IMG/VR virus record: IMGVR_UViG_2756170199_000003
Location: 1 to 64,000 of that record
Length of the DNA: 64,000 bases
Source of the DNA: a virus
Lineage: Duplodnaviria > Caudoviricetes
Reading direction: 5' to 3' (one strand)
In this document: in pieces, positions 1-64,000 of the stretch
How positions within the stretch are numbered: position 1 is the stretch's first letter
Layout of the letters: every line of letters starts with the position of its first letter
The notes under the pieces: generated by a model
What the model saw: only the letters and a program-made list of their open reading frames with translations
Told to the model about the DNA's origin: nothing
Databases searched by the model: none
Program-made: the position numbers and the translations under genes

Positions 1-576
1 ATGACCAGATCGTCCATTCTGATCCGCCTGCGATGCCTCGCGGCAACGGCGATTGTGCTGGCATCCGTACCGGTTGCGCGCGCCGATGGTCACGCCAGCG
101 CGTATTGCGAACCCTCGCTGCGCGCGAGTCTCGTGGCAGCCGCGCAATCGGCTCCCGCGGCCGTTCAGGCGGATGGGTCGCTGTACGGGATGCCGCGCTG
201 GAATGCCTGGACGAAGCGCAGCTATTTCGGCATAGCTTTCCCGGGGCTGCTGTCGTGCGCCTACACCGTCAGCGCGATTTTCGAGGGGGCCTGTCATCCG
301 ATCGGCAAAATCGCTTCGGTATCGGCTGTCGATGCGGCCCTCTCGCGCTGGCAGAAAATCGATGCCCAGGACAAGGTGCAGGCGGGCGATGTGGTCTTCT
401 GGCGGCCTCGCCAGTTACCGGTCGTGCATCGGCTGTGCGGCGCGCACTGGCACGTCGGTATCGCAACCGGCGACGGACGGACGGTCGACAACGACTGGTT
501 CTCGGGAAAGCCGGAGAGTCACGGTATGTCCCGTCTGTGCGTTGCGTTCGACCACGCACGCAGACCACCGGACTGA
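1..576 (+). CDS. Secreted NlpC/P60-like (papain-fold) peptidoglycan hydrolase
   Basis: Signal peptide-like N-terminus ending VARA; SCAYTVS catalytic Cys motif, AGDVVFW and HWHVGI His motif. Confidence 0.65.
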   Translation: MTRSSILIRLRCLAATAIVLASVPVARADGHASAYCEPSLRASLVAAAQSAPAAVQADGSLYGMPRWNAWTKRSYFGIAFPGLLSCAYTVSAIFEGACHPIGKIASVSAVDAALSRWQKIDAQDKVQAGDVVFWRPRQLPVVHRLCGAHWHVGIATGDGRTVDNDWFSGKPESHGMSRLCVAFDHARRPPD

Positions 577-612
577 AACGCGTTTCACCCAATTCCGGCC
601 CCCGGATACGGG

Positions 613-3600
613 TCATGTTTGCGGACCCTCTTCACCTTCTTCACCCTCCTCAGGGTTCTCCTTCTCGTCTTCGCCCCCTTTCTTTTTCGTTCCCGGCTTT
701 TGCGGTTTGCCTTCGCCCGATTCATTGCCGGACTCGCTACCCGTTTCATCAGGCGTTCCACTGCCCGCCTCTTCCGCGGCCTCGTTGTTACCTCCAGCGC
801 CGGTTTCCTCCTCACTGCCCGTGTTTTCTTCGCCGCCGGATCCGAACGGCGAAGGCGTCGGCTCACCCTCCCCTTCCGATGTCTGCGTCGCGCCAAAGCC
901 CTCGCCACCGCCGAAGTCAGGCATCTCGCCACCGCCCATGCCGCCCATGTCACCTTCCCCGCCGCCGCCAAAATCATATTCACCACCACCCGAAGTATCA
1001 GAACTCGAAGACGAGTAGCTGTCGCTGGCTTCGGTCGTGCTCTTGTCCTGGACGGTCTTGAACTTCTCGTTGGCGCGGTTCGTGATCGGCAGCAGCCCCT
1101 TGAAGAAGTCCCCGAATGCCTTCTGCAGCTGTTCGATGTGTTCGGTCTGCATCCTGAAGACGTCGACCAGCGGCTTGCCGTCCTCGTCCATGGTGGTGAG
1201 CTGCGCGAGCTCGGGCAACATGCCATTCTCGACCATGTAGAGACGGATGAAATAGGCCTTGGCGACTTCCTTCAGGGTCTCGATTTTCGCCGCGACGTCG
1301 CCGGCCGTATCCACGTTGAAGAACTTTTCCGAGATCCACGCCTCCAGTCCTGCCTCAAGCGCCTTGGTATAGGTCTCGAGCGCCGTCACCTGGTTTTCCA
1401 GCGTCGACGAGTTCGGCCGCGGCAGCGACACCTCGACGTTCATCAGAAACTCGATCAGGATCTGCTCGACGAGATATTCCTTCTGCTCTTCGCCAACGTC
1501 ACGGCTGCCTGCCTTGCCAAGCACAGGCCGGTCGGTGATAACGGGCACCTCGGCCTTGCGGTCTGGCCGGGGGTTCGTCCGATAGCTCGCGCGATAATCG
1601 GAAACACTTCTCGCCTCCTGCCGATCCTCCTTGTCGAACTTGAGTTTCGTGAAGTTATCGCGCAGGATCTGCTTGAGATCCGCCATCGTTTCAGCGGTGT
1701 TCATCACGTGGATGCGCATGTGGGCGGCCAGCTGCGGGTGAAACTCATCCTGAAGCTGCATCACGCGCTTGGACATCAACGTGTTGCTCGTGACGATCGA
1801 GGTGGCAAACTCAGGCTGGCTCGCCGTGTCGATAAGCTCCGGCGGTGTGCCGACCTTCATGAGCGCCCGTTTCCTCAGATTGTCTTCGAGGTCCGTGTCT
1901 GGTTTGGCGTAGCTGGTGTTCTTCTCGCCAAAGTCGATATTCACGTCCGGATAACCGGGGTGCCCCTCTACCACGAAATTGAAGCCCGCCCGCGCGATGA
2001 AATCGAGCACGTCGTAGGGCGAACTGATCCCCACCGGCATCTGGTTTGAACGCAGACGTGCAGTCTCGTTCATGATCGTTTCCATCGTCTTCTCGGGGTT
2101 CGGATCTTCCTCGTCGAGCTTGATCTTCACGTCCGTGCGCGCGATGGAATTGCGCACGCCCGCCATCACGTTTGAAAAGAGCAGCGTGGTCCGAAGGCCA
2201 TTCAGGATCCGGATCTCGTCGAGCAGCGATTCGCCAATGCCGTTCTCATTGAAGCGAAACGCGAAGTACGTCATGAACTCAGCAGGAATGAACAGCAGCT
2301 GGCTGTTCTGGCGCGCAAGCGCACGCGCCAGCATGACCCGGTAGACTTCCTCGCGCCGCGCAATCTCGACACCTGAACCATAGACCCCGTTACGCAGGCG
2401 TGCGAGCAGGTCCTGCTCGATCATGTCGCCATAGACGCGGGCGCTGTAATCGAGCGACTCGCGGTTGGTGAAGTTGAACCCCTCCATCTGCGACTTGACC
2501 TTGTTGATCATCGCCGAGGGAAACGCGCCACCCGTATTGAGCTGCTGCGTCATCTGCTGGTACGAATCCGTGATCGCCTGCCGCACGATCGGGTGCCCCT
2601 CCATGTCGAGCAACACGAAGAAGCCGACCTGGTGTTCGGGCGTGCCCGGCACGTGAACCGGGATCACCGCTTCCGACGGGATGTGCATCGTGAGCGGACT
2701 GCCCACCGTACGGCGCCTAAGCTGCTCCTGGGTCTTCACGCTTGCGATCGGCTGGTACCCGTACTGCCGGTTGCGGTACAGCACACCGGTGAGTTCCCGG
2801 TCGTTCATTTCCGCGATCGACATCTCGCGGCCATAGCCAACCGATTCCAGCGCGGGAGACTTCAATGACGTGAGAATGCGGCGCTCGCGGATCTTCTGCC
2901 GGATCGCCGGGACCTTGAGCACCGTCGGGTTGTCGGTCACCGTGAGGAAGACATCCTGCACAGCTAACGGCTGCTGGAATGCGAGTTCAAAGCGCACCTG
3001 CCCGACGTGGCGGTTTTCCGAATCGCTGATTCGCCAGTCTGAAAACGATTCGGCCGAGATTCCCGTCATTCGCTGCTCGGTCGGCGCCGACTTCTGCACG
3101 GGGCCGAGTATCCCCAGTGGCCTGATCGTTCCGTCGGCGTAGATGTGCTCCGAGAGCGCTTCCATCGAAAGGCGCTGCTCGCCGTTGATCACGGCATCAA
3201 TGGAATTCTCGGGAATGACGGCGATCGGAAATGAACCCGTCCTGAAGAGCGCGCAGCGCAGGATCTCGGGGATCAGCGCCTTAATTTTATGGACCTGCTC
3301 GAAGTGGCGCCGGTAACGGTCGATGAGCGCCCCGCTCACGTCGGGGGGCATCAGCCCCTCCGGCGGTGTGAAGGTCAGATCGATCGACATCATGTCCTTC
3401 GGCGACCCGATGCTTGCCACCAGCACCTGCTGCGCGAGCTCCATGTCGGGCAGCAGGCCCATCACCGTTTCCGCGTCGTTGATGTTGCGCGCAGTCTGCT
3501 CGGCCGCGTTGCGGAATTCGTAGAGGTTGGGCTGCGTAATCTCCCTTTGCCCTTCCTGGTTGTACTGCGTGGGATTGGTGGAAGGCACGAGCTTCGCGAG

Positions 3601-3702
3601 AATCGCCGCCGTTTCCGGATCGCGACGAACCAGCTGGAGCACGTGGAACTTCTTTCCGGAGGCGGCCGATTCAATCACCCGCCGGTAGGCGCTTGCGCTC
3701 AT
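613..3702 (-). CDS. Putative portal protein (phiKZ gp129-like), about 1029 aa, with acidic Gly-rich C-terminal tail
   Basis: Start moved to ATG at 3702 (MSASAY..., purine-rich RBS GGGGAGAG). Motifs LLPDMELAQQVLVASIGSPKDM, IPSEAVIPVHVPG and GESLLD resemble jumbo phage portal proteins; divergent from a gp128-like gene. Confidence 0.72.
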   Translation of the reverse strand: MSASAYRRVIESAASGKKFHVLQLVRRDPETAAILAKLVPSTNPTQYNQEGQREITQPNLYEFRNAAEQTARNINDAETVMGLLPDMELAQQVLVASIGSPKDMMSIDLTFTPPEGLMPPDVSGALIDRYRRHFEQVHKIKALIPEILRCALFRTGSFPIAVIPENSIDAVINGEQRLSMEALSEHIYADGTIRPLGILGPVQKSAPTEQRMTGISAESFSDWRISDSENRHVGQVRFELAFQQPLAVQDVFLTVTDNPTVLKVPAIRQKIRERRILTSLKSPALESVGYGREMSIAEMNDRELTGVLYRNRQYGYQPIASVKTQEQLRRRTVGSPLTMHIPSEAVIPVHVPGTPEHQVGFFVLLDMEGHPIVRQAITDSYQQMTQQLNTGGAFPSAMINKVKSQMEGFNFTNRESLDYSARVYGDMIEQDLLARLRNGVYGSGVEIARREEVYRVMLARALARQNSQLLFIPAEFMTYFAFRFNENGIGESLLDEIRILNGLRTTLLFSNVMAGVRNSIARTDVKIKLDEEDPNPEKTMETIMNETARLRSNQMPVGISSPYDVLDFIARAGFNFVVEGHPGYPDVNIDFGEKNTSYAKPDTDLEDNLRKRALMKVGTPPELIDTASQPEFATSIVTSNTLMSKRVMQLQDEFHPQLAAHMRIHVMNTAETMADLKQILRDNFTKLKFDKEDRQEARSVSDYRASYRTNPRPDRKAEVPVITDRPVLGKAGSRDVGEEQKEYLVEQILIEFLMNVEVSLPRPNSSTLENQVTALETYTKALEAGLEAWISEKFFNVDTAGDVAAKIETLKEVAKAYFIRLYMVENGMLPELAQLTTMDEDGKPLVDVFRMQTEHIEQLQKAFGDFFKGLLPITNRANEKFKTVQDKSTTEASDSYSSSSSDTSGGGEYDFGGGGEGDMGGMGGGEMPDFGGGEGFGATQTSEGEGEPTPSPFGSGGEENTGSEEETGAGGNNEAAEEAGSGTPDETGSESGNESGEGKPQKPGTKKKGGEDEKENPEEGEEGEEGPQT

Positions 3703-3762
3703 CTGCTCTCCCCTTCCCTCTGCATCCCTCACTTTCCGTGGCACTTGCGCGGGAGCACAGCC

Positions 3763-6084
3763 GTGGCATCTAACAGTTCCAACGAGCTGCAGGTCTATCT
3801 GAACCAGTGCATCGAGCTCGCAAGCACCCTCGTGATCAAGTCGCAGGAAAGCGTGGATGGCCTGAACCAGTATGTGCAGGATTACTACGGAACATCGGCG
3901 TTCGAAGAAACCGACCCGACGACATGGAAGTACTACATGAATCTCGCGGGCCAGTACCACTTCACGGATAGCCCGATGCAGGTGAAGTCACTCGACACGA
4001 TGGAGATCATCGATTTCACCGTCGCGAACCTGATGCTCCACACGGCCACGGCCGCGGCTTACCGGTTCGGCACCTGGGAGTACCAGCAGCTCGTCACGCA
4101 GTACCCCCTTCAGGTTTTCCTGATCCTCGGGATCATCTATCCGGTGGATATCCAGGTGGCGATCAACGCGCAGGACGGCGACATACTCCAGTGGCCCGCC
4201 CCGCTCATCGAATCCAACGAGTCGACGCTCGTGCACCGGCTTCAGGACTGGGTGAAGGCGTTCAAGGTCCGGTGGATCAATCCGCAGTACGGCGTGAGCG
4301 ACGAGCTGTACTTCACCGTGCAGAACTCGAATCTCTACTACGGCCTCGTCATGGCGATCATTTCATTTCGCCTCGAGGCCTGCGGCACTGCCGAGGCCCA
4401 CAGCTATCACGTCAGACAGTACCTCGCCTCGCATCTGGGGCTTGATGCGTACTATGACCAGCTCACACTCACGCAGTCCATCTGGCTTTATCGCAACATC
4501 AACTACATCGAGCGCAATGCTGGCAAGCAGTCGACCTTCAGGACGCTCATCCAGAAACTGCTCACCGATCGAGGCATACCGCTTGCCGCCTACGTGATGA
4601 ACCACAACGTGGCCGACATGCCTGACGCACTCTATCCGGGTGTCGAATTCGATGCCGTTGCGCTAAATCTCGGTTACAACGCTGTCGCCGATACCACGTG
4701 GACGCTCGACCAGATGCTCAACAACGAGCAGCCAGTGGCCACCGGCAATGCGCTGATCCAGCCCGATGTCGAGCCCGATATCCAGACGCGTCTGGAAAAT
4801 TCACGCGCCAACACACTGCAAACGAAGGTGCTCAACTCGGCCATGATCGATATGTCCGGTTCGAGCCCCTATACGCTTGAGGACATCCTGCTGCACCACT
4901 GGGCCTTCTTCGCGAACCGGAATCTCTACACGGCTTTCCTTGTGGTCAACAACCCGGTGACAGGCGAACCGATCGTGCCCATGACCGCGAAGGACGGCTT
5001 CACGTTCGTGATCTACTGCTTCTGCCAGTCGGTGGGCTTTGATCTCACGAACGAACCGATACCGGCGGTCATCGCCACGCGCGTGCAGCGTATCCCGATG
5101 CCGTCTGTTCAGGACCTGATGTCAGTGGTCGATGCGGGGATCGTGACACAGGATATCGCGCAACTCGCGCTGTCCTGGCAGCCCGCGATCGTACCAATGA
5201 TCTCGGTCGACGCGTTCTGCGCCGCGGCCAACGCGATCTGGCAGGCAGCCACCAACCAGTGGAAGCTCGTCGCCTTCCAGGAACACCAGGAACGCCGTGG
5301 CATGGTCTACGGGATGGTCGAGCGCATCTATTCCGACAACGTCATCCAGATTGGTGACAGCGTCGCTGGTGGCGCGAGCGAAACGTTCGCCCAATGGTTC
5401 AAGCTGCGCAATATCGACATCTCGGTGTTCTCGGCCGACGACTACGGTCTGATGTACCAGTCGCTTGTGGAGGCAGCCACAGGCGTGGACCTGAAGTCGA
5501 CGCACTCGGTCGCAAACCTCCAGGCGGCCATGCTCGCCATGATGCAGAAGCTGTCGAGCTACAGCATCCAGTTCATTTCCGAGATCAATGACTCAACGAT
5601 CCGGGATGTGGGCACGGCCATCATACGAACGGGCGACAACCTGACGTCTTCCGAAGAAGACGCTTACGACGGCAACATTGGGGCGAGCATCATCCGCCAT
5701 CGCGTCACACCAACAGTCGACTTCGATTACGACATCAACGCCGCAATGTGCAACCGTCTCGACACGTCAGCGCAGGTCAATGTGGACGACTGGATTGGTC
5801 TTACCGTGCAGCCAGCGCGGGACCCGCTCGACATTTACGGCTACGTGAACATGCAGGCCATGGACGTACGCTCGACCGTGAAGGTCTCGACCGGGAGCCC
5901 TGCGATTCCCGCGCTCATCGGCATTGAGAACTGGCTTGCACTAACAGACGCTGAGCGTGCGGCGTCGATCATCAGCATATGGCCTCCGAACCTGCAGACA
6001 CCGGACAACCCGTTACCGCAGATGTCGGATGTCTGGCCCGTCAGAAATCTCACGGGCCTCGTTTATACCCCACCGGCCGACTAG
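3763..6084 (+). CDS. Virion structural/baseplate protein (phiKZ gp128-like)
   Basis: GTG start after GGGAG. Motifs WKYYMNLAGQYH, AHSYHVRQYLASH and WLYRNINYIERNAGKQSTF are typical of this phiKZ-like family. Confidence 0.75.
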   Translation: MASNSSNELQVYLNQCIELASTLVIKSQESVDGLNQYVQDYYGTSAFEETDPTTWKYYMNLAGQYHFTDSPMQVKSLDTMEIIDFTVANLMLHTATAAAYRFGTWEYQQLVTQYPLQVFLILGIIYPVDIQVAINAQDGDILQWPAPLIESNESTLVHRLQDWVKAFKVRWINPQYGVSDELYFTVQNSNLYYGLVMAIISFRLEACGTAEAHSYHVRQYLASHLGLDAYYDQLTLTQSIWLYRNINYIERNAGKQSTFRTLIQKLLTDRGIPLAAYVMNHNVADMPDALYPGVEFDAVALNLGYNAVADTTWTLDQMLNNEQPVATGNALIQPDVEPDIQTRLENSRANTLQTKVLNSAMIDMSGSSPYTLEDILLHHWAFFANRNLYTAFLVVNNPVTGEPIVPMTAKDGFTFVIYCFCQSVGFDLTNEPIPAVIATRVQRIPMPSVQDLMSVVDAGIVTQDIAQLALSWQPAIVPMISVDAFCAAANAIWQAATNQWKLVAFQEHQERRGMVYGMVERIYSDNVIQIGDSVAGGASETFAQWFKLRNIDISVFSADDYGLMYQSLVEAATGVDLKSTHSVANLQAAMLAMMQKLSSYSIQFISEINDSTIRDVGTAIIRTGDNLTSSEEDAYDGNIGASIIRHRVTPTVDFDYDINAAMCNRLDTSAQVNVDDWIGLTVQPARDPLDIYGYVNMQAMDVRSTVKVSTGSPAIPALIGIENWLALTDAERAASIISIWPPNLQTPDNPLPQMSDVWPVRNLTGLVYTPPAD

Positions 6085-6173
6085 AAGGTCTCCCACCGGA
6101 GATACCCACAGGTGAGTCGTGACGCCACCGCGGTGGCGTTCGCCATTTAATCAGGATTTCTAACGGACGAGAC

Positions 6174-7031
6174 ATGGAACAGAGTCAGCGCACGGCGTGG
6201 GGCGCGTATCTGCAGACGTGCCTGTTGCAGAATCTGCCTTTCACGATGATGGCGAACACCACACTGAACGAGAGGTTTGGTGTACAGGCCGGTGTTGCCC
6301 CCTCACCTGGCATTCTTCCTTCACAACGGTACTACTGTATTGGAAATGGGGGAGCAGGCGTCACCGCTGGCGCCGACAACGTCGCACTCTCGCAGCCCCT
6401 GCAGCACCAGGCAACCGATTCGTCGCTCTTCAATCACCTGCCCTTCATCATGCGGCCGGTGAGCGCTGATCTGAGCTCCGCGCAGATGGCGCAGTACGCG
6501 CTGCGTCAGGTGGTGACGTGGAACAGCGTGCCGTATGCATGCTACTTCCTGCGCCGCATCGATTTCACGGGTGTCGGGGTCGAGCTCAACATGGTGACCG
6601 TGGCCAATGGTGTCTCGACCGTCACGCCCTACGTACCGGACGCCTCGAACCTTAATCCGCAACCGCCCACCCCCGCCAACGGTTCGATCAACATTCTCTC
6701 GGGAGACTTCATCACCGCGGCCGCCATCGTCAAGCTCTCGTTCAGCGCACAGGACGTCACTGAGCTCCTGAACTGCGCCAACATCATCTACGGTGACGCG
6801 CGCTACGCCGTCGTCAACGAGATAGGGCTCGTGAGCGGCATCGACAAGGTTGTGAATGTCCCCGTCTCCGGCGGCTCGTTCAACATGAGCGAGGTCATCT
6901 GCGCGCAGATCTGCTCGTTCTTTAACACCTATCAGGCGATGAACTACCAGAACGGTGGCGTGAACATCAATCTGAGCGTCGGGGCTACCGAGCCACTGTT
7001 CGTGTTACAGGCGACGGGTCAGGGATCGTGA
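6174..7031 (+). CDS. Virion structural protein (phiKZ gp127-like)
   Basis: RTAWGAYLQTC, NTTLNERF, YYCIGNGG and EIGLVSGIDK motifs; follows the gp128-like gene. Confidence 0.72.
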   Translation: MEQSQRTAWGAYLQTCLLQNLPFTMMANTTLNERFGVQAGVAPSPGILPSQRYYCIGNGGAGVTAGADNVALSQPLQHQATDSSLFNHLPFIMRPVSADLSSAQMAQYALRQVVTWNSVPYACYFLRRIDFTGVGVELNMVTVANGVSTVTPYVPDASNLNPQPPTPANGSINILSGDFITAAAIVKLSFSAQDVTELLNCANIIYGDARYAVVNEIGLVSGIDKVVNVPVSGGSFNMSEVICAQICSFFNTYQAMNYQNGGVNINLSVGATEPLFVLQATGQGS

Positions 7032-7618
7032 TGCTCCACGTGCCAGCAGACCCGGCCGGCGAAGTGGTCATCGTTGGCATTGATCCGGGCAGCCTGCATA
7101 TGGGTACGGCCGTACTGCGTCTCGAGTTGCCGACGCTGGACATCACCGCCGCTGCGGCCAGCACCCTGCACTCGTCCCGGCTGCCCGCGGCGCTGTGGAC
7201 CGCCGAGTGCTTCGGCGATCGCGTGGGTCGGATTGCGTCACTCGAAGACGCCCTCGTCTCGTTCTTCAACGAAGTTGACCCCGTCATGATCGCCTGCGAG
7301 GCAGCGTTCATCAACCTGCGACGCCCGCAGGCCCACGGGGTACTGACCGAAGTGATCTGCAGTGTGCGGCGCGCCGTTATGCGCTACGACGCATGGAAGC
7401 CGCTCTACCTCATCGACCCGGCCAGTGTGAAGAAGGCTGTGGGCGCGCGGGGCGATGCCGGCAAGGATGCGATCAGGGCGGCCGTGCGGCGCATTCCGGA
7501 TCTGCAATACGAGGACAGGCTCGCCCCCTCGTCGCTTGATGAACATGCGGTCGACGCGCTCGCCGTCGCTTACGCACGCCGCAAAGCCTGGATGGAGGCG
7601 TTATGTTTGACAAGATAA
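7028..7618 (+). CDS. ruvC: RuvC-like Holliday junction resolvase
   Basis: IVGIDPG, IACE, VKKAVG..G.A.KD and DEHAVDALAVA catalytic motifs. Confidence 0.88.
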   Translation: MMLHVPADPAGEVVIVGIDPGSLHMGTAVLRLELPTLDITAAAASTLHSSRLPAALWTAECFGDRVGRIASLEDALVSFFNEVDPVMIACEAAFINLRRPQAHGVLTEVICSVRRAVMRYDAWKPLYLIDPASVKKAVGARGDAGKDAIRAAVRRIPDLQYEDRLAPSSLDEHAVDALAVAYARRKAWMEALCLTR

Positions 7619-8274
7619 AGGCCTACGCAGACCTCATCATCGGGGGCGTCCTGCTCCTCATTCTCGCAAGTGCTGTGGCGTATGGCGCCTGGCAGGCCCA
7701 CAAGGTCAAGGTCCTCAACCAGAGCCTTGTCACGGCGCAGCAACAGGTCGACGAACTGAAGGCGGCCAACCGCAACCTCGCGCAACAGGTGCAGCTCGCC
7801 CAGACACTGAACCGCGTCAATGACGCGGTGGTCACCGCCACAGTCGCGGCGCACGCCGACACGACGGCCACGCACACCACCATCGCTGCGACCACGCAGA
7901 GCCGCATTGAAACCGTCAGGCAGAAGTACGCGTCGGTGGCCACTCACGCAATGACCCCGGATGAGGCACAGGCTCACGCCACCGCTCAGGCGCGTGACAT
8001 CAGCGAAATCCAGATCGATGGTCTCTGGCAACACTACTGCGCAGCGGCGCCCGCCGGAAGCGCTGGTTGTGCGGAATTTACTTCGTCAGGCAATGCTGCG
8101 ATGGACGTCGCTACCGGTGCCCCCGCTACCACGGCGGGCAGAACACGTCGTGTTTCAGTCCCGGATGTTTCCCGAAGCACGACAGGCCCTCCGTCCGCCG
8201 CCTCGCCCATCGTGGCCAAAGCAAACGGCCCACCACCGCAGGGGGGCGTCCGATCAACCGATGTCGTTATCTGA
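7603..8274 (+). CDS. Putative inner-membrane spanin (Rz-like)
   Basis: N-terminal TM helix, then a coiled coil and WQHYC...C; directly upstream of a lipoprotein gene. Confidence 0.6.
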   Translation: MFDKIKAYADLIIGGVLLLILASAVAYGAWQAHKVKVLNQSLVTAQQQVDELKAANRNLAQQVQLAQTLNRVNDAVVTATVAAHADTTATHTTIAATTQSRIETVRQKYASVATHAMTPDEAQAHATAQARDISEIQIDGLWQHYCAAAPAGSAGCAEFTSSGNAAMDVATGAPATTAGRTRRVSVPDVSRSTTGPPSAASPIVAKANGPPPQGGVRSTDVVI

Positions 8275-8292
8275 ATCCGGAGGAAGACCCAG

Positions 8293-8658
8293 ATGATGCG
8301 ATTGAACGTGCCTGCTGGCGTCAGCCTGCTGATCCTGTCGCTGTCCGGTTGTGGGAGCGCGCCAACAGTGGTGAACCACTACCAGACCATCCTCCCCGAA
8401 GCGCCCGCCCTCCTTCTTGACGACTGCCCGGTCGCCCCGCCTCCGGATCGCGCACAGTACCTCGCGAGCGACTGGGAGGGAAAGGAAAACCTGCTGTCAC
8501 AGGCGTACATCACCCAGACCACCAATCTCGCCAACTGCAACATCGACAAGCAGAACCTGCGTGTCTGGTGGGCCCAGACCCGCGCGGCCGTAGACAAGGC
8601 AAACGCGGCGGGTGCAGCGCCCGGTACAGGTACGCCTGAATCCGGGGGCGCCCCATGA
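8293..8658 (+). CDS. Putative outer-membrane spanin lipoprotein (Rz1-like)
   Basis: Lipobox LSGC, Pro-rich LLDDCPVAPPP segment and ANCNIDK helix typical of o-spanins. Confidence 0.72.
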   Translation: MMRLNVPAGVSLLILSLSGCGSAPTVVNHYQTILPEAPALLLDDCPVAPPPDRAQYLASDWEGKENLLSQAYITQTTNLANCNIDKQNLRVWWAQTRAAVDKANAAGAAPGTGTPESGGAP

Positions 8659-9164
8659 ACGAAGGCATTGCACAGGCAATCCGTACGCTCCTCTCCGATA
8701 TCGAGGATTCGAAACCCCTCAAGGATCATCAGGGCGCGCCACAGGCACTCCATGACCTGCTGGCCACCTATCAGGCACTGGCGGGCTACCAGAAGCATCT
8801 CCCTACCCTCACCGACGAGTCGACTGGCGCCGAACTGAAAGAGGCGATCGGTTGTCTGGACCCCGGCCAGGCAATGATCGTCCTGGCACGTTTTGCTTCG
8901 CGCAGGAACGACCCATCGACCGATGCAGACGCCGCAACAGGTGAAGCGCAGACACAGGCCCACGCAGCCGCTCCAGCTGGCATGGACCTGCAGACGCAGA
9001 TCCATGTGCTCGCGGTTGTGCTCGCCGTGTTCGCGCTGATCGCCGTCGCTGCCGCGGCCCTCGCGATCCTTGTTCACCTGCGTGTCGTAACAGCCGGTGC
9101 CGTCATCCACGACATGATGGACACCCTCAGGGACGCGCTCAGGGCGCTCACGGGACTGGACTGA
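8655..9164 (+). CDS. Hypothetical membrane protein with C-terminal TM segment
   Basis: ATGA overlap with the previous gene; hydrophobic VLAVVLAVFALIAVAAAALAILV. Confidence 0.55.
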   Translation: MNEGIAQAIRTLLSDIEDSKPLKDHQGAPQALHDLLATYQALAGYQKHLPTLTDESTGAELKEAIGCLDPGQAMIVLARFASRRNDPSTDADAATGEAQTQAHAAAPAGMDLQTQIHVLAVVLAVFALIAVAAAALAILVHLRVVTAGAVIHDMMDTLRDALRALTGLD

Positions 9165-9189
9165 TTCGCGCCCGGGCGGGGAGCACATC

Positions 9190-10014
9190 ATGACAAGCCT
9201 GCTCAGACTCGCGCTCGAGGAAGACGCCTCGGGCACGAATTTCCACGAGATCGAATATGTCTTCTACGCGAGATTATCCACAAGCCAGCCAGAAGCCGAA
9301 CCCGATAAGGCGCGCGCTGACGCGACGGAGCCGGTACCGCCCCATGCGACAGTTAAGCCGCCGTCAGGATTCACATCGACCGAACGCCACGAGCAGTGGG
9401 AACTCAAGATTCCCCAGACCGATCTCAATGCCGGCCATGGCACCATCCGCATACGTCGTACGAGCTGGCCAGACAAGGCGGACAAGACCGCCCAGTATGT
9501 CCTCACCACCAAGGTGAAGCTCAAGGACGGTACGAATTCGGAAGTGCCCGTCGAGACGACCGAAGATAACTTCCGGCAGTTCCGGGTCCTGGCCGCAAGC
9601 GGCATGCTCAAGGACCGCTACACGTATCCCGTCACCGCCGGATCTCTCCCGGAAAGCATGGGGCGCGACCTCAAGTGGGAAGTCGACTTTTTCCCGAAAC
9701 ACCACCCTGTCGGCAACGCAACGACGGTCGTGCCCCCGTCTCCCGCCGGATACCACCCGTGGGTCAAGATCGATCTCGAAGTCCGGCAGCGAATCTCCCC
9801 GCTTACCGCCACCACCGTAGACGCGTGGCCCTTTCCCTTTGAGGCCGAGGAGTGGATCGTCACCCAGAAGGACGCGCAGACACCCGAGGAGCAGGCCCGC
9901 GTCGACGCGATCTATGAGGCCTGCTTCCTCCTCCCCAATCCGTACATCAAGGCCGACGAGACCGACAAGATCGACCAGCCAGAGACGGGACGCGACGAAC
10001 GGAGCCCCCAATGA
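9190..10014 (+). CDS. CYTH/triphosphate-tunnel-like protein, probably a head protein
   Basis: EIE motif, RIR, LTTK, KDRY, WEVD and KIDLE follow the CYTH pattern; N-terminal LALEE resembles a prohead protease site. Confidence 0.6.
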   Translation: MTSLLRLALEEDASGTNFHEIEYVFYARLSTSQPEAEPDKARADATEPVPPHATVKPPSGFTSTERHEQWELKIPQTDLNAGHGTIRIRRTSWPDKADKTAQYVLTTKVKLKDGTNSEVPVETTEDNFRQFRVLAASGMLKDRYTYPVTAGSLPESMGRDLKWEVDFFPKHHPVGNATTVVPPSPAGYHPWVKIDLEVRQRISPLTATTVDAWPFPFEAEEWIVTQKDAQTPEEQARVDAIYEACFLLPNPYIKADETDKIDQPETGRDERSPQ

Positions 10015-10733
10015 GCCTTGTCGAGTATTTTGGCAGGAACACCAAAGGAAGAGACATCGCAGCCGGCGACATCCATGGCATGTTTCACCTGCTCACCGAA
10101 CTGCTTCATCTGATCAGTTTCGATCCGGACGTCGACCGTCTTTTCTGCACCGGGGATCTCGTCGATCGGGGCCACGAATCCAACTGTGTTCTCACCTGGC
10201 TTGAGCATCCATGGTTCCACACGGTGCGTGGTAATCACGATGATTTCGCCATCCGTTGGCCGCGTGGCACCGTCGACCCCGCCGTTTATCTGTCCAATGG
10301 CGGCCTGTGGAATATCGAGAACCCGCCTGAGCTACAGCAGCGCATAGCGCACACACTCGAACGCCTGCCCATCGCCATCGAGGTCGAAACCGCAGCGGGC
10401 GTGATTGGCATTGTTCACGCCGACTGTCCGGTTCCTTCGTGGCGGGACTTCGTCAACGGCCTCACCGATCCGCGATTTCCTCCTGAAAAGCGTGATCGTC
10501 TCGCGGGTCTTGCCATGTGGTCACGCGCCCGGATCCAGGCGCTCGATCCGTCGGGCGTTGGCGATATTCACGCGATCGTGGTTGGACACACGCCCGTCAG
10601 AGGCTACAGCGCGCTTGGCAACGTGCACTACATCGACACTGGCGCAGTGTTCGACGACGGACACTTCACGCTGCTCAACCTCGCAAACCTCACGCCTATT
10701 CACCCACCAGCGCGCGAACTGCATTGGGACTAG
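10011..10733 (+). CDS. Calcineurin-like metallophosphoesterase (NinI/PphA-type Ser/Thr phosphatase)
   Basis: GDIHG, GDLVDRG, RGNHD, VHAD, GHTP and IDTGA motifs. Confidence 0.9.
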   Translation: MSLVEYFGRNTKGRDIAAGDIHGMFHLLTELLHLISFDPDVDRLFCTGDLVDRGHESNCVLTWLEHPWFHTVRGNHDDFAIRWPRGTVDPAVYLSNGGLWNIENPPELQQRIAHTLERLPIAIEVETAAGVIGIVHADCPVPSWRDFVNGLTDPRFPPEKRDRLAGLAMWSRARIQALDPSGVGDIHAIVVGHTPVRGYSALGNVHYIDTGAVFDDGHFTLLNLANLTPIHPPARELHWD

Positions 10734-10763
10734 CAGAAGCCCACGGCAATAAAACGGAAGTCG

Positions 10764-10775
10764 GACATATATCAC
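10764..10775 (+). promoter_or_regulatory. Candidate early (vRNAP) promoter GACATATATCAC
   Basis: AT-rich motif resembling the phiKZ early consensus TATATTAC, about 60 bp upstream of 10834; related motif on the minus strand at 37961-37974. Confidence 0.45.
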
Positions 10776-10833
10776 GGAACGGATCAGTCAGCGGGGACGT
10801 GCCACGCACGCCCTTTCCATTCCCGTTCCGGAG

Positions 10834-11784
10834 ATGTCCATGGGTCGCAAAAACAGGAATCCATTCCCTTTCACCGTTGATCCGCACAAGCACGCCATCG
10901 TCGAGCTGATGCGAGGTCTTTTTTCCAGACACAACCCGTACAAGGTTTTCACTGACTTTGTCGAAATCTCGGCGATCGCACTCAGCAACCCGCCTGACTA
11001 CAAGCTCAATCGCGCGCGGTATGACAAGCGCGAGAAACGCTACCTGGACATCGTCAAGGGATACACCAAAGACGAACTGAACGACTTCTGTCGCATGTTT
11101 GCGGAACTGGTGCTGTGTTACGAGCAACGGGTCGCTGCACTTGGCGCAGCAGGCCTCAAACCGGATGGCTTCGCCGATGTTGGCGACGTGCTCGGCAGCA
11201 TCTTCAGCCTGCTGGAAATCGGCAACGACCGGCTGGGCCAATTCTTCACGCCCTATACCGTCTCGGCCATGATGGCCAGAATGATCCTCAGCGAGGACGA
11301 GCTTTACGAGAAGACTCGTACTAACGGCTTCGTCTCCGTGCTAGAGCCAGCCTGTGGCGCGGGCGGCATGGTCATCGCGGTAGCCGAGATGGTTCACAAG
11401 CTCGGATTCAACTACCAGAAGCAGATGCATGCCTACTGTGTCGACAAGGACGCTTGCTGCGTGCACATGGCCTATATCCAGCTCGCACTCCTCGGCATTC
11501 CGGCGACAGTTGTTCACGGCAACTCGCTCACGAACGAAACATGGGACACATGGTACACGCCGATGCATTTCGTTGGTGGCTGGAATTATCGCCTTCGAAA
11601 CCGGCTTGAGAAAGAAAAGATCCTGATCGATCCCGCTGCAAAGGCATCCCAGCCAGCGTCCAAAATCATCGTACCCGAAACAGCATCTCCCGAAAGCCGT
11701 AATCAGGACACAGGGCTTCGACCTTCGCAGACGTCTTCGAGCAAGGCGCACCCCAAGGAAACGCGCGTTTCCTCTTCCGCCTGA
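10834..11784 (+). CDS. N-6 DNA methylase-like SAM-binding protein lacking catalytic motif IV
   Basis: GQFFTP and EPACGAGGM motifs present; the protein reaches HGNSL with no following NPPY/F. Confidence 0.75.
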   Translation: MSMGRKNRNPFPFTVDPHKHAIVELMRGLFSRHNPYKVFTDFVEISAIALSNPPDYKLNRARYDKREKRYLDIVKGYTKDELNDFCRMFAELVLCYEQRVAALGAAGLKPDGFADVGDVLGSIFSLLEIGNDRLGQFFTPYTVSAMMARMILSEDELYEKTRTNGFVSVLEPACGAGGMVIAVAEMVHKLGFNYQKQMHAYCVDKDACCVHMAYIQLALLGIPATVVHGNSLTNETWDTWYTPMHFVGGWNYRLRNRLEKEKILIDPAAKASQPASKIIVPETASPESRNQDTGLRPSQTSSSKAHPKETRVSSSA

Positions 11785-11886
11785 AATGCAATCACACCAT
11801 CCCGAGACATCAACGACTGCATTCATTTTTGCGTGGTGTTTCCTGGTGCCCTCCCCGTCATTTGAATTTACCTTAGGAGAACTATA

Positions 11887-12129
11887 GTGGAACAGATAGA
11901 ACCGTCATCACAGTCCGACATCGAGATCTTTACTGACGTCGAGATTCATCTTCGCGACGCAGAAAATGCGCTTGCCATAGCGATTGCAAAGTTTGGCCCG
12001 CGCTGCGGCGGATATCGACGCTTTTCCGGCGCTTACCGGCACTACAAGAAGGCCATCGGCACGCTGCTACGACTGCGCGATTTCCGTAGCCAGCTTGAGG
12101 GCGCAATCCAGCGAGCCGGCAACTCATGA
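11887..12129 (+). CDS. Hypothetical protein
   Basis: AGGAGA RBS upstream of a GTG start; ends before a terminator. Confidence 0.5.
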   Translation: MEQIEPSSQSDIEIFTDVEIHLRDAENALAIAIAKFGPRCGGYRRFSGAYRHYKKAIGTLLRLRDFRSQLEGAIQRAGNS

Positions 12130-12173
12130 AGCCTCGAAAGCCCCACCAATCAACTGCTGCCCCGTAATCGCCA

Positions 12174-12227
12174 GCATAAGAGCCAGAGCGTCATCGCGCT
12201 CTGGCTCTTATGCCCTTTCTTTTTTTT
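12174..12227 (+). terminator. Intrinsic terminator
   Basis: Perfect 17-bp inverted repeat GCATAAGAGCCAGAGCG (12174-12190) / CGCTCTGGCTCTTATGC (12197-12213), followed by a long T tract, between convergent genes. Confidence 0.88.
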
Positions 12228-12234
12228 CACTTCC

Positions 12235-12759
12235 TCATCCCGACCCATCAGGTCCTTCACCATCTGATGGGTCGACTGGATTCGGGATCTCAGCCGGCAC
12301 GACGTTGAGCTTCACCCGCCCGCAAAACGCAAGTGACAGATGACTGGCCACGAGATACGCCACGTCTTCCTGCCCGTACACGCGGTTGTCAATGTCCTCC
12401 TTCTCGAGCTTTAGCCCTGACCACCGGTTAATCGCCGGCAGGATGCTCCAGACATCGAACGGGAAGCCTGGTACGGGAACCGCCTCATAGGCACGCAACG
12501 GACGAATCGATCCCAGATCAATACGCCGGTAAAAGAGCACCTTGCTTCCACTGAAACAGGGGTTTCCCCGGTCCGTCGGATGGATCGTGACAACTACTTT
12601 CATATCGCAACGCAGCGGGTCTATGCGACGAGGCTTCGTCGGCACCGGCCGCCCGAAACTCACACCCTGCTCAGGCAGCGCAAAACCTGAGGTAAACCAG
12701 ATCAGGTCGCGAAGGATCTCACGTGATGTTCTGCCATAGATGGAGAAAAGCGGTTTCAT
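12235..12759 (-). CDS. Putative virion/tail-associated protein (YRRIDL-type domain)
   Basis: ATG at 12759 after GAGGA. G...FYRRIDL...LPAIN...GL.L...DI and SLAFCG pattern is common in jumbo phage tail proteins; last gene of the fibre operon. Confidence 0.55.
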   Translation of the reverse strand: MKPLFSIYGRTSREILRDLIWFTSGFALPEQGVSFGRPVPTKPRRIDPLRCDMKVVVTIHPTDRGNPCFSGSKVLFYRRIDLGSIRPLRAYEAVPVPGFPFDVWSILPAINRWSGLKLEKEDIDNRVYGQEDVAYLVASHLSLAFCGRVKLNVVPAEIPNPVDPSDGEGPDGSG

Positions 12760-12769
12760 CGTCAGGTCC

Positions 12770-14674
12770 TCACGAAGCCGGCGGCTGGTTGTTGATATAT
12801 CCCAGTGGGGGCTGTGCACCCTGAGGTGAACCTACAATGTTGACGGCGTAGGATCGTGCCGACCCGGCCTGACCCACGGAACTGCTCCCGGCGTAGGCTG
12901 TGTAGAGGCCCGAACCCGTCTGCAGGAAACTGTCCGAATGCGCGTTGGACAGGGCGACGTTGTCTCCTATGGACGATGTGAATGTCATGCCATCGAGGCT
13001 GCCCTTGAGCACGTAGACCGTGATGATGCTGCCTGAGCGGAAGAAGCCCTGGATCTGTCCGCCACCGTTGACCGAGAAAAAGGGGAAGTTGCCTGTCACT
13101 GTGGTGTCGCCGCCGGATGACTGGAACCCGCCGAGGCTGGACAGACTGCGGGCAATGACGAGATTGCGGCCGAAATTTGCAGCCATTGCTCCGGAATAGT
13201 TCACGTCGAAGTATTGCGTGGTCGATTCCGTCACCGGATGGCCGCTCGCGTTGATCTGGGCCTGTGCATTGTTCAGATCTCCGGCCAGATTGTTCCATGG
13301 GCCTACGCACCCGATCCCCTGTGCGCTGACCTGGTGCGGATTGTTGAAGTTGTTGACGTGTCCAACCATGACCGCGTTGTTATTGTTGTAATACGCGAGC
13401 AGGCTCGAGAGCGCGTTGCTGACGGCTGAGTCGATCGCGGCACTCGCCATCCCGCTGATCGCGCCAATGCTATCCGCGTGCGGATTCGAAAGGTTTGCCG
13501 CATGTGCTGATACCGCGCTGGCCAGTGACTGCAACTGGGCGGCCGGCCAGGTTCCCAGTTGCGCCGGAGTCAGTTCGTGAGGATTTGCGGTGTTGCCGAT
13601 ATGGGTATTGAGCGTCGCGAGTGCGGCAGTCGCCCCGGACGTCACCGCATTGGCCGCTGCACTGATCGCTGCCGAGATGTCCGCGGCACTTAGTGTGCCA
13701 AGTTCGGCCGGCGTTGTCTGGTGTGGGTTACTGGTGTTGTTGATGTGCGCATTCATCGCGCTCACGTTCGATGCCAGCACGGCATTCACACCAGCCTGGG
13801 CAACGCTGATCTGGTTGTTCGCCTGCGCCACCGAATACATGTCAACCTGAACAAGCGTGGTCTGGTGCGGGTTGCCGTAGTCGGTAACGTGGTTCTCCAG
13901 CGTCTGATCGACATCGGCGTCGGCCGCAATGCGTGCAGCTGTCTCCACCGCAATGGCTGCATCCTGCTGGGGCTGGGTCAGCGCCTCAACCTGGGCCGGC
14001 GTAAGTTCGTGCGGATTGCCGCGATCGGCTTCGTGCGCGCTGAGCAGGTCGAGCTGGCCGTTGACTGCCTGCGTTTGCGTACTGTCCGCGCCGTCCGCAT
14101 ATGCTTTAACCTCGTCCTGCGAAATGGGATCGCCCATCAGCGCCAGCTGCTGAAGACGGTCGATCGCATGGACGACATACTCGAAGGTGATCAGCCCTTC
14201 CTGCCCCGCGTCATGCAGCGCCTGTGAGGGCGGCAGATTTACGACATCGTCGATAACCGACGGCCAGAGAGTCGGACGGGTATCCGGTTCGTAAGTCTGG
14301 ATTGCGTTGGCGATCGCGCTCTGGGGCGTCGCGTACTGTGCGCCAAGCGCCTGGTAATCGAGCCCGATCGCTGACGACACGTCCGGGTCCGTGATCACGA
14401 TGATCGAAACAATCTCTGTCGCGGCCCGTGAACCACTGGCCGCTCCATACTTCGCAGTCGCCAGATCCATGATCCCGGACAGGAAATACTGGGCGACGTT
14501 GAGCGGCTGACCGGTCGCCATGTCCCGCACGATGAGACTCGAGGCGTAAAATCCGCCATAGTCTGTTGCAATGGCCCGGATACCGGCGGATCCGATGGTG
14601 TAGTGTTCGTCGGTGATGTGATTCGATGGAGCGAGGCCTGTTGCGTCCAGTGGCAAAGTCATGACGTCCGACAT
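12770..14674 (-). CDS. Tail fibre-like protein (phiKZ gp131-135 family), six NPH repeats plus a C-terminal head domain
   Basis: N-terminal LPLDATG..N.I..E and YQALG motifs; six H-x5-NPH repeats; about 150-aa beta-rich C-terminus. Confidence 0.78.
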   Translation of the reverse strand: MSDVMTLPLDATGLAPSNHITDEHYTIGSAGIRAIATDYGGFYASSLIVRDMATGQPLNVAQYFLSGIMDLATAKYGAASGSRAATEIVSIIVITDPDVSSAIGLDYQALGAQYATPQSAIANAIQTYEPDTRPTLWPSVIDDVVNLPPSQALHDAGQEGLITFEYVVHAIDRLQQLALMGDPISQDEVKAYADGADSTQTQAVNGQLDLLSAHEADRGNPHELTPAQVEALTQPQQDAAIAVETAARIAADADVDQTLENHVTDYGNPHQTTLVQVDMYSVAQANNQISVAQAGVNAVLASNVSAMNAHINNTSNPHQTTPAELGTLSAADISAAISAAANAVTSGATAALATLNTHIGNTANPHELTPAQLGTWPAAQLQSLASAVSAHAANLSNPHADSIGAISGMASAAIDSAVSNALSSLLAYYNNNNAVMVGHVNNFNNPHQVSAQGIGCVGPWNNLAGDLNNAQAQINASGHPVTESTTQYFDVNYSGAMAANFGRNLVIARSLSSLGGFQSSGGDTTVTGNFPFFSVNGGGQIQGFFRSGSIITVYVLKGSLDGMTFTSSIGDNVALSNAHSDSFLQTGSGLYTAYAGSSSVGQAGSARSYAVNIVGSPQGAQPPLGYINNQPPAS

Positions 14675-14698
14675 GAAAAGTACTCCTGAACGTCGAGG

Positions 14699-16108
14699 TC
14701 AATGGTAAGAAAGGTTGTTGATGGCACCCTGCAACGCGGCCTGCCATTGCGCGTAGGTCCAGCCGCCGAGCATGGCGGGCGTAGTCCCATGCGGATTGTT
14801 GAAGTTGCCGGTGTGGCCGTTGATGGTGTTAGCCTGCGGCGTGAGGTACGAGTTGTTTCCGGGGTTGACCAGGTTGTTCGTGATGTTGCTGCTGATCTGG
14901 GCTGCGGTAAGCGTGCCTACCTGCGCCGCCGTCAACTGGTGCGGGTTGGCTGTGTTGCCGATATGGTTCGAGGCCTGGGTGTTGACCGTGCTGATGCTGC
15001 CGCTGTCCCAGCCGCTTATCTGGGAGAGCGTGGTCTGGTGCGGATTGCTGTAGTTGGTGATGTGACTGTTGAGTCCATCTTCAACCGACGTGAGCTGACT
15101 GGCCGCCGGCTGCATTGCCGTCGAGATCACGCTGTTGATCTGCGTGGTCGTGAGACCGTCGATCTGGGTGAGCGTCACTTCGTGTGGGTTGTTGGTATCG
15201 GCAGCGTGCCTGGCCATCGTGGCTGCGTCCTGCGCGAGCGTCGCGTCAAGGGCCGCCACAATCACGCCCAGGTTTGCATCCGCTTCCTCTGTTGTGTAGC
15301 CACCGACGAGCGCTGCGGTATCCACGTGAGGATTGGACCTGTTGGCCACATGCGTTGCGATGTTGCCAAGCAGCGTGCTGTCGCCCACCTCACGCGCGTT
15401 GCTCTGGTTCGCGATCAGTGCCGTAACCTGCGCGGCGGAATACATGTTGAGTTGCGCAAGCGTCGTCTGATGAGGGTTGCCGTAGTTCGTGATATGCGCC
15501 GAAAGCTGCTGCGCGAGATTGTCGATATCCCCGTTCCTCAGGCTGACCTGCTGGTCGACGAAGCTCAGCACCGCGTCATACGAGGCGGATTCGGCAAGAC
15601 TCACAATCCCCATCAGCATCTCGATTGCGGTGACAATGTAGTCCCAGTCATACGTGTCGCCGATCGCATGCAGATGCGGCACGGGCGCATAGGTATCGGG
15701 CCGGTTCGTGATGTTCTGGAAAGCGACGCCGCGCGTGTCGTCGGAAAGCGCTGTAATTGCGTCGGCAATTGCCGCAAGCGGCTGGCTGTAGTCGCCGCCC
15801 AGCGCCTGATAGGTGATGAGTACGTTCGGGCTCACGCCCGGATCGGTGATCACGATCACGGCATCGACTTCGTGACCGGTGAGCCGCGACGCGTGTTCGT
15901 GCAGGAACTGGAAGCGGTACTGCAGCGGCAACAGGGTCTGCTGCGTGAAGGCGTCCACCACCTGCACAGAAGCCGCAAAAAAGAGGCCCTGCAGGGGGGC
16001 GATCACACGTACCGGCATGGTCCCGATCGCATGGGGCTCGCCGGTCACGAAATTCCTGCGTCTTTGGCCCGACAGGTCGAGCTCGTAGCGATAGAGGTTG
16101 GGTATCAT
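14699..16108 (-). CDS. Tail fibre-like protein, six NPH repeats
   Basis: YELDLSG..N...E.H and YQALGG N-terminal domain; six H-x5-NPH repeats; no C-terminal domain. Confidence 0.78.
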   Translation of the reverse strand: MIPNLYRYELDLSGQRRRNFVTGEPHAIGTMPVRVIAPLQGLFFAASVQVVDAFTQQTLLPLQYRFQFLHEHASRLTGHEVDAVIVITDPGVSPNVLITYQALGGDYSQPLAAIADAITALSDDTRGVAFQNITNRPDTYAPVPHLHAIGDTYDWDYIVTAIEMLMGIVSLAESASYDAVLSFVDQQVSLRNGDIDNLAQQLSAHITNYGNPHQTTLAQLNMYSAAQVTALIANQSNAREVGDSTLLGNIATHVANRSNPHVDTAALVGGYTTEEADANLGVIVAALDATLAQDAATMARHAADTNNPHEVTLTQIDGLTTTQINSVISTAMQPAASQLTSVEDGLNSHITNYSNPHQTTLSQISGWDSGSISTVNTQASNHIGNTANPHQLTAAQVGTLTAAQISSNITNNLVNPGNNSYLTPQANTINGHTGNFNNPHGTTPAMLGGWTYAQWQAALQGAINNLSYH

Positions 16109-16165
16109 CGACGCCGCCTTTTCCTGCGAAATACTTGGGGCCAGGGCGCGTGTTGGCGCTGAAAC

Positions 16166-17620
16166 TCAGGGCAGCGCCGCGATGGCGTAGGCAGCCGTAC
16201 CGCCTGGCCCCTGCAACTGGTTGATTGCGTTCTGCAAGGCACCGGCCGAATAGCCGCCCGCGCCGGTATTGGCGAGCGTGTCCTGATGCGGATTGCTGTA
16301 GTTGCCTGTATGCGCCGAGATGTAGCCGTTCAGGGAATTCACATCGGCAACGATCTGGTTAAGGGCCGCGGCAATGTTGTTGTTGATGGTCGCGGACGCG
16401 TATGTACCGAGCTGCGCTACTGTCACCTGATGCGGATTGCTCAGGTTATTGACGTGCGAGGTGAGCGGATTGACGATGCTGTTCTGGATCGTCGTATAGG
16501 TCCACGTGCCAACGTTGGCCGCGCTATCCTGATGCGGATTGCTGGTGTTCGTGACGTGGTTGTTGACGGCTGTCGCAAGGCCTGCGGCCTGGGAGGCCGG
16601 CGCCGTGGCACCCGCAGTCGCCGCACTCGTGATCTGGCCGCTCGTGAGCGTGCCGATGTTCGCTGCGGTGTCCTGGTGCGGATTGCCGAAGTTGGCAAAG
16701 TGCGCGTTCTGCACGGCCTCCGTTGCCGTGATCGACTGCGTGAGCGCAGCCTGCATGGCTGCCATAGCCGAGTCCGACTGCGCTGTCGAATATCCACCGA
16801 TCTGGTTAGCCGTCACCTTGTGCGGATTACTGTGATCGGCGATATGGGCTTCGAGTGCAGCCTCGATTACCGCGTCGGCGGCCTGCTGGTTGCCGGTCTC
16901 AATGGCAATCGCCGCAGTGGTTTCCTGCGTCGTATAGCCACCGATCAGGTGCGCGGTATCCTGATGCGGATTGCCGAAATCAGTTTCGTGCGCGTTCAGC
17001 GCCGCAAGCGCGCCCGCGATTGAGTCCAGCACTTCGTTCACGCAGCTCTGCGCATAGGCCATCAGCTCACCCTGCGCCCCACCCTGGCCCTGCAGGAGCG
17101 ACGCACTGAGCCTCTGAAGCGCGACGACAATGTATTCAGTGCCGTAGATGTCTTCGGGAATATGAGGATGGTGTGGTGTCGGCGGATAGGCTGCCGGTTT
17201 GGCCGTCACGCCCGACCAGCTCACAGGACCATTGTTGATATGCAGGTTGTCGATTGCGATCTGCAGCGCACCGAGCGAGACGTTGTTCACGCCGCCCAAT
17301 GCCTGGTAGGTCACGCGCACCGTTTCGCTCACCGTCAGGTCGGTGATCAGCACAACCTCGTCGATTTCGCTGCCGCACCGCATGGATGCGGCAATGTCCA
17401 TCTGCATCGGGTAGTACTGCACGCCAGGCGTCAATGCCATGCCCGTGGCGTCGTCGATCACGATCAGCGAATCGCTGAAGTACAGGCCATAGTTGAGGGG
17501 AAACGCGCGGATGGCACGCAGGCCGATGACCTGGATCTCATCTTCGATGAGATTGCTCCTCGCGTGCCCGCCCGGATCGAAGGGCAGCGACACAGGGAGC
17601 GAAACCGGTGGAGTGGACAT
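16166..17620 (-). CDS. Tail fibre-like protein, six NPH repeats
   Basis: ATG at 17620 after GGAGGG; LPFDPGG..N.I..E and YQALGG; six H-x5-NPH repeats. Confidence 0.78.
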   Translation of the reverse strand: MSTPPVSLPVSLPFDPGGHARSNLIEDEIQVIGLRAIRAFPLNYGLYFSDSLIVIDDATGMALTPGVQYYPMQMDIAASMRCGSEIDEVVLITDLTVSETVRVTYQALGGVNNVSLGALQIAIDNLHINNGPVSWSGVTAKPAAYPPTPHHPHIPEDIYGTEYIVVALQRLSASLLQGQGGAQGELMAYAQSCVNEVLDSIAGALAALNAHETDFGNPHQDTAHLIGGYTTQETTAAIAIETGNQQAADAVIEAALEAHIADHSNPHKVTANQIGGYSTAQSDSAMAAMQAALTQSITATEAVQNAHFANFGNPHQDTAANIGTLTSGQITSAATAGATAPASQAAGLATAVNNHVTNTSNPHQDSAANVGTWTYTTIQNSIVNPLTSHVNNLSNPHQVTVAQLGTYASATINNNIAAALNQIVADVNSLNGYISAHTGNYSNPHQDTLANTGAGGYSAGALQNAINQLQGPGGTAAYAIAALP

Positions 17621-17733
17621 GAACCCTCCCACGTATCTGACCCGGTACGGAGTCAGCTCTCCCACGAACGCTGGCCACAAAGCCTGGTGCCATAGGGAGA
17701 GGCAGTTTGTGGGCCGTAGGCTCCGGGGCGAAA

Positions 17734-19983
17734 TTAAGCCGTAGCGCTGAGCGAACTGGAGAAGGTTTCAAATGCGAAGTACAGCTGGCTCACGAGGTTT
17801 GCCATCTCTGAGAGGGTCGCAAACTCGTCTGCTGTCCAGTACGTGATGCCCGCCGGCTCAACGCCAACCTGAACGACATTGCCGGAAAGCTGCGTCGTGT
17901 TTTCGGACAGCGAGGTCACGGACATCTGGTTGGTTTCACCTGGTGTCTTCATCCAGGCGGTGAGCACGGGTGCGCCCGGTGTCGTGGTGCTGTCAACGGT
18001 GAAGCCGAACGACACCGTGGTTATGTTGACGCCGTTCAGGCTCACCACGCTCAGCAGTGCATTGTTCGGTTGACCACTCGCCCTGACCGAAATACGCACC
18101 AGCCAGACTCCACTGCCGGTGTCGGTGGTCGCATCGCCTCCAGTGACAATCCATTGCACATCCGGAAACACGGTCTGCGTTTGCTCCGGGCCGGGCATCG
18201 CGACCTGCCCCAGTGGCGTCCAGACATTGGCGGCGCTGTTGGTGTTGGCGGCTATGGTTTCCTGCGCGGCAACGACCGCGCTGACGGCACTCACGGCGGT
18301 CTGGATCAGGGTGTTCGACGACATGCCGTTGAGCTCGGCGGCGTTCGCTGCCGTCCCCTGGAGAACCGCAGCCGCGAGCTGCGTCTGCGTCAGGCCGTAG
18401 ACAAGCGTGCTGTTGGCCGCTGTCCCCGAGAGAATGCTGGTCGTGAGCTCAGCGACCGACATGCCACCAAGCTGGTTGGCGTTTGCCGCAGTGCCAGCGA
18501 GAATCGCCGCCGTCAGCGCCGGCTGCGTGAGCCCATACGCGAGATTCGAATTGGCGACCGTCGCGTTGCTGATGTAGGTCTGCCAGTCCTCGGGCGACAT
18601 GCCGCCAAACATCGTTGCATCGCTCGCCGCGCCGCTCGCGACGTAGTTGAGCAGATCCTGCGGTGTCATGCCCCCGACCGTGCTCGCATTCGATGCGGTG
18701 CCCGCGAGGATCGAGGCCGAGAGCTCGCTGAGCGTCATCCCGTAGGCCAGCGTGCTGTCCGCCGCGGTTGCCGTGAGCGGCAGATAACCCTGCAGGAGGT
18801 TATTGACGTCGCCCGCTGTGACCGCGCCTACCTGCGCCGCAGTCACCTGGTGAGGGTTGTTGTAGTTCGTGATGTGGCTGTTCAGCTGCCCCATGGCGCC
18901 TGTCTGCGCAATGGCGGCCGCCGTCGCCGCGGGGGTCATGTAAAGCTCATCGCTGGTGCCTGCGATCGCATCAGCCGCGCTCGCGGTCGACAGATTGCGC
19001 ACATTGCCAAGCCCCACCTGAGCTGCGCTCACCTGGTGCGGATTGGTAAAGTCGAGCAGGTGCTGGTTGATCGTGATGCCAACCGTCCCGTTGATCGCCG
19101 CCGCGGTGGTAAGCGGCGTCATGTAAAGTGCGTTCGAGCTTCCGGCCACCCCGTCGGCTGCTGCGGCCACGCCGTAATTCCTGACATTGCCCAGCCCGAC
19201 CTGGGCCGCCGTTACCTGATGGGGATTGCTGGTGTTGCTGACGTGAATCTGGAACGGACCCAGCACCTGCGTCTGGATCGCGGCCGCGGTCGTCGCCGGC
19301 GTCATGTAGAGGGTGGTCGACGTGCCCGCCGCAGCATCGCTATTGGCTGCCACCGCATAGTTCTGGACGTTGCCGAGACCCACCTGTGCGGCAGTCACCA
19401 CGTGTGGATTGTCGTGATCAGCAATGTGCGCGGCCAGACCCGCCCCGCCCGTCTGCTGCAACGTGTCCTGGATGCCGGCGAGCGCAGCGACCACCGCGTC
19501 CATGCCCACCATATCGTACACATCCCAGGTGTGGGCTTCCGGCGGGAAGGCATAGGGTGTACCGCTGATTTCTTCCCACGACGTGACCCGCGCATTGTTC
19601 ATGCTGCCGGCCAGCATCTCGGCGATCGACGCCGCATCCAGCACCCAGATCCCGCCGATGGTCTGGTACCGAAGCTGCACCACTCCGGAGAGCGCGGTAT
19701 TGATAAAGCTGATGGAGCCATACACCCGCATGGCACAGGAGCGGCTCGCGGAGATGAACCAGTGCGTGCAGAAGTAGTCCGTACCCTCACGCAGCGTCGA
19801 GATCTGTCCGCTCGTATCCTTGAACAGGACCTGGAGTGTGTCGGCAAAATAAGGAGCGGCCGCCGGGATGATCAGGTGCTGATCGCGAAAGTTCTGCGCA
19901 ACCAGCACCTGCTGCTCTCCGGTGACCAGGTTCGAGGCGAGTGAGCCTGTCGGATCGAACGGGTACGAAGGCGTAGTGGACAT
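17734..19983 (-). CDS. Tail fibre-like protein (gp131-like) with two repeat types
   Basis: ATG at 19983; YPFDPTG and YQTIGG; four NPH repeats (61-62 aa period), about seven 23-aa repeats, C-terminal beta domain. Confidence 0.8.
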   Translation of the reverse strand: MSTTPSYPFDPTGSLASNLVTGEQQVLVAQNFRDQHLIIPAAAPYFADTLQVLFKDTSGQISTLREGTDYFCTHWFISASRSCAMRVYGSISFINTALSGVVQLRYQTIGGIWVLDAASIAEMLAGSMNNARVTSWEEISGTPYAFPPEAHTWDVYDMVGMDAVVAALAGIQDTLQQTGGAGLAAHIADHDNPHVVTAAQVGLGNVQNYAVAANSDAAAGTSTTLYMTPATTAAAIQTQVLGPFQIHVSNTSNPHQVTAAQVGLGNVRNYGVAAAADGVAGSSNALYMTPLTTAAAINGTVGITINQHLLDFTNPHQVSAAQVGLGNVRNLSTASAADAIAGTSDELYMTPAATAAAIAQTGAMGQLNSHITNYNNPHQVTAAQVGAVTAGDVNNLLQGYLPLTATAADSTLAYGMTLSELSASILAGTASNASTVGGMTPQDLLNYVASGAASDATMFGGMSPEDWQTYISNATVANSNLAYGLTQPALTAAILAGTAANANQLGGMSVAELTTSILSGTAANSTLVYGLTQTQLAAAVLQGTAANAAELNGMSSNTLIQTAVSAVSAVVAAQETIAANTNSAANVWTPLGQVAMPGPEQTQTVFPDVQWIVTGGDATTDTGSGVWLVRISVRASGQPNNALLSVVSLNGVNITTVSFGFTVDSTTTPGAPVLTAWMKTPGETNQMSVTSLSENTTQLSGNVVQVGVEPAGITYWTADEFATLSEMANLVSQLYFAFETFSSSLSATA

Positions 19984-20048
19984 GCTGTTCGCACTCCCGA
20001 AAACGCGTCGCTGATCGTATGGCCGGTATGGCTGAGCGAAGCGAAGGA

Positions 20049-20065
20049 CCATACGATTCGTATGG
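20049..20065. promoter_or_regulatory. Candidate bidirectional late promoter, CCATACGA-T-TCGTATGG
   Basis: Inverted repeat placing TATG on both strands between divergent structural genes; TATG is the phiKZ late promoter core. Confidence 0.45.
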
Positions 20066-20088
20066 ATGCGTTTTCGCGGGAGACGACG

Positions 20089-21342
20089 ATGTACACGCTG
20101 GTATCTGCGTTCGGCAAGTCCCTGACCGAAGGGCAGGAATGGAGCGCCATCGACCTTTCAGGCATGACGTTTTCGACCATCATCCAGAATTACTCGAGCG
20201 TCTATGCCGTGCTCGCGAACCCCTTTCTCGATCACCCGGTGAGCCTGAGCCTCGCCAGTATCCTTGGCAGCGTCACCAGCCAGCAGCAGACCTTTGGCGA
20301 CTATCTCGCGGCACTCGGGGACGCGGCGCTTCCCACCTCAGACAGCATCCCGACGCTGGCCACCGCGTATGCCCGCTATCAGGACGCATTTCAGGCTGGC
20401 TACTCAATTGACCCGATCAGCCCCCGGGCATCGCTCTCGAGCCCGCTGCCTACTTCCGACAAGACCGATCTTTTTCTCACCCGGGCACGCACGGACTACG
20501 GGGCTTTCTACGGAAGCTGCATGGTGAGTGTGAATGGCTTTTTTCACCTGATCGACAGCGACCGGCAGACTGGCGTATGGGTGATCGACGGCATGAAATC
20601 CGTGATACACGCCAAAAAAAATAAGGTGGGCATTGTGGATTTTCAGGATCTGGGCACACTGACCCAGATCCCGATCACACAGGACATGATCTACAAACAG
20701 GTCGATACGCAGAATCTGGGCAACCACGCCTACCTGAACGTTGGCCAGGACCTGACGGGTTACACCGTGATGGTGGTGATAGGCGGATATCTGCACGTGC
20801 TCGATCCGAGGACCGTCACGCTGGTGGGCACCGACTCGATCATGATCGACTTCAACAACCTGCAGCTCTTCGAGCGCTATCACGAATCGAAGCGCTTCAT
20901 CAATCTTTCATCCCTGCCGCTGACGGTCTGGCCAGACAACCCTCATGCCTTTACGGTCAGCGAGATGATTTCCGATGCCTTCGTCGAGGCCCTGCTCACA
21001 CTCAGCCAGTCTTTTATCGTTCTGGTGGACAACACCGAGTTGTGGACGGAACTCGCGGGCGTGGAAACGCCGCGCTGGCCCAACGCCTATATCAGCTACG
21101 TCGAGCCCGTCTGGCCACTTATCACGAGCACGGGAAAAATAGCGGAATACTGGCCTGTCCCGGAGGACAGGCAGTGGTCGCTAAGGGTCGAGGACAACCT
21201 GAGGAACAACTTCATCTACCGGACAGTTGACGCGAAGAAGGAAACAGGGCTCACCTTCAACCGCAATCCCATGCACGCGGTAGATCTGAGCCCTGCATAT
21301 TTCCTGCAGATCGGTTGCGATATTGACTTTGCTGGTGGATGA
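20089..21342 (+). CDS. Virion structural protein (phiKZ gp130-like)
   Basis: Start MYTLVSA after GGGAG; SVNGFFH, VVIGGYLH and LSQSFIV motifs; divergent from the fibre cluster. Confidence 0.72.
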   Translation: MYTLVSAFGKSLTEGQEWSAIDLSGMTFSTIIQNYSSVYAVLANPFLDHPVSLSLASILGSVTSQQQTFGDYLAALGDAALPTSDSIPTLATAYARYQDAFQAGYSIDPISPRASLSSPLPTSDKTDLFLTRARTDYGAFYGSCMVSVNGFFHLIDSDRQTGVWVIDGMKSVIHAKKNKVGIVDFQDLGTLTQIPITQDMIYKQVDTQNLGNHAYLNVGQDLTGYTVMVVIGGYLHVLDPRTVTLVGTDSIMIDFNNLQLFERYHESKRFINLSSLPLTVWPDNPHAFTVSEMISDAFVEALLTLSQSFIVLVDNTELWTELAGVETPRWPNAYISYVEPVWPLITSTGKIAEYWPVPEDRQWSLRVEDNLRNNFIYRTVDAKKETGLTFNRNPMHAVDLSPAYFLQIGCDIDFAGG

Positions 21343-21350
21343 TCCTGGCG

Positions 21351-21770
21351 TCAGTGCCGATAGTCCTCCCGATCACAATCGGGGCGCCGGAATACTATCG
21401 ACCTGCCGAGCAGACAGTCATACGCATAGGGAAAGTCTCCGTTCTCCCGCGTAAATATGCCCACTTCCTTCAGCCTGTCCACCATCGTCAGGCCAAGCCC
21501 CAGCGCAGCATCGAAGAACCGCATCATGGCATCATCGGCAATGTCGACGTTAAAGGTTGAAGAGACGGCATCCATCACAGCGTTATCGATCTCGTCCTCG
21601 GCGCATTCCTTGTTCGAAAGATAGCATGCCAGCCAGCTCAGCATCTCGTGAGGGTTCGTATCGAACACGGTAGCAAGATCCAGGACTTCTCGCTCGTATT
21701 CGCGGATCGCGGGTCCCAGATCCACGATCACTGTATCTGGACAACGCAACGCGCTGTTTGCTGCAAGCAT
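21351..21770 (-). CDS. Hypothetical protein
   Basis: AGGAGG RBS; closely packed in a minus-strand operon. Confidence 0.6.
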   Translation of the reverse strand: MLAANSALRCPDTVIVDLGPAIREYEREVLDLATVFDTNPHEMLSWLACYLSNKECAEDEIDNAVMDAVSSTFNVDIADDAMMRFFDAALGLGLTMVDRLKEVGIFTRENGDFPYAYDCLLGRSIVFRRPDCDREDYRH

Positions 21771-21773
21771 GTC

Positions 21774-22088
21774 TTACGCCTCCTGAAGTGCCTTGAGCTC
21801 GGCCTTGCGGGCCATGTCTCTTTCCTCGCATGCGGTTCTGAGTCTGTCGTAGACCTCGGGGTGCCGGTCGATCTCACCCACGTTGCAGAGGAACGCCATC
21901 TGATGAACGATGAACCGGATAGCGGGGTCGTCACGGACCCGCTGGGTATCGAGGTTTTCGCCGCGACACTGGTTGATAGCGCGCACCAGCGCACGCGCCA
22001 CACCGCCCAGGTTGCAGGCACCTTCCTGAATATTGAGTGCATCACCATGCCGGTTCAATGCGGCCTGGTTCATATTGTCGAGGTTCAT
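21774..22088 (-). CDS. Hypothetical protein
   Basis: Plausible composition (ACNLGGVARAL, DPAIRFIVHQ); operon packing. Confidence 0.65.
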   Translation of the reverse strand: MNLDNMNQAALNRHGDALNIQEGACNLGGVARALVRAINQCRGENLDTQRVRDDPAIRFIVHQMAFLCNVGEIDRHPEVYDRLRTACEERDMARKAELKALQEA

Positions 22089-22136
22089 TGTTTTGCGAAA
22101 TTAGCCCGCCGGAAGCGGGCGTTGATCGTTGACGTA

Positions 22137-22370
22137 TCAGGCTTGCAGGACCGGACTGGCAGGTAAATGCTCCAGCCACGTTTCGAAGCGTTGCCAGAGG
22201 GCAGGCCTGCGCCTGATGTTGGTGGTGAGTTCCTCGCGGGTCAGGCCGTCCCTGACGAGTTCCAGAAACAGGAGATTCACTTCACCGGTGTGACGAACGG
22301 CACCGTAGTAGAGTGCAGCCTGGGATACCGTGACAGTTTTGATCTGCTGATTTACTGATGGTTGATTCAC
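22137..22370 (-). CDS. Hypothetical protein
   Basis: Probable GTG start just after the upstream stop; LFLELVRDGLTREEL...RRPALWQRF core. Confidence 0.55.
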   Translation of the reverse strand: MNQPSVNQQIKTVTVSQAALYYGAVRHTGEVNLLFLELVRDGLTREELTTNIRRRPALWQRFETWLEHLPASPVLQA

Positions 22371-22374
22371 TGGT

Positions 22375-22794
22375 TCACGCCTCGCAGTTTTCGGCGTATG
22401 GGTGAGCGACGCAGGCGTAGCAGTCATCCATCGTTACCGTCTGCGCCTGCTCGTAAAGCTCTTTTGCTGCGTCGACAAAGTGCTCTGCTTCTTCTCCCTG
22501 CAAAAAGACGCTTTCGCCGATTGTGACCGTCGGCATGCTCTCATCGACCTCGATCGTGACATCGCGTAAGCGCCATGCGGCGACGCGGATGATTTCATCA
22601 AGGCGTGGGGTCTTGCGGCTCACATGGCAGCTGATCCGGCGCCTGGCCACGGTGCGGCTGCTGCAGACGGCGATGGTCTCGCCAGGTCCTTCCGTGTCCC
22701 GTAGCACGGCCTGAATCTGCTCCACACCATCGACCCGCACACACTCGATCGGATGGCCGCGATACGTTTCACGCCAGACAGGTTCGTTTGGCAT
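22375..22794 (-). CDS. Hypothetical protein
   Basis: Operon packing; start MPNEPVW. Confidence 0.55.
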   Translation of the reverse strand: MPNEPVWRETYRGHPIECVRVDGVEQIQAVLRDTEGPGETIAVCSSRTVARRRISCHVSRKTPRLDEIIRVAAWRLRDVTIEVDESMPTVTIGESVFLQGEEAEHFVDAAKELYEQAQTVTMDDCYACVAHPYAENCEA

Positions 22795-23092
22795 CGACAA
22801 TGTCCCTGGACGGCTCGACCACCGTCACCTCAAAGATTTCCGGCCATTGCACGACCGGCACACTCGAGCTGGCCAGAAAGAATGCGCCGGAGATGTTCTG
22901 CACACACAACCGGTACTTCCCGCCGTATCCATCGCCGCGTATGCCGACGATCGTTTCATATCCCATCCGGGGCGTCGGGTACATGCCGCAAAGCTTTCTC
23001 GCGCTGCCTGCTGAAATCTGCCGCATGTATCTCTCGCCATAGCTCCAGTGGGCGCCATAAACTGGAAGCCCGGTTTGCCTGATGTTGATCAT
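22769..23092 (-). CDS. Hypothetical protein
   Basis: ATG at 23092 after GGAGGG, overlapping the upstream stop (ATGA). Confidence 0.6.
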   Translation of the reverse strand: MINIRQTGLPVYGAHWSYGERYMRQISAGSARKLCGMYPTPRMGYETIVGIRGDGYGGKYRLCVQNISGAFFLASSSVPVVQWPEIFEVTVVEPSRDIVDAKRTCLA

Positions 23093-23412
23093 CTGTTGCC
23101 CTCCCCGGCGGCAGGATTGCTTCGCGCCGCAATGTTCAGCCGCAGGAATGCAGCGCTGGTCGCTGTCTGGATGCAACGTGGATCGTGAGCGACCACGCTC
23201 CGGCCGGCCCGGTTGATCCGGTAACGTACCGGTTGGTCGTTATAGATCCAGGCCATCTGGCCTCTGAGCTTTGCAATGACGACTTTCCTCCCTATTTCCT
23301 TGCTGAAGGCCGGATGATGGACGGCCGCGATCGTGCATCGCGAGTTCTCGAAAAGCCTGTTGCCGTCGATGTCGAATACAGGCTCGTCATGCTTGTCGTC
23401 GCCCATTGTCAT
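23089..23412 (-). CDS. Hypothetical protein
   Basis: ATGA overlaps at both ends. Confidence 0.6.
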   Translation of the reverse strand: MTMGDDKHDEPVFDIDGNRLFENSRCTIAAVHHPAFSKEIGRKVVIAKLRGQMAWIYNDQPVRYRINRAGRSVVAHDPRCIQTATSAAFLRLNIAARSNPAAGEGNR

Positions 23413-23834
23413 GATTGTTGTTCAGCCTTGGCGCGGATGCCGGGTGAAACGCAGAAGTAGAGTCGCCGACGGTACGGATATGACTCGATGGTCCAGCGAC
23501 GCCACTCAGCGCGGATCCGGTCACTGATGCGACGACCCGATTCGCCCAGCTCGCGGCGATCCCAGAAACCCACACCATGCCCCGCGCAGGTGAGGTAGAG
23601 GTCGTGGCCGAACGCAGCCGCGGGCGAGCCCGCATCGGGATGTGAACCGTATCCTTCGGCAGACATCACCTGCGCGCACTCAGCCGGATAGGTTCCAGCG
23701 AATTCCTGCACGAAAGCACGGGCAATTGCATCGCTTTCTGGAGCACTGTGGATCTGCCTGCCTTCCGGGCCATCTGCCCAGATGGCCGCAAATACGAAGT
23801 GCCGTGCAGCGGTCTCGATTTCCTGTGCGTTCAT
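23409..23834 (-). CDS. Hypothetical protein
   Basis: GHDLYLTCAGHGVGFWDR conserved-looking motif; operon packing. Confidence 0.65.
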   Translation of the reverse strand: MNAQEIETAARHFVFAAIWADGPEGRQIHSAPESDAIARAFVQEFAGTYPAECAQVMSAEGYGSHPDAGSPAAAFGHDLYLTCAGHGVGFWDRRELGESGRRISDRIRAEWRRWTIESYPYRRRLYFCVSPGIRAKAEQQS

Positions 23835-23871
23835 GTTTTTTCCCACTGGGCGTCATCAGTTGTTGAGCGCA

Positions 23872-24357
23872 TCAGGTCGCCCTCCCGCTCATGGCGTGGA
23901 TGTTTCGCGAACCAACGCTGGGATGGGTGTTCTGAAGGATTCGCTGGACTCGCCAGCGACTTGTGGAGTTCGGCATGTCCTGTAGCAACTTCTCATACTG
24001 GGCGATGCGTTCGTCGGTGAAGAGTCCGACGAGCGCGCCGGATTGCTGGAGCCGGACCAGCGCTTTTGCGCCCGCGCGCCGAAGCACGAATTCGGCCAGC
24101 ATCGGAACGCAGTCACGATGCAGCATGATGCTGCCCACACTCGGCTTGCCGTCCACCAAACTGTTCCACGGCCCGGTGAGTACCGTGTCGACGGGTAGCG
24201 ACAGAAAATCCATTATTGCCAGACGCCCTTCTTCATTGACGTCGCAGAGCAGACGCATCATGTAGGTACAGGCTTCGCCCGTGAGCGCCTTGATGCCGAA
24301 CTGTTCGAGGTGCTCCCATCTGTCTATCGTTATCGATTCTGTTGTAGTACTAACCAT
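23872..24357 (-). CDS. Hypothetical protein
   Basis: FGIKALTGEAC..MRLLCD and RNIHAMSGR conserved-looking motifs. Confidence 0.65.
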   Translation of the reverse strand: MVSTTTESITIDRWEHLEQFGIKALTGEACTYMMRLLCDVNEEGRLAIMDFLSLPVDTVLTGPWNSLVDGKPSVGSIMLHRDCVPMLAEFVLRRAGAKALVRLQQSGALVGLFTDERIAQYEKLLQDMPNSTSRWRVQRILQNTHPSVGSRNIHAMSGRAT

Positions 24358-24395
24358 TTATCACTTTTTCCTGGTGAAATTGATTCAGAAATTCG

Positions 24396-25187
24396 TTACA
24401 TCAAGCCGAAGGTCTCGTGCAGGCATCGGGCGAGAAATGCCTGGACCTCGTCATTCAGTTCGAGAGGAGCGAACCTGGCGTACTCCGAACCGTCGTAGGC
24501 GTGGATGCCGATTCGGACATCCCCAATCGACAAGCCTTCGAAGAGGATCGCCCGTCCAGATGCCGGCTGGTTGATCATGAATTGCACGGCCTTCGTGGCG
24601 TGGTCCGTATAGAAGCCACTCGGCCATACCTTGAGATCCGCCTGTCTCGCCAGACGCACGTCCTGCTCGTACCGCTTCAGACCGAAGGCCCCGTTGCCAA
24701 TCGAACCCCGGCCGCCCTCCATCGTCTGCGCGTCAAACCATCCGCGTAAAAACTCCACATTTGTTCCGTGCCTGACCGGTGTGGGAGCCTGTGCTGCTGG
24801 CGTAGGCGATACCGGCGACACACAGGTTTCGTCAAGATCGGCCTGCTCCACCCGATCAACAAGATGCAGCAGGTGCGTCTGGCCATTGCTGATCAATTTG
24901 TCCTTCAGCACCTCCTTTGCGGTTGCAAGCGCCTCGGCCTTCGTTGGCACTCCAGTTGTCCGTGACTGTCCGACGCCGTTCACGGTGCGCGACAGCGTCC
25001 TGGTGACACTCTCCTGGACCCGTGGCTGCCCTGGCTCACCCGCCTGCACCACCGTCGCCCCCTTCGCCTGATCTTCAGTCAATCCCTCCCTTTGTAGCCT
25101 CAGCGTCAGTTGCAGGAGCTCGCGTTGCGCGCATGTATGGTGCTGGCCAACCGACACCAGCGCCTCGACGATTTCCTCGCGGGTCAT
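24396..25187 (-). CDS. Hypothetical protein
   Basis: GAGGA RBS; starts 10 bp after the SbcC stop. Confidence 0.55.
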   Translation of the reverse strand: MTREEIVEALVSVGQHHTCAQRELLQLTLRLQREGLTEDQAKGATVVQAGEPGQPRVQESVTRTLSRTVNGVGQSRTTGVPTKAEALATAKEVLKDKLISNGQTHLLHLVDRVEQADLDETCVSPVSPTPAAQAPTPVRHGTNVEFLRGWFDAQTMEGGRGSIGNGAFGLKRYEQDVRLARQADLKVWPSGFYTDHATKAVQFMINQPASGRAILFEGLSIGDVRIGIHAYDGSEYARFAPLELNDEVQAFLARCLHETFGLM

Positions 25188-25196
25188 TTGACGTCC

Positions 25197-27731
25197 TCAG
25201 GTCATGGTGACGTGCGTGTTGTAGACTTTGGGTACGACGATGTTGCGCGCGTCCAGCACGCACGTCTGAACGTTGCTGAACGCGCCGTAGGTCGCGGCGT
25301 AATGGGAAATCAGGAACAGCTGGCTGAAGGGCCGCGTTTCCATGATGTGCTTGATGGCGTTGATCGCGTTGCTGCGATGCTCCGCGTCGAAGGTTGCGCT
25401 CCATTCGTCGAGCAGAAGCGGACCGTCGTCGAGATGAAGGTATTTCAGGCCGACGATCCGGAAGGCCAGATCGACAATCTCCAGCATCCCGGTGCTGCCA
25501 TCGCTCACGTCATCCCTGGGATCGTCCTCGTCCGCGCCCACCCTCAGTGGAAAGCGGTAGTCGAGGCCTGCACCCTTTTCCGCCTTCTCCGTGGTCGTGC
25601 CGCAGGCAATGACCTCGAGTGGATAGACCCAGACCCGGCTGATGAACTGGTTCATCTGGCGGATAAAGGTACGGATGAAGCCGAGCAGCCCTTCCGCAAT
25701 CAGACCATCGGTCGGTGAGAGTTCCCGCATTGCGGCAGCAAGCGCTTCTTCCTCCAGGGTGCGCTGCGCGATGGTCCGCTCGAGGTTTGCGGCGATCGCC
25801 TTCTGCTGGTTGAGATTCGCAAGGATTTCCTCCTTGCGCGCGAGAGTACTCTGGACATGGCGGATACATTGGTGAATGCTCGCGCGCCAGAGCATCTCGA
25901 CCTGCTCGTGGGTCAGCTTTTCGAACTCGCTGCATGCGAGCTCGATGCGCGCGGCCAGCGCGATCGCTTCGGCAAGCTTTCGACGATACTGCGCGAATTC
26001 GTCAAGGGAGCTACGGGCGCCAGCCAGTGCCCGGGTGAGCCCCTCAATGTTGCGCTCCGACTCGCGCAGCTTCTGCGATGTTTCGCCAAGCGTTGCGTCC
26101 CCCAGGCGCTCCGATTGTGCGACCAGCTTTTTCACCTCTGCGATCTCGGCATCCTGTGCGGCTGCCTTGACCTCCAGTTCGAGATCCTTGCCGAGCAGCG
26201 CGAGCGTACCGACGATCTTCGCCGGCGCAACCTTCAGGGCGTTCGATTCCCGCAGGTGGTCCCAGAATGGATCGAGCGCGCCCGCCATACGCATGATCTG
26301 GACGATCTCGCGATAGAGATCGCCATAAGCCTGGATTGCCACGACAGACTCTTCCGCCTTCGTCACCTGTTTTTCAAGGCGGCCGAGCGCTTCGGCGCCC
26401 GCTGCAATTTCCTTTTCGAGCTCGCGAAGCGTGTCCTCACCCACACCCTGTACAAATACATGCCGGCACTTCGGGCAGGTAACACTGCCATGCGCGCGGT
26501 GCTGCTCGGCATGCTGCTTCTTCGCCCGAAGCTGCTCCAGCGATCGGTTGCGCCTCGTCGTGGCTTCCCTGAGCTTCTGAAGCCGTTCGCGATCTTCCTT
26601 TAGACGGGTAGCGCTGAAGAGTCCTTCCTCGTTGGCGGGAAGCGCTACAAGCTTTTCCGTGAGGGTTTCCACGATCGACTGGAACGACTGCATCGCCGCC
26701 GCGGGATCGAGCCCCTCAATACAGAGGCGCCGTTCGCCAAGCAGCCGCTCGCGAACCTTCTGGAACTGTGCGATACGCGCACGCAGCGTATTCAGGTCGT
26801 CGGTGCCGCGGCGCCTGAGAATGCCGTATGCTTCCTTGAGCTTTTCGTGCTCGCGAACGCACTGCGTGAGCACGGCCTCCTGCCCCGTGATCCTGCTACG
26901 GATCGTTTCGATGTGCCGATCGACATCTTCCGCTTTTTCGAAGGTGAGCTTTTTCGGGGGCTTGCCCTCTTCATCCGGTGGGTCGACAGGCGCATGGACA
27001 CGCATCGCAAGCAGTCTGCGGCTCATGGCATGAAGCTCGCGCTCACGCTCGCAGCGCTCGGCATCGATTTCGTCAACTGGTCTCTCGACCGGCGCACGCA
27101 GCTCGATCAGTCCCGTGAGCTCCGCATGCAGCCCCTTGACCTCGGCGTCGAGCTTTGCCTGTTCCTCCTGTGTGATGATCTTCGCCTGCTCGAGCACGAG
27201 TTGCCGGCGGTCGAGCTTGAGCGCGCCGGACACGTTGCGCCACTCATCTTTCAGACGGTTGTAGACCGTGATCGCGTAGTCGTAGTTGACATCCGAAAGC
27301 CGGGTGAACCATTCGCGCCGGCGCGTCGGTCCCATGGACGTGAACCGTTCGGCTCCGCGCGCGAATTCGTGGGTCTCAGGTGTGACGCCAAACGCCTGCC
27401 TCACCAGTTCCTTCTGGACAGTGGCGGTACCACCCGGGTTCAGGTTCTCGCCACCATCCTTGTAGAAGCTGTGAGGCAACCTCAGCGAAAAGTCGCTCTT
27501 CAGCACATAGTGATGACCGCGATCCACGACGTGGATCTCCTTGCTCCCGTCTTTCGTGTAGTCGGCCGCGTTGGCCGGTAGTGGTGTGAGTTCCTCCAGC
27601 AGGGAAGATTTGCCCGAACCATTGGTGCCGAGGATCAGCTGGATCGCTTCGGTCGGCCGGATCGTGAAGCTCTGGATCTGGTTCAGGGCAAAACGTTTAT
27701 AGCCCTTCAGGATCAACGCCGGGTAGTGCAT
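25197..27731 (-). CDS. sbcC: SbcC/Rad50-like SMC ATPase (phiKZ gp165-like)
   Basis: Walker A GTNGSGKS, long coiled coils, zinc hook CPKC, signature GSTG, Walker B LLLDE, ISH. Confidence 0.9.
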   Translation of the reverse strand: MHYPALILKGYKRFALNQIQSFTIRPTEAIQLILGTNGSGKSSLLEELTPLPANAADYTKDGSKEIHVVDRGHHYVLKSDFSLRLPHSFYKDGGENLNPGGTATVQKELVRQAFGVTPETHEFARGAERFTSMGPTRRREWFTRLSDVNYDYAITVYNRLKDEWRNVSGALKLDRRQLVLEQAKIITQEEQAKLDAEVKGLHAELTGLIELRAPVERPVDEIDAERCERERELHAMSRRLLAMRVHAPVDPPDEEGKPPKKLTFEKAEDVDRHIETIRSRITGQEAVLTQCVREHEKLKEAYGILRRRGTDDLNTLRARIAQFQKVRERLLGERRLCIEGLDPAAAMQSFQSIVETLTEKLVALPANEEGLFSATRLKEDRERLQKLREATTRRNRSLEQLRAKKQHAEQHRAHGSVTCPKCRHVFVQGVGEDTLRELEKEIAAGAEALGRLEKQVTKAEESVVAIQAYGDLYREIVQIMRMAGALDPFWDHLRESNALKVAPAKIVGTLALLGKDLELEVKAAAQDAEIAEVKKLVAQSERLGDATLGETSQKLRESERNIEGLTRALAGARSSLDEFAQYRRKLAEAIALAARIELACSEFEKLTHEQVEMLWRASIHQCIRHVQSTLARKEEILANLNQQKAIAANLERTIAQRTLEEEALAAAMRELSPTDGLIAEGLLGFIRTFIRQMNQFISRVWVYPLEVIACGTTTEKAEKGAGLDYRFPLRVGADEDDPRDDVSDGSTGMLEIVDLAFRIVGLKYLHLDDGPLLLDEWSATFDAEHRSNAINAIKHIMETRPFSQLFLISHYAATYGAFSNVQTCVLDARNIVVPKVYNTHVTMT

Positions 27732-27920
27732 CGTGATCTGCCTGTGCGTTCGCCATCAGGCGCATGGCATAGTGGGTACAACCTTCGCTGGCATCGACTT
27801 TCCCTCTGGCGCCGAATCCGCGTGCCATCACAAGCGCCTGTGTGGCGGAAAAGCGGCCCGCCGCACACAGCGAGAATGCCCGGGCATGCGCCTCAGGTTG
27901 AGTGTGAACAAGCGCCTGAC

Positions 27921-28304
27921 TCATCTGGCCGTTTCCATGGATCGTAGTCCTGCATGGTCCGTGTCCCGCTTGAATGCCCGAAGGTAGACGCGCACGGCGT
28001 CCAGATCGGGGAACTCATTGGCGTTCCACTGCTTCACGATCCGCTCAATCATGTCGCGCTCGATTGCAGTGATGTCGGCCATCTGCGCTGTTACCAGATG
28101 ACAGTGCAGTGGTGTATGCCGGGTATCGTGATGGGCACCAAAGGTCCGGTATGCCTTGACCCGTCCGTCACGGGAGACGGATGTCACACGCCCCAGTGCC
28201 CAGAATGTACGCGACTGGTATCCGTCCTTGACGTGGACTGACGACGCGGTCCCTTGCGTCACCACCACGTCGCCGCGCTTTGCCTTGATGCTGTCTTTGC
28301 TCAT
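27921..28304 (-). CDS. Hypothetical protein, paralogue 3 of a tandem triplet
   Basis: Shares W.L.RVT.V..DG....YR..G.H and ANEF motifs with the next two genes. Confidence 0.75.
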   Translation of the reverse strand: MSKDSIKAKRGDVVVTQGTASSVHVKDGYQSRTFWALGRVTSVSRDGRVKAYRTFGAHHDTRHTPLHCHLVTAQMADITAIERDMIERIVKQWNANEFPDLDAVRVYLRAFKRDTDHAGLRSMETAR

Positions 28305-28684
28305 GGCCTTGAACCCTGTACGCCGGACTTCTCCTTGAGGAAACTACGCACATAGGCATTCAGCAGATTGAAGTCCTCGAACTCATTGGCCTTCTCATCC
28401 TTCGCCAGTCGCGCAGCCATATCGCTTTCGATCGCCTGCATGTTGATACGATCAAGCCCGATACCGAAGCTGTCTCGCGCCGAGTCCCTTCGCACGAAAT
28501 GCTCGCCGAAGCGTCGGTATCCGGTCACGGAACCATCCTCACCAACCATCGTTACGCGCCCCAGTGTCCAGAAGCCCCCCGTGATTTCGGTTTCGTCGTC
28601 GCGAGTGACAGCCTCAAGGAAACAGGTTGCAAAAAGGCTGCCGCGAGTCGCCCGCTTGTTCACTCTTTTTGTTTCTTCACTCAT
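28301..28684 (-). CDS. Hypothetical protein, paralogue 2 of a tandem triplet
   Basis: Same motifs; ATGA overlaps. Confidence 0.75.
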   Translation of the reverse strand: MSEETKRVNKRATRGSLFATCFLEAVTRDDETEITGGFWTLGRVTMVGEDGSVTGYRRFGEHFVRRDSARDSFGIGLDRINMQAIESDMAARLAKDEKANEFEDFNLLNAYVRSFLKEKSGVQGSRP

Positions 28685-29061
28685 GCATCAGACTCCATTC
28701 TTTTTTCTTCGGCCATGAACGGCTTGACGTATTCCAGAACATGTTGAAGGGTCGGGAATTCGTTCGCATCTTCCTCCAGCCGTACCTTTGCGTTCATGTC
28801 GTGCTCGATAGCCGGAAGGTTGATGGTTGACACCGGCGCCACGATGTACTGGTCGGGCACGTTCCGGTTCACGTGATGGGCACCGCATTGCCGGTAGGCG
28901 CTCATCTGCCCATCAGGTGCTACGGCAGTCACGCGCGCAAGTGACCAGTAGCTGCGCATCATCCTGACTTCATCGTCCTCCGCGATGACCTCCAGGTGGT
29001 TCAGCACAACCATGTCGCCCCGGCGCACATCGATTTTTTTCGTTTCATCTTTTTCCATCAT
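28681..29061 (-). CDS. Hypothetical protein, paralogue 1 of a tandem triplet
   Basis: Same motifs; downstream of an AT-rich intergenic region. Confidence 0.75.
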   Translation of the reverse strand: MMEKDETKKIDVRRGDMVVLNHLEVIAEDDEVRMMRSYWSLARVTAVAPDGQMSAYRQCGAHHVNRNVPDQYIVAPVSTINLPAIEHDMNAKVRLEEDANEFPTLQHVLEYVKPFMAEEKRMESDA

Positions 29062-29174
29062 TTGTATTCCGTGATTTATTGTCTGATTACTTCACTGAAT
29101 TGCTCCTTTTCAGAAGATGAACGTTTTCAGTATTAATTGCGTTTTTGTTTTCAAACGAAATGCACGGGGATATC

Positions 29175-30089
29175 ATGGCCAGTCCATCTCCCTCCCATCT
29201 GCAACCCGTTTCGATCGGCATCGTCGCCGAGAACAAGCTGCCCTCAAGCAACGTGATCGAAGTCACCCCCATTGAGAAACTGCCGTTCGTCGACGGTGAG
29301 TTGACCCAGAGCGGCACAACGCTCTCGAGCTCGGGAACCGACGCCAACGGCGCGGCGTACAGCACCCAGGTAGCCTCATCGAATACCATCAAGGCCGAGT
29401 GGCTACGGGAAGGAGAATCGAACCGGATCAGTGCGCCAGACGTCAGACGCGGCGCGCGTGTGAAGCTGTACCAGTTTGCGGATTCAGACCGCTACTACTG
29501 GACAGTGTGTGGGGATGATTCGAACCTGCGTAAGCTCGAAACCGTCACGCATGCGTGGAGTGGCACGCGGGACGAATCGGCGCAACCCGATGAGTCGAAC
29601 AGTTATTTTTTTCAGGTGTCGACGCACAACGGGCTGATCACGCTTACGACCTCAAAGGCCAATGGAGAGCCATACGCGTATGGCATCCAGCTCAATACGA
29701 AGGAGGGGTATCTGCGTATCCAGGACGATATCGGAAACTATCTCGTCCTCGATTCAACGCAAAACCAGTTTGAAATCGGCAACGGCGACCAGTCGATCCT
29801 GCAGATGATGCAGACGAAGCTCAGCATCATGACGCAGGATGAGATTGATATCAAAACGACGCGCCTCAATATCCAGGCCGACACCACACACACCGGCAAC
29901 ATCACGGAGAATGGCGCGTTGCAGCTCAATGGTGACATGACGACGGCGCCGGGGGCGCAAGGCGGTGGCACCGGTCAGGTCAGCATCTCGGCAAACGTGA
30001 ACGTCAAGGGCAATGCGCAGATCACGGGGAATACGACGACGCAGAAGCTTACGTCACTCGAGGACATCGACGCACCTAACGTTGGGTGA
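29175..30089 (+). CDS. Baseplate central spike, gpV-like (phiKZ gp164-like)
   Basis: SIGIVAENK, AEWL...NRISAPDVRRG and RKLET motifs; C-terminal beta-helix-like Gly/Asn/Thr-rich repeats. Confidence 0.72.
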   Translation: MASPSPSHLQPVSIGIVAENKLPSSNVIEVTPIEKLPFVDGELTQSGTTLSSSGTDANGAAYSTQVASSNTIKAEWLREGESNRISAPDVRRGARVKLYQFADSDRYYWTVCGDDSNLRKLETVTHAWSGTRDESAQPDESNSYFFQVSTHNGLITLTTSKANGEPYAYGIQLNTKEGYLRIQDDIGNYLVLDSTQNQFEIGNGDQSILQMMQTKLSIMTQDEIDIKTTRLNIQADTTHTGNITENGALQLNGDMTTAPGAQGGGTGQVSISANVNVKGNAQITGNTTTQKLTSLEDIDAPNVG

Positions 30090-30177
30090 ACAACGCACGT
30101 CAGTGAGCCATGCACGGGCTCACCGAGGCACCGCCCAGCCAGGGTTCCCCCCGGCCAGACGAAACACCGGCGCTAAC

Positions 30178-30423
30178 CTACCCGCGCTTAATGAGGCGCA
30201 GAATGAACAGCAGGATTACGGCACCGATGACGGCCGTAATGATCGAGCCGATCCAGCCGCTGCCCAGCGAGATACCGAGAAGCCCGGAGAGCCATCCGCC
30301 AATGAACGCGCCGACAATACCGACGATGATATCGACGATGAGGCCGAATCCACCACCCTTGACCAGTACCCCCGCGAGCCATCCCGCGATCGCACCGACA
30401 ACCAGCCATGCAATGAAACCCAT
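30178..30423 (-). CDS. GlsB/YeaQ/YmgE family (transglycosylase-associated) membrane protein
   Basis: GAIAGWLAG..KGGGFG...IIVGIVGA.IGGWL...AVIGAVILL signature; strong RBS AAGGAGG. Confidence 0.92.
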   Translation of the reverse strand: MGFIAWLVVGAIAGWLAGVLVKGGGFGLIVDIIVGIVGAFIGGWLSGLLGISLGSGWIGSIITAVIGAVILLFILRLIKRG

Positions 30424-30535
30424 ACACCCTCCTTTGGTTTGTGACGAGGTCGGAAACAGTAACAGGGATAGCGTTACAGACAGCGGCGGAAATGTTAATC
30501 CTGGTCAGATGCCCTGGCGGATTTCCGGGAATTGA

Positions 30536-31012
30536 TCAGGTTGCCCGCGACAACGTCCCCAACGGTTCGAAAGAGTGAATGTGATCGCGAATGCTGGAGA
30601 GCGCATGGACGTCAACGGCGTTTCCCAGCCAGCGCGTGCACTGATCGATCGCGTAATCGACACGGGCAGCATTCTGCTCCCGTAAAGTCTCACCAATAAA
30701 TTGTGGTGTGACCATGCGGTCCTTGTCACCCGCATCGTAGTCGATCATGACCAGATACCCGGGTTTTTCCACAAGGTGGTGCAACCGGTCGACTGTCGCG
30801 TCAAGTTCGCTGTCGAAAGAACCCCAGAATTCCAGAGACAGATTAAGCCTGTCTGGGTCCTCCTGATGTTCAATGGTACCCTGGGTGAGTTCATGACTGA
30901 AGTCCAGTTCACAGTCCTCCAGCAGCGGCGCAAGGGCTGTCTCGATCGCATCGTCGGTTGTTCCCTTCTTCAGGAAAAGGGAACCTTGAAGACAGCATTG
31001 ATGTGCAGACAT
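30536..31012 (-). CDS. Hypothetical protein
   Basis: AAGGA RBS; plausible globular sequence. Confidence 0.6.
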   Translation of the reverse strand: MSAHQCCLQGSLFLKKGTTDDAIETALAPLLEDCELDFSHELTQGTIEHQEDPDRLNLSLEFWGSFDSELDATVDRLHHLVEKPGYLVMIDYDAGDKDRMVTPQFIGETLREQNAARVDYAIDQCTRWLGNAVDVHALSSIRDHIHSFEPLGTLSRAT

Positions 31013-31080
31013 TGTGTAGTCCTTTGTAAATAGCAGAGAATTAGCCTGGCCGGCTTCTGCGGTCAGGCGATGAAACCGGT

Positions 31081-32361
31081 TTAACTGCTGAACCAGTTGA
31101 TCTGGGTGCTGGTGAGAGCGAGCGTTGAAGATCCGAATGTCGCAGCGTTCGGCTGGCTGCCAACCGGATCATTCGGTGGCGCGGCGGACGTCGCGGCATT
31201 CGACGTGGGCTGGATGGCTGTCGTGCTCGTGGCCGCGCTCACGCCGGCGGCCGTCCCAGCGAGCGAGGGATCGACCGGCGCGGCGGTGTTGCGCAACGCA
31301 GGGTCAATGTAGGTCGTCGGGTACATGCTCTTGAGCAGGGAATCGACGCTCGTGACCCGGCTCGCTGCAGCGAGCCCGTAGAGCTGCGCGTTGGGGTCCG
31401 TGGTGCTAGCGACGCCGGCCGCCAGTGTGCTGTTGAAATCGCTGGTGCCGCCGATGATTGATGACAGATCAAGAGCGTCTTCACTTGCGCCTGCTCCCGC
31501 ACGGGTACAGACATTCCACGATGGCGCAGCCGTATCGAACACCGATGTCATCTGCAAGTAGGTCGACGAATCCAGCGCAGGCGTTGCCTGGATGACGCTC
31601 CCTGAGCCCGTGCGGTTGTAGGTCTGCGCGAACTGGGAAATCACACCTGGATTCACCGCGGCAATGCCTGCAGGGCCCGCGATTGCCGCGAGACTCTGCA
31701 GGCTGGCAAGATCGCCAGTGCGCACGAGCGCGGGCAGCGTCTGTTTGACGACCGCCGACAGTACGACAGGGTTCGATATCTGGCTCACCAGTGGCTGGAA
31801 GACGCCACCGACCCCCAGACTCGCGCACTGGTTGATCACCCCCGCGACCACACCGCCGAGCGCCTGGTTATCGATCATCATGAACGACGATGACCCTGAA
31901 AACGTGTTGATCAGCCTGCCCAGACTCTGGATATCGCCAATCGCACCGTTCGAGATGCTGCTCACTACGCCACCCACACTCGTCTGGACGCTTCCCACCA
32001 CCTGCGCGGAGGATCCAATGCTCGCCTGCACAGAAGGAGAAAGTGCAGAAAAGGCACTGTTGATCGTGCCCCCGCCCGTCACGGCCTGGACGAGTGTGTT
32101 CGAGGCGGTGAGCAGGCGGGCGATGGTGTTCTGCGGGTTCATGAGGAGCTGCCCGTTGGCAACCCCTTGCACGAGTGGCAATACCTTCGCAGCCGCGGCG
32201 CCCGCACGCAGCATGCCGATCAGGTTGACGTTGTACTTCGCGGCGAGGCTCTGAATCGAATTGACGATCCCGCCCGCCGTGCCGCTATAGACATCGACGG
32301 TGGCGAGACTGTCTGCCGGGCCGGTGAGAAAGCCCGGAGCGGCAAGTGTCCCGGATGACAT
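31081..32361 (-). CDS. Virion structural protein (phiKZ gp162/163-like)
   Basis: N-terminal TGP.D.LATVDVY motif; Ala/Ser/Gly-rich; AAGGAG RBS. Confidence 0.6.
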   Translation of the reverse strand: MSSGTLAAPGFLTGPADSLATVDVYSGTAGGIVNSIQSLAAKYNVNLIGMLRAGAAAAKVLPLVQGVANGQLLMNPQNTIARLLTASNTLVQAVTGGGTINSAFSALSPSVQASIGSSAQVVGSVQTSVGGVVSSISNGAIGDIQSLGRLINTFSGSSSFMMIDNQALGGVVAGVINQCASLGVGGVFQPLVSQISNPVVLSAVVKQTLPALVRTGDLASLQSLAAIAGPAGIAAVNPGVISQFAQTYNRTGSGSVIQATPALDSSTYLQMTSVFDTAAPSWNVCTRAGAGASEDALDLSSIIGGTSDFNSTLAAGVASTTDPNAQLYGLAAASRVTSVDSLLKSMYPTTYIDPALRNTAAPVDPSLAGTAAGVSAATSTTAIQPTSNAATSAAPPNDPVGSQPNAATFGSSTLALTSTQINWFSS

Positions 32362-32364
32362 GCC

Positions 32365-32928
32365 CTACTCCTTGCAGTGTTCGTGAACACGCGCCGGCAG
32401 AAAAGCGACGACCGGCGCCGGCGACCAGGTCCGGCCTTCCTTGAGGCAGCAGCGGATTTCCTCCATACCTGCGCACAGCCATCGCGAGATGCGCCCGTGG
32501 ATCTGGATCTGCTCCGGCCCGTACAGATAGTAGTACGTGAACGGGAGCGTCGAGCTCATCATCGCCTCGCGGATATCGCTGTTCTGGACGATGCGGTGAT
32601 AGTTGGCCTCGTTGATGATCTGGCTGAAGTTCTCCCGCCAGATCATCTTCTTTCCTTTCGCGTACGATCTTGCGCCGTTGCCGCAGAGCGTGCGAAGCGC
32701 GTCATCGGGCGTCTCGCATTTGATGTAATGCCAGAAGCCTTCCATCGACCGGAAAGGGCCGTAGACCGGATGCACGAATGGCGTGACGCTGTAATGCGCC
32801 AGCTTTCTGCCGAGTTCAGTCTGAGCCGCCGTCGAGATGTTGATGTGGGTGATGCCGTCCTCGCTGGGGCTCATCCCGGTTTCGCTGGCGTTCACAGCCG
32901 CGAAAAGGTCCTGAATTGTCATAGTCAT
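32365..32928 (-). CDS. Conserved jumbo phage protein (gp161-like), possible NADAR fold
   Basis: DGITHINI...TELGRKL...PF.HP.YGPF.SMEGFWHY and LPFTYYY motifs. Confidence 0.6.
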   Translation of the reverse strand: MTMTIQDLFAAVNASETGMSPSEDGITHINISTAAQTELGRKLAHYSVTPFVHPVYGPFRSMEGFWHYIKCETPDDALRTLCGNGARSYAKGKKMIWRENFSQIINEANYHRIVQNSDIREAMMSSTLPFTYYYLYGPEQIQIHGRISRWLCAGMEEIRCCLKEGRTWSPAPVVAFLPARVHEHCKE

Positions 32929-33689
32929 GATGCACCCTTCAGATTCTCTGGAGTCTCTGCGCATGGTCGCCGCGAGCGCGCCGTACCACCCGAAGGCATC
33001 TTGCCGTCCCGTTCATCGCGCACGTCCTCAGCGCTCTCCCGTGTCTGCTCCGCCGGTTCCGGAGCGCGCCCGAATTCGACCGTCGTGCCGTGTATCGAGG
33101 TGCGGCCGCTGAAATAGCGGCACTTCACCGAGAACTCCGCTTTATTGACCTGCAGAAACTGCAGGCCCTTCAGAAATACCTTGAAGGTCATCCCCTTGCC
33201 CCGGCGGGCAACGTAGCCACCAAGGAGTTCATTGAACCGCTCGAGCCCGACATCAAGATCGACCAGAATCTGGCGGTAGAAGTCGGCGAGAATATCGTTG
33301 GGATCCGCTACATCAGCGCGTGACAGATCGATCCTTGTCTTGTGGAGCGAAGTAGCGCCGGTGTCGTAATAACACTTGACGTAGAAGTCGATCTCCACGA
33401 CCTTCAGAAAGCGCATCCCCTTGAGATAGACGCTGAAGGTCATGCCGGGACGTTTGAGCTCCTTGGTGAGGTTGCCGCGCGCGACCGTGAGGTCCTTTGT
33501 ATTCTGGGCAATGCCATTTGCGGGATCCCTCACGTAATCACTCAGAAAATCGCTGAACCGTCCCGGGCCAACATCGAGTTCGATGAGCTGCTTGCGATAG
33601 AGGTTGGCGAGCACGCCGTTCGGTCCGGCAGTGCGCCGGACTGCGTTGTCGCCAGATCTGGGGATATGACCGAACTGTTGAATAGCCAT
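32925..33689 (-). CDS. Conserved phage protein with an internally duplicated domain
   Basis: ATG at 33689; two copies of LA..YR..L..LDVG..RF...L..YV...GMTF.V.LKG..FL.V. Confidence 0.65.
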   Translation of the reverse strand: MAIQQFGHIPRSGDNAVRRTAGPNGVLANLYRKQLIELDVGPGRFSDFLSDYVRDPANGIAQNTKDLTVARGNLTKELKRPGMTFSVYLKGMRFLKVVEIDFYVKCYYDTGATSLHKTRIDLSRADVADPNDILADFYRQILVDLDVGLERFNELLGGYVARRGKGMTFKVFLKGLQFLQVNKAEFSVKCRYFSGRTSIHGTTVEFGRAPEPAEQTRESAEDVRDERDGKMPSGGTARSRRPCAETPENLKGAS

Positions 33690-33793
33690 GTCCTGTCCTT
33701 GTAAAGTGCCTGTGGGATTGCCTGTGAAGCTGCGTGTTAAAAAGCCTGTGTACAAAGCGTGCTATGGTCAGTCATTGATCGACAGGGCCACGC

Positions 33794-34336
33794 TTACCGC
33801 CCGATCTGGTGACTCATGTCGATCAGCACGATCATGAGTCGCCTCAGGTTGACGAATATCCGCGTAAGCATGCGCAAGTTGTATTGATGGACGCCGGTTT
33901 CCGCGCCATCGCTTTCACGCATGAGGGTGCATAACATCAGCACCTCGCTTCTGAAGCGGGCGAGGTGCTCGGGCACATTGATGTAAAACCCTTCTTTCGA
34001 TTCGAAGAAGCGGTCGAGCGTCGTCGCGCTGCCCTCAAGCAGTGCCCATTGCGTTGAGAGCGGTACCCCGCTTGCGAGCCTTGAATTGATGGTCCGCAGT
34101 TCAGTGCAGTACTGCACGATCGTTCCGTAGAAGGGCTGGATGCCAAAACCAAACGAATCGGACAGACGGAAGTTCTGAAACCTGGCCGGCTCCAGACACT
34201 CGGTTAGCGCCTGAAGCGTTGCGCGCCCGGCTTGGTGCGCCGACAGCGCGCGCTCCTGCCTGATGAGTCTTGTCATGCGCCGTCCTGCGCGCTTGTCGCG
34301 ACACCAGTGCCTGAGTTGAATTCGCCACGACTGCAT
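33794..34336 (-). CDS. Hypothetical protein
   Basis: GAGGT upstream of ATG 34336; start uncertain. Confidence 0.55.
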   Translation of the reverse strand: MQSWRIQLRHWCRDKRAGRRMTRLIRQERALSAHQAGRATLQALTECLEPARFQNFRLSDSFGFGIQPFYGTIVQYCTELRTINSRLASGVPLSTQWALLEGSATTLDRFFESKEGFYINVPEHLARFRSEVLMLCTLMRESDGAETGVHQYNLRMLTRIFVNLRRLMIVLIDMSHQIGR

Positions 34337-34387
34337 GACAGACCTCGTGCGACGGCATGACGGCGCGCAACCGTCCATTAGTATGAT

Positions 34388-34936
34388 ATGTCGCTCAAAC
34401 CGGATTCACAGGGGATGGAAATGTCCAGCACCATTTCACCGTCAAAACGCGATGACGCTTCTCGGCACAAGGCACGCGAGGCCCCAGTGGTTGAAGTGCC
34501 CGATGACGATGACGGGGTACTTGACTACACATTGCGGCAGCGCCAGACCATCATCGTCACAATGGCCGGCGCGAAGGGAGAAAATCTGACCGACCTCTCT
34601 GCGCGCGAGCTCGACGTGATGCTGGCCGCACTCGATGGCATGGATCGCGTGGCGCTTGGCAGGAAACGGCTCAGATCGGAAAACATGGCGCTCGCGCGGC
34701 AGGCAGAAGCGGCCGCCATCATCGCGAGAGTGCTTGGCGCACCGGGAATCGCACAGGCTGGCCAGCAGGTATTGCTGCGGACGGGCACTTCCGGCAACCC
34801 CGCGCCGTTTGTCCCGGCCACTGCGATGCTTCCGGCGCATGTGCCGGAACCTGTGCTCGTGCCCGGCGAGGCCGACGTGGAAGCCGCGCAGATGAATGTC
34901 GATACGTTCATGGCGGGTTTCCGGTCTTTGGCATAA
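34388..34936 (+). CDS. Hypothetical protein
   Basis: LAALDGMDRVALGRKRL helix and LVPGE motif; ends at a terminator; start uncertain. Confidence 0.6.
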   Translation: MSLKPDSQGMEMSSTISPSKRDDASRHKAREAPVVEVPDDDDGVLDYTLRQRQTIIVTMAGAKGENLTDLSARELDVMLAALDGMDRVALGRKRLRSENMALARQAEAAAIIARVLGAPGIAQAGQQVLLRTGTSGNPAPFVPATAMLPAHVPEPVLVPGEADVEAAQMNVDTFMAGFRSLA

Positions 34937-34987
34937 CAGGGCGACACGCCTGCACCGGACAGAGTGGCCGGTGCAGGCGTTTATGCC
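34930..34987. terminator. Bidirectional terminator-like hairpin
   Basis: 13-bp perfect stem ACGCCTGCACCGG (34946-34958) / CCGGTGCAGGCGT (34968-34980), flanked by GGCATAA and TTATGCC, between convergent stops. Confidence 0.75.
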
Positions 34988-35718
34988 GCCGACGGAGCTA
35001 ACGTTGCGCCAGCAGGATCAGCGATACTGAAGTACTTCACGTCAATCAGCTCGAGCCCAACGAAACCCGACGTCAGCATCGTCATCGCGGCGAACGGGTG
35101 TGCGCCGTCGCGTATGAGCTCCTGCAACGTATTCGCGTCAGGTCTTCCATTGAAGTAGATGGCGGGCGCGATCACGTTGATATCCGCAAGAGAGGTCCTG
35201 CGAAAAGCCTCGGCATGCATGTCGAGCCACGCTTCATACTCATACATGAAGAGCAGGTCAAAATTGGACTTCACGAATAGCGGTGTGAGCTGCGTGGGTG
35301 CGTGACACACCATCTCCACAGGCGCAAGCCCCCCGCTCCAGCATGTGACGGCATCCTGCAACGCCACGAGCGTCGACGCATCGAGCCTGTAAGGCCAGGT
35401 GTTCACGAGAATGCACACGCCATCCAGATACGGGCGCATGCTAACGACCTGCGTCAGCGAGCGCATGAAATCGGCCAGCAGCATGGTCAGGGTCGTGATC
35501 GTCGAGCGTTTGAGCGTCTCGATGTCCCGTGCGCGGTAAAGCCTGCGAAAGACCTCCGTATCCACGCCATCGAAAACATCTTCCTCACGCTGGTGATAGT
35601 TTCCTGCCAGCGCCCGCGCGGCCAGAGCATCATCGATGCGCGCGATTGTCCCAAGACGCGTATCGAGCAGGCAGTCCAGCGCAATGAGGGCGCGGGCGAC
35701 ATTGGTTCGATCTGTCAT
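34981..35718 (-). CDS. Conserved phiKZ-like protein (gp147-like)
   Basis: ATG at 35718; LDCLLDTRLGT, VNTWPY and MYEY..WL motifs. Confidence 0.68.
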   Translation of the reverse strand: MTDRTNVARALIALDCLLDTRLGTIARIDDALAARALAGNYHQREEDVFDGVDTEVFRRLYRARDIETLKRSTITTLTMLLADFMRSLTQVVSMRPYLDGVCILVNTWPYRLDASTLVALQDAVTCWSGGLAPVEMVCHAPTQLTPLFVKSNFDLLFMYEYEAWLDMHAEAFRRTSLADINVIAPAIYFNGRPDANTLQELIRDGAHPFAAMTMLTSGFVGLELIDVKYFSIADPAGATLAPSAA

Positions 35719-35737
35719 GGCGAAAAAAATGGGAACG

Positions 35738-36364
35738 CTATGGGCCCGCCTGGCTGATGGTGCCACCGGTGCCGGTACCGGCAGATCCAACGCTACCACC
35801 ATCGCCACGCGCGGCTCTGGAGCCACGCCTGTTGCGAGGTGGCATTACGAACAGATGGATGAGCAGCAGCACGCTCAACCATTTGTTCTGCAGCAGTAGA
35901 TCCCCGGCGAGTTCCGGGTCCGGAAGCGATTCGTGAATTTCCTCGGGAGTGGCAACGAGACTCTGGCGCTGGGTTGCATGTGGTTGAGGTGCCGGTCGCG
36001 ATGAATGGAGAAAGCCCGAACTCTGGAAGAGATGGGGCGTATCAGCCGCTACCGCAAATGCAAGCGACTCGGCGAGATTCGCGTAGCGCTCGGGCGATGC
36101 CCCCCAGCGCGAGAAAAAGACAAAGACGATCATGAGGATGAAGTCGCACACATCCGGGTCCACAAAGACCAGATCGACCGCATGGTCGAGTCCTCTCGCA
36201 CTTGCGAGCAGATAGGGCTTCTCCGCGAGGATGAGTGACATCAGAAAATCCGTAAGCCTGTCGCGCATCTCCTCGTTGGGCCCCGTGATGTTGTTCAGGG
36301 CGAACTCCACACTCTCGGTAAAGATCATGGCAGTGTCGCGCCACTCGTCGGTCGTGAGAGACAT
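35738..36364 (-). CDS. Conserved phiKZ-like protein (gp148-like)
   Basis: ATG at 36364 after AAGGA; FFSRWG and NKWL motifs; sits between gp147-like and gp149-like genes. Confidence 0.6.
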   Translation of the reverse strand: MSLTTDEWRDTAMIFTESVEFALNNITGPNEEMRDRLTDFLMSLILAEKPYLLASARGLDHAVDLVFVDPDVCDFILMIVFVFFSRWGASPERYANLAESLAFAVAADTPHLFQSSGFLHSSRPAPQPHATQRQSLVATPEEIHESLPDPELAGDLLLQNKWLSVLLLIHLFVMPPRNRRGSRAARGDGGSVGSAGTGTGGTISQAGP

Positions 36365-36377
36365 GGTCAGTTTTCCT

Positions 36378-37061
36378 TTACAGCCCCTCCGCATCCAGAT
36401 GCATCGACAACAGCATGACGCGCAGCGCCTGGGTCGACTTCACGCCTCCACGAAAGGGTTCGATCGCTTTTTGCGAAGCGCCGCCCGTGCGGGCGAAACT
36501 CTCGTTCATGGCGTTGAAGCCCTGCGTGTCACCGCCGCGAAGGGTAATCAGTTCATGCAGACACTTGTCCAGATGGAAGGCCGCGAGCACCTGGGTCTCA
36601 GGAAAAGAAAGTTTGCTCGCTTCAGATTTGCCCGAAGGCTGGCCGGTCAGATCGTCGACACTCCGGTTGTCTTCCGGAATCGAGATCTTCTTCACCAGCA
36701 ACTGCGCCTGGCGGCACAGCGTCAGATCGCATATCAGGTAACGTACTGGCGAAAGATACGGGGGCGTGTCGTTATCGTTGTCGATCCAGATGCGCTCGAA
36801 AAAATTATGTCCAAGCTCATCGGCGATCGCCAGGTTGTTGGCGATCGTCACTTTCTCCTTTGAAAGATTGGGGGCAACGATGGCAAGCCGGATCTCGTGT
36901 CGCTCCAGCCTGCCCATGAACGCGTGAAATGCTGCATCATCCATGCCGGCAAACAGGTCCCGGTAGATCTTCGTGTTGCTGTCGGACCCCGGAATGAGCC
37001 TGCCGATATACTCAAGAAGGAACTTCTCTGTCTCCTTTCTTTTTCCGGTTGGCCTGTCCAT
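36378..37061 (-). CDS. Virion RNA polymerase beta subunit, C-terminal part (phiKZ gp149-like)
   Basis: RQAQLLVKKISIP, DDLTGQP, SKLSFPE and ELITLRGGD correspond to the beta C-terminal switch region. Confidence 0.82.
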   Translation of the reverse strand: MDRPTGKRKETEKFLLEYIGRLIPGSDSNTKIYRDLFAGMDDAAFHAFMGRLERHEIRLAIVAPNLSKEKVTIANNLAIADELGHNFFERIWIDNDNDTPPYLSPVRYLICDLTLCRQAQLLVKKISIPEDNRSVDDLTGQPSGKSEASKLSFPETQVLAAFHLDKCLHELITLRGGDTQGFNAMNESFARTGGASQKAIEPFRGGVKSTQALRVMLLSMHLDAEGL

Positions 37062-37572
37062 GTCGGTTCTCCGGATCGCGATTGATGAGAATGATGCTGG
37101 GCTCCATATCGCAGTTTCTTGCCTCCTCGATCATGTTGGCCGTGCCTGGCGAGACGCCGTCCCAGAAGCACACGGCACGGGTGCCTACGCGTGCCATCTC
37201 GCGGTTACGCTGATGGCCTGCGCGGGCGTTATAAAGCCGCCCCGTCACGGCGCTTCTCTTGATGTACGAATTGGGCGCGCCCAGATCCTCCCAGTCCGCG
37301 GGAAACTCTGTCCACGCCCGCCCGTGCTCGCGGCACCAGCGGATGATCATCTGGTCGGCGCCGCTCGGTGCCTTGCCGGAGATGAAGATCACGGACGCAC
37401 GACGACGCAGCGTCCGGGCAATCCAGCCCTCGAGCAGTTCCGTAAATCTGGGGTAGTCGTTGAACGTTCGCGTGCCCGCCACGATCACTGCTTCATCGAA
37501 GAACGGGATGGCAGCGTGGCTCAATGCGGTATGTCCGAGCATGAGCGGCGCCGATGCCGGCGATTGGGTCAC
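37012..37572 (-). CDS. SLOG superfamily (YspA/DUF2493-like) protein
   Basis: VIVAGTR.FNDY, ISGKA.SGAD, FPADW, AG..RN.EM and FWDG.SPGT motifs; start uncertain (37542-37665). Confidence 0.8.
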   Translation of the reverse strand: MTQSPASAPLMLGHTALSHAAIPFFDEAVIVAGTRTFNDYPRFTELLEGWIARTLRRRASVIFISGKAPSGADQMIIRWCREHGRAWTEFPADWEDLGAPNSYIKRSAVTGRLYNARAGHQRNREMARVGTRAVCFWDGVSPGTANMIEEARNCDMEPSIILINRDPENRHGQANRKKKGDREVPS

Positions 37573-37595
37573 GTGTGGTCTCTGGGTCGCCAGAT

Positions 37596-37940
37596 TCAAA
37601 GCGCCCCGGGTAGCTGATGCTCCAGGATAAACGGCAGTACGCCGCTTTCGAACAGTTTTTTCCAATCCTCGGTGCTCCCTTCCTTGTCCACCAGACAGTA
37701 ACGCACGTCGATGGTGTTGATGCTTTCACGTTGATTGAGTTTCGCGAAAATAAGCCGCCATGCGCGGTTGATCGCGAAGCGCTGGTAGCTGGGGTCATCC
37801 AGTGTCTCGACGCCTGTCTGAAGAAACCGGGTCCACCCCGACGGATCCGGGTGGTGATTTTCGGCAAGCAGCCCGGTAACAAAAGCGACAAGCGATCCGG
37901 GCGTCGCCTGCTGGGCGGACCCGTCGGGAAAATCCGTCAT
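37596..37940 (-). CDS. Hypothetical phiKZ-like protein
   Basis: RYCLVD...W...F...VLPFI motif; downstream of uvsX. Confidence 0.6.
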   Translation of the reverse strand: MTDFPDGSAQQATPGSLVAFVTGLLAENHHPDPSGWTRFLQTGVETLDDPSYQRFAINRAWRLIFAKLNQRESINTIDVRYCLVDKEGSTEDWKKLFESGVLPFILEHQLPGAL

Positions 37941-37960
37941 GGTGAAGGCCCCACAGATAA

Positions 37961-37974
37961 GTTATATATATTCC
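37961..37974 (-). promoter_or_regulatory. Candidate early promoter GGAATATATATAAC
   Basis: AT-rich island 20 bp upstream of 37940; similar to the motif at 10764. Confidence 0.4.
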
Positions 37975-38010
37975 AGCGCGTTTGCGTTACATGCGCCCCG
38001 CCATCCGCGT

Positions 38011-39528
38011 TCAGGCGTTCACGGCGAGCGCCTGCATATCGCGTGCGTGATACTGATCGATGCATGTCTGGTAGTCAGACTTGATGGTCGTGTGGTCCGC
38101 TTCGAGCCAGTACGGCTCGTAATGCTTCGGATCGTCGACGGGCAACGTCATGCGAAGCAGATCCATGGTCGACAGATAGGGCAGCTCCCGCGCCTCGCCA
38201 CTTTCGTGCGTCCACCATCCCCGCGTGGCGAGCAGCGCATGCCAGTCGTAGCCCTGCGCCTTCACGTTCTCGTAAAGTGCTTTAGGAGTCAGGCGAAATT
38301 TCTCCGGCTGGGCGTGCCACAGATAACTCATCTGGCACATCTCGGAAGTGATGGTGAGCGCGCGCCGCAAAAGCGGGTCAGCGTCGATCTTCGCGCGCAC
38401 GGTGGTGCGCTGCAGCTTCGTCTCCGGATACAGCGCAAGTGCGTAGCTTGTATTGCTGCCTTCGAGCCCATATCGTTCGTTCTCGCGGATATGGTGAAAC
38501 TCTGTCAGCGAGGGCAGCACGCCGTCGGCCTGCGACACGATCAGCGTGACCGGCATGCCGGAAGGTCCAGCCTTGCCGCGCAGGTTGCGGATCTGTACAA
38601 CGTTCAGGTCTGTATCGTGAGCGAGATCATCGTTGCTGTCGCGCGGATACTCGGGCCCCTTGGTGCCCTGGTTGAAAAGCGGGGCCGCGTTGAACGCATG
38701 CCAGCAGTTGTGCGTGAGGAACGTGAACTTCGCGGGCACGCCCTTGATCTTGTCGCCATTCCTCAGGTACCGCAACGCCGCGGCGGCGGAATTCATACCT
38801 GGCGGGCCGCCCTGCAGGTCGATCACCTTGCCGATATGGGCGGTCATCAGAAGATAGTCGTACACCGAGGTATGGATGCGGGGCACTTCCATGAGAATGC
38901 GGTTCTTCACGCGTCCCTGCTGCATGTCAATGGTATTGCCCTTCGCTTCACCCAGTTCGATGTCGTCCTGCATGTCGATGATGTTGCTCGTCTCGAACTC
39001 GCTGAACGAATCGATTTCGGTGAACGTTGGGATCAGCATCTGGAACGCTCCCGAGCGCTCCCGGTTCCAGTATGGCGTGTTGACGATGATGTCGCGGCGC
39101 TTGCCCTTTGCCTCAAGCTCGTCCTTGTGAACGCGGTACCATTCGTCGCCCACGTAGACCGTCTTGTCGGTAATGATCCAGCGACGATTGCGCAGGATAT
39201 CCTCGTGGTGAAAATCCCCTATGTTGCCGGCGACCTTCGTCTGGTGCTCTTCGTGGATATTGGTTTCCGTATCGTAGGTCTTCGCTGTGGAGTGCATCAT
39301 GCGCGCCATGGCTGTGAGCATCATGAAGCGCTCGATGGTCGACTTGAAGTTGTTGCCGATACCCACGATCCCCGTGATAAACCCGAGTCCTCCGTTGAGG
39401 ATGGATTCGCCCCGACGCCCCTGGATATAGTGCCCGGTCGGAATGTCCAGACAGGCGCCAAGGTTGATCATCAGCTTGACGTTGGGTGCCGGAGTCATCC
39501 TGGAGCGAAGATCAATGTCTTGAGCCAT
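38011..39528 (-). CDS. uvsX: UvsX/RecA-like recombinase (phiKZ gp152-like)
   Basis: NLGACLDIPTG, Walker A-like GIGNNFKST, YDTE, IDSFSE and LRGKAGPSG motifs. Confidence 0.85.
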   Translation of the reverse strand: MAQDIDLRSRMTPAPNVKLMINLGACLDIPTGHYIQGRRGESILNGGLGFITGIVGIGNNFKSTIERFMMLTAMARMMHSTAKTYDTETNIHEEHQTKVAGNIGDFHHEDILRNRRWIITDKTVYVGDEWYRVHKDELEAKGKRRDIIVNTPYWNRERSGAFQMLIPTFTEIDSFSEFETSNIIDMQDDIELGEAKGNTIDMQQGRVKNRILMEVPRIHTSVYDYLLMTAHIGKVIDLQGGPPGMNSAAAALRYLRNGDKIKGVPAKFTFLTHNCWHAFNAAPLFNQGTKGPEYPRDSNDDLAHDTDLNVVQIRNLRGKAGPSGMPVTLIVSQADGVLPSLTEFHHIRENERYGLEGSNTSYALALYPETKLQRTTVRAKIDADPLLRRALTITSEMCQMSYLWHAQPEKFRLTPKALYENVKAQGYDWHALLATRGWWTHESGEARELPYLSTMDLLRMTLPVDDPKHYEPYWLEADHTTIKSDYQTCIDQYHARDMQALAVNA

Positions 39529-39580
39529 TTCATCTCCCGCTGAAGGAAGAGAACTGTTCAGTAATACTTACAGACGATGA

Positions 39581-39604
39581 CCCGGACCCGGTGAAATTTT
39601 ATGG
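39581..39604. promoter_or_regulatory. Overlapping candidate middle promoter (minus, uvsX) and late promoter (plus)
   Basis: Minus strand TAAAATTTCACCGGGTCCGGG is 17/21 identical to the element at 43589-43609; plus strand reads AATTTTATGG. Confidence 0.6.
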
Positions 39605-39667
39605 CCGCCTGCCCGGCTGCTGACCCTGTCGCCCCTGTCCGGGTGACCTCACCGAGGGAAACCCGTC

Positions 39668-40501
39668 ATGACGACACTGCTCGAAAACCAGCACAAGGTG
39701 GTCGCGCTCGAAGCGTTTGCCGTTGGGAATATCACTGGCCTGCTGCATCGCGTCTTCCCCGCTATCCGCAAGGGCTTCGAGGATCTGGCCAGCCTCGTCT
39801 CCGCCGACGAGCGGCCAGTCGCTTTCAGCGCAGACCAGAAGAAGTTTCTTGAACTGCTCGCCGGCCACAACTACGTGACGGCTTCTCCGCTGCCGGCCCG
39901 GTTGCCGCAGGGACTGAATGTGCCGTATCTGGTTTATGCTGAAGCACTCTCGCAGGCTGTCGTACACGCAGCGCAGATCCTCGACGAGCTTTCGCGCTAT
40001 ACGCTCTTTCTCGGCAGGCTCGTGACGAACCATGATTTCCAGTACAGCGCTGACTACAATCCGGTCTACTACGGGCAGCTGCAACGCCAGCGAGACGACG
40101 CCAACGAGAAACTCGGCAAGTGCTTCCAGATGGGTTCGACGAAGACGGATCGTACCTATGCGGATGTCGTTTCGCGCAACGCGGACTGGAAGGCGGTGTT
40201 CGAGGTCACCAACCGGCTGGCCGCCGATATCAACGGGGTCGACCGCACCGTGATTGCGAAGAAGATTGCAGAGTCTGTGCACCTGCTTGACGTCATCGAG
40301 AAGAAGATCGCGCGCCAGGAGCTCGAGGGCGTCTCACCGGAGATTGTCGCGGAGCTCTCGGAGGGCGCGTACCAGATGGCCTCGCAACTCGAGATGTACA
40401 GCACCGTCTGGTACAAGGTGCAGAACTTCGTGACAGCCGTGAATTACAGCACCGAAGTCGTGATCCGGGCATTCAGTGGCGCGGAGCAGGCGAGCCGGTA
40501 G
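39668..40501 (+). CDS. Virion head protein (phiKZ gp153-like)
   Basis: GAGGG RBS; N-terminal VALEA protease-like site; P.GL.V.YL.Y motif; divergent from uvsX. Confidence 0.7.
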   Translation: MTTLLENQHKVVALEAFAVGNITGLLHRVFPAIRKGFEDLASLVSADERPVAFSADQKKFLELLAGHNYVTASPLPARLPQGLNVPYLVYAEALSQAVVHAAQILDELSRYTLFLGRLVTNHDFQYSADYNPVYYGQLQRQRDDANEKLGKCFQMGSTKTDRTYADVVSRNADWKAVFEVTNRLAADINGVDRTVIAKKIAESVHLLDVIEKKIARQELEGVSPEIVAELSEGAYQMASQLEMYSTVWYKVQNFVTAVNYSTEVVIRAFSGAEQASR

Positions 40502-40694
40502 CGAACCAACGGATGAATTTTTGTTAAAGAACGTCATGACCCGGTATCGCAAAATTGATGCCTGTTATCCTCGCGGGTTTCCTGTTCTTGACGTGCTGAC
40601 TTCTCTTGCCTTGGGATCTGCTGGACTGGCTAACGCTCCGGTTGCGCTGCGAGATGACCAGCCGTGATTTCCGGCCCTGGAGGCCACGGCATCC

Positions 40695-41378
40695 ATGCGG
40701 CTCATTTCTCCTGGTAGTACGGCAAGACTTGCCTCGAAAGCCGGCGTAGTTATCCTCGTCGCCGCAGCCACTACGGCCTCGCCCGCCTGGGCTCATCACC
40801 GCCCGCACAGTGCGCATCGTGAACCAGCGCGCAAGCGCGTTGCGCTGCACGCACGTCCGCAGCCCAAGCCGCGCTTTGTGCACGCCCCCGGAGAGGAGCC
40901 AACGCCTCTCGTTGTACAGGACACCGGTTCAACTGTAGAGACCGCCACTGAGCCGCAGTCTGAACTGGCTGGCGAGTCCACCGCAGCGCTCGAGCGGGTG
41001 CAGGAGAAAGCCATGAGCCTCGTCGGCGTACGGTATCGCCTGGGCGGCAGCTCTCCATCGAGCGGCTTCGATTGCAGTGGATTTGTGCAATACGTGATGC
41101 GCCATGCGGCCGGGCTGCGGCTTGGCCGTACAGCCGAGAGTCAGGCGACAGAAGGACAGCAGGTCGAGCGTAGTGATCTGAAACTTGGCGATCTTGTTTT
41201 CTTTCATACCTACGGACGGCGAATCTCCCATGTGGGCCTGTATCTCGGTCACGGCGAGTTCGTGCACGCGCCGTCTTCCGGCGGCCATGTGCGCGTGGAA
41301 AAGCTGGACGATCCGTACTGGCAGGTTCACTACGTCAAGGCAGAGCGTCTGAGCGATGCCCAAGTGACACAGGACTAG
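40695..41378 (+). CDS. Secreted NlpC/P60 (C40) endopeptidase
   Basis: Signal peptide ending AWA; YRLGG..GFDCSGF, GDLVFF, HVGLY and FVHAPS motifs. Confidence 0.92.
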   Translation: MRLISPGSTARLASKAGVVILVAAATTASPAWAHHRPHSAHREPARKRVALHARPQPKPRFVHAPGEEPTPLVVQDTGSTVETATEPQSELAGESTAALERVQEKAMSLVGVRYRLGGSSPSSGFDCSGFVQYVMRHAAGLRLGRTAESQATEGQQVERSDLKLGDLVFFHTYGRRISHVGLYLGHGEFVHAPSSGGHVRVEKLDDPYWQVHYVKAERLSDAQVTQD

Positions 41379-41474
41379 CTGTAAAGAATTGACCCAGTAT
41401 CTGGCAGAAGACTCACGAGGTACCGACGCCTTCCTCTTCCTCACTCAACCATAACGTCACACGAAGGTGCTCTA

Positions 41475-41861
41475 ATGGATGTACAGCAACTTGTTTCTGA
41501 ATTTCTGGCTTCGGAGCATGGCAGCCAGGCTACCCAGGCGCTCTCGGCCCAAGGCATCGGTGCTGACGATGCACAACAGATTCTGGGCCAGGCGGCCGCG
41601 ACCGCGCACGCGCACGGTGAAGAAGGCGGTGGCCTGATGGGCGAACATGCCGGCCGGAGTTTTTTCTCAGCCTTCGCAGCGGGCCTGGTCCGGGGAGACG
41701 GATTTATGAAATCGATGATGGATGGCGGCCAGGGCGTTCTGGCCGGACGGGTCGCTGAGTCGCTGGCCGACAGAATGGGCATTGACCCTTCCATCGCGTC
41801 CACCTTGTCGGCAGCCGCTACGCCATACCTCGTGGCATTCCTGAAAGAAAAGTTTGGCTGA
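41475..41861 (+). CDS. Hypothetical, bacterial-type helical protein
   Basis: GAAGGT RBS; plausible 128-aa ORF between core genes. Confidence 0.65.
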   Translation: MDVQQLVSEFLASEHGSQATQALSAQGIGADDAQQILGQAAATAHAHGEEGGGLMGEHAGRSFFSAFAAGLVRGDGFMKSMMDGGQGVLAGRVAESLADRMGIDPSIASTLSAAATPYLVAFLKEKFG

Positions 41862-41896
41862 AGTCATTGCGCACGTACCCTTCCGACCCGTGAAGA

Positions 41897-43555
41897 TCAA
41901 GGTATCACCCTCAGGTTCGAGTACGTGCCGGCGCTGATGCAGATATCGTCTCCCGCCTGAACCACCGTCGCATACCGGAAAGCCCGCTCCGATTCGGGCC
42001 ACGTGACGAGGGTGATCTTCGGGCTGGCTTTCTCCAGTCGCTTGAGCGAATTGCGGTTGAGCAGATCGATACCGAGCGTCAGCGTCACGGGAATCGTCCC
42101 TGTAACAGGCGCTGCCCCGTTCTCGCCGCCTACGGCGTAGTTCGCCATAACGTTCAACGCGGCAAAGCCCACGCCGAATTCTGGCCGCAGCTCTGTCACC
42201 GTAGCGGCCTCCCCTTTCCTGCCGGCGGGCTTTTCCTTCTTCTCGTAGAGGTTCTCCGTGAGATCGGTCGTCGTGATGGCCGCATCGCGCGTCTCGTACT
42301 GACGCAGGCGTTCGATGAGCCCCGACACGGCCGTAATGGCGCGCATCGCAATGCGCGGCGGCCGGCACTCGCGCGAGAGCGGTTTGTGCGTGTGCCCCCC
42401 GGGCTCCTCGTCCAGGCAGTTCAGGTCAAGCCGCCATGCGCTCGGCCGCAGCAACGCCGCGGTACCCCACGCGACAAGTTCACGGTGCGTCGTCGCGCTG
42501 TAAAGCTGATCCAGTCGCACAATGACGATAGCGTCGAATCCCCCAGCCAGTTCCGTCGTGTAGTTGCGCACGAGCTCAATCGCCGTGTCCGGCATCGCCA
42601 GTCTCACCACCGTATGCGCACCATCGCTCATGCGCTTGCCGAGCAGTTCGTCTTCCTTGCCGTGATCCCCGAGATAGTAGACGCCCGGCTGCTGGTACTG
42701 TGCCACGGTATTGAAGTAGAGACACCGGTTCGCGAGCATCGGATGACGGCCGGTATCGTACTTCCAGTACCCCTGCGCGGCGCTTGAACTGACCTCGTTC
42801 CGGGAGATGCCCTGTGCCGAGAGCGCGACGCCGATGGTGGCCAGCTTGTCGGCGAGCACGTTGCCCAGATGATGGCTGTGACTTTTGACCCACGCAAATT
42901 TAACGTCCACGGCGTGCTCGACCAGACGCGCACGCGCGGCCGCCAGTTCCTTCCAGAGCACGACATTGGGCACACTCTCGCCGCCGCGCTTGACCCAGCC
43001 ATTCCTTTCCCAGGTGTCGATCCAGCTCTCCATACCACGACGTACGTATTCGCTGTCGACCCTGACCATGACGCGCTCGACCTCGAAGTCCTGCGCGTAT
43101 TGCAGGGCCCTGACGGCAGCCACCAGTTCTCCGATGTTGTTGGTCAGCTTCTTCTCGCCCGTCGAGAGCATGGACCCATAACCATCAACGTAGTGAACGG
43201 GTGTGACTTCCGCGAGGCCGGCACGTTTTGCTGCATCGTATTTTTCGACATAGCCCTTGCGTGTCAGCAGCCAGCGACCGTTGCCGCTGCCTTTGGCCGG
43301 TTTCGCGTCGGTATAAAGATAGCCGTGAAAGCCCCAGCCAGTCGGGCCGGGATTGGGATTGCTCCCGGCGTCCGTATACAGCACGAGACCCATCGCAACT
43401 TTCGCTATGCCTTCGTCGCGCCCCTCCCCTGTGGCCCTTCCTGCCGGCGCGGCCTCGGGCGTGTCAACCGCGCTTGCATTCTTCTCCGCTTCGTCCGCTG
43501 CTTCTTCCGCTTCGAGCGTCGACACCTCTGCGGCATCCTCGTCCTCTGGAACCAT
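41897..43555 (-). CDS. rnhA: Ribonuclease H (phiKZ gp155-like)
   Basis: YTDAG, TNNIGEL, VDSEYV, N..LW, WVKSH and GN..AD.LA motifs, plus the phiKZ-type C-terminal extension. Confidence 0.88.
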   Translation of the reverse strand: MVPEDEDAAEVSTLEAEEAADEAEKNASAVDTPEAAPAGRATGEGRDEGIAKVAMGLVLYTDAGSNPNPGPTGWGFHGYLYTDAKPAKGSGNGRWLLTRKGYVEKYDAAKRAGLAEVTPVHYVDGYGSMLSTGEKKLTNNIGELVAAVRALQYAQDFEVERVMVRVDSEYVRRGMESWIDTWERNGWVKRGGESVPNVVLWKELAAARARLVEHAVDVKFAWVKSHSHHLGNVLADKLATIGVALSAQGISRNEVSSSAAQGYWKYDTGRHPMLANRCLYFNTVAQYQQPGVYYLGDHGKEDELLGKRMSDGAHTVVRLAMPDTAIELVRNYTTELAGGFDAIVIVRLDQLYSATTHRELVAWGTAALLRPSAWRLDLNCLDEEPGGHTHKPLSRECRPPRIAMRAITAVSGLIERLRQYETRDAAITTTDLTENLYEKKEKPAGRKGEAATVTELRPEFGVGFAALNVMANYAVGGENGAAPVTGTIPVTLTLGIDLLNRNSLKRLEKASPKITLVTWPESERAFRYATVVQAGDDICISAGTYSNLRVIP

Positions 43556-43588
43556 CGCAGCTCCCTATCCGGTCATGACTACACCATG

Positions 43589-43609
43589 CCCGGCCCCGGT
43601 AACGTTTTA
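43589..43609 (-). promoter_or_regulatory. Candidate middle promoter for RNase H
   Basis: TAAAACGTTACCGGGGCCGGG contains AAACGTTAC, fitting the phiKZ middle consensus AAanntTAC; near-copy upstream of uvsX. Confidence 0.6.
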
Positions 43610-44161
43610 CGGGCCGGTGTGGCCAGCCGGACCCGGATCGCCATGACAGCGCTGCCGGTAGTCCCGATACGCGCCGTCGAACGTATTGCGCAGACGCAGG
43701 ATGTAGCGATGCAGCTCGACGATGTGCCTTTCAGCAATCGCGAGTGCAGCGGTGGTGTCGCCCGGCCGTAGGGCGTCGAGCTCCTTCAGGGGTGCGCCGG
43801 GCACTTCAGGCAGTGCGGGCATCACAAAGCCCGGACAGACGACGGGGGATATTGACGCAGAGTCCGGTGACGTATGCGTACGCGCAAGGCGTTGCGATTT
43901 GCGCATGGCAGACGGACGCGCAGCAGCGCGCGGCCCGGACGCGTCAGATGAGGACGCGATCGGCGAAATGAGGACAACCATCGCTGTCGGAACCGGACTG
44001 GTGGCGGGGGCCGGAGTGGCTGTGGGGGCGGTAGCGGAAACAGAAGCGGCAGCAGGTGTGGGCTGACTGGCTGTCTCGATGGTGATACATCCAGCCAGCA
44101 GCATAAGCGAGCCAACTATCGCGAGTGCCATACCGGAGGAAAACGGTGCGTGCTCAAGCAT
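43607..44161 (-). CDS. Lipoprotein, putative o-spanin
   Basis: Lipobox LAGC, Pro/Ala linker, CPGFVMPALPEVP and a C-terminal helix ending in Cys. Confidence 0.62.
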   Translation of the reverse strand: MLEHAPFSSGMALAIVGSLMLLAGCITIETASQPTPAAASVSATAPTATPAPATSPVPTAMVVLISPIASSSDASGPRAAARPSAMRKSQRLARTHTSPDSASISPVVCPGFVMPALPEVPGAPLKELDALRPGDTTAALAIAERHIVELHRYILRLRNTFDGAYRDYRQRCHGDPGPAGHTGP

Positions 44162-44180
44162 GGACGGGCCTCTTGCCAGG

Positions 44181-44609
44181 TCAGTTTTCAGGTGTCCAGT
44201 CGGTGAGTGCCGCGCGCAGTTGCGCGCGCGGGTCTACAGCGCCCGAGCCCGTGCCAGAACCCGTCGGTTCGGCGAGTGTGCGACCGGTCGCATTGCCGGC
44301 AGGCAGCTCCCCCGTATGGTCCTGCCCCTGGAGCTTCTCGAGTTCCGCATGTTCCTTCTGGTATTTCGTTTCGAGGTCCTGATAAGTGCGCTGAAGTCTC
44401 ACGTAGCTCAGGAGGATCGACACGAACCGTGCATCCACGCCGACACTGATCGCGCTGAAAACGAGGCTGGCCATCACGACGATGCTGAAGACCGCGCGTC
44501 GGCGGTTGACCCGCAGAACCTTCATGAAGGATTCGTCGTTGAGGACCATCTCCCGCACGATCGACCAGGCCGAAGTGAAGAGCTTCGTCACGGACTCGAT
44601 AAAGGGCAT
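44181..44609 (-). CDS. Membrane protein with coiled coil, putative i-spanin
   Basis: TM segment followed by a coiled coil; directly upstream of a lipoprotein gene. Confidence 0.55.
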   Translation of the reverse strand: MPFIESVTKLFTSAWSIVREMVLNDESFMKVLRVNRRRAVFSIVVMASLVFSAISVGVDARFVSILLSYVRLQRTYQDLETKYQKEHAELEKLQGQDHTGELPAGNATGRTLAEPTGSGTGSGAVDPRAQLRAALTDWTPEN

Positions 44610-44620
44610 GCCGCACCTCG

Positions 44621-44630
44621 AATTTTATGG
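44621..44630 (+). promoter_or_regulatory. Candidate late promoter AATTTTATGG
   Basis: About 70 bp upstream of a structural gene; identical 10-mer at 39595 and 3283. Confidence 0.55.
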
Positions 44631-44701
44631 TCCCTGGAATACGGGGACGCTGGATACCCTGGATGCTCCTCTCACGACAATCTGGCGGGGGTGCGAACGC
44701 G

Positions 44702-46081
44702 ATGTATCTGCTCAAAGGTTTCATCAACAATTCGAAACTCGCAAGCGCCGCCGCCGCGGGCACGCTTGCCGTGATCGGCGCACTCTCGGAGCAGTCGAGC
44801 ACCTACGCCATCACGAAATCCATGTTCTTTCAGGAGTCGAGCCCCGACCTTTTCTTCGTGAGCTTTACGAGTGCGGATGACACGGGCGCCGTGCCGGCGC
44901 CCGCCGGCATTGCGACACAGGTCCTGAATTTTGCAGCGTGGGTGTATGCGCAGACCCAGGCAATTCCGAACCCTGGAGAGATTGCCGCGCAGACGCTGCT
45001 CAACGGCCTGCTCAGCGCATTTCAGACCGAGGCGCAGAATTTCACGTGTGGAAACATGGTGACCGATGGCACGTACTGGGTGCCGGAGTGGCTTGAATGG
45101 GAGAACATCACCGATCCGCTCTATGGATCTCTCACGACCGGCACCACATGCCTCATCCGCATCTGGTTCACCGACAGCGCGTTCGCCGCGCAATACGATG
45201 ACTACACGATCCTGATCGTTCCGCCCATCCAGAACCTCGACGACTTCTTCACGACCTCGTCGAACGTGGCGGCGCTGATCGCAGCACAGAGCTATACCGA
45301 CACCATTGCGCTGGTGAACGCTGCGCGCGGCAACTATCCGGAGACGATGATCGAGGCGCAGAGTTTTAACTACATCGATCCGAACAACGCGCAGAACATC
45401 ATCCCGACCAACTGGACAATCCTGATCTACGGGCTCGCTGGCAACAACATCGATTCGATCGCCAATGCGATCATCGACTTCATTCTCGCGAACAGCACGC
45501 ACGATCAGGCAGACTGGGAAGCGATCCTGCCGGATATCTTCCGGCGTACCGAGTTCACGCTCGTGCCGATGTGGGACCAGTTTGCAATTCCGGACCGCAG
45601 CCAGCAACGCGGCATCTATTCACCCGTCGCCAATCTCACGCGTGCCAATGCCATGATCAGCCAGGTCGCGAGCTATGGTGCGAGTCATATCAATTCCAAC
45701 GCCTGCGTGCAGACCGTGCCGTACAAATCGGTGGCACTCGTGAGCTGCGGCTCGCCCAACAACAGGAACAACGCGTTCCAGATCGTCGACGTCTTCCCCG
45801 ATATCCTGCCGGTGCCCTCACAGAGCGTGGATTTCAACCGTATGGCGGTGGCCACCCAGAACTTCCTGCTGCTCGTGGTGAGCATGCTCAAGAGTGCGGA
45901 GACGCTGACGCAGTTTGCGAGCGTACCGGCCGGCATGACCAAGCTCATGCGTAACAACATCCTGTATCTGGTGACGAGCTACGAGAACATCAGCTATCTG
46001 ATGGCCACCCAGTCGAATTTCCCCCTGTCCGGTGTGCCGGCCCCTGAGCAACCGGCTGGGACCGGCTCTTCGACTTCCTGA
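44702..46081 (+). CDS. Virion structural protein (phiKZ gp157-like)
   Basis: Start MYLLKGF; G.LS..S.TY, IRIWF.D..F..QYD and PDIF..TEF...P.W motifs. Confidence 0.72.
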   Translation: MYLLKGFINNSKLASAAAAGTLAVIGALSEQSSTYAITKSMFFQESSPDLFFVSFTSADDTGAVPAPAGIATQVLNFAAWVYAQTQAIPNPGEIAAQTLLNGLLSAFQTEAQNFTCGNMVTDGTYWVPEWLEWENITDPLYGSLTTGTTCLIRIWFTDSAFAAQYDDYTILIVPPIQNLDDFFTTSSNVAALIAAQSYTDTIALVNAARGNYPETMIEAQSFNYIDPNNAQNIIPTNWTILIYGLAGNNIDSIANAIIDFILANSTHDQADWEAILPDIFRRTEFTLVPMWDQFAIPDRSQQRGIYSPVANLTRANAMISQVASYGASHINSNACVQTVPYKSVALVSCGSPNNRNNAFQIVDVFPDILPVPSQSVDFNRMAVATQNFLLLVVSMLKSAETLTQFASVPAGMTKLMRNNILYLVTSYENISYLMATQSNFPLSGVPAPEQPAGTGSSTS

Positions 46082-46092
46082 TCGGGTGCGCG

Positions 46093-47412
46093 ATGACGAC
46101 ACCCCTGAATCCGAACATAGGCGCATCGGGTCTGTGGTCGCTGGTCGCGCCCTTCGACCAGTTGCTGCTGCCCGATGTGGCCTACAGCTGCGTGGCAGTT
46201 CGCCTGCTCGCCGATATCATCGCCTCGGGCGGCGACCCGTTCACGCTTTATTACGAGCCGCAAAATCTTGCGCAGACCGACTATCAGAATGATGTCGCCG
46301 CGGGTGCGACGATCGTGTCTTTGCAGGCCACGGGTGGCAACTGGCTTCATGTGCCCAGCACGTATATCAGCCAGATGCCCAACGCGAACAACATCCCGTA
46401 CCGGGGAATCGTGCTGGGCGTGAATCTGGGGGCGCTACCCGATTCGCTCGACCTCACCTATCTGAAATCGCAGGTGAGCGCCGTGGTACAGGACACGATT
46501 GGCGTTCTTCCTGCCGCAGTCACATCGCTTGCCGTGACACCAAAGACGCTCATCAGCCCTGCGGAAGACACGTCGATCACCGCGAGCCGCCAGGCACTGA
46601 TGGCAGCCAATGGCACGCCTACCGCGCAACTCATCGCGGCGCGCGCGCAGATCGCCACGCTGCAACAGCAGATCGCGGCGCTCTCGCAGTTCATCCAGGG
46701 GTTGATCGATGACGGCACAATTCCCGGTGCCAGCATTCCGGGACCCGGCGATGGTGGAGATGGCACCGAAGTCGTGCCGGGGGTGACCGCGACCTTTGAC
46801 CCTGAATTGCTGCCCGACGGCATGGATCTCGCGAACAGCAGCATGACAGTGATCGCGACGCTCAACGAGTGGCTGACCGCGCGCACGACCTACGGGCAGG
46901 TGTCAGGCTACTTCTATGCCGAGGCGACCTACGATCGTCTGACTGGTGCAACGGGGTTCGGACTGGTGAACCAGTTTGGCGCGCCGGTGGGAGAACTCGG
47001 CGCAGACGCGAACAGCATCATGGCGTTCACCAACGTGGCCAAAGCCACGAGCGGCGTCTATTACCTGGGCGGCCTCGTCTCCTCGATCGGTGCGCAACCC
47101 CCATCGCAGGGCATGACGCTCGGGATGGCGGTCAATCTTGTCGACAGGCTCGTGTGGTTCTACAACCCGGTCACACAGCAATGGAACGGCGGCACGCTGA
47201 CGAACCAGAACCCCGTTGGCAATCTTGGCGGCGTATCCATCGATAGCATCTGTGTGCACAGCGGGCAGGCCGCCCAGGTGTTTCCTGCGGCCTCGACCTG
47301 GCAGGTCGCCGATCAGGTGACGTTCAATCCCGGCACCAGTGCGTTCGTGAACGCCGTGCCGGACGGCTACATGCCGTGGAACACCCAGGCTGGCTCAGTC
47401 TCGACGGATTGA
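46093..47412 (+). CDS. Virion protein with a phiKZ-like N-terminal domain fused to a SPRY/B30.2-like domain
   Basis: N-terminal G.W.L..PF...Y.C.AVR and HVPS.YI...P; coiled coil; C-terminal SG.FY.E, LGMAVNL, FPAAS, FNPG...F...VPDGY.PW. Confidence 0.7.
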   Translation: MTTPLNPNIGASGLWSLVAPFDQLLLPDVAYSCVAVRLLADIIASGGDPFTLYYEPQNLAQTDYQNDVAAGATIVSLQATGGNWLHVPSTYISQMPNANNIPYRGIVLGVNLGALPDSLDLTYLKSQVSAVVQDTIGVLPAAVTSLAVTPKTLISPAEDTSITASRQALMAANGTPTAQLIAARAQIATLQQQIAALSQFIQGLIDDGTIPGASIPGPGDGGDGTEVVPGVTATFDPELLPDGMDLANSSMTVIATLNEWLTARTTYGQVSGYFYAEATYDRLTGATGFGLVNQFGAPVGELGADANSIMAFTNVAKATSGVYYLGGLVSSIGAQPPSQGMTLGMAVNLVDRLVWFYNPVTQQWNGGTLTNQNPVGNLGGVSIDSICVHSGQAAQVFPAASTWQVADQVTFNPGTSAFVNAVPDGYMPWNTQAGSVSTD

Positions 47413-47443
47413 TGGACAGGCTGCGGCTGCGGCTGCGGAATCG

Positions 47444-48748
47444 TCACTGAACGAAGGCTGCATCCTCAACCTCACCGTCCTTATCGTATCGCAGTGCAAG
47501 GCTCACGTCACCGTTGCCATGCGTGAGCTGCTGCGTGCTTTGATCAAGCTTCTGCATGAGCCCGGCAAAATTCGACGTCTGAACACTCGCCTCTGCCCCC
47601 AGTTCATTCGCCAACCGATAAATTTCCGTCCTCCGGTAATCGACCAGCTCGGTCTTCTCGGTGCGGGACTTCTCTAGCAGCTGATTGGCTTTCCCAATCA
47701 CCGCGTTGCGGAACGCATCCACCAGGTTGAGCCACTCCTCGAGTTCGGGGCGCATGCGCGTATATTTGCGCCCTGTCGGATCAAGGTACGTGACGATCAT
47801 GTTCGACACAGCAGCCAGCTGCAACAACAGTCCATAACGTACAAGCAGCGGCTGAATATTGCGCACCAGCTCGCGAAGCTCCTTGTGCGTGTTAGTCGTG
47901 CCGAATGTGTCCTTGTCCGTCAGGTTCCTGATGCGCCGGGTCAAATCAACGAGGTCCCCCTGAACCTTGTTGCGCCAGGCGAATCCCTGATGATTGATGC
48001 TCTCGATCACATGGGACTTTTCGCTCGAGACTTCGATGGGTCGATGTCCATCCTTCATGTGCTGCGCGATTTCGCTCAGGTACGCGATGGCGCCAGAAAT
48101 GTTGGCCTGGTCTGCAGCCTCAAGTCGCTCGATCAGCTCGGAAATACCGCTTTTGATTTTGCCGAGACTGCGCTCGATATCCGCAAGATGGGCCTGGGCC
48201 ACCGCGATGCTCACGAGCTGGAATGCCCCGACTGCGAGTTGACGGGCAGAACCCGCCTGCACAATCCGCCCCTTGCCCGCGACCTGTCCGGTCACGTCGA
48301 CAGCGTCGGCCAGAACCTCTCCCGACTTTGTCTTCATGAGCGTATAGGTTCCATCCTTGAGTCCCTGCGCGATTTCCGGTTTGAAGACCAGGCGTATGGT
48401 CTTGCCGGGGATACTCGCCCCCGCTTTCAGGAAATCGGAAGCAAGATGCCCCAGTCTGTCGATCTCCTCACTCGACGAATCGAGCCGTCGCGCAGTAAAC
48501 GGTATACCGGATATCTGCTCAACGTTCATCACGACAACGCCCTCGGAATCAACGAGCTCGACGTCGTGAAACGCCTCCTGCACGGGCGGCGCAGGAACCG
48601 GATCGGCTTCAGCCGGAACCACCTCGACGGGAGCTGCGGCAACGGTGCGAGCATCACTACGTTGAGGAGCCCGCCGCTGGCCAGCCTTGTAGGCGAGAAA
48701 AACAGCGACGAGAGCGATCAGCACGATCGCGACGATTACAGTTGTCAC
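47444..48748 (-). CDS. Membrane-anchored helical protein (moron-like)
   Basis: GTG start, N-terminal TM helix, long amphipathic helices; codon style differs from the flanking genes. Confidence 0.72.
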   Translation of the reverse strand: MTTVIVAIVLIALVAVFLAYKAGQRRAPQRSDARTVAAAPVEVVPAEADPVPAPPVQEAFHDVELVDSEGVVVMNVEQISGIPFTARRLDSSSEEIDRLGHLASDFLKAGASIPGKTIRLVFKPEIAQGLKDGTYTLMKTKSGEVLADAVDVTGQVAGKGRIVQAGSARQLAVGAFQLVSIAVAQAHLADIERSLGKIKSGISELIERLEAADQANISGAIAYLSEIAQHMKDGHRPIEVSSEKSHVIESINHQGFAWRNKVQGDLVDLTRRIRNLTDKDTFGTTNTHKELRELVRNIQPLLVRYGLLLQLAAVSNMIVTYLDPTGRKYTRMRPELEEWLNLVDAFRNAVIGKANQLLEKSRTEKTELVDYRRTEIYRLANELGAEASVQTSNFAGLMQKLDQSTQQLTHGNGDVSLALRYDKDGEVEDAAFVQ

Positions 48749-48905
48749 AGCAACATCCCCGAAGATTTCTTGTGATCCGGTCTTGTCTGCCTGGTCCGGT
48801 TCGCAGGAGGTCCTTGTTTAAACGAGTCCACAGTTTGCCAGAAGATGACTCAGCCAGTCACAAACGATCCACCCCGCATATGGGTGTGCGCGTTTGTCGC
48901 GAGCG

Positions 48906-51176
48906 TCAGATTTTCGTATCGATTCCCTTGAAGAATCCCGAAATCAGACGCGCGGGCATGATGTCCCCCGCGAAGCTCGCCCAATGCGCAGGCGACATCC
49001 ATGATCGCCACTGCGCCATCTGCATGGTGAGATTGAGCTTCAGTCGCCGGAACACATAAATCTGGTCGGCGAGACCCAACCCGCCCAGTACCGCCATGTA
49101 GTCGGTGAAGGGGTTATCGCCGTCAAAGATGTTGTCGAGCGACGTCGCCACATTCGACACCGTATCGACGACTGTCCCGAGCGCCGCGCCCGCCACCGAC
49201 ATGGCCGTCGCTGCCGGAAGTGCCGCCGCAGCGGCGCCTGCTCCGCCCGCCACCGCGCCCACTGGCCCCGCCACTGCGCCCCCGCCGACTGCCCCAGCCA
49301 CAGCTGCCGCGCCTTCCGTGACCGCAAATCCGAGACTCGCGCCCGTCTGTGCCGCCGCCGTACTCAGGCCCTGGCTGATGGGCAGATACACCAGCGATGA
49401 GAGGTCCGCGACCGTGAACGTCACGTCAATGCCCAGTGCCCTGCCCTCACTATTGAAGCCGAGGTTGCCTGTGCCGCGCGTCACCGACAGACTGTCGATG
49501 ATACCGAGCCGGATCTGGCAGCGGCCGCGGTCATACAGCTCACAGATAAATGGCGCCGTGTAGGACTGACGACCCGTGGCGAGCGGCAGCGCGCCGGCGA
49601 TCAGCATCGCGAGCGGAATATAGAGATTGATGAGCTGCGAAACCGGATTGCCATAGGGGCTCACCAGGTTCACCGTATAGCTCGTTCTGGCGAGCGTTGC
49701 GGATGCCGACTGCCAGTGGCGTGGAATATCAACAAAGGCTGAGCCTCCGAGCGCGGCCAGCCCCGAGAGCCCCATGCCGCCCGCGATGCCCGCGGCGAAA
49801 TCCATTGCGTCGTTGACCGCAGTGCCGACGAGTCCGAGCACCCCGCCGCTTGCGAGATTGCCACCCGCTGCATCGAAGCGCGTGGTCCGAGCCTGACTCG
49901 ACATGCTGTTGATCTTGTTCGCGATCTCGGAATCCGCAGTCTGATTCTGGAACGAGTCGGTCACCGAGCCCGTTGCGTTCACGCGGAAGCTGACGAAGGA
50001 ACCGCCGTCATTGAGCTCCGCATTCAGGAAATCGAAGAAGCCGGCGTTATCGCTCTGGGACTGCGAGAAATTCTCGGTAACCGAGTCGAGCGTCGCGTTA
50101 TCCTGCGTCTGGGTGACGGTTGACGACGCGCCCGATGTATCGGTGCTGGTTGTGCCGGTGGAGTCTGCTGGCGCGCTTGTGCCTGCCGCACTATCGTCCC
50201 CTCCGCCGGATGGCTTCACCTGCGCATTGGCGACGGTGCCGAACCACTGCGAGATGTAGTCGCTGAACGAGCGTGCGCCTGTATCGGTCAGCTTGTTGCC
50301 TGGACTGAAGATGCCCTGAATGACCGAGGACAGGTTCTGGCTCGTCAGCGCCCCGGTATCCATGGCGGCCTGATACATCGCGGTCTGCTTCGCCTCAAGG
50401 CGCCTTGCACGCGTGGACATCTTGTACACATCGATACCGCCACCATCGAAGAAGATGTCCGGCCACGCCGCCTGCATTTGTGCAATGGCTGCTGCATCAA
50501 ACTGGTACTGGTCACCAAGCCCCGGAATGTTCGTCACGTCGGCGCCCACCACCGCCTCACCCGCGCGAGGAATCACGCCGAGATTCACTGCGATCTGGTT
50601 GACGATGGTCTGCACAATCTGCCAGTAGACCGGCATCGTGCGCTTGAGGTAATAGAACTTCGATGAGGGCTTGTTCATCAGGAAATTCAGCCCAACGCCT
50701 GCCAGATGAAACGCGAGCAGTCTCCAGCTCATCAGCGACACGACGAAGCCGGCCGCTTTCCCCAATGTGTAAAAGAAGGTCGTGCCGCGTCCGGTTCTCG
50801 CGAGCACGCCAGCCCCACTGTTGTAGAAGGACGTAAAGAACTGTGTGAGCGAGTTGAACTGCGGGACACCAAAGCTCATGTGAATGACCTGGGCGTGATC
50901 GTCGATCGCCTCGCTGTAATAGATGCCAAGGCCGTTGCTGCCATTCAGGCGCGAAGGCGCTTTCGGGTCGGCGTAGCGTGTGAACTGTGGCGGCGGATTG
51001 ATGGCGATGTTGCCGCCCGGGCGTGTGTCGACATACTTGAGTGCAGCACTCGTAAAAAAGCGGTTTGAGGCATCGGCGCTGCCGGTCGCGAAATACGATG
51101 AAGGCACGAGAAACGATTGCCTCACCCAGCTCACATCGCTGCCCTGAATATCGAGCGTGTTCAGGTTGGTAATCAT
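48906..51176 (-). CDS. Tail/baseplate protein (phiKZ gp182-like)
   Basis: ATG at 51176 after AGGA; INPPPQFTRYAD, YYSEAIDD, FGVPQFNSL, SPYGN and GIIDSLSVTRG motifs; downstream of the gp181-like gene. Confidence 0.75.
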   Translation of the reverse strand: MITNLNTLDIQGSDVSWVRQSFLVPSSYFATGSADASNRFFTSAALKYVDTRPGGNIAINPPPQFTRYADPKAPSRLNGSNGLGIYYSEAIDDHAQVIHMSFGVPQFNSLTQFFTSFYNSGAGVLARTGRGTTFFYTLGKAAGFVVSLMSWRLLAFHLAGVGLNFLMNKPSSKFYYLKRTMPVYWQIVQTIVNQIAVNLGVIPRAGEAVVGADVTNIPGLGDQYQFDAAAIAQMQAAWPDIFFDGGGIDVYKMSTRARRLEAKQTAMYQAAMDTGALTSQNLSSVIQGIFSPGNKLTDTGARSFSDYISQWFGTVANAQVKPSGGGDDSAAGTSAPADSTGTTSTDTSGASSTVTQTQDNATLDSVTENFSQSQSDNAGFFDFLNAELNDGGSFVSFRVNATGSVTDSFQNQTADSEIANKINSMSSQARTTRFDAAGGNLASGGVLGLVGTAVNDAMDFAAGIAGGMGLSGLAALGGSAFVDIPRHWQSASATLARTSYTVNLVSPYGNPVSQLINLYIPLAMLIAGALPLATGRQSYTAPFICELYDRGRCQIRLGIIDSLSVTRGTGNLGFNSEGRALGIDVTFTVADLSSLVYLPISQGLSTAAAQTGASLGFAVTEGAAAVAGAVGGGAVAGPVGAVAGGAGAAAAALPAATAMSVAGAALGTVVDTVSNVATSLDNIFDGDNPFTDYMAVLGGLGLADQIYVFRRLKLNLTMQMAQWRSWMSPAHWASFAGDIMPARLISGFFKGIDTKI

Positions 51177-51194
51177 GTCGTAGTCCTGAATGAT

Positions 51195-51235
51195 GGAAAG
51201 TCTCCGCGCGGCATGGAGATGCGCGGAGACTTTCC
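51195..51235. repeat. 15-bp perfect inverted repeat (stem-loop)
   Basis: GGAAAGTCTCCGCGC (51195-51209) / GCGCGGAGACTTTCC (51221-51235); no U tract on the coding strand. Confidence 0.8.
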
Positions 51236-51252
51236 GGGGCTTGCTGCCTGGG

Positions 51253-54200
51253 TTACGCCATCTTGACCATCGAGACCGGGGGCGTGGGCATCGTGCGCGC
51301 CGCGCCGCGCGCAAATGACTGGGCCGTCCCGGTGCTGCGGGGAGCGGTGCCGGCGCCCTGAGCTGTCGACGCGGTTGAGGTCTGGGTTACGGCCTGCTGT
51401 ACCAGGGCGTACAGGGCCTTCATGACATCGAGCGTTTGCTCGTGGACCTTGAGCGAAGCCTCCAGCGTCTGCCCAACGCCGCCGAGCGCGTCCATATGCT
51501 CGTCGTGCCGGGCCTGCTGGACCGCCATGATGGACTTCGATCCCTGGTCGATCGGCTGGACCGATTGCGGCCCGAATCCAAACGATGCGAACGGCGATGT
51601 GCCAGCGGCAGGCAACGGCTGCAGTTGGGGCAGTTTTCCGGCGAGGCTTCCCACGACATTGCCTGCTGCGCGTTCGAGTCCGGCTGCCGGGCCTGTCGTC
51701 GCCAGCCCTGTTTTCATCAGCGTGGCATCAACCAGCGCCGTCGCTGCGCCCGTTGCAGGCGGACGTTGCCCAACCGGTACCGGCGCGCCTGACGAAGCCG
51801 CCGGAGGCGGTGTTGCCGGCGCCGCTGGCGATCCTGCCGCGGATCTGGTGGTGGGGGCAGCGACGGGCGTGGCCGCCGCACCCGCCGGCATGGTCGCCCC
51901 TGCGCCCACCCCACTCGTGCCAGCCGTCGCCGGCGTGATGGCCGCCGCGGCTGTCGTGGCACCGGCTGCGCCCGCTGCACCACCGACTGGCTTTGCAGGC
52001 GCCGTCAGAGCCTGACCGTTAGTTGCACCGACGCCAGACGAGCCACCTGCCGGGGGCGCGCCCGGCGTCTTGCCAGCGTCAGCGCCCGTTTTGACCGGGG
52101 ACGACGCGACATCTGTCGCACCGCTCGTCACCCCCGTCTGTTTGAGTCCGAGCTGCACGCGGCGGCCAATCTCGGCATAGACCTGGGCGACCGTGCGATG
52201 CGAGCCGTCCTTGTTGAAGAAGATGGACCGGTTGGCCGCTGCGGGTCCTGGCATCAACGCGACGGCATCGGTCCCGGGATCGGCCTTGAGCAGTTGCCGC
52301 GCGCCCCCCGCACCGAGAAAGTGCGCAAGATAAACGTCGGTCGGCGTGAGATTCGACTTCACGCCCCTGAGCGCCGCCACGTTCTCCTTGATGAACTCAG
52401 CGCCCATCAGCGCGCTTGCGCGCGGATCGGTTTGCGGTGTATTGGGCGGGATGTCGTACTTCGGACCATACTTCCTCAGCATGGTCTGCCAGGTGCTGTT
52501 GATGAACTGGAAGAGGCCCGAGGCGCTGCTCGTGCCCGCCTTCGCAGCCGGGTTGAACGCCGATTCGATCGCCCCGATTGCGGCCAGCAGGATCGGATCG
52601 ACGCCCACCATCGACGCGGCCTTGCCGATCAGGTCCTTCACCGCGCTCCAGCCCTTGCCAATCGGCAGTGGCAACTGGCCGATCTTTCCGCCCAGCGCCT
52701 GAAGGCCTGTCCTGATCGCCCCACCTGCCGCGCCAGCGACGCCCGTGACGGCTTCCTTCACACCTGACACTGCCTTGCCAGTTGCGGTGACTACAGCGCC
52801 GCCTGCCTGCTTGGCAGCCTCCCAGGTCTGTTTTGCAGCGCTCTCAACGCCGGAGGCCACCTTGCCAGCGATGTCCTTCGCACCACCCCACATCCCCGCG
52901 ATCAGGCTTCCCGCCGTTCCCATTCCCGCTTCGACCTTGTCGGTGAGCAGGTCCGTCCAGCCCTTGCCCTGATCTTTCGCCGGCGTAGATGCGGTCCCCG
53001 ATGCCGCGCCCTGTGCCTTCTTCGCATCTTCAGACTTGCCTTTCGCGATTGCAGCGGCCGCCACCACACCGGCCTTCTTCAGCCCCGCTTTCGCACCGGC
53101 GGTGGTATCCCCCGGCATCCTGTCGATTTCCGCCTGCGCGGCGGCGACATACGTGCTCACCTCCTTCGGACCGGCATCGAGTGTGAGACTGCGATGCAGT
53201 GTCAGTATCGAGCCATGGAACGGCGAACGCATTTCGCTGTACGGACCATTGGGCCACGAAACAGCCTTCAGGAACTGTTGCCGGTCGTCCTTCTTCGTGA
53301 GCTTGTCGTCGACCTCGGCCAGCTCGAGATTTCTGCCCATCGATTTGAGGGCCGTCAGGTGCGTACAGAACACCGGTTTGAAGCGTCGCAGATACCAGGT
53401 CGCGAAATTAACGACCTCGCCGCGGTTTGCCGGATCAATATCGAAGGGGGCCACCACCTCGCGGAAATTGATCGACTTGCCGCTCACGTCGGCCTGAAGC
53501 CCTCCCTTTCCAGGGCGGTACCAGACGCCTTTCATGAGCGTCGCCTCGAGCGTGAGCACTGCCTTCACGCTGTCGTGATCGTCCGGCAGGAAACCATACT
53601 GCGCGATGCGCAGGCGCGTGAGTGGACCCGGCTTTTTCTCCAGCAGCCTTTTGATGCCGCGATACGCGAGATACCCCGCACCCGCAAGCGCCGCCGCGCC
53701 GAGCACCACCGGCAGCGACAGGAAACCGCCGACGGCTGCCAGCCCGCCGCCGATCAGCTCGCCCGCAGCTGCCACTCCGGTGGCAAGTCCCCCGGCAACA
53801 CCTCCAGCAATGCCTGCGAGGGAGCCACCAAGCGCGCCCGCGCCGGCGGTCCCGGCAGCGAGTGCTTCAGCACCCGTTGCGCCAGCGGCAAGGGCTTCTG
53901 CGCCCCCCGCCGCACTGGCAACGCCCGCTGTACCTTCGGTCAGTGCCGCGCGACCAAGCAGCCGGCCAACACCCCTGCCCAGCAGTTTCTTCCCGCCGCC
54001 AGCGAGCGCTTTCACGCCGCGACCGGCCCACTTCGCGCCACGCAGCAGCTTGCCGCCACCCCAACGACCAAGCTTGCGTTCGATCCAGTCTTCAGCGGCC
54101 GTTTTCAGGCCACCGCCCGTTTCCCCGTCGCCGTCGCCGTCGTCTCCGCCCTCCTTGCCTTTACCCTTGCCCAGCCTCCTGAGCTTGCCGAGCAGCCCGC

Positions 54201-57200
54201 TCAAACCCGCAAGAATCCCGCGGGTCGGTGTGCCCTCCCTGTCCGCATCAACCGCCTTTTCTTTTTCGGCGAGTCCTTTCCTGCGTTCAAGGTCTTCCCA
54301 TGAATTCCGGATAACGCCGGTACCCTCCTCATCGCCAACGACCCGCTTCTTCGGCTTGCGCAGACGCTCGAGCAGGATGTCGCGGATTTCAGTCAGGCGC
54401 TCCGTGATGGTCTTCGAGCCAGCGAACATGATGCCGTCCGGCCCCAGCCACTTGTTGAACCATTCGCCCAGACCCCGGAACGGCGAGAGCGCCAGATCCT
54501 TGAGCGCGCCCGCGCCCTTTCTCACCGCGCCGAGCAACCCCTTGACCGGTGCCATGACGAGCGAGGCGAGCTTCATGAGCGGCGTGCGGATGGGCCGGCC
54601 TTGCGCGTCAACAATGCCTTTGGCCAGGTCCTCCTTCCTGAGCACGACCTGAGGATTATTCCGGTCGCTATGGTCGACCACAGGACCATCGATCATGCCG
54701 GGACGCAGGATCACCCTGTCTTCGTGAAGCTGCGAACGATAGGCGCCTGCGCGCATCATGATCGCAAGCAGACGCGGTTCGCGCTCGCCCTTCACGTAGA
54801 TATCGACGGGCGCATCGAGCAGTTCCATGCCGCGGCGGGCGAGCATCACGCCGGTCTTCGCCGCTCTCATGGCGAGCGAGACAACATCGCTCCTCAGTGT
54901 CTCCGCGGCGCGCCCAAGGAATTTCGCGCCAGCACCCAGTGCCGAAATGAGCTTGCCCTTAGCCCGCCCTGCTTTCGAATACGCCCTTGCAATATCCAAC
55001 GCCCGCAGGACGACGTTGCCGTTGTCCGAGGCATCGATCACATCGCCCTTGATATCCTTGTACGAGCGGATGATGACGCCGGTCTCGCGGTCGCGGTAGT
55101 CGCCATTACGCATCTTGCGCGCGAACAGCACGGGCTCGATGGATTCCGGCAGATAGATGTCCCTGAACCCCTCAGCGTACGCCAGCCCCTTGCGGCCTTT
55201 CACGCCCGCCCAGCCCAGCATCTTCGTGCCGATCCCCGGCTCCTGCCACCATTTCCAGCCCGCCTGCGCCGCCTGCTTCGCTGCGCCCCAACCGGCGCGC
55301 GCACCGCTCTTTGTCGCCTCGACGCCCGCGCTGGCGATGTCCCGCACGGTCCAGTCGGTAAAACGTTTGGGCCGGCGCCCACGCCCCATGCGCTCGCGCA
55401 ACCGTGCGAGCCGTTCTGCTGCACCGCCGGCTGCTCGTCCAGCGGCACGCCCCGCAGCGCGGCCGGCACCCGCAATTCCCTCACCCAAACCTTCGAAATC
55501 CGGCATCGCTGGAACAACGAGAAGCCCTTCCTCGATCTGCTTCTGGATCGCGAGCAGCGTTTCATGGATCTTCGCGGCGAGAGGTTTGCTGCTGTGATCC
55601 CGGATTGCGTCAATCACAGGCCCAAACGCATGGTCGGCCGGCGTGAAGCGATGTCCGAACGAAGTATCCGTGTGCGCTCGCAGCGGCCTGCCCCACTTCT
55701 GCTGGAGGAAAAGATCGACGTCGGCCGCAGCGGTGCCGTGTCGTTCGACCACGCCAGGCATGTCGCTGCGTTCACCTGGCACTGCCTGGTTTTCATCGTA
55801 GGTCACCGGTTGCCGGATTCCCGCCACACCCGCATCGGGTGCACCGGGCGGCACCACGCGATGCGCACCGCCCGTGAAGGGATGACGCCTGCGCCGCGGC
55901 TTCACGGATGACTTTGCGCGACGCGGTGCGCGCATGAACATCTGGATGGGTCGGGGCGTGCGCCGACGTGCCGCCATGATTCCGGCACCGCCCACCGGTC
56001 CCGTCGGCCGAAGACCACCTGCCGCATGCCCGCCCTCCGGCGTATAGTCTTCCGAGAGGTAGTAATCGATCAGGCGGTTCTGGTCGATGTAGCCGTTTTT
56101 GACGATCCCCGCTTCTTCGGCAAACTCGAGCATGCCGGCATTGATCAGTGACTGGACCATCTCGCGTGGATCGGCAATGCCACCGCCCAGACCTGCAAAG
56201 CGGGCATGAAACTCCTTCTGCCGCTCCTCCCGATCCTGTGCCCCGTAGTTCTGGAAGAGCTGCGCGAAGGTTCCCGCATGCTTCGATTCCTCGCCCGCAT
56301 AGCTCCACAGGTCACTGTAGCGTTTGAGTGACCCGGTACGGTTCGCGAAGTTGTCGCGCACAAGACGGCGGATCAACATCTGCCGCTGCTCCGCGGTGAG
56401 CTTCACGCCACCCGTTTTCTCGAGATCATCGATGAGCGAGCCTGCGTGCTCCTGGACGTACTCACGGTCACGCGGCTTCACGATCGATTCGAATGAACGC
56501 CTGAAGGTCTGCGAGCGTTCACGGAAGCGGTTGCCGGTCCAGTCGAACGACGTGAGCTCGACCTTCGTGTCGCCCGTGCGCAGGATCTGCAGCTCGCGAT
56601 AGATGCGCGCGAGAAAGCCCGGGATGATTTCGGTGATCGACTTCCGGACGAGATGCGTGAAAGGCGCGGGCTCCTGCAGGTTACGCAGGTTGTCGACCTG
56701 CACGCCCGTCTGCACGGCTCCCGCACGGATGATCTGGTTCTTGAGCCACTGCACCGCCGAGCCGACCACCGGTGTATCGTCGAGTCGATCCGAATACGCG
56801 AATTCCGTCAGGTGCTGGGGCACGCTCTGCGCCAGATGGCCCGCCGTATGACCGTGGCGCTCGAGGAAATTGCCAGCGCGCGTGCCCTTGAGCGAGCGGC
56901 CGATACGTGAGCCGAGCATCGAAGCGAGGCCGTGTGACGCCAGACCGCCGGCCATGTCGCCAGCCATCTCCGCACCGGAGGGCCCCATGCCTTCCATTCC
57001 CGACATGTTTGCGCCCATGTCGGCCATGCCAAGACCCATCTGTGCGCTGCCCACGAGATTGCGCAGCGACGAGGTGAGCGACGATTTGATCTGGCCGGTG
57101 AGTGAGCGCAGGAAGTTGCTGCGCTGGCCGAGAAACCAGCTGCCCGCGTTGCCCATGAAGCGGTTTCTGAGCAGCGTCGGCCAGTCCTCGCGCATTTTGA

Positions 57201-57999
57201 CTTTCAGCAGATCGGGTAGCGCCGTGTTCTTCTGGATGTTCTCCAGCAGCTCGCGCGTGGCCACACCCTGCTTCTTCTGCTCCATGAGTGCATCCATCGC
57301 CACGAAATAGTGGCGCATCTGCACTTCGAGGGATTTACGCTGGTAGTTGACTGTGACGCGATCCTGATAATCAGCCAGCCGCTGCAGCGACAGGCGGATC
57401 GAATTCAGTGCGCCAAGCTGGCTGTTCGTGCGATCGGTGTCGATCTGCCGGTGAATATCGGCTTGGGCCTTGTCTTCCGCACGCTGCTGCGCCTGCGTCT
57501 GGGCCTGGTAGCTGAAGATGTCGCCAAGCGTTGCCTGCAGACTGGCGTGACGGGCCGCCTCAGCAGAAAGGCCCGTGGTGCCCGTGTCGGCTGATTCTGC
57601 CCATGCCTTGAGACGATCCTGCACGCTCTTCGGCAGGAACTTGCCACCGGCAGGCAGCAGCTTGCCCACCGTCCGCTTCAGATCGTTCTGCAGCGGTTTG
57701 ATTTCGCGTACCGAAGCATTGTATAGATCCCGGATCGATGAGGTCGCTTCGTCAGCGCGATCCAGCGCATGGCCATAGCCGCTGGGCAACGCCTGGCGCA
57801 ATGTCCGGTTGATAAACGACTTGCTGCGCACGCCCTGCCAGACACCCTGCGCACCGCCCTTGATGAACTCCTTCGCGTGCTTCGTGACCGGCTTGCGGTC
57901 ATCCTTTTTTGCCTTCTCGCCAAAACCGAATTCGGGAATATCCAGATCTGCGTCGAAGCCGAAATCGTCATCGGCTTTGAATGACTTTTTCCTGAACAT
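51253..57999 (-). CDS. Giant tail (tape-measure-like) protein with lytic transglycosylase domain (phiKZ gp181-like)
   Basis: 2248 aa; YQRKSLE, SITEIIPGFLARI and RLRIAQYG motifs; SLT motifs IESAFNP, ASGLFQFI..TW and YLAHFLGAGGA. Confidence 0.9.
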   Translation of the reverse strand: MFRKKSFKADDDFGFDADLDIPEFGFGEKAKKDDRKPVTKHAKEFIKGGAQGVWQGVRSKSFINRTLRQALPSGYGHALDRADEATSSIRDLYNASVREIKPLQNDLKRTVGKLLPAGGKFLPKSVQDRLKAWAESADTGTTGLSAEAARHASLQATLGDIFSYQAQTQAQQRAEDKAQADIHRQIDTDRTNSQLGALNSIRLSLQRLADYQDRVTVNYQRKSLEVQMRHYFVAMDALMEQKKQGVATRELLENIQKNTALPDLLKVKMREDWPTLLRNRFMGNAGSWFLGQRSNFLRSLTGQIKSSLTSSLRNLVGSAQMGLGMADMGANMSGMEGMGPSGAEMAGDMAGGLASHGLASMLGSRIGRSLKGTRAGNFLERHGHTAGHLAQSVPQHLTEFAYSDRLDDTPVVGSAVQWLKNQIIRAGAVQTGVQVDNLRNLQEPAPFTHLVRKSITEIIPGFLARIYRELQILRTGDTKVELTSFDWTGNRFRERSQTFRRSFESIVKPRDREYVQEHAGSLIDDLEKTGGVKLTAEQRQMLIRRLVRDNFANRTGSLKRYSDLWSYAGEESKHAGTFAQLFQNYGAQDREERQKEFHARFAGLGGGIADPREMVQSLINAGMLEFAEEAGIVKNGYIDQNRLIDYYLSEDYTPEGGHAAGGLRPTGPVGGAGIMAARRRTPRPIQMFMRAPRRAKSSVKPRRRRHPFTGGAHRVVPPGAPDAGVAGIRQPVTYDENQAVPGERSDMPGVVERHGTAAADVDLFLQQKWGRPLRAHTDTSFGHRFTPADHAFGPVIDAIRDHSSKPLAAKIHETLLAIQKQIEEGLLVVPAMPDFEGLGEGIAGAGRAAGRAAGRAAGGAAERLARLRERMGRGRRPKRFTDWTVRDIASAGVEATKSGARAGWGAAKQAAQAGWKWWQEPGIGTKMLGWAGVKGRKGLAYAEGFRDIYLPESIEPVLFARKMRNGDYRDRETGVIIRSYKDIKGDVIDASDNGNVVLRALDIARAYSKAGRAKGKLISALGAGAKFLGRAAETLRSDVVSLAMRAAKTGVMLARRGMELLDAPVDIYVKGEREPRLLAIMMRAGAYRSQLHEDRVILRPGMIDGPVVDHSDRNNPQVVLRKEDLAKGIVDAQGRPIRTPLMKLASLVMAPVKGLLGAVRKGAGALKDLALSPFRGLGEWFNKWLGPDGIMFAGSKTITERLTEIRDILLERLRKPKKRVVGDEEGTGVIRNSWEDLERRKGLAEKEKAVDADREGTPTRGILAGLSGLLGKLRRLGKGKGKEGGDDGDGDGETGGGLKTAAEDWIERKLGRWGGGKLLRGAKWAGRGVKALAGGGKKLLGRGVGRLLGRAALTEGTAGVASAAGGAEALAAGATGAEALAAGTAGAGALGGSLAGIAGGVAGGLATGVAAAGELIGGGLAAVGGFLSLPVVLGAAALAGAGYLAYRGIKRLLEKKPGPLTRLRIAQYGFLPDDHDSVKAVLTLEATLMKGVWYRPGKGGLQADVSGKSINFREVVAPFDIDPANRGEVVNFATWYLRRFKPVFCTHLTALKSMGRNLELAEVDDKLTKKDDRQQFLKAVSWPNGPYSEMRSPFHGSILTLHRSLTLDAGPKEVSTYVAAAQAEIDRMPGDTTAGAKAGLKKAGVVAAAAIAKGKSEDAKKAQGAASGTASTPAKDQGKGWTDLLTDKVEAGMGTAGSLIAGMWGGAKDIAGKVASGVESAAKQTWEAAKQAGGAVVTATGKAVSGVKEAVTGVAGAAGGAIRTGLQALGGKIGQLPLPIGKGWSAVKDLIGKAASMVGVDPILLAAIGAIESAFNPAAKAGTSSASGLFQFINSTWQTMLRKYGPKYDIPPNTPQTDPRASALMGAEFIKENVAALRGVKSNLTPTDVYLAHFLGAGGARQLLKADPGTDAVALMPGPAAANRSIFFNKDGSHRTVAQVYAEIGRRVQLGLKQTGVTSGATDVASSPVKTGADAGKTPGAPPAGGSSGVGATNGQALTAPAKPVGGAAGAAGATTAAAAITPATAGTSGVGAGATMPAGAAATPVAAPTTRSAAGSPAAPATPPPAASSGAPVPVGQRPPATGAATALVDATLMKTGLATTGPAAGLERAAGNVVGSLAGKLPQLQPLPAAGTSPFASFGFGPQSVQPIDQGSKSIMAVQQARHDEHMDALGGVGQTLEASLKVHEQTLDVMKALYALVQQAVTQTSTASTAQGAGTAPRSTGTAQSFARGAARTMPTPPVSMVKMA

Positions 58000-58081
58000 G
58001 ATCGTTCCACGTTAAATCAGAACTGAGCCGTAACCCTCGGCTCCTCATAGTTTTTCCCGGCTTCTCCGGCCTTCACGGAGG

Positions 58082-59716
58082 ATGTCAATGCCCGAGCGCC
58101 TCGCCATTCCCTTCAACATCCGGCTGCTCAACCTGACCCCGGCGCGGCTGCAGAACATCCGCCCCGTCACTTCACTCGAGTTCTTCGACGGCAACAGCCA
58201 GAACTTCCATCCGGAAGGGCTTTTCTCGACGCTGATCTTTGGCAAGGTTGGCGACGACAAACGCTCGCTGCGCTTTTCGTATATCGATATCCGGGTGCCG
58301 GTCTTTCACCCGGTCGTCTACCGCGCACTCACGAGCCTCAAGCAGCTCTACCGCGACATCATCTCGGGCGTCCAGTACGCACTCTGGAATGAGCAGACGA
58401 AGGAGTTCGAGCGCAGCGATGCGCTCAACGGCCAGACAGGTTTCCAGTTCTTTGTATCGCACTGGACGCAGATCGACTTCGGTGAAACAAAAAGCGACGA
58501 GCGCCAGGCCAAGGTCCAGATGATCAGGAAGTACCAGGACGTGGCGCTGACCTCGAAAATCGTTGTCATGCCAGCCGGCATGCGAGATCTCGAATTCACC
58601 GATGACGGCCGCATTCGCGAGGATGAGATCAACACACTGTACCGCTCGATCATCGCGCGTTCGAACAGCGTCAACGAGGTGACGGCCAGGCGCAATCCCG
58701 AGCTCATCAACACCGTGCGCTACAGCCTGCAGGGTGCGTTCAACCAGCTCTACGAGCTGATCGAGAGCATGGTCGAAGGCAAGCACAAGCTGCTGCTCGG
58801 CAAGTGGGCGAGCCGCCGCGTCTTTGACGGTACGCGCAATGTCGTCAGTGCCATGGACGCCTCACATGACTGGCTCGGCGCGCCCGGCACCACTGGCCTG
58901 AACGATCACGTTGCAGGCCTCTATCAGGTGCTCAAGGCCGCGCGTCCGCTTGCGGTCTATCACATCCGCACCGGGTTTCTCCCGTCGGTGTTTCCGGGCC
59001 CGAACGTGCCCGCGCGCCTGGTCGATAAGAAGACACTCGAAACTGAGCCCGTGCAGCTCAAGCCCGAGTACTACGATCGCTGGGCCACCATCGAAGGTGT
59101 CGAGAAACTGCTCACGCTGTTTGGCGAGGAAAGCCTGCGCCATCGCGTGATCGAGATCGATGGCCGCTATCTGGGTCTCATTTACAAAGGACCCGACATG
59201 ACCTTCCGGCTCATGAACAGTATTGACGAGCTGCCCGGCGGTCTTGATCACCAGTATGTCTTTCCGCTCACATTCTGCGAACTGCTCTACTGCTCGACCT
59301 ACCGACACATGGACAAGGTGGCCGCATTCGTCACGCGCTATCCGATCACGGGACTCGGCTCGACCGTGCCGGGCAAGATCCACATGCGCACCACCATCCG
59401 CAACGAAGTGCGGCGTGAACTCGGAGCCGACTGGACGCCCCTCGGTGACGACTACGTCGCTTATGAGTTTCCCATCCGTGACGGCGAATTCATCAACAGC
59501 ATCGTGGTGGCACCAGCACTGCTAAGTGGACTCACGATGGATTTCGACGGCGACACCGCTTCGCTCAATCTCGCCTACACGGACGATTCCATTGCAGAAG
59601 TCGACGCATTCCTCAGGACCCGCAAGGCCTATATCGGACCGGACGGCAAACCCCTGAAGAGTTGTGCGGTCTCCACCGTCAATCTCGTCCTGCACAACAT
59701 GACGGGCACGGTGTGA
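58082..59716 (+). CDS. Virion RNA polymerase beta' subunit, N-terminal/catalytic part (phiKZ gp180-like)
   Basis: FHPEGLFS..IFG, VMPAGMRD, GKWASRR..GTRNV, TRYPI and the catalytic DFDGD motif. Confidence 0.92.
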   Translation: MSMPERLAIPFNIRLLNLTPARLQNIRPVTSLEFFDGNSQNFHPEGLFSTLIFGKVGDDKRSLRFSYIDIRVPVFHPVVYRALTSLKQLYRDIISGVQYALWNEQTKEFERSDALNGQTGFQFFVSHWTQIDFGETKSDERQAKVQMIRKYQDVALTSKIVVMPAGMRDLEFTDDGRIREDEINTLYRSIIARSNSVNEVTARRNPELINTVRYSLQGAFNQLYELIESMVEGKHKLLLGKWASRRVFDGTRNVVSAMDASHDWLGAPGTTGLNDHVAGLYQVLKAARPLAVYHIRTGFLPSVFPGPNVPARLVDKKTLETEPVQLKPEYYDRWATIEGVEKLLTLFGEESLRHRVIEIDGRYLGLIYKGPDMTFRLMNSIDELPGGLDHQYVFPLTFCELLYCSTYRHMDKVAAFVTRYPITGLGSTVPGKIHMRTTIRNEVRRELGADWTPLGDDYVAYEFPIRDGEFINSIVVAPALLSGLTMDFDGDTASLNLAYTDDSIAEVDAFLRTRKAYIGPDGKPLKSCAVSTVNLVLHNMTGTV

Positions 59717-59797
59717 CCAGAACGGTGATCAATCCGGTGATCGATGCGCTCATCACCGGGCCGCCCCATCCGGCTCATTCCCTGCACGGAGCACGCA

Positions 59798-62700
59798 ATG
59801 TCCGTCCTGTTCGAGACGTGGTACCGGCAGTTCGGCGTACGCCGCAGCAACCAGCTGGTCCAGCCGCCGTTGCCGGGCATGGACCGGCTCATTCTTCCGC
59901 GCCGCAGCCTCTTTCATTTTCCCGGCAACGGCCCGCTCGATGACGGCCCGGGCGCCACCCAGCTGGAATTTCGCGGCATCACCCGGCCCATCCTCGTACA
60001 TCACGTCATCAAACAGTCGGTGAACCTGGGCAATCCCCGCCCGCTGCCAACACCGGTCACCACGCTCGCCTCGCACTTTTTCCAGAAAAAGCGTCGCTAC
60101 AAAAAGCTCGTCAACTTTGCAACGGCCACACGCGACGACAACACGCTGTGCGTCTTCAACTATGCGTTCCTGTGGCGCACGTACCGGTATCCGCGTTCGA
60201 TCTACGCCGGCACGTACCAGTGGCACAACATCCACGAAACCATGTGGATGCAGGTCACCGAAGTCGCCAACCGCTCCAACCGCAACCAGTTCATCCCGGT
60301 CACGCTCCCCGCGATCCTGCCGTGCCTCACCGACCTGAAGCTCGGTGAGATGGGCCAGCTCAGCCATCAGCCCAGCCAGCGGCTGGTGAAGCGCTTTGCC
60401 TCCCATGAATCGCTCATGATCCTCGAGCTCTGGAAGTGGCTCGGAGAGAACCGCAGATCCTCGATGCTCTCGCACGTGCCAGAGGACAAGCTCGGCCGCG
60501 TGAACCTGATCCTTGAAGAAAGCGGCCGCTGGTTCGCGGTGAATCTCGGCACGCTCAACGGATGGCGGGTGGCCACAAAGGAAGAACAGGAAGCGAACCC
60601 GGACGCAAACCGGCATGGGTTCGAGCCCAACCGTCTGCAGCGGTATTTCCTGCGCATGCTCATGACACTCATGGAGGTGCGCACCGCAGCCGCGCCCGAG
60701 GTCAGTGCACAGAGTGGCGCTGGCGAAGAGCCATCTTCGGCAACACCTGACACACCGACAAACGTCATCGACGAGGTTCACGATGACGAACACGAGAATG
60801 AGGACGTCACCCGAACGGTTCAGCAACCTGCCCCTTCGCTGCCCCCCGGCCCGGTATTCCATGCCACCCATCCGGGACAGGATGAAGAGGATCTGGAAGA
60901 GGACGAACGCGAAGAGGATAACGAACGCGTTGCACGGGTCGCCTCGCGCATCGTTGCGGACCAGCAGGAACCCGACGAGCGCGGCGTGGATATTCACCCC
61001 GACACGGAACTCGAACGGCAGATCGAAGCGGACCTGCAGCAGCTCGAGCATATCGCCAGCCTGACGTTTGCGGAAGATGAGACAAATGGCAGGCAAGACG
61101 CCGAACCGGTCGAAGGCGCCACGCCAGCTGGTCAGACGCAGCCGGTGATACCTGTCACCGCCGCGGAGCCGGTATCACCGGAAACCGCCGTCATGAAGAT
61201 CGCCGACCGCCTGGCCGCCCAGGGAATGATGAGCGCCGGCGAGCACCGGCGCTATCAGGCGCTCTCACAAGCCTACAAAAAGATCGTCGCGCCGGATGGC
61301 CGGACCACGCTCGGCGCCTTCGTCCAGATTTCGCCTGACGACGTACAGATCGCGCAGTCGCCCGCGATCAACGACATCCCTACCGTGCTCGACAAGACGA
61401 TGCTCAAATCGTCGCTGCTTTCATTCGACCCGAAGTACATCCGCAATGTGATGCAGAAGGATGTCGCGGGCATGGTCCTGAACCTGCAGCAGGCGGGCCT
61501 GTGCGTGACGGGGTATGACGTCGAGGATGTCGACGACGTGATGGGTGCATACCGGATCCACACCGCCCGCGTGGTGCCGATCGAAGGCGCCGCCTCGACC
61601 CTTCGTTTCCGGCTGCCCGTCGTCAACGAGGATGGCACCTTCACGAGCAACGGCGTGAAGTACCGGATGCGCAAGCAGAAGGGTGACCTGCCCATCCGCA
61701 AGATCGCACCGGGGCGCGTGGCGCTCACGAGCTACTACGGCAAGGTGTTTGTCTCCCGTTCGACCAAACGGGTCAACGATTGCGGTACGTGGCTCACCAA
61801 TTCCATCATGGCTGCCGGACTCGATCCGCAGGCGGGGCTCGTCACGCAGATGCACACGGCGCCGGTGTTCGACAACCTCGTCGTCTGCCCTCGCCTCTAC
61901 AGCACGCTCGCCATGTCGTTCAGAAGCTTCCAGCTCGGCGGCTTCGAGTGGAACTTCGATCATTCGCGGCGCGAAGCACTCTATGGCGCCGATACACTCA
62001 CGCGCTACGAGCGCGATGGTGCCATCGTCTGCGGGCAATCACTCACCGACCCGAAAGCTCTGGCCGTCATGGACCGGCACGGCGGACTCTTTGAGATCCG
62101 CGACGGCAAGCCGGCCGCGCTTGCCGGCTTCGACGCGATGCTGCAGCTGGACGCCGCGAAGGCACCCGTTGATTTCGCCGAGGTGATGGTGCTCGGGCGC
62201 AGCATCCCGCTCGGTATCGTGCTCGGTTACGAGATGGGGCTCACGCGCCTCATGGAGCTGCTGCGGGTCGCGCCCAGGCGCGTTCCTGCCGGCCAGCGCG
62301 TGAACCTCCAGCCCGATGAATATTCGCTGGTGTTTGCCGATGAGACGCTTGCCTTTCCGAAGCCGAACGCCTTCGCCTCGATGGTGCTCGCGGGCTTCAA
62401 TGAATACCACCGCAGCATCCGCACCTACAACGTCCACGAGTTCGACCGGCGCGGCGTCTATCTGAACGTGCTCGAAACGGGCGGCCAGTCGCAACGCTAT
62501 CTGCGCGAGATCGACCTGCAGTACCAGCTCTTCGTCGACCCGATCACGCGCGAGCTGCTCGTGGACATGAAGGAGCCGGTGGACTATCAGGGACTGCTGC
62601 TGCGCGCCTGCTCGATGCTCCTCGACGATCATCACCCGGACGAGCTCGATGCCAGCATGATGCGTATCAAGGGTTATGAACGCATGGCCGGCGCCGTCTA

Positions 62701-64000
62701 CTCGGAGATCGTACGCGCCATTCGCGTGCATCACGGCCGACCGGGCAGGAACCGCCTGCCCATAGACCTCAATCCGTTCCAGGTCTGGAAGAACATCACG
62801 CAGGATCCCGCCAAGGTCCAGATCAAGGAGATCAACCCTATCGAAAACCTGAAGGAGATTGAAGCTGTCACCTATGCGGGTGTCGGCGGCCGTGGCTCGC
62901 GCAGCATGGTCAAGCATACCCGCGCCTATCACCACAACGACATGGGCACGATCTCGGAGGCAACCGTCGATTCGAGCGACGTTGGCATCAATACCTACAC
63001 GAGCGCCGATCCTCAATTCACCTCACTGCGCGGCATTTCGCGCCGCTATGAGGTCGGGAAAACCGGGGCCACCGCACTCTTTTCCACTTCCGCGCTGATG
63101 GCACCAGCGGCCGATCGCGACGATCCCAAGCGCGTGAACTTCATCTCCATCCAGTCCAGCCACAAGATCGCCTGCCGCGGCTATCACCAGCCGGGGCTTC
63201 GCACCGGATACGAGCAGGTAATCGCGCATCGCGTCGGGGACATGTTCGCCGTGACTGCGAAGAAACCCGGCAAGGTTGTCTCGGTAAATGCTGACGGCAT
63301 GCGGATCCAGTACGAAGACGGCGAAGTCCAGGGCATCGAACTCGGGCGCCGGTTTGGCAATGCCGCCGGGCTCGTCATCCCTCACCAGATCGCCACGCCC
63401 ATGCGCGCGGGACAGACGTTCGGGCCCGGCGCCGTGATCGCCTACAACGAGGGATTCTTCGAACCGGACATCCTGAACCCCGCCAACGTCGTCATGAAAA
63501 CCGGGGTGTCGGTCAAAACCGTCTTCATGGAATGCCCGATGACGCTGGAGGATTCATCGGCGATCTCGAAGGAAACCGCGGCGCTCCTGATGACGCGGCA
63601 AACCAAGGTGCGCACCATTGTCGTCAATTTCGACCAGGAGGTACACAAGCTCCTGAAGGTTGGCGACGAGGTCGGGGCTGACGCAATTTTATGCGTCATT
63701 GAGGACGCCGTGACCGCGGGCAACCGCCTCTTCGACGAGGCGTCGCTCGACACGCTGCGCGTGCTGAGCGCCCAGACGCCACAGGCCAGGATCCGCGGCG
63801 TGATCGAACGCATCGAGATGTTCTATCACGGCGAAATCGAGGACATGTCGCCGACGCTCGCGAAAATCGCGACGACAAGCGACGCGCAGCTGGTCCGGCG
63901 TGCCCGCGCCAGCGGCACAAAGGCCTTCACGGGAAGCGTGGACGAAGCGTTTCGCGTGGACGGCAATCCGCTCCAGCTCGATACCGCTGCCATCCAGATC
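59798..64000 (+). CDS. Virion RNA polymerase beta subunit, large part (phiKZ gp178-like), 3' partial
   Basis: Not in the ORF track because it has no stop in the window. ATG 59798 after GGAG gives MSVLFETWYRQFGVRR; in-frame motifs RKQKGDLPIRKI, ALTSYYGK, FVDPIT, RIKGYERMAG, DDPKRVNF, TGYE and LEDSSAIS; the last codons of the window are in the same frame (GNPLQLDTAAIQI). Confidence 0.92.
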   Translation, partial: MSVLFETWYRQFGVRRSNQLVQPPLPGMDRLILPRRSLFHFPGNGPLDDGPGATQLEFRGITRPILVHHVIKQSVNLGNPRPLPTPVTTLASHFFQKKRRYKKLVNFATATRDDNTLCVFNYAFLWRTYRYPRSIYAGTYQWHNIHETMWMQVTEVANRSNRNQFIPVTLPAILPCLTDLKLGEMGQLSHQPSQRLVKRFASHESLMILELWKWLGENRRSSMLSHVPEDKLGRVNLILEESGRWFAVNLGTLNGWRVATKEEQEANPDANRHGFEPNRLQRYFLRMLMTLMEVRTAAAPEVSAQSGAGEEPSSATPDTPTNVIDEVHDDEHENEDVTRTVQQPAPSLPPGPVFHATHPGQDEEDLEEDEREEDNERVARVASRIVADQQEPDERGVDIHPDTELERQIEADLQQLEHIASLTFAEDETNGRQDAEPVEGATPAGQTQPVIPVTAAEPVSPETAVMKIADRLAAQGMMSAGEHRRYQALSQAYKKIVAPDGRTTLGAFVQISPDDVQIAQSPAINDIPTVLDKTMLKSSLLSFDPKYIRNVMQKDVAGMVLNLQQAGLCVTGYDVEDVDDVMGAYRIHTARVVPIEGAASTLRFRLPVVNEDGTFTSNGVKYRMRKQKGDLPIRKIAPGRVALTSYYGKVFVSRSTKRVNDCGTWLTNSIMAAGLDPQAGLVTQMHTAPVFDNLVVCPRLYSTLAMSFRSFQLGGFEWNFDHSRREALYGADTLTRYERDGAIVCGQSLTDPKALAVMDRHGGLFEIRDGKPAALAGFDAMLQLDAAKAPVDFAEVMVLGRSIPLGIVLGYEMGLTRLMELLRVAPRRVPAGQRVNLQPDEYSLVFADETLAFPKPNAFASMVLAGFNEYHRSIRTYNVHEFDRRGVYLNVLETGGQSQRYLREIDLQYQLFVDPITRELLVDMKEPVDYQGLLLRACSMLLDDHHPDELDASMMRIKGYERMAGAVYSEIVRAIRVHHGRPGRNRLPIDLNPFQVWKNITQDPAKVQIKEINPIENLKEIEAVTYAGVGGRGSRSMVKHTRAYHHNDMGTISEATVDSSDVGINTYTSADPQFTSLRGISRRYEVGKTGATALFSTSALMAPAADRDDPKRVNFISIQSSHKIACRGYHQPGLRTGYEQVIAHRVGDMFAVTAKKPGKVVSVNADGMRIQYEDGEVQGIELGRRFGNAAGLVIPHQIATPMRAGQTFGPGAVIAYNEGFFEPDILNPANVVMKTGVSVKTVFMECPMTLEDSSAISKETAALLMTRQTKVRTIVVNFDQEVHKLLKVGDEVGADAILCVIEDAVTAGNRLFDEASLDTLRVLSAQTPQARIRGVIERIEMFYHGEIEDMSPTLAKIATTSDAQLVRRARASGTKAFTGSVDEAFRVDGNPLQLDTAAIQI

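What the first reader, a model, noticed from the sequence alone, without database searches (positions are those of the whole stretch)
12770..17620. Three adjacent fibre paralogues keep six His/NPH repeats in the same register: candidate heterotrimeric tail fibre with one tip-bearing chain
Seen (counted by hand): each protein has exactly six H-x5-NPH repeats. Spacings between repeat starts are 48,48,48,33,48 (12770-14674), 48,48,48,33,50 (14699-16108) and 48,48,48,34,48 (16166-17620). The short fourth interval carries a Trp at the same offset in all three (GTW, SGW, GTW), although the linker sequences are very different. Only the 12770 chain has an extra C-terminal domain of about 150 aa; the other two end soon after repeat six. 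Established: phage fibres are usually homotrimers, and His motifs can bind metal on the trimer axis. Inference: preserved register despite sequence divergence suggests the three chains co-assemble 1:1:1 into one asymmetric fibre with six His knots and one receptor-binding tip. Descent from a six-repeat ancestor is the alternative explanation.
Basis: partly seen in the sequence, partly recalled or inferred. Interest (0 to 1): 0.8.

Follow-up and report, generated by a model that had tools for sequence, protein, structure and literature searches.

The report
Jumbo-phage baseplate fibre gene quartet
These are four, not three, neighbouring genes for the baseplate fibres of a phiKZ-like giant phage of Paraburkholderia; three of them look built to form one mixed three-chain shaft with a single tip, an idea recently proposed for phiKZ but still unproven.

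Summary
A (12770-14674), B (14699-16108) and C (16166-17620), all on the minus strand, each carry six H-x5-NPH motifs at the stated spacings.

The quartet is the counterpart of phiKZ gp131 + gp133/134/135, next to a gp130 homologue. A 2026 cryo-EM atlas proposes a candidate fibre base of gp131x3 + gp133 + gp134 + gp135 for phiKZ. By analogy, D3 + A:B:C is my best reading (about 50%).

In favour:
- About 57 orthologues keep both His of every knot and the same register.
- B and C never have a tip.
- The nearest single-copy relatives carry a homotrimer chaperone domain (Peptidase_S74) that the trio lacks.
- In 34 genomes with NPH shafts this gene is present once or three times, never twice.
- The triplication probably arose separately from the one in phiKZ.

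Against:
- The register is inherited.
- D is just as invariant within the clade.
- Shaft lengths also co-vary between the two separate fibre genes of two-gene phages.
- More distant jumbo phages have paralogues of unequal length.
- Multimer folding was not available for this window.

The scan has already filed gp131-135 clusters on other genomes as known.

The parts
20089..21342 (+). Homologue of phiKZ gp130, the platform under which the fibres dock. The ORF opens at 20062; the similarity starts at the Met at 20089.
   Evidence: BLASTP against phiKZ gp130: 29% identity over 428 aa, E 5e-61. phrog_3337, E 2e-104. Transcribed divergently from D, as gp130 is from gp131.
17734..19983 (-). D: gp131-type (first-type) fibre protein, 749 aa. 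It has an N-terminal docking domain, four H-x5-NPH knots 61-62 aa apart, then about 30-aa repeats and a C-terminal beta-rich domain.
   Evidence: phrog_2163 E 1e-113 and phrog_13857 E 3e-95. Motifs at 186, 247, 308, 370. Falls in the gp131-type clade, support 100. Orthologues of 747-763 aa all show 61, 61, 62.
16166..17620 (-). C: second-type fibre protein, 484 aa, six knots (48, 48, 48, 34, 48), ends 47 aa after the start of the last motif, no tip.
   Evidence: 18 orthologues keep six knots (alignment A5). An 8-aa insertion in one subclade lies in the loop after knot 5.
14699..16108 (-). B: second-type fibre protein, 469 aa, six knots (48, 48, 48, 33, 50), ends 37 aa after the start of the last motif, no tip.
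   Evidence: 23 sequences of 467-469 aa align in 469 columns, i.e. the alignment is no longer than the window protein, down to 49% identity (alignment A4).
12770..14674 (-). A: second-type fibre protein, 634 aa, six knots (48, 48, 48, 33, 48), plus a tip domain of about 180 aa (residues 455-634, DNA 12773-13312).
   Evidence: The tip domain is 47-80% identical across the 13 database relatives found with it. Some orthologues add a Hint-like C-terminal module.
13334..17017 (-). The 18 H-x5-NPH knots of A, B and C. First base of each His codon (minus strand): A 14035, 13891, 13747, 13603, 13504, 13360; B 15496, 15352, 15208, 15064, 14965, 14815; C 16990, 16846, 16702, 16558, 16456, 16312.
   Evidence: Six-frame motif scan. 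Both His are invariant in every knot of the orthologues; the only lapses are N to D or N to I.
12238..12759 (-). DUF7941 protein, 174 aa, last gene of the same transcription direction; the family is proposed to sit on the peripheral baseplate.
   Evidence: Pfam PF25613, E 1.2e-7, 31.9 bits against a cut-off of 27. The same family lies near the fibre genes in L088-L090. Its role is described in the Goslar paper, PMC13742148.
12174..12213 (.). 18-bp perfect hairpin between convergent genes; likely the terminator that ends the D-C-B-A-DUF7941 unit.
   Evidence: Terminator scan. No terminator-like site on the minus strand between the four fibre genes.

Best explanation
The region encodes the baseplate fibre set of a phiKZ-like jumbo phage whose relatives are found in Paraburkholderia and Caballeronia assemblies.

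All four proteins start with the gp131-like docking domain of about 180 aa, which attaches fibres under the gp130 platform. D is the gp131-type chain and most likely forms a homotrimer with its own distal domain. A, B and C are three diverged copies (30-36% identity) of the second fibre gene.

The most likely arrangement is one copy each of A, B and C in a single three-chain shaft. That shaft would alternate helices of about 31 aa with loops of about 17 aa holding N-P-H. Each of its six knots would bring together six invariant histidines, two per chain. B and C stop just after knot six, and only A continues into the tip of about 180 aa.

Together with D3 this would give the six docking domains per fibre site that are seen in phiKZ.

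Shown here: gene anatomy, homology, synteny and conservation. Inferred: 1:1:1 co-assembly, the hexamer, the helical shaft (from a low-confidence model) and any metal binding.
For: 1. Synteny and homology with phiKZ gp130/gp131/gp133-135. The phiKZ atlas reports six gp131-like N-domains and a six-helix bundle at each of 12 fibre sites, and proposes gp131x3 + gp133 + gp134 + gp135 (PMC13250141).
2. phiKZ gp131-135 all lack transposon insertions, so each is needed (bioRxiv 10.1101/2025.11.23.690004).
3. B and C have no tip in any of about 40 orthologues, while A always has one.
4. Both His of all 18 knots are invariant. Length changes are confined to loops.
5. The nearest single-copy relatives (L088, FLC9, L089, L090) carry Peptidase_S74, a homotrimer folding chaperone. 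A, B and C have lost it.
6. In 34 genomes with NPH shafts, the second-type gene is present once (20 genomes) or three times (14), never two or four times. Whole-record searches confirm exactly 2 or exactly 4 docking-domain genes.
7. The window trio falls in a clade (support 98/89) with single-copy genes and without the phiKZ trio, so three copies probably arose twice.
8. Symmetry (inference): three kinds of homotrimer cannot fill two classes of six sites evenly, whereas 12 A:B:C trimers can.
Against:
- The register is inherited. D keeps 61, 61, 62 just as strictly across the clade, so constancy within the clade is not specific to the trio.
- In two-gene phages the shaft spans of the two separate fibre genes correlate (Spearman 0.93, n = 20, not corrected for phylogeny). 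Length matching therefore does not require being in one trimer.
- More distant jumbo phages have 2-4 docking-domain paralogues of very unequal length: Simmy50 420 and 1163 aa; JN03 412 to 1742 aa. Those must form separate fibres.
- Independence of the two triplications is favoured but not proven (p-AU 0.067).
- The phiKZ assignment is itself a candidate model fitted at about 4.5 A.
- Homotrimers are the rule for phage fibres.
Confidence: 0.5

Rival explanations
1. A, B and C each form their own homotrimer. Each trimer pairs with a D trimer at different fibre sites. Equal knot number and register are inherited from the six-knot ancestor. They are kept because all fibres on one baseplate must have the same reach. 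B3 and C3 would be tip-less struts, or would bind receptors through their short ends.
For: Homotrimers are the norm. Unit-by-unit comparison shows positional descent. D is equally invariant. The shaft spans of the two fibre genes (first-type and second-type) co-vary between separate genes. Distant jumbo phages carry paralogues of unequal length on the same docking domain. Earlier scan notes read SPN3US-like paralogues as separate fibres with different tips.
Against: Tip-less B and C are conserved in every orthologue. The S74 homotrimer chaperone has been lost. There are three kinds of trimer for two classes of site (PMC13250141). The copy number is 1 or 3 in the NPH-shaft group. Every phiKZ paralogue is essential.
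Confidence: 0.33
2. The three chains mix without fixed order, giving any combination of A, B and C in a trimer. The result would be a population of fibres with zero to three tips.
For: All three share the same register and the same invariant knot residues. Nothing seen here enforces a specific order.
Against: The three orthologue groups have been kept distinct, each with its own conserved residues, down to about 50% identity. They sit on long separate stems in the tree. That pattern fits fixed, different roles.
Confidence: 0.1
3. B and C are not parts of the finished fibre. They would be assembly helpers or scaffolds that template folding of A and then leave.
For: They lack a tip. The family's usual built-in chaperone (S74) is missing from the trio.
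Against: They keep the full docking domain of about 180 aa that anchors fibres to the baseplate (phrog_2163, E 1e-61 to 1e-74). The phiKZ counterparts are virion proteins fitted into the map (PMC13250141).
Confidence: 0.05

Closest known systems
phiKZ gp131 / gp133 / gp134 / gp135 baseplate fibre paralogues (Sycheva et al. 2012; structural atlas PMC13250141, 2026)
   Same: Same docking domain, same gene order next to a gp130 homologue, and one long gp131-type gene plus three shorter paralogues carrying NPH motifs in a common register. In phiKZ the NPH positions are 212/273, 215/279 and 211/274.
   Different: The phiKZ trio has two knots 61-64 aa apart, and each chain has its own C-terminal domain of about 180 aa. 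Here there are six knots in 48-aa units and only one chain has a tip. There is no gp132-like mini-gene. The tree places the two trios apart, so the triplications are probably independent.
Two-gene fibre sets of Goslar, Ralstonia RP12, Burkholderia FLC9 and Xanthomonas RTH11
   Same: The same two ancient gene types (split supported at 100). The first-type gene is adjacent to and divergent from the gp130 homologue in the sets whose annotation was read. Shafts are made of NPH knots.
   Different: There is a single second-type gene with 2-10 knots. In the nearest relatives it carries a C-terminal Peptidase_S74 chaperone. It is therefore presumably a plain homotrimer.
T4 fibritin-type segmented coiled-coil fibres
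   Same: The monomer model of B shows helices of about 31 aa broken by regular loops, like the segmented three-stranded coiled coil of fibritin. The comparison with fibritin rests on my own knowledge.
   Different: No sequence relation. The model has low confidence (pLDDT 54). Fibritin is a homotrimer without His/NPH loops.
His-metal sites on the axis of T4 gp37 and gp12 fibres (HxH motifs)
   Same: Regularly spaced invariant histidines, two per chain per site, would give six ligands per trimer. This rests on my own knowledge of T4 gp37.
   Different: The motif is H-x5-N-P-H, not HxH. No structure or metal data exist. PDB sequence searches found nothing.

Membership tests
phiKZ gp131-family baseplate fibre proteins | N-terminal gp131-like docking domain of about 180 aa | tested here: met
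   phrog_2163: E 5e-60 (A), 7e-74 (B), 2e-61 (C), 1e-113 (D). An HMM built from the window and phiKZ N-domains recovers all of them.
phiKZ gp131-family baseplate fibre proteins | Gene cluster next to, and divergent from, a gp130 homologue | tested here: met
   Window 20089-21342 against phiKZ gp130: E 5e-61. The layout is as in phiKZ.
phiKZ gp131-family baseplate fibre proteins | Location at the periphery of the baseplate in the virion | not testable with these tools
   Needs virion proteomics or cryo-EM of this phage.
phiKZ-type hetero-hexameric fibre base (gp131x3 + gp133 + gp134 + gp135) | One gp131-type gene plus exactly three second-type paralogues | tested here: met
   D plus C, B and A. 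There are no further copies in the 138.9-kb record. The same layout is seen in 6 relatives.
phiKZ-type hetero-hexameric fibre base (gp131x3 + gp133 + gp134 + gp135) | One-to-one orthology of the three chains with gp133, gp134 and gp135 | tested here: not met
   The window trio groups with single-copy genes (support 98/89) and excludes the phiKZ trio. Forcing both trios together costs 26 lnL units, p-AU 0.067.
phiKZ-type hetero-hexameric fibre base (gp131x3 + gp133 + gp134 + gp135) | Physical 3:1:1:1 assembly | not testable with these tools
There are no deposited chains for gp133-135.
Peptidase_S74 (intramolecular chaperone) homotrimeric fibres | C-terminal S74 domain | tested here: not met
   No Pfam hit in A-D. 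The domain is present in the nearest single-copy relatives: L088 E 7e-10, FLC9 E 9e-13.
HxH metal-site fibres (T4 gp37/gp12 type) | HxH motif and an axial metal | tested here: not met
   The motif here is H-x5-NPH. Metal binding cannot be tested.
Segmented trimeric coiled coil (fibritin-like) | Helical segments with heptad cores separated by loops | tested here: inconclusive
   The AF2 monomer model of B has helices at 225-255, 273-303, 321-351, 369-384 and 402-434 with loops at the NPH motifs, but mean pLDDT is only 54.

The most novel reading that the evidence does not exclude
A homotrimeric phage fibre was turned into an obligate A:B:C heterotrimer by gene triplication, and this happened twice independently in phiKZ-like jumbo phages. 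In this lineage the result would be a segmented three-chain shaft pinned by six clusters of six histidines, ending in a single-chain, monomeric receptor-binding tip. That would be an asymmetric fibre unlike the three-fold symmetric tips of all characterised phage fibres.
Probability: 0.35. Interest if true: 0.8.

Novelty: new variant of a known kind. Interest (0 to 1): 0.55.

Why it matters
Phage fibres are textbook homotrimers. A fibre made of three different chains with one tip would change how receptor-binding proteins are recognised in genomes, modelled and engineered.

The phiKZ atlas could only propose such a mixed fibre from a map of about 4.5 A. This clade offers a cleaner test case, because two of the three chains have no tip and the homotrimer chaperone has been lost.

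A probable second, independent triplication would argue that the three copies correspond to the three positions of a trimer, rather than serving host-range diversification.

The invariant H-x5-NPH knot is widespread in jumbo-phage fibres. It matched no Pfam family, and no solved structure matched these proteins by sequence.

Tried and rejected
Nothing was folded, so ABC could not be compared with AAA, BBB or CCC.
- AF2 monomer of the A tip (residues 430-634): pLDDT 59. A Foldseek search of the PDB gave only generic Ig-like noise, best E 0.06, so the fold is not assigned.
- PDB sequence searches with D, B and phiKZ gp133 found nothing. Only the gp131 C-domain (4GBF) is held.
- Pfam gave nothing above threshold for A-D.
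- Megablast of the region against GenBank phages gave no match.
- A search with an alignment of N-domains only was rejected as too diverged.
- Literature searches for 'NPH motif' in tail fibres found nothing.
- The supplement of the phiKZ atlas (copy numbers) is not held.
- I first took the C-terminus of A to be swapped between relatives. The alignment showed the tip is conserved, and the length difference comes from an added Hint-like module.
- I first took the rule 'one or three copies, never two' to be general. More distant jumbo phages break it.
- Apparent loss of knot 2 in some B and C orthologues is only N to D or N to I; both His are kept.
- I considered a core-packing (volume compensation) test on the helices and dropped it, because the heptad register cannot be fixed from a low-confidence monomer model.
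Full report
**What is there.** The minus strand of 12.2-20.0 kb carries five genes in a row, with no terminator-like site between the four fibre genes and an 18-bp hairpin at 12174-12213 after the last gene. In order of transcription they are D (17734-19983, 749 aa), C (16166-17620, 484 aa), B (14699-16108, 469 aa), A (12770-14674, 634 aa) and a 174-aa DUF7941 protein (12238-12759; Pfam E 1.2e-7). A homologue of phiKZ gp130 is transcribed divergently from D at 20089-21342 (29% identity, E 5e-61).

**The observation.** Trp lies 18 residues after the fourth His in all three. A six-frame scan of the whole window finds the motif 22 times, and all 22 are in these four genes.

**Identity.** Pfam has no family for A-D. 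PHROGs place the first 180 aa or so in phrog_2163 and the rest in tail-fibre families. tblastn finds relatives below 37% identity only in phiKZ-like jumbo phages.
- phiKZ has the same layout: gp130 divergent, then gp131 (771 aa), gp132 (110 aa), gp133, gp134 and gp135 (462, 457 and 463 aa).
- Orthologues of A, B and C sit on contigs of 275-286 kb, and one of 493 kb, in Paraburkholderia assemblies, and on a 144-kb contig in a Caballeronia assembly. That is the likely host range.
- The window's own record is a 139-kb fragment, about 52% complete.

**What the literature says.** The phiKZ structural atlas (PMC13250141) reports twelve peripheral fibres. Each docks under gp130 through six gp131-like N-domains and a six-helix bundle. 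The authors give a 'candidate' composition of gp131x3 + gp133 + gp134 + gp135, built from AF3 models fitted at about 4.4-4.6 A. A transposon screen found no insertions in gp131-135 (bioRxiv 10.1101/2025.11.23.690004). The Goslar paper states that the peripheral baseplate and fibres are still largely unmodelled (PMC13742148). Applied here, it would read D3 + A:B:C.

**Comparative census.** I collected 69 loci from IMG/VR, 20 GenBank phage regions and 3 assembly loci. I then marked docking-domain genes with an HMM and counted knots.
- Six relatives of the window (A 50-78% identical) all have the same quartet: D with 4 knots, and C, B and A with 6 each.
- Database orthologues extend this to roughly 17 A, 23 B and 18 C sequences.
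- Both His of every knot are invariant. The only lapses are N to D or N to I.
- B is 467-469 aa in all 23 sequences; its alignment has 469 columns, no more than the window protein itself.
- The +8 aa that gives C a 56-aa fifth interval in one subclade is a loop insertion right after the NPH of knot 5. The helix length is unchanged.
- A always carries the tip; B and C never do.
- phiKZ-like genomes have a gp131-type gene plus three genes of about 450 aa, each with two knots in a common register.
- Twenty other genomes have one gp131-type gene and one second-type gene, with 2 to 10 knots.
- Whole-record searches confirm exactly two or exactly four docking-domain genes in complete genomes.

**Phylogeny.** The docking domains split into a gp131-type clade and a second-type clade (support 100).
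- A, B and C lie in a clade (UFBoot 98 / SH-aLRT 89) with single-copy genes of RP12, FLC9, L088 and others, and without phiKZ gp133-135.
- Monophyly of the window trio is not rejected (p-AU 0.34).
- Forcing both trios into one clade costs 26 log-likelihood units (p-AU 0.067).
- Two separate triplications are therefore favoured but not proven.
- The nearest single-copy relatives have 48- or 37-aa units and end in Peptidase_S74, the chaperone that folds homotrimeric fibres. The trio has lost it.

**Structure.** A monomer AF2 model of B has low confidence (pLDDT 54) but a clear pattern: helices of about 31 aa (16 aa in the short unit) separated by loops of about 17 aa that contain N-P-H, with the first His at the end of each helix. 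This suggests a segmented coiled-coil shaft. The A tip models as a beta-rich domain (pLDDT 59) with no convincing match in the PDB. Whether the six His per knot meet on the axis and bind a metal cannot be judged without a trimer model.

**Weighing the heterotrimer.**

For:
- the phiKZ model and the essentiality of each phiKZ paralogue;
- B and C conserved without a tip;
- loss of S74;
- one or three copies, never two, in the 34 NPH-shaft genomes;
- probable convergence on three copies;
- the symmetry argument that three kinds of homotrimer cannot fill two classes of six sites.

Against:
- The register is inherited. Repeat units partly match by index (A and C units 1-3).
- D is equally invariant, so constancy within the clade says nothing specific about the trio.
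- Only the stems after the triplication are informative, and they are too short for a strong test.
- In two-gene phages the shaft spans of the two separate genes correlate at rho 0.93 (not phylogenetically corrected). Length matching can therefore act between separate trimers.
- Following a lead from earlier scan notes, I found that more distant jumbo phages have unequal paralogues on the same docking domain: Erwinia Simmy50 328 + 420 + 1163 aa; Pseudomonas MIZ-Pa99 247 + 1184 + 1193 aa; Salmonella JN03 1237 + 1376 + 1742 + 412 aa. The family can clearly also carry separate fibres.

I put the A:B:C trimer at about 0.5, separate homotrimers at about 0.33, and the rest on mixed trimers or helper roles.

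**Novelty.** The gene family and the cluster are known, and this scan has filed them as known on other genomes. New here are:
- a distinct variant, with six 48-aa knots, a single tip-bearing chain and loss of S74;
- the probable independent triplication;
- the family-wide co-variation of shaft lengths.

Noticed in passing
L004:10001-12517, L005:10001-12502, L006:9992-12475, L008:9977-12520 (orthologues of window A); window A ends at 12770: About half of the A orthologues (827-848 aa) carry an extra C-terminal module of about 200 aa after a Pro/Gly linker. It begins with Cys-Cys-Phe and gives sub-threshold Hint-domain hits (Hom_end_hint E 5.6e-5, Vint 0.004). It looks like a self-cleaving, monomeric Hint/BIL-type domain on a fibre tip. 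The window's A stops exactly before the linker.
   Followed up: partly
window 12238-12759 (-): The gene after A is a DUF7941 protein. The Goslar paper proposes that this family forms filaments on the peripheral baseplate. It lies next to the fibre genes here and in relatives L088-L090.
   Followed up: partly
20 two-gene genomes, e.g. L009-L018, L078-L090: Across two-gene jumbo phages, the knot number and shaft span of the gp131-type gene and of the second fibre gene rise and fall together: 2/2, 5/3, 5/4, 6/5, 7/5, 14/10 (Spearman 0.93). This suggests the two trimers run side by side in one composite fibre.
   Followed up: partly
window 17734-18850 (C-terminal half of D): After its four knots, D has about five or six tandem units of about 30 aa, then a beta-rich C-terminal domain of about 190 aa with no family match. 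This is probably the main receptor-binding end.
   Followed up: no
whole record (G000, 138,880 bp): IMG/VR labels the record a provirus. However, its relatives are free-standing contigs of 275-286 kb in isolate assemblies of Paraburkholderia, which looks more like a carried or co-cultured lytic jumbo phage than an integrated prophage.
   Followed up: no
L091 (Erwinia phage Simmy50), L092 (Salmonella phage JN03), L093 (Pseudomonas phage MIZ-Pa99): More distant jumbo phages carry 3-4 genes with the same docking domain, but with very unequal lengths (247 to 1742 aa) and almost no NPH knots. This is a different use of the same anchor.
   Followed up: partly
window 12174-12213: A perfect 18-bp inverted repeat with a 4-nt loop lies between convergent genes. 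It is a likely bidirectional terminator.
   Followed up: no
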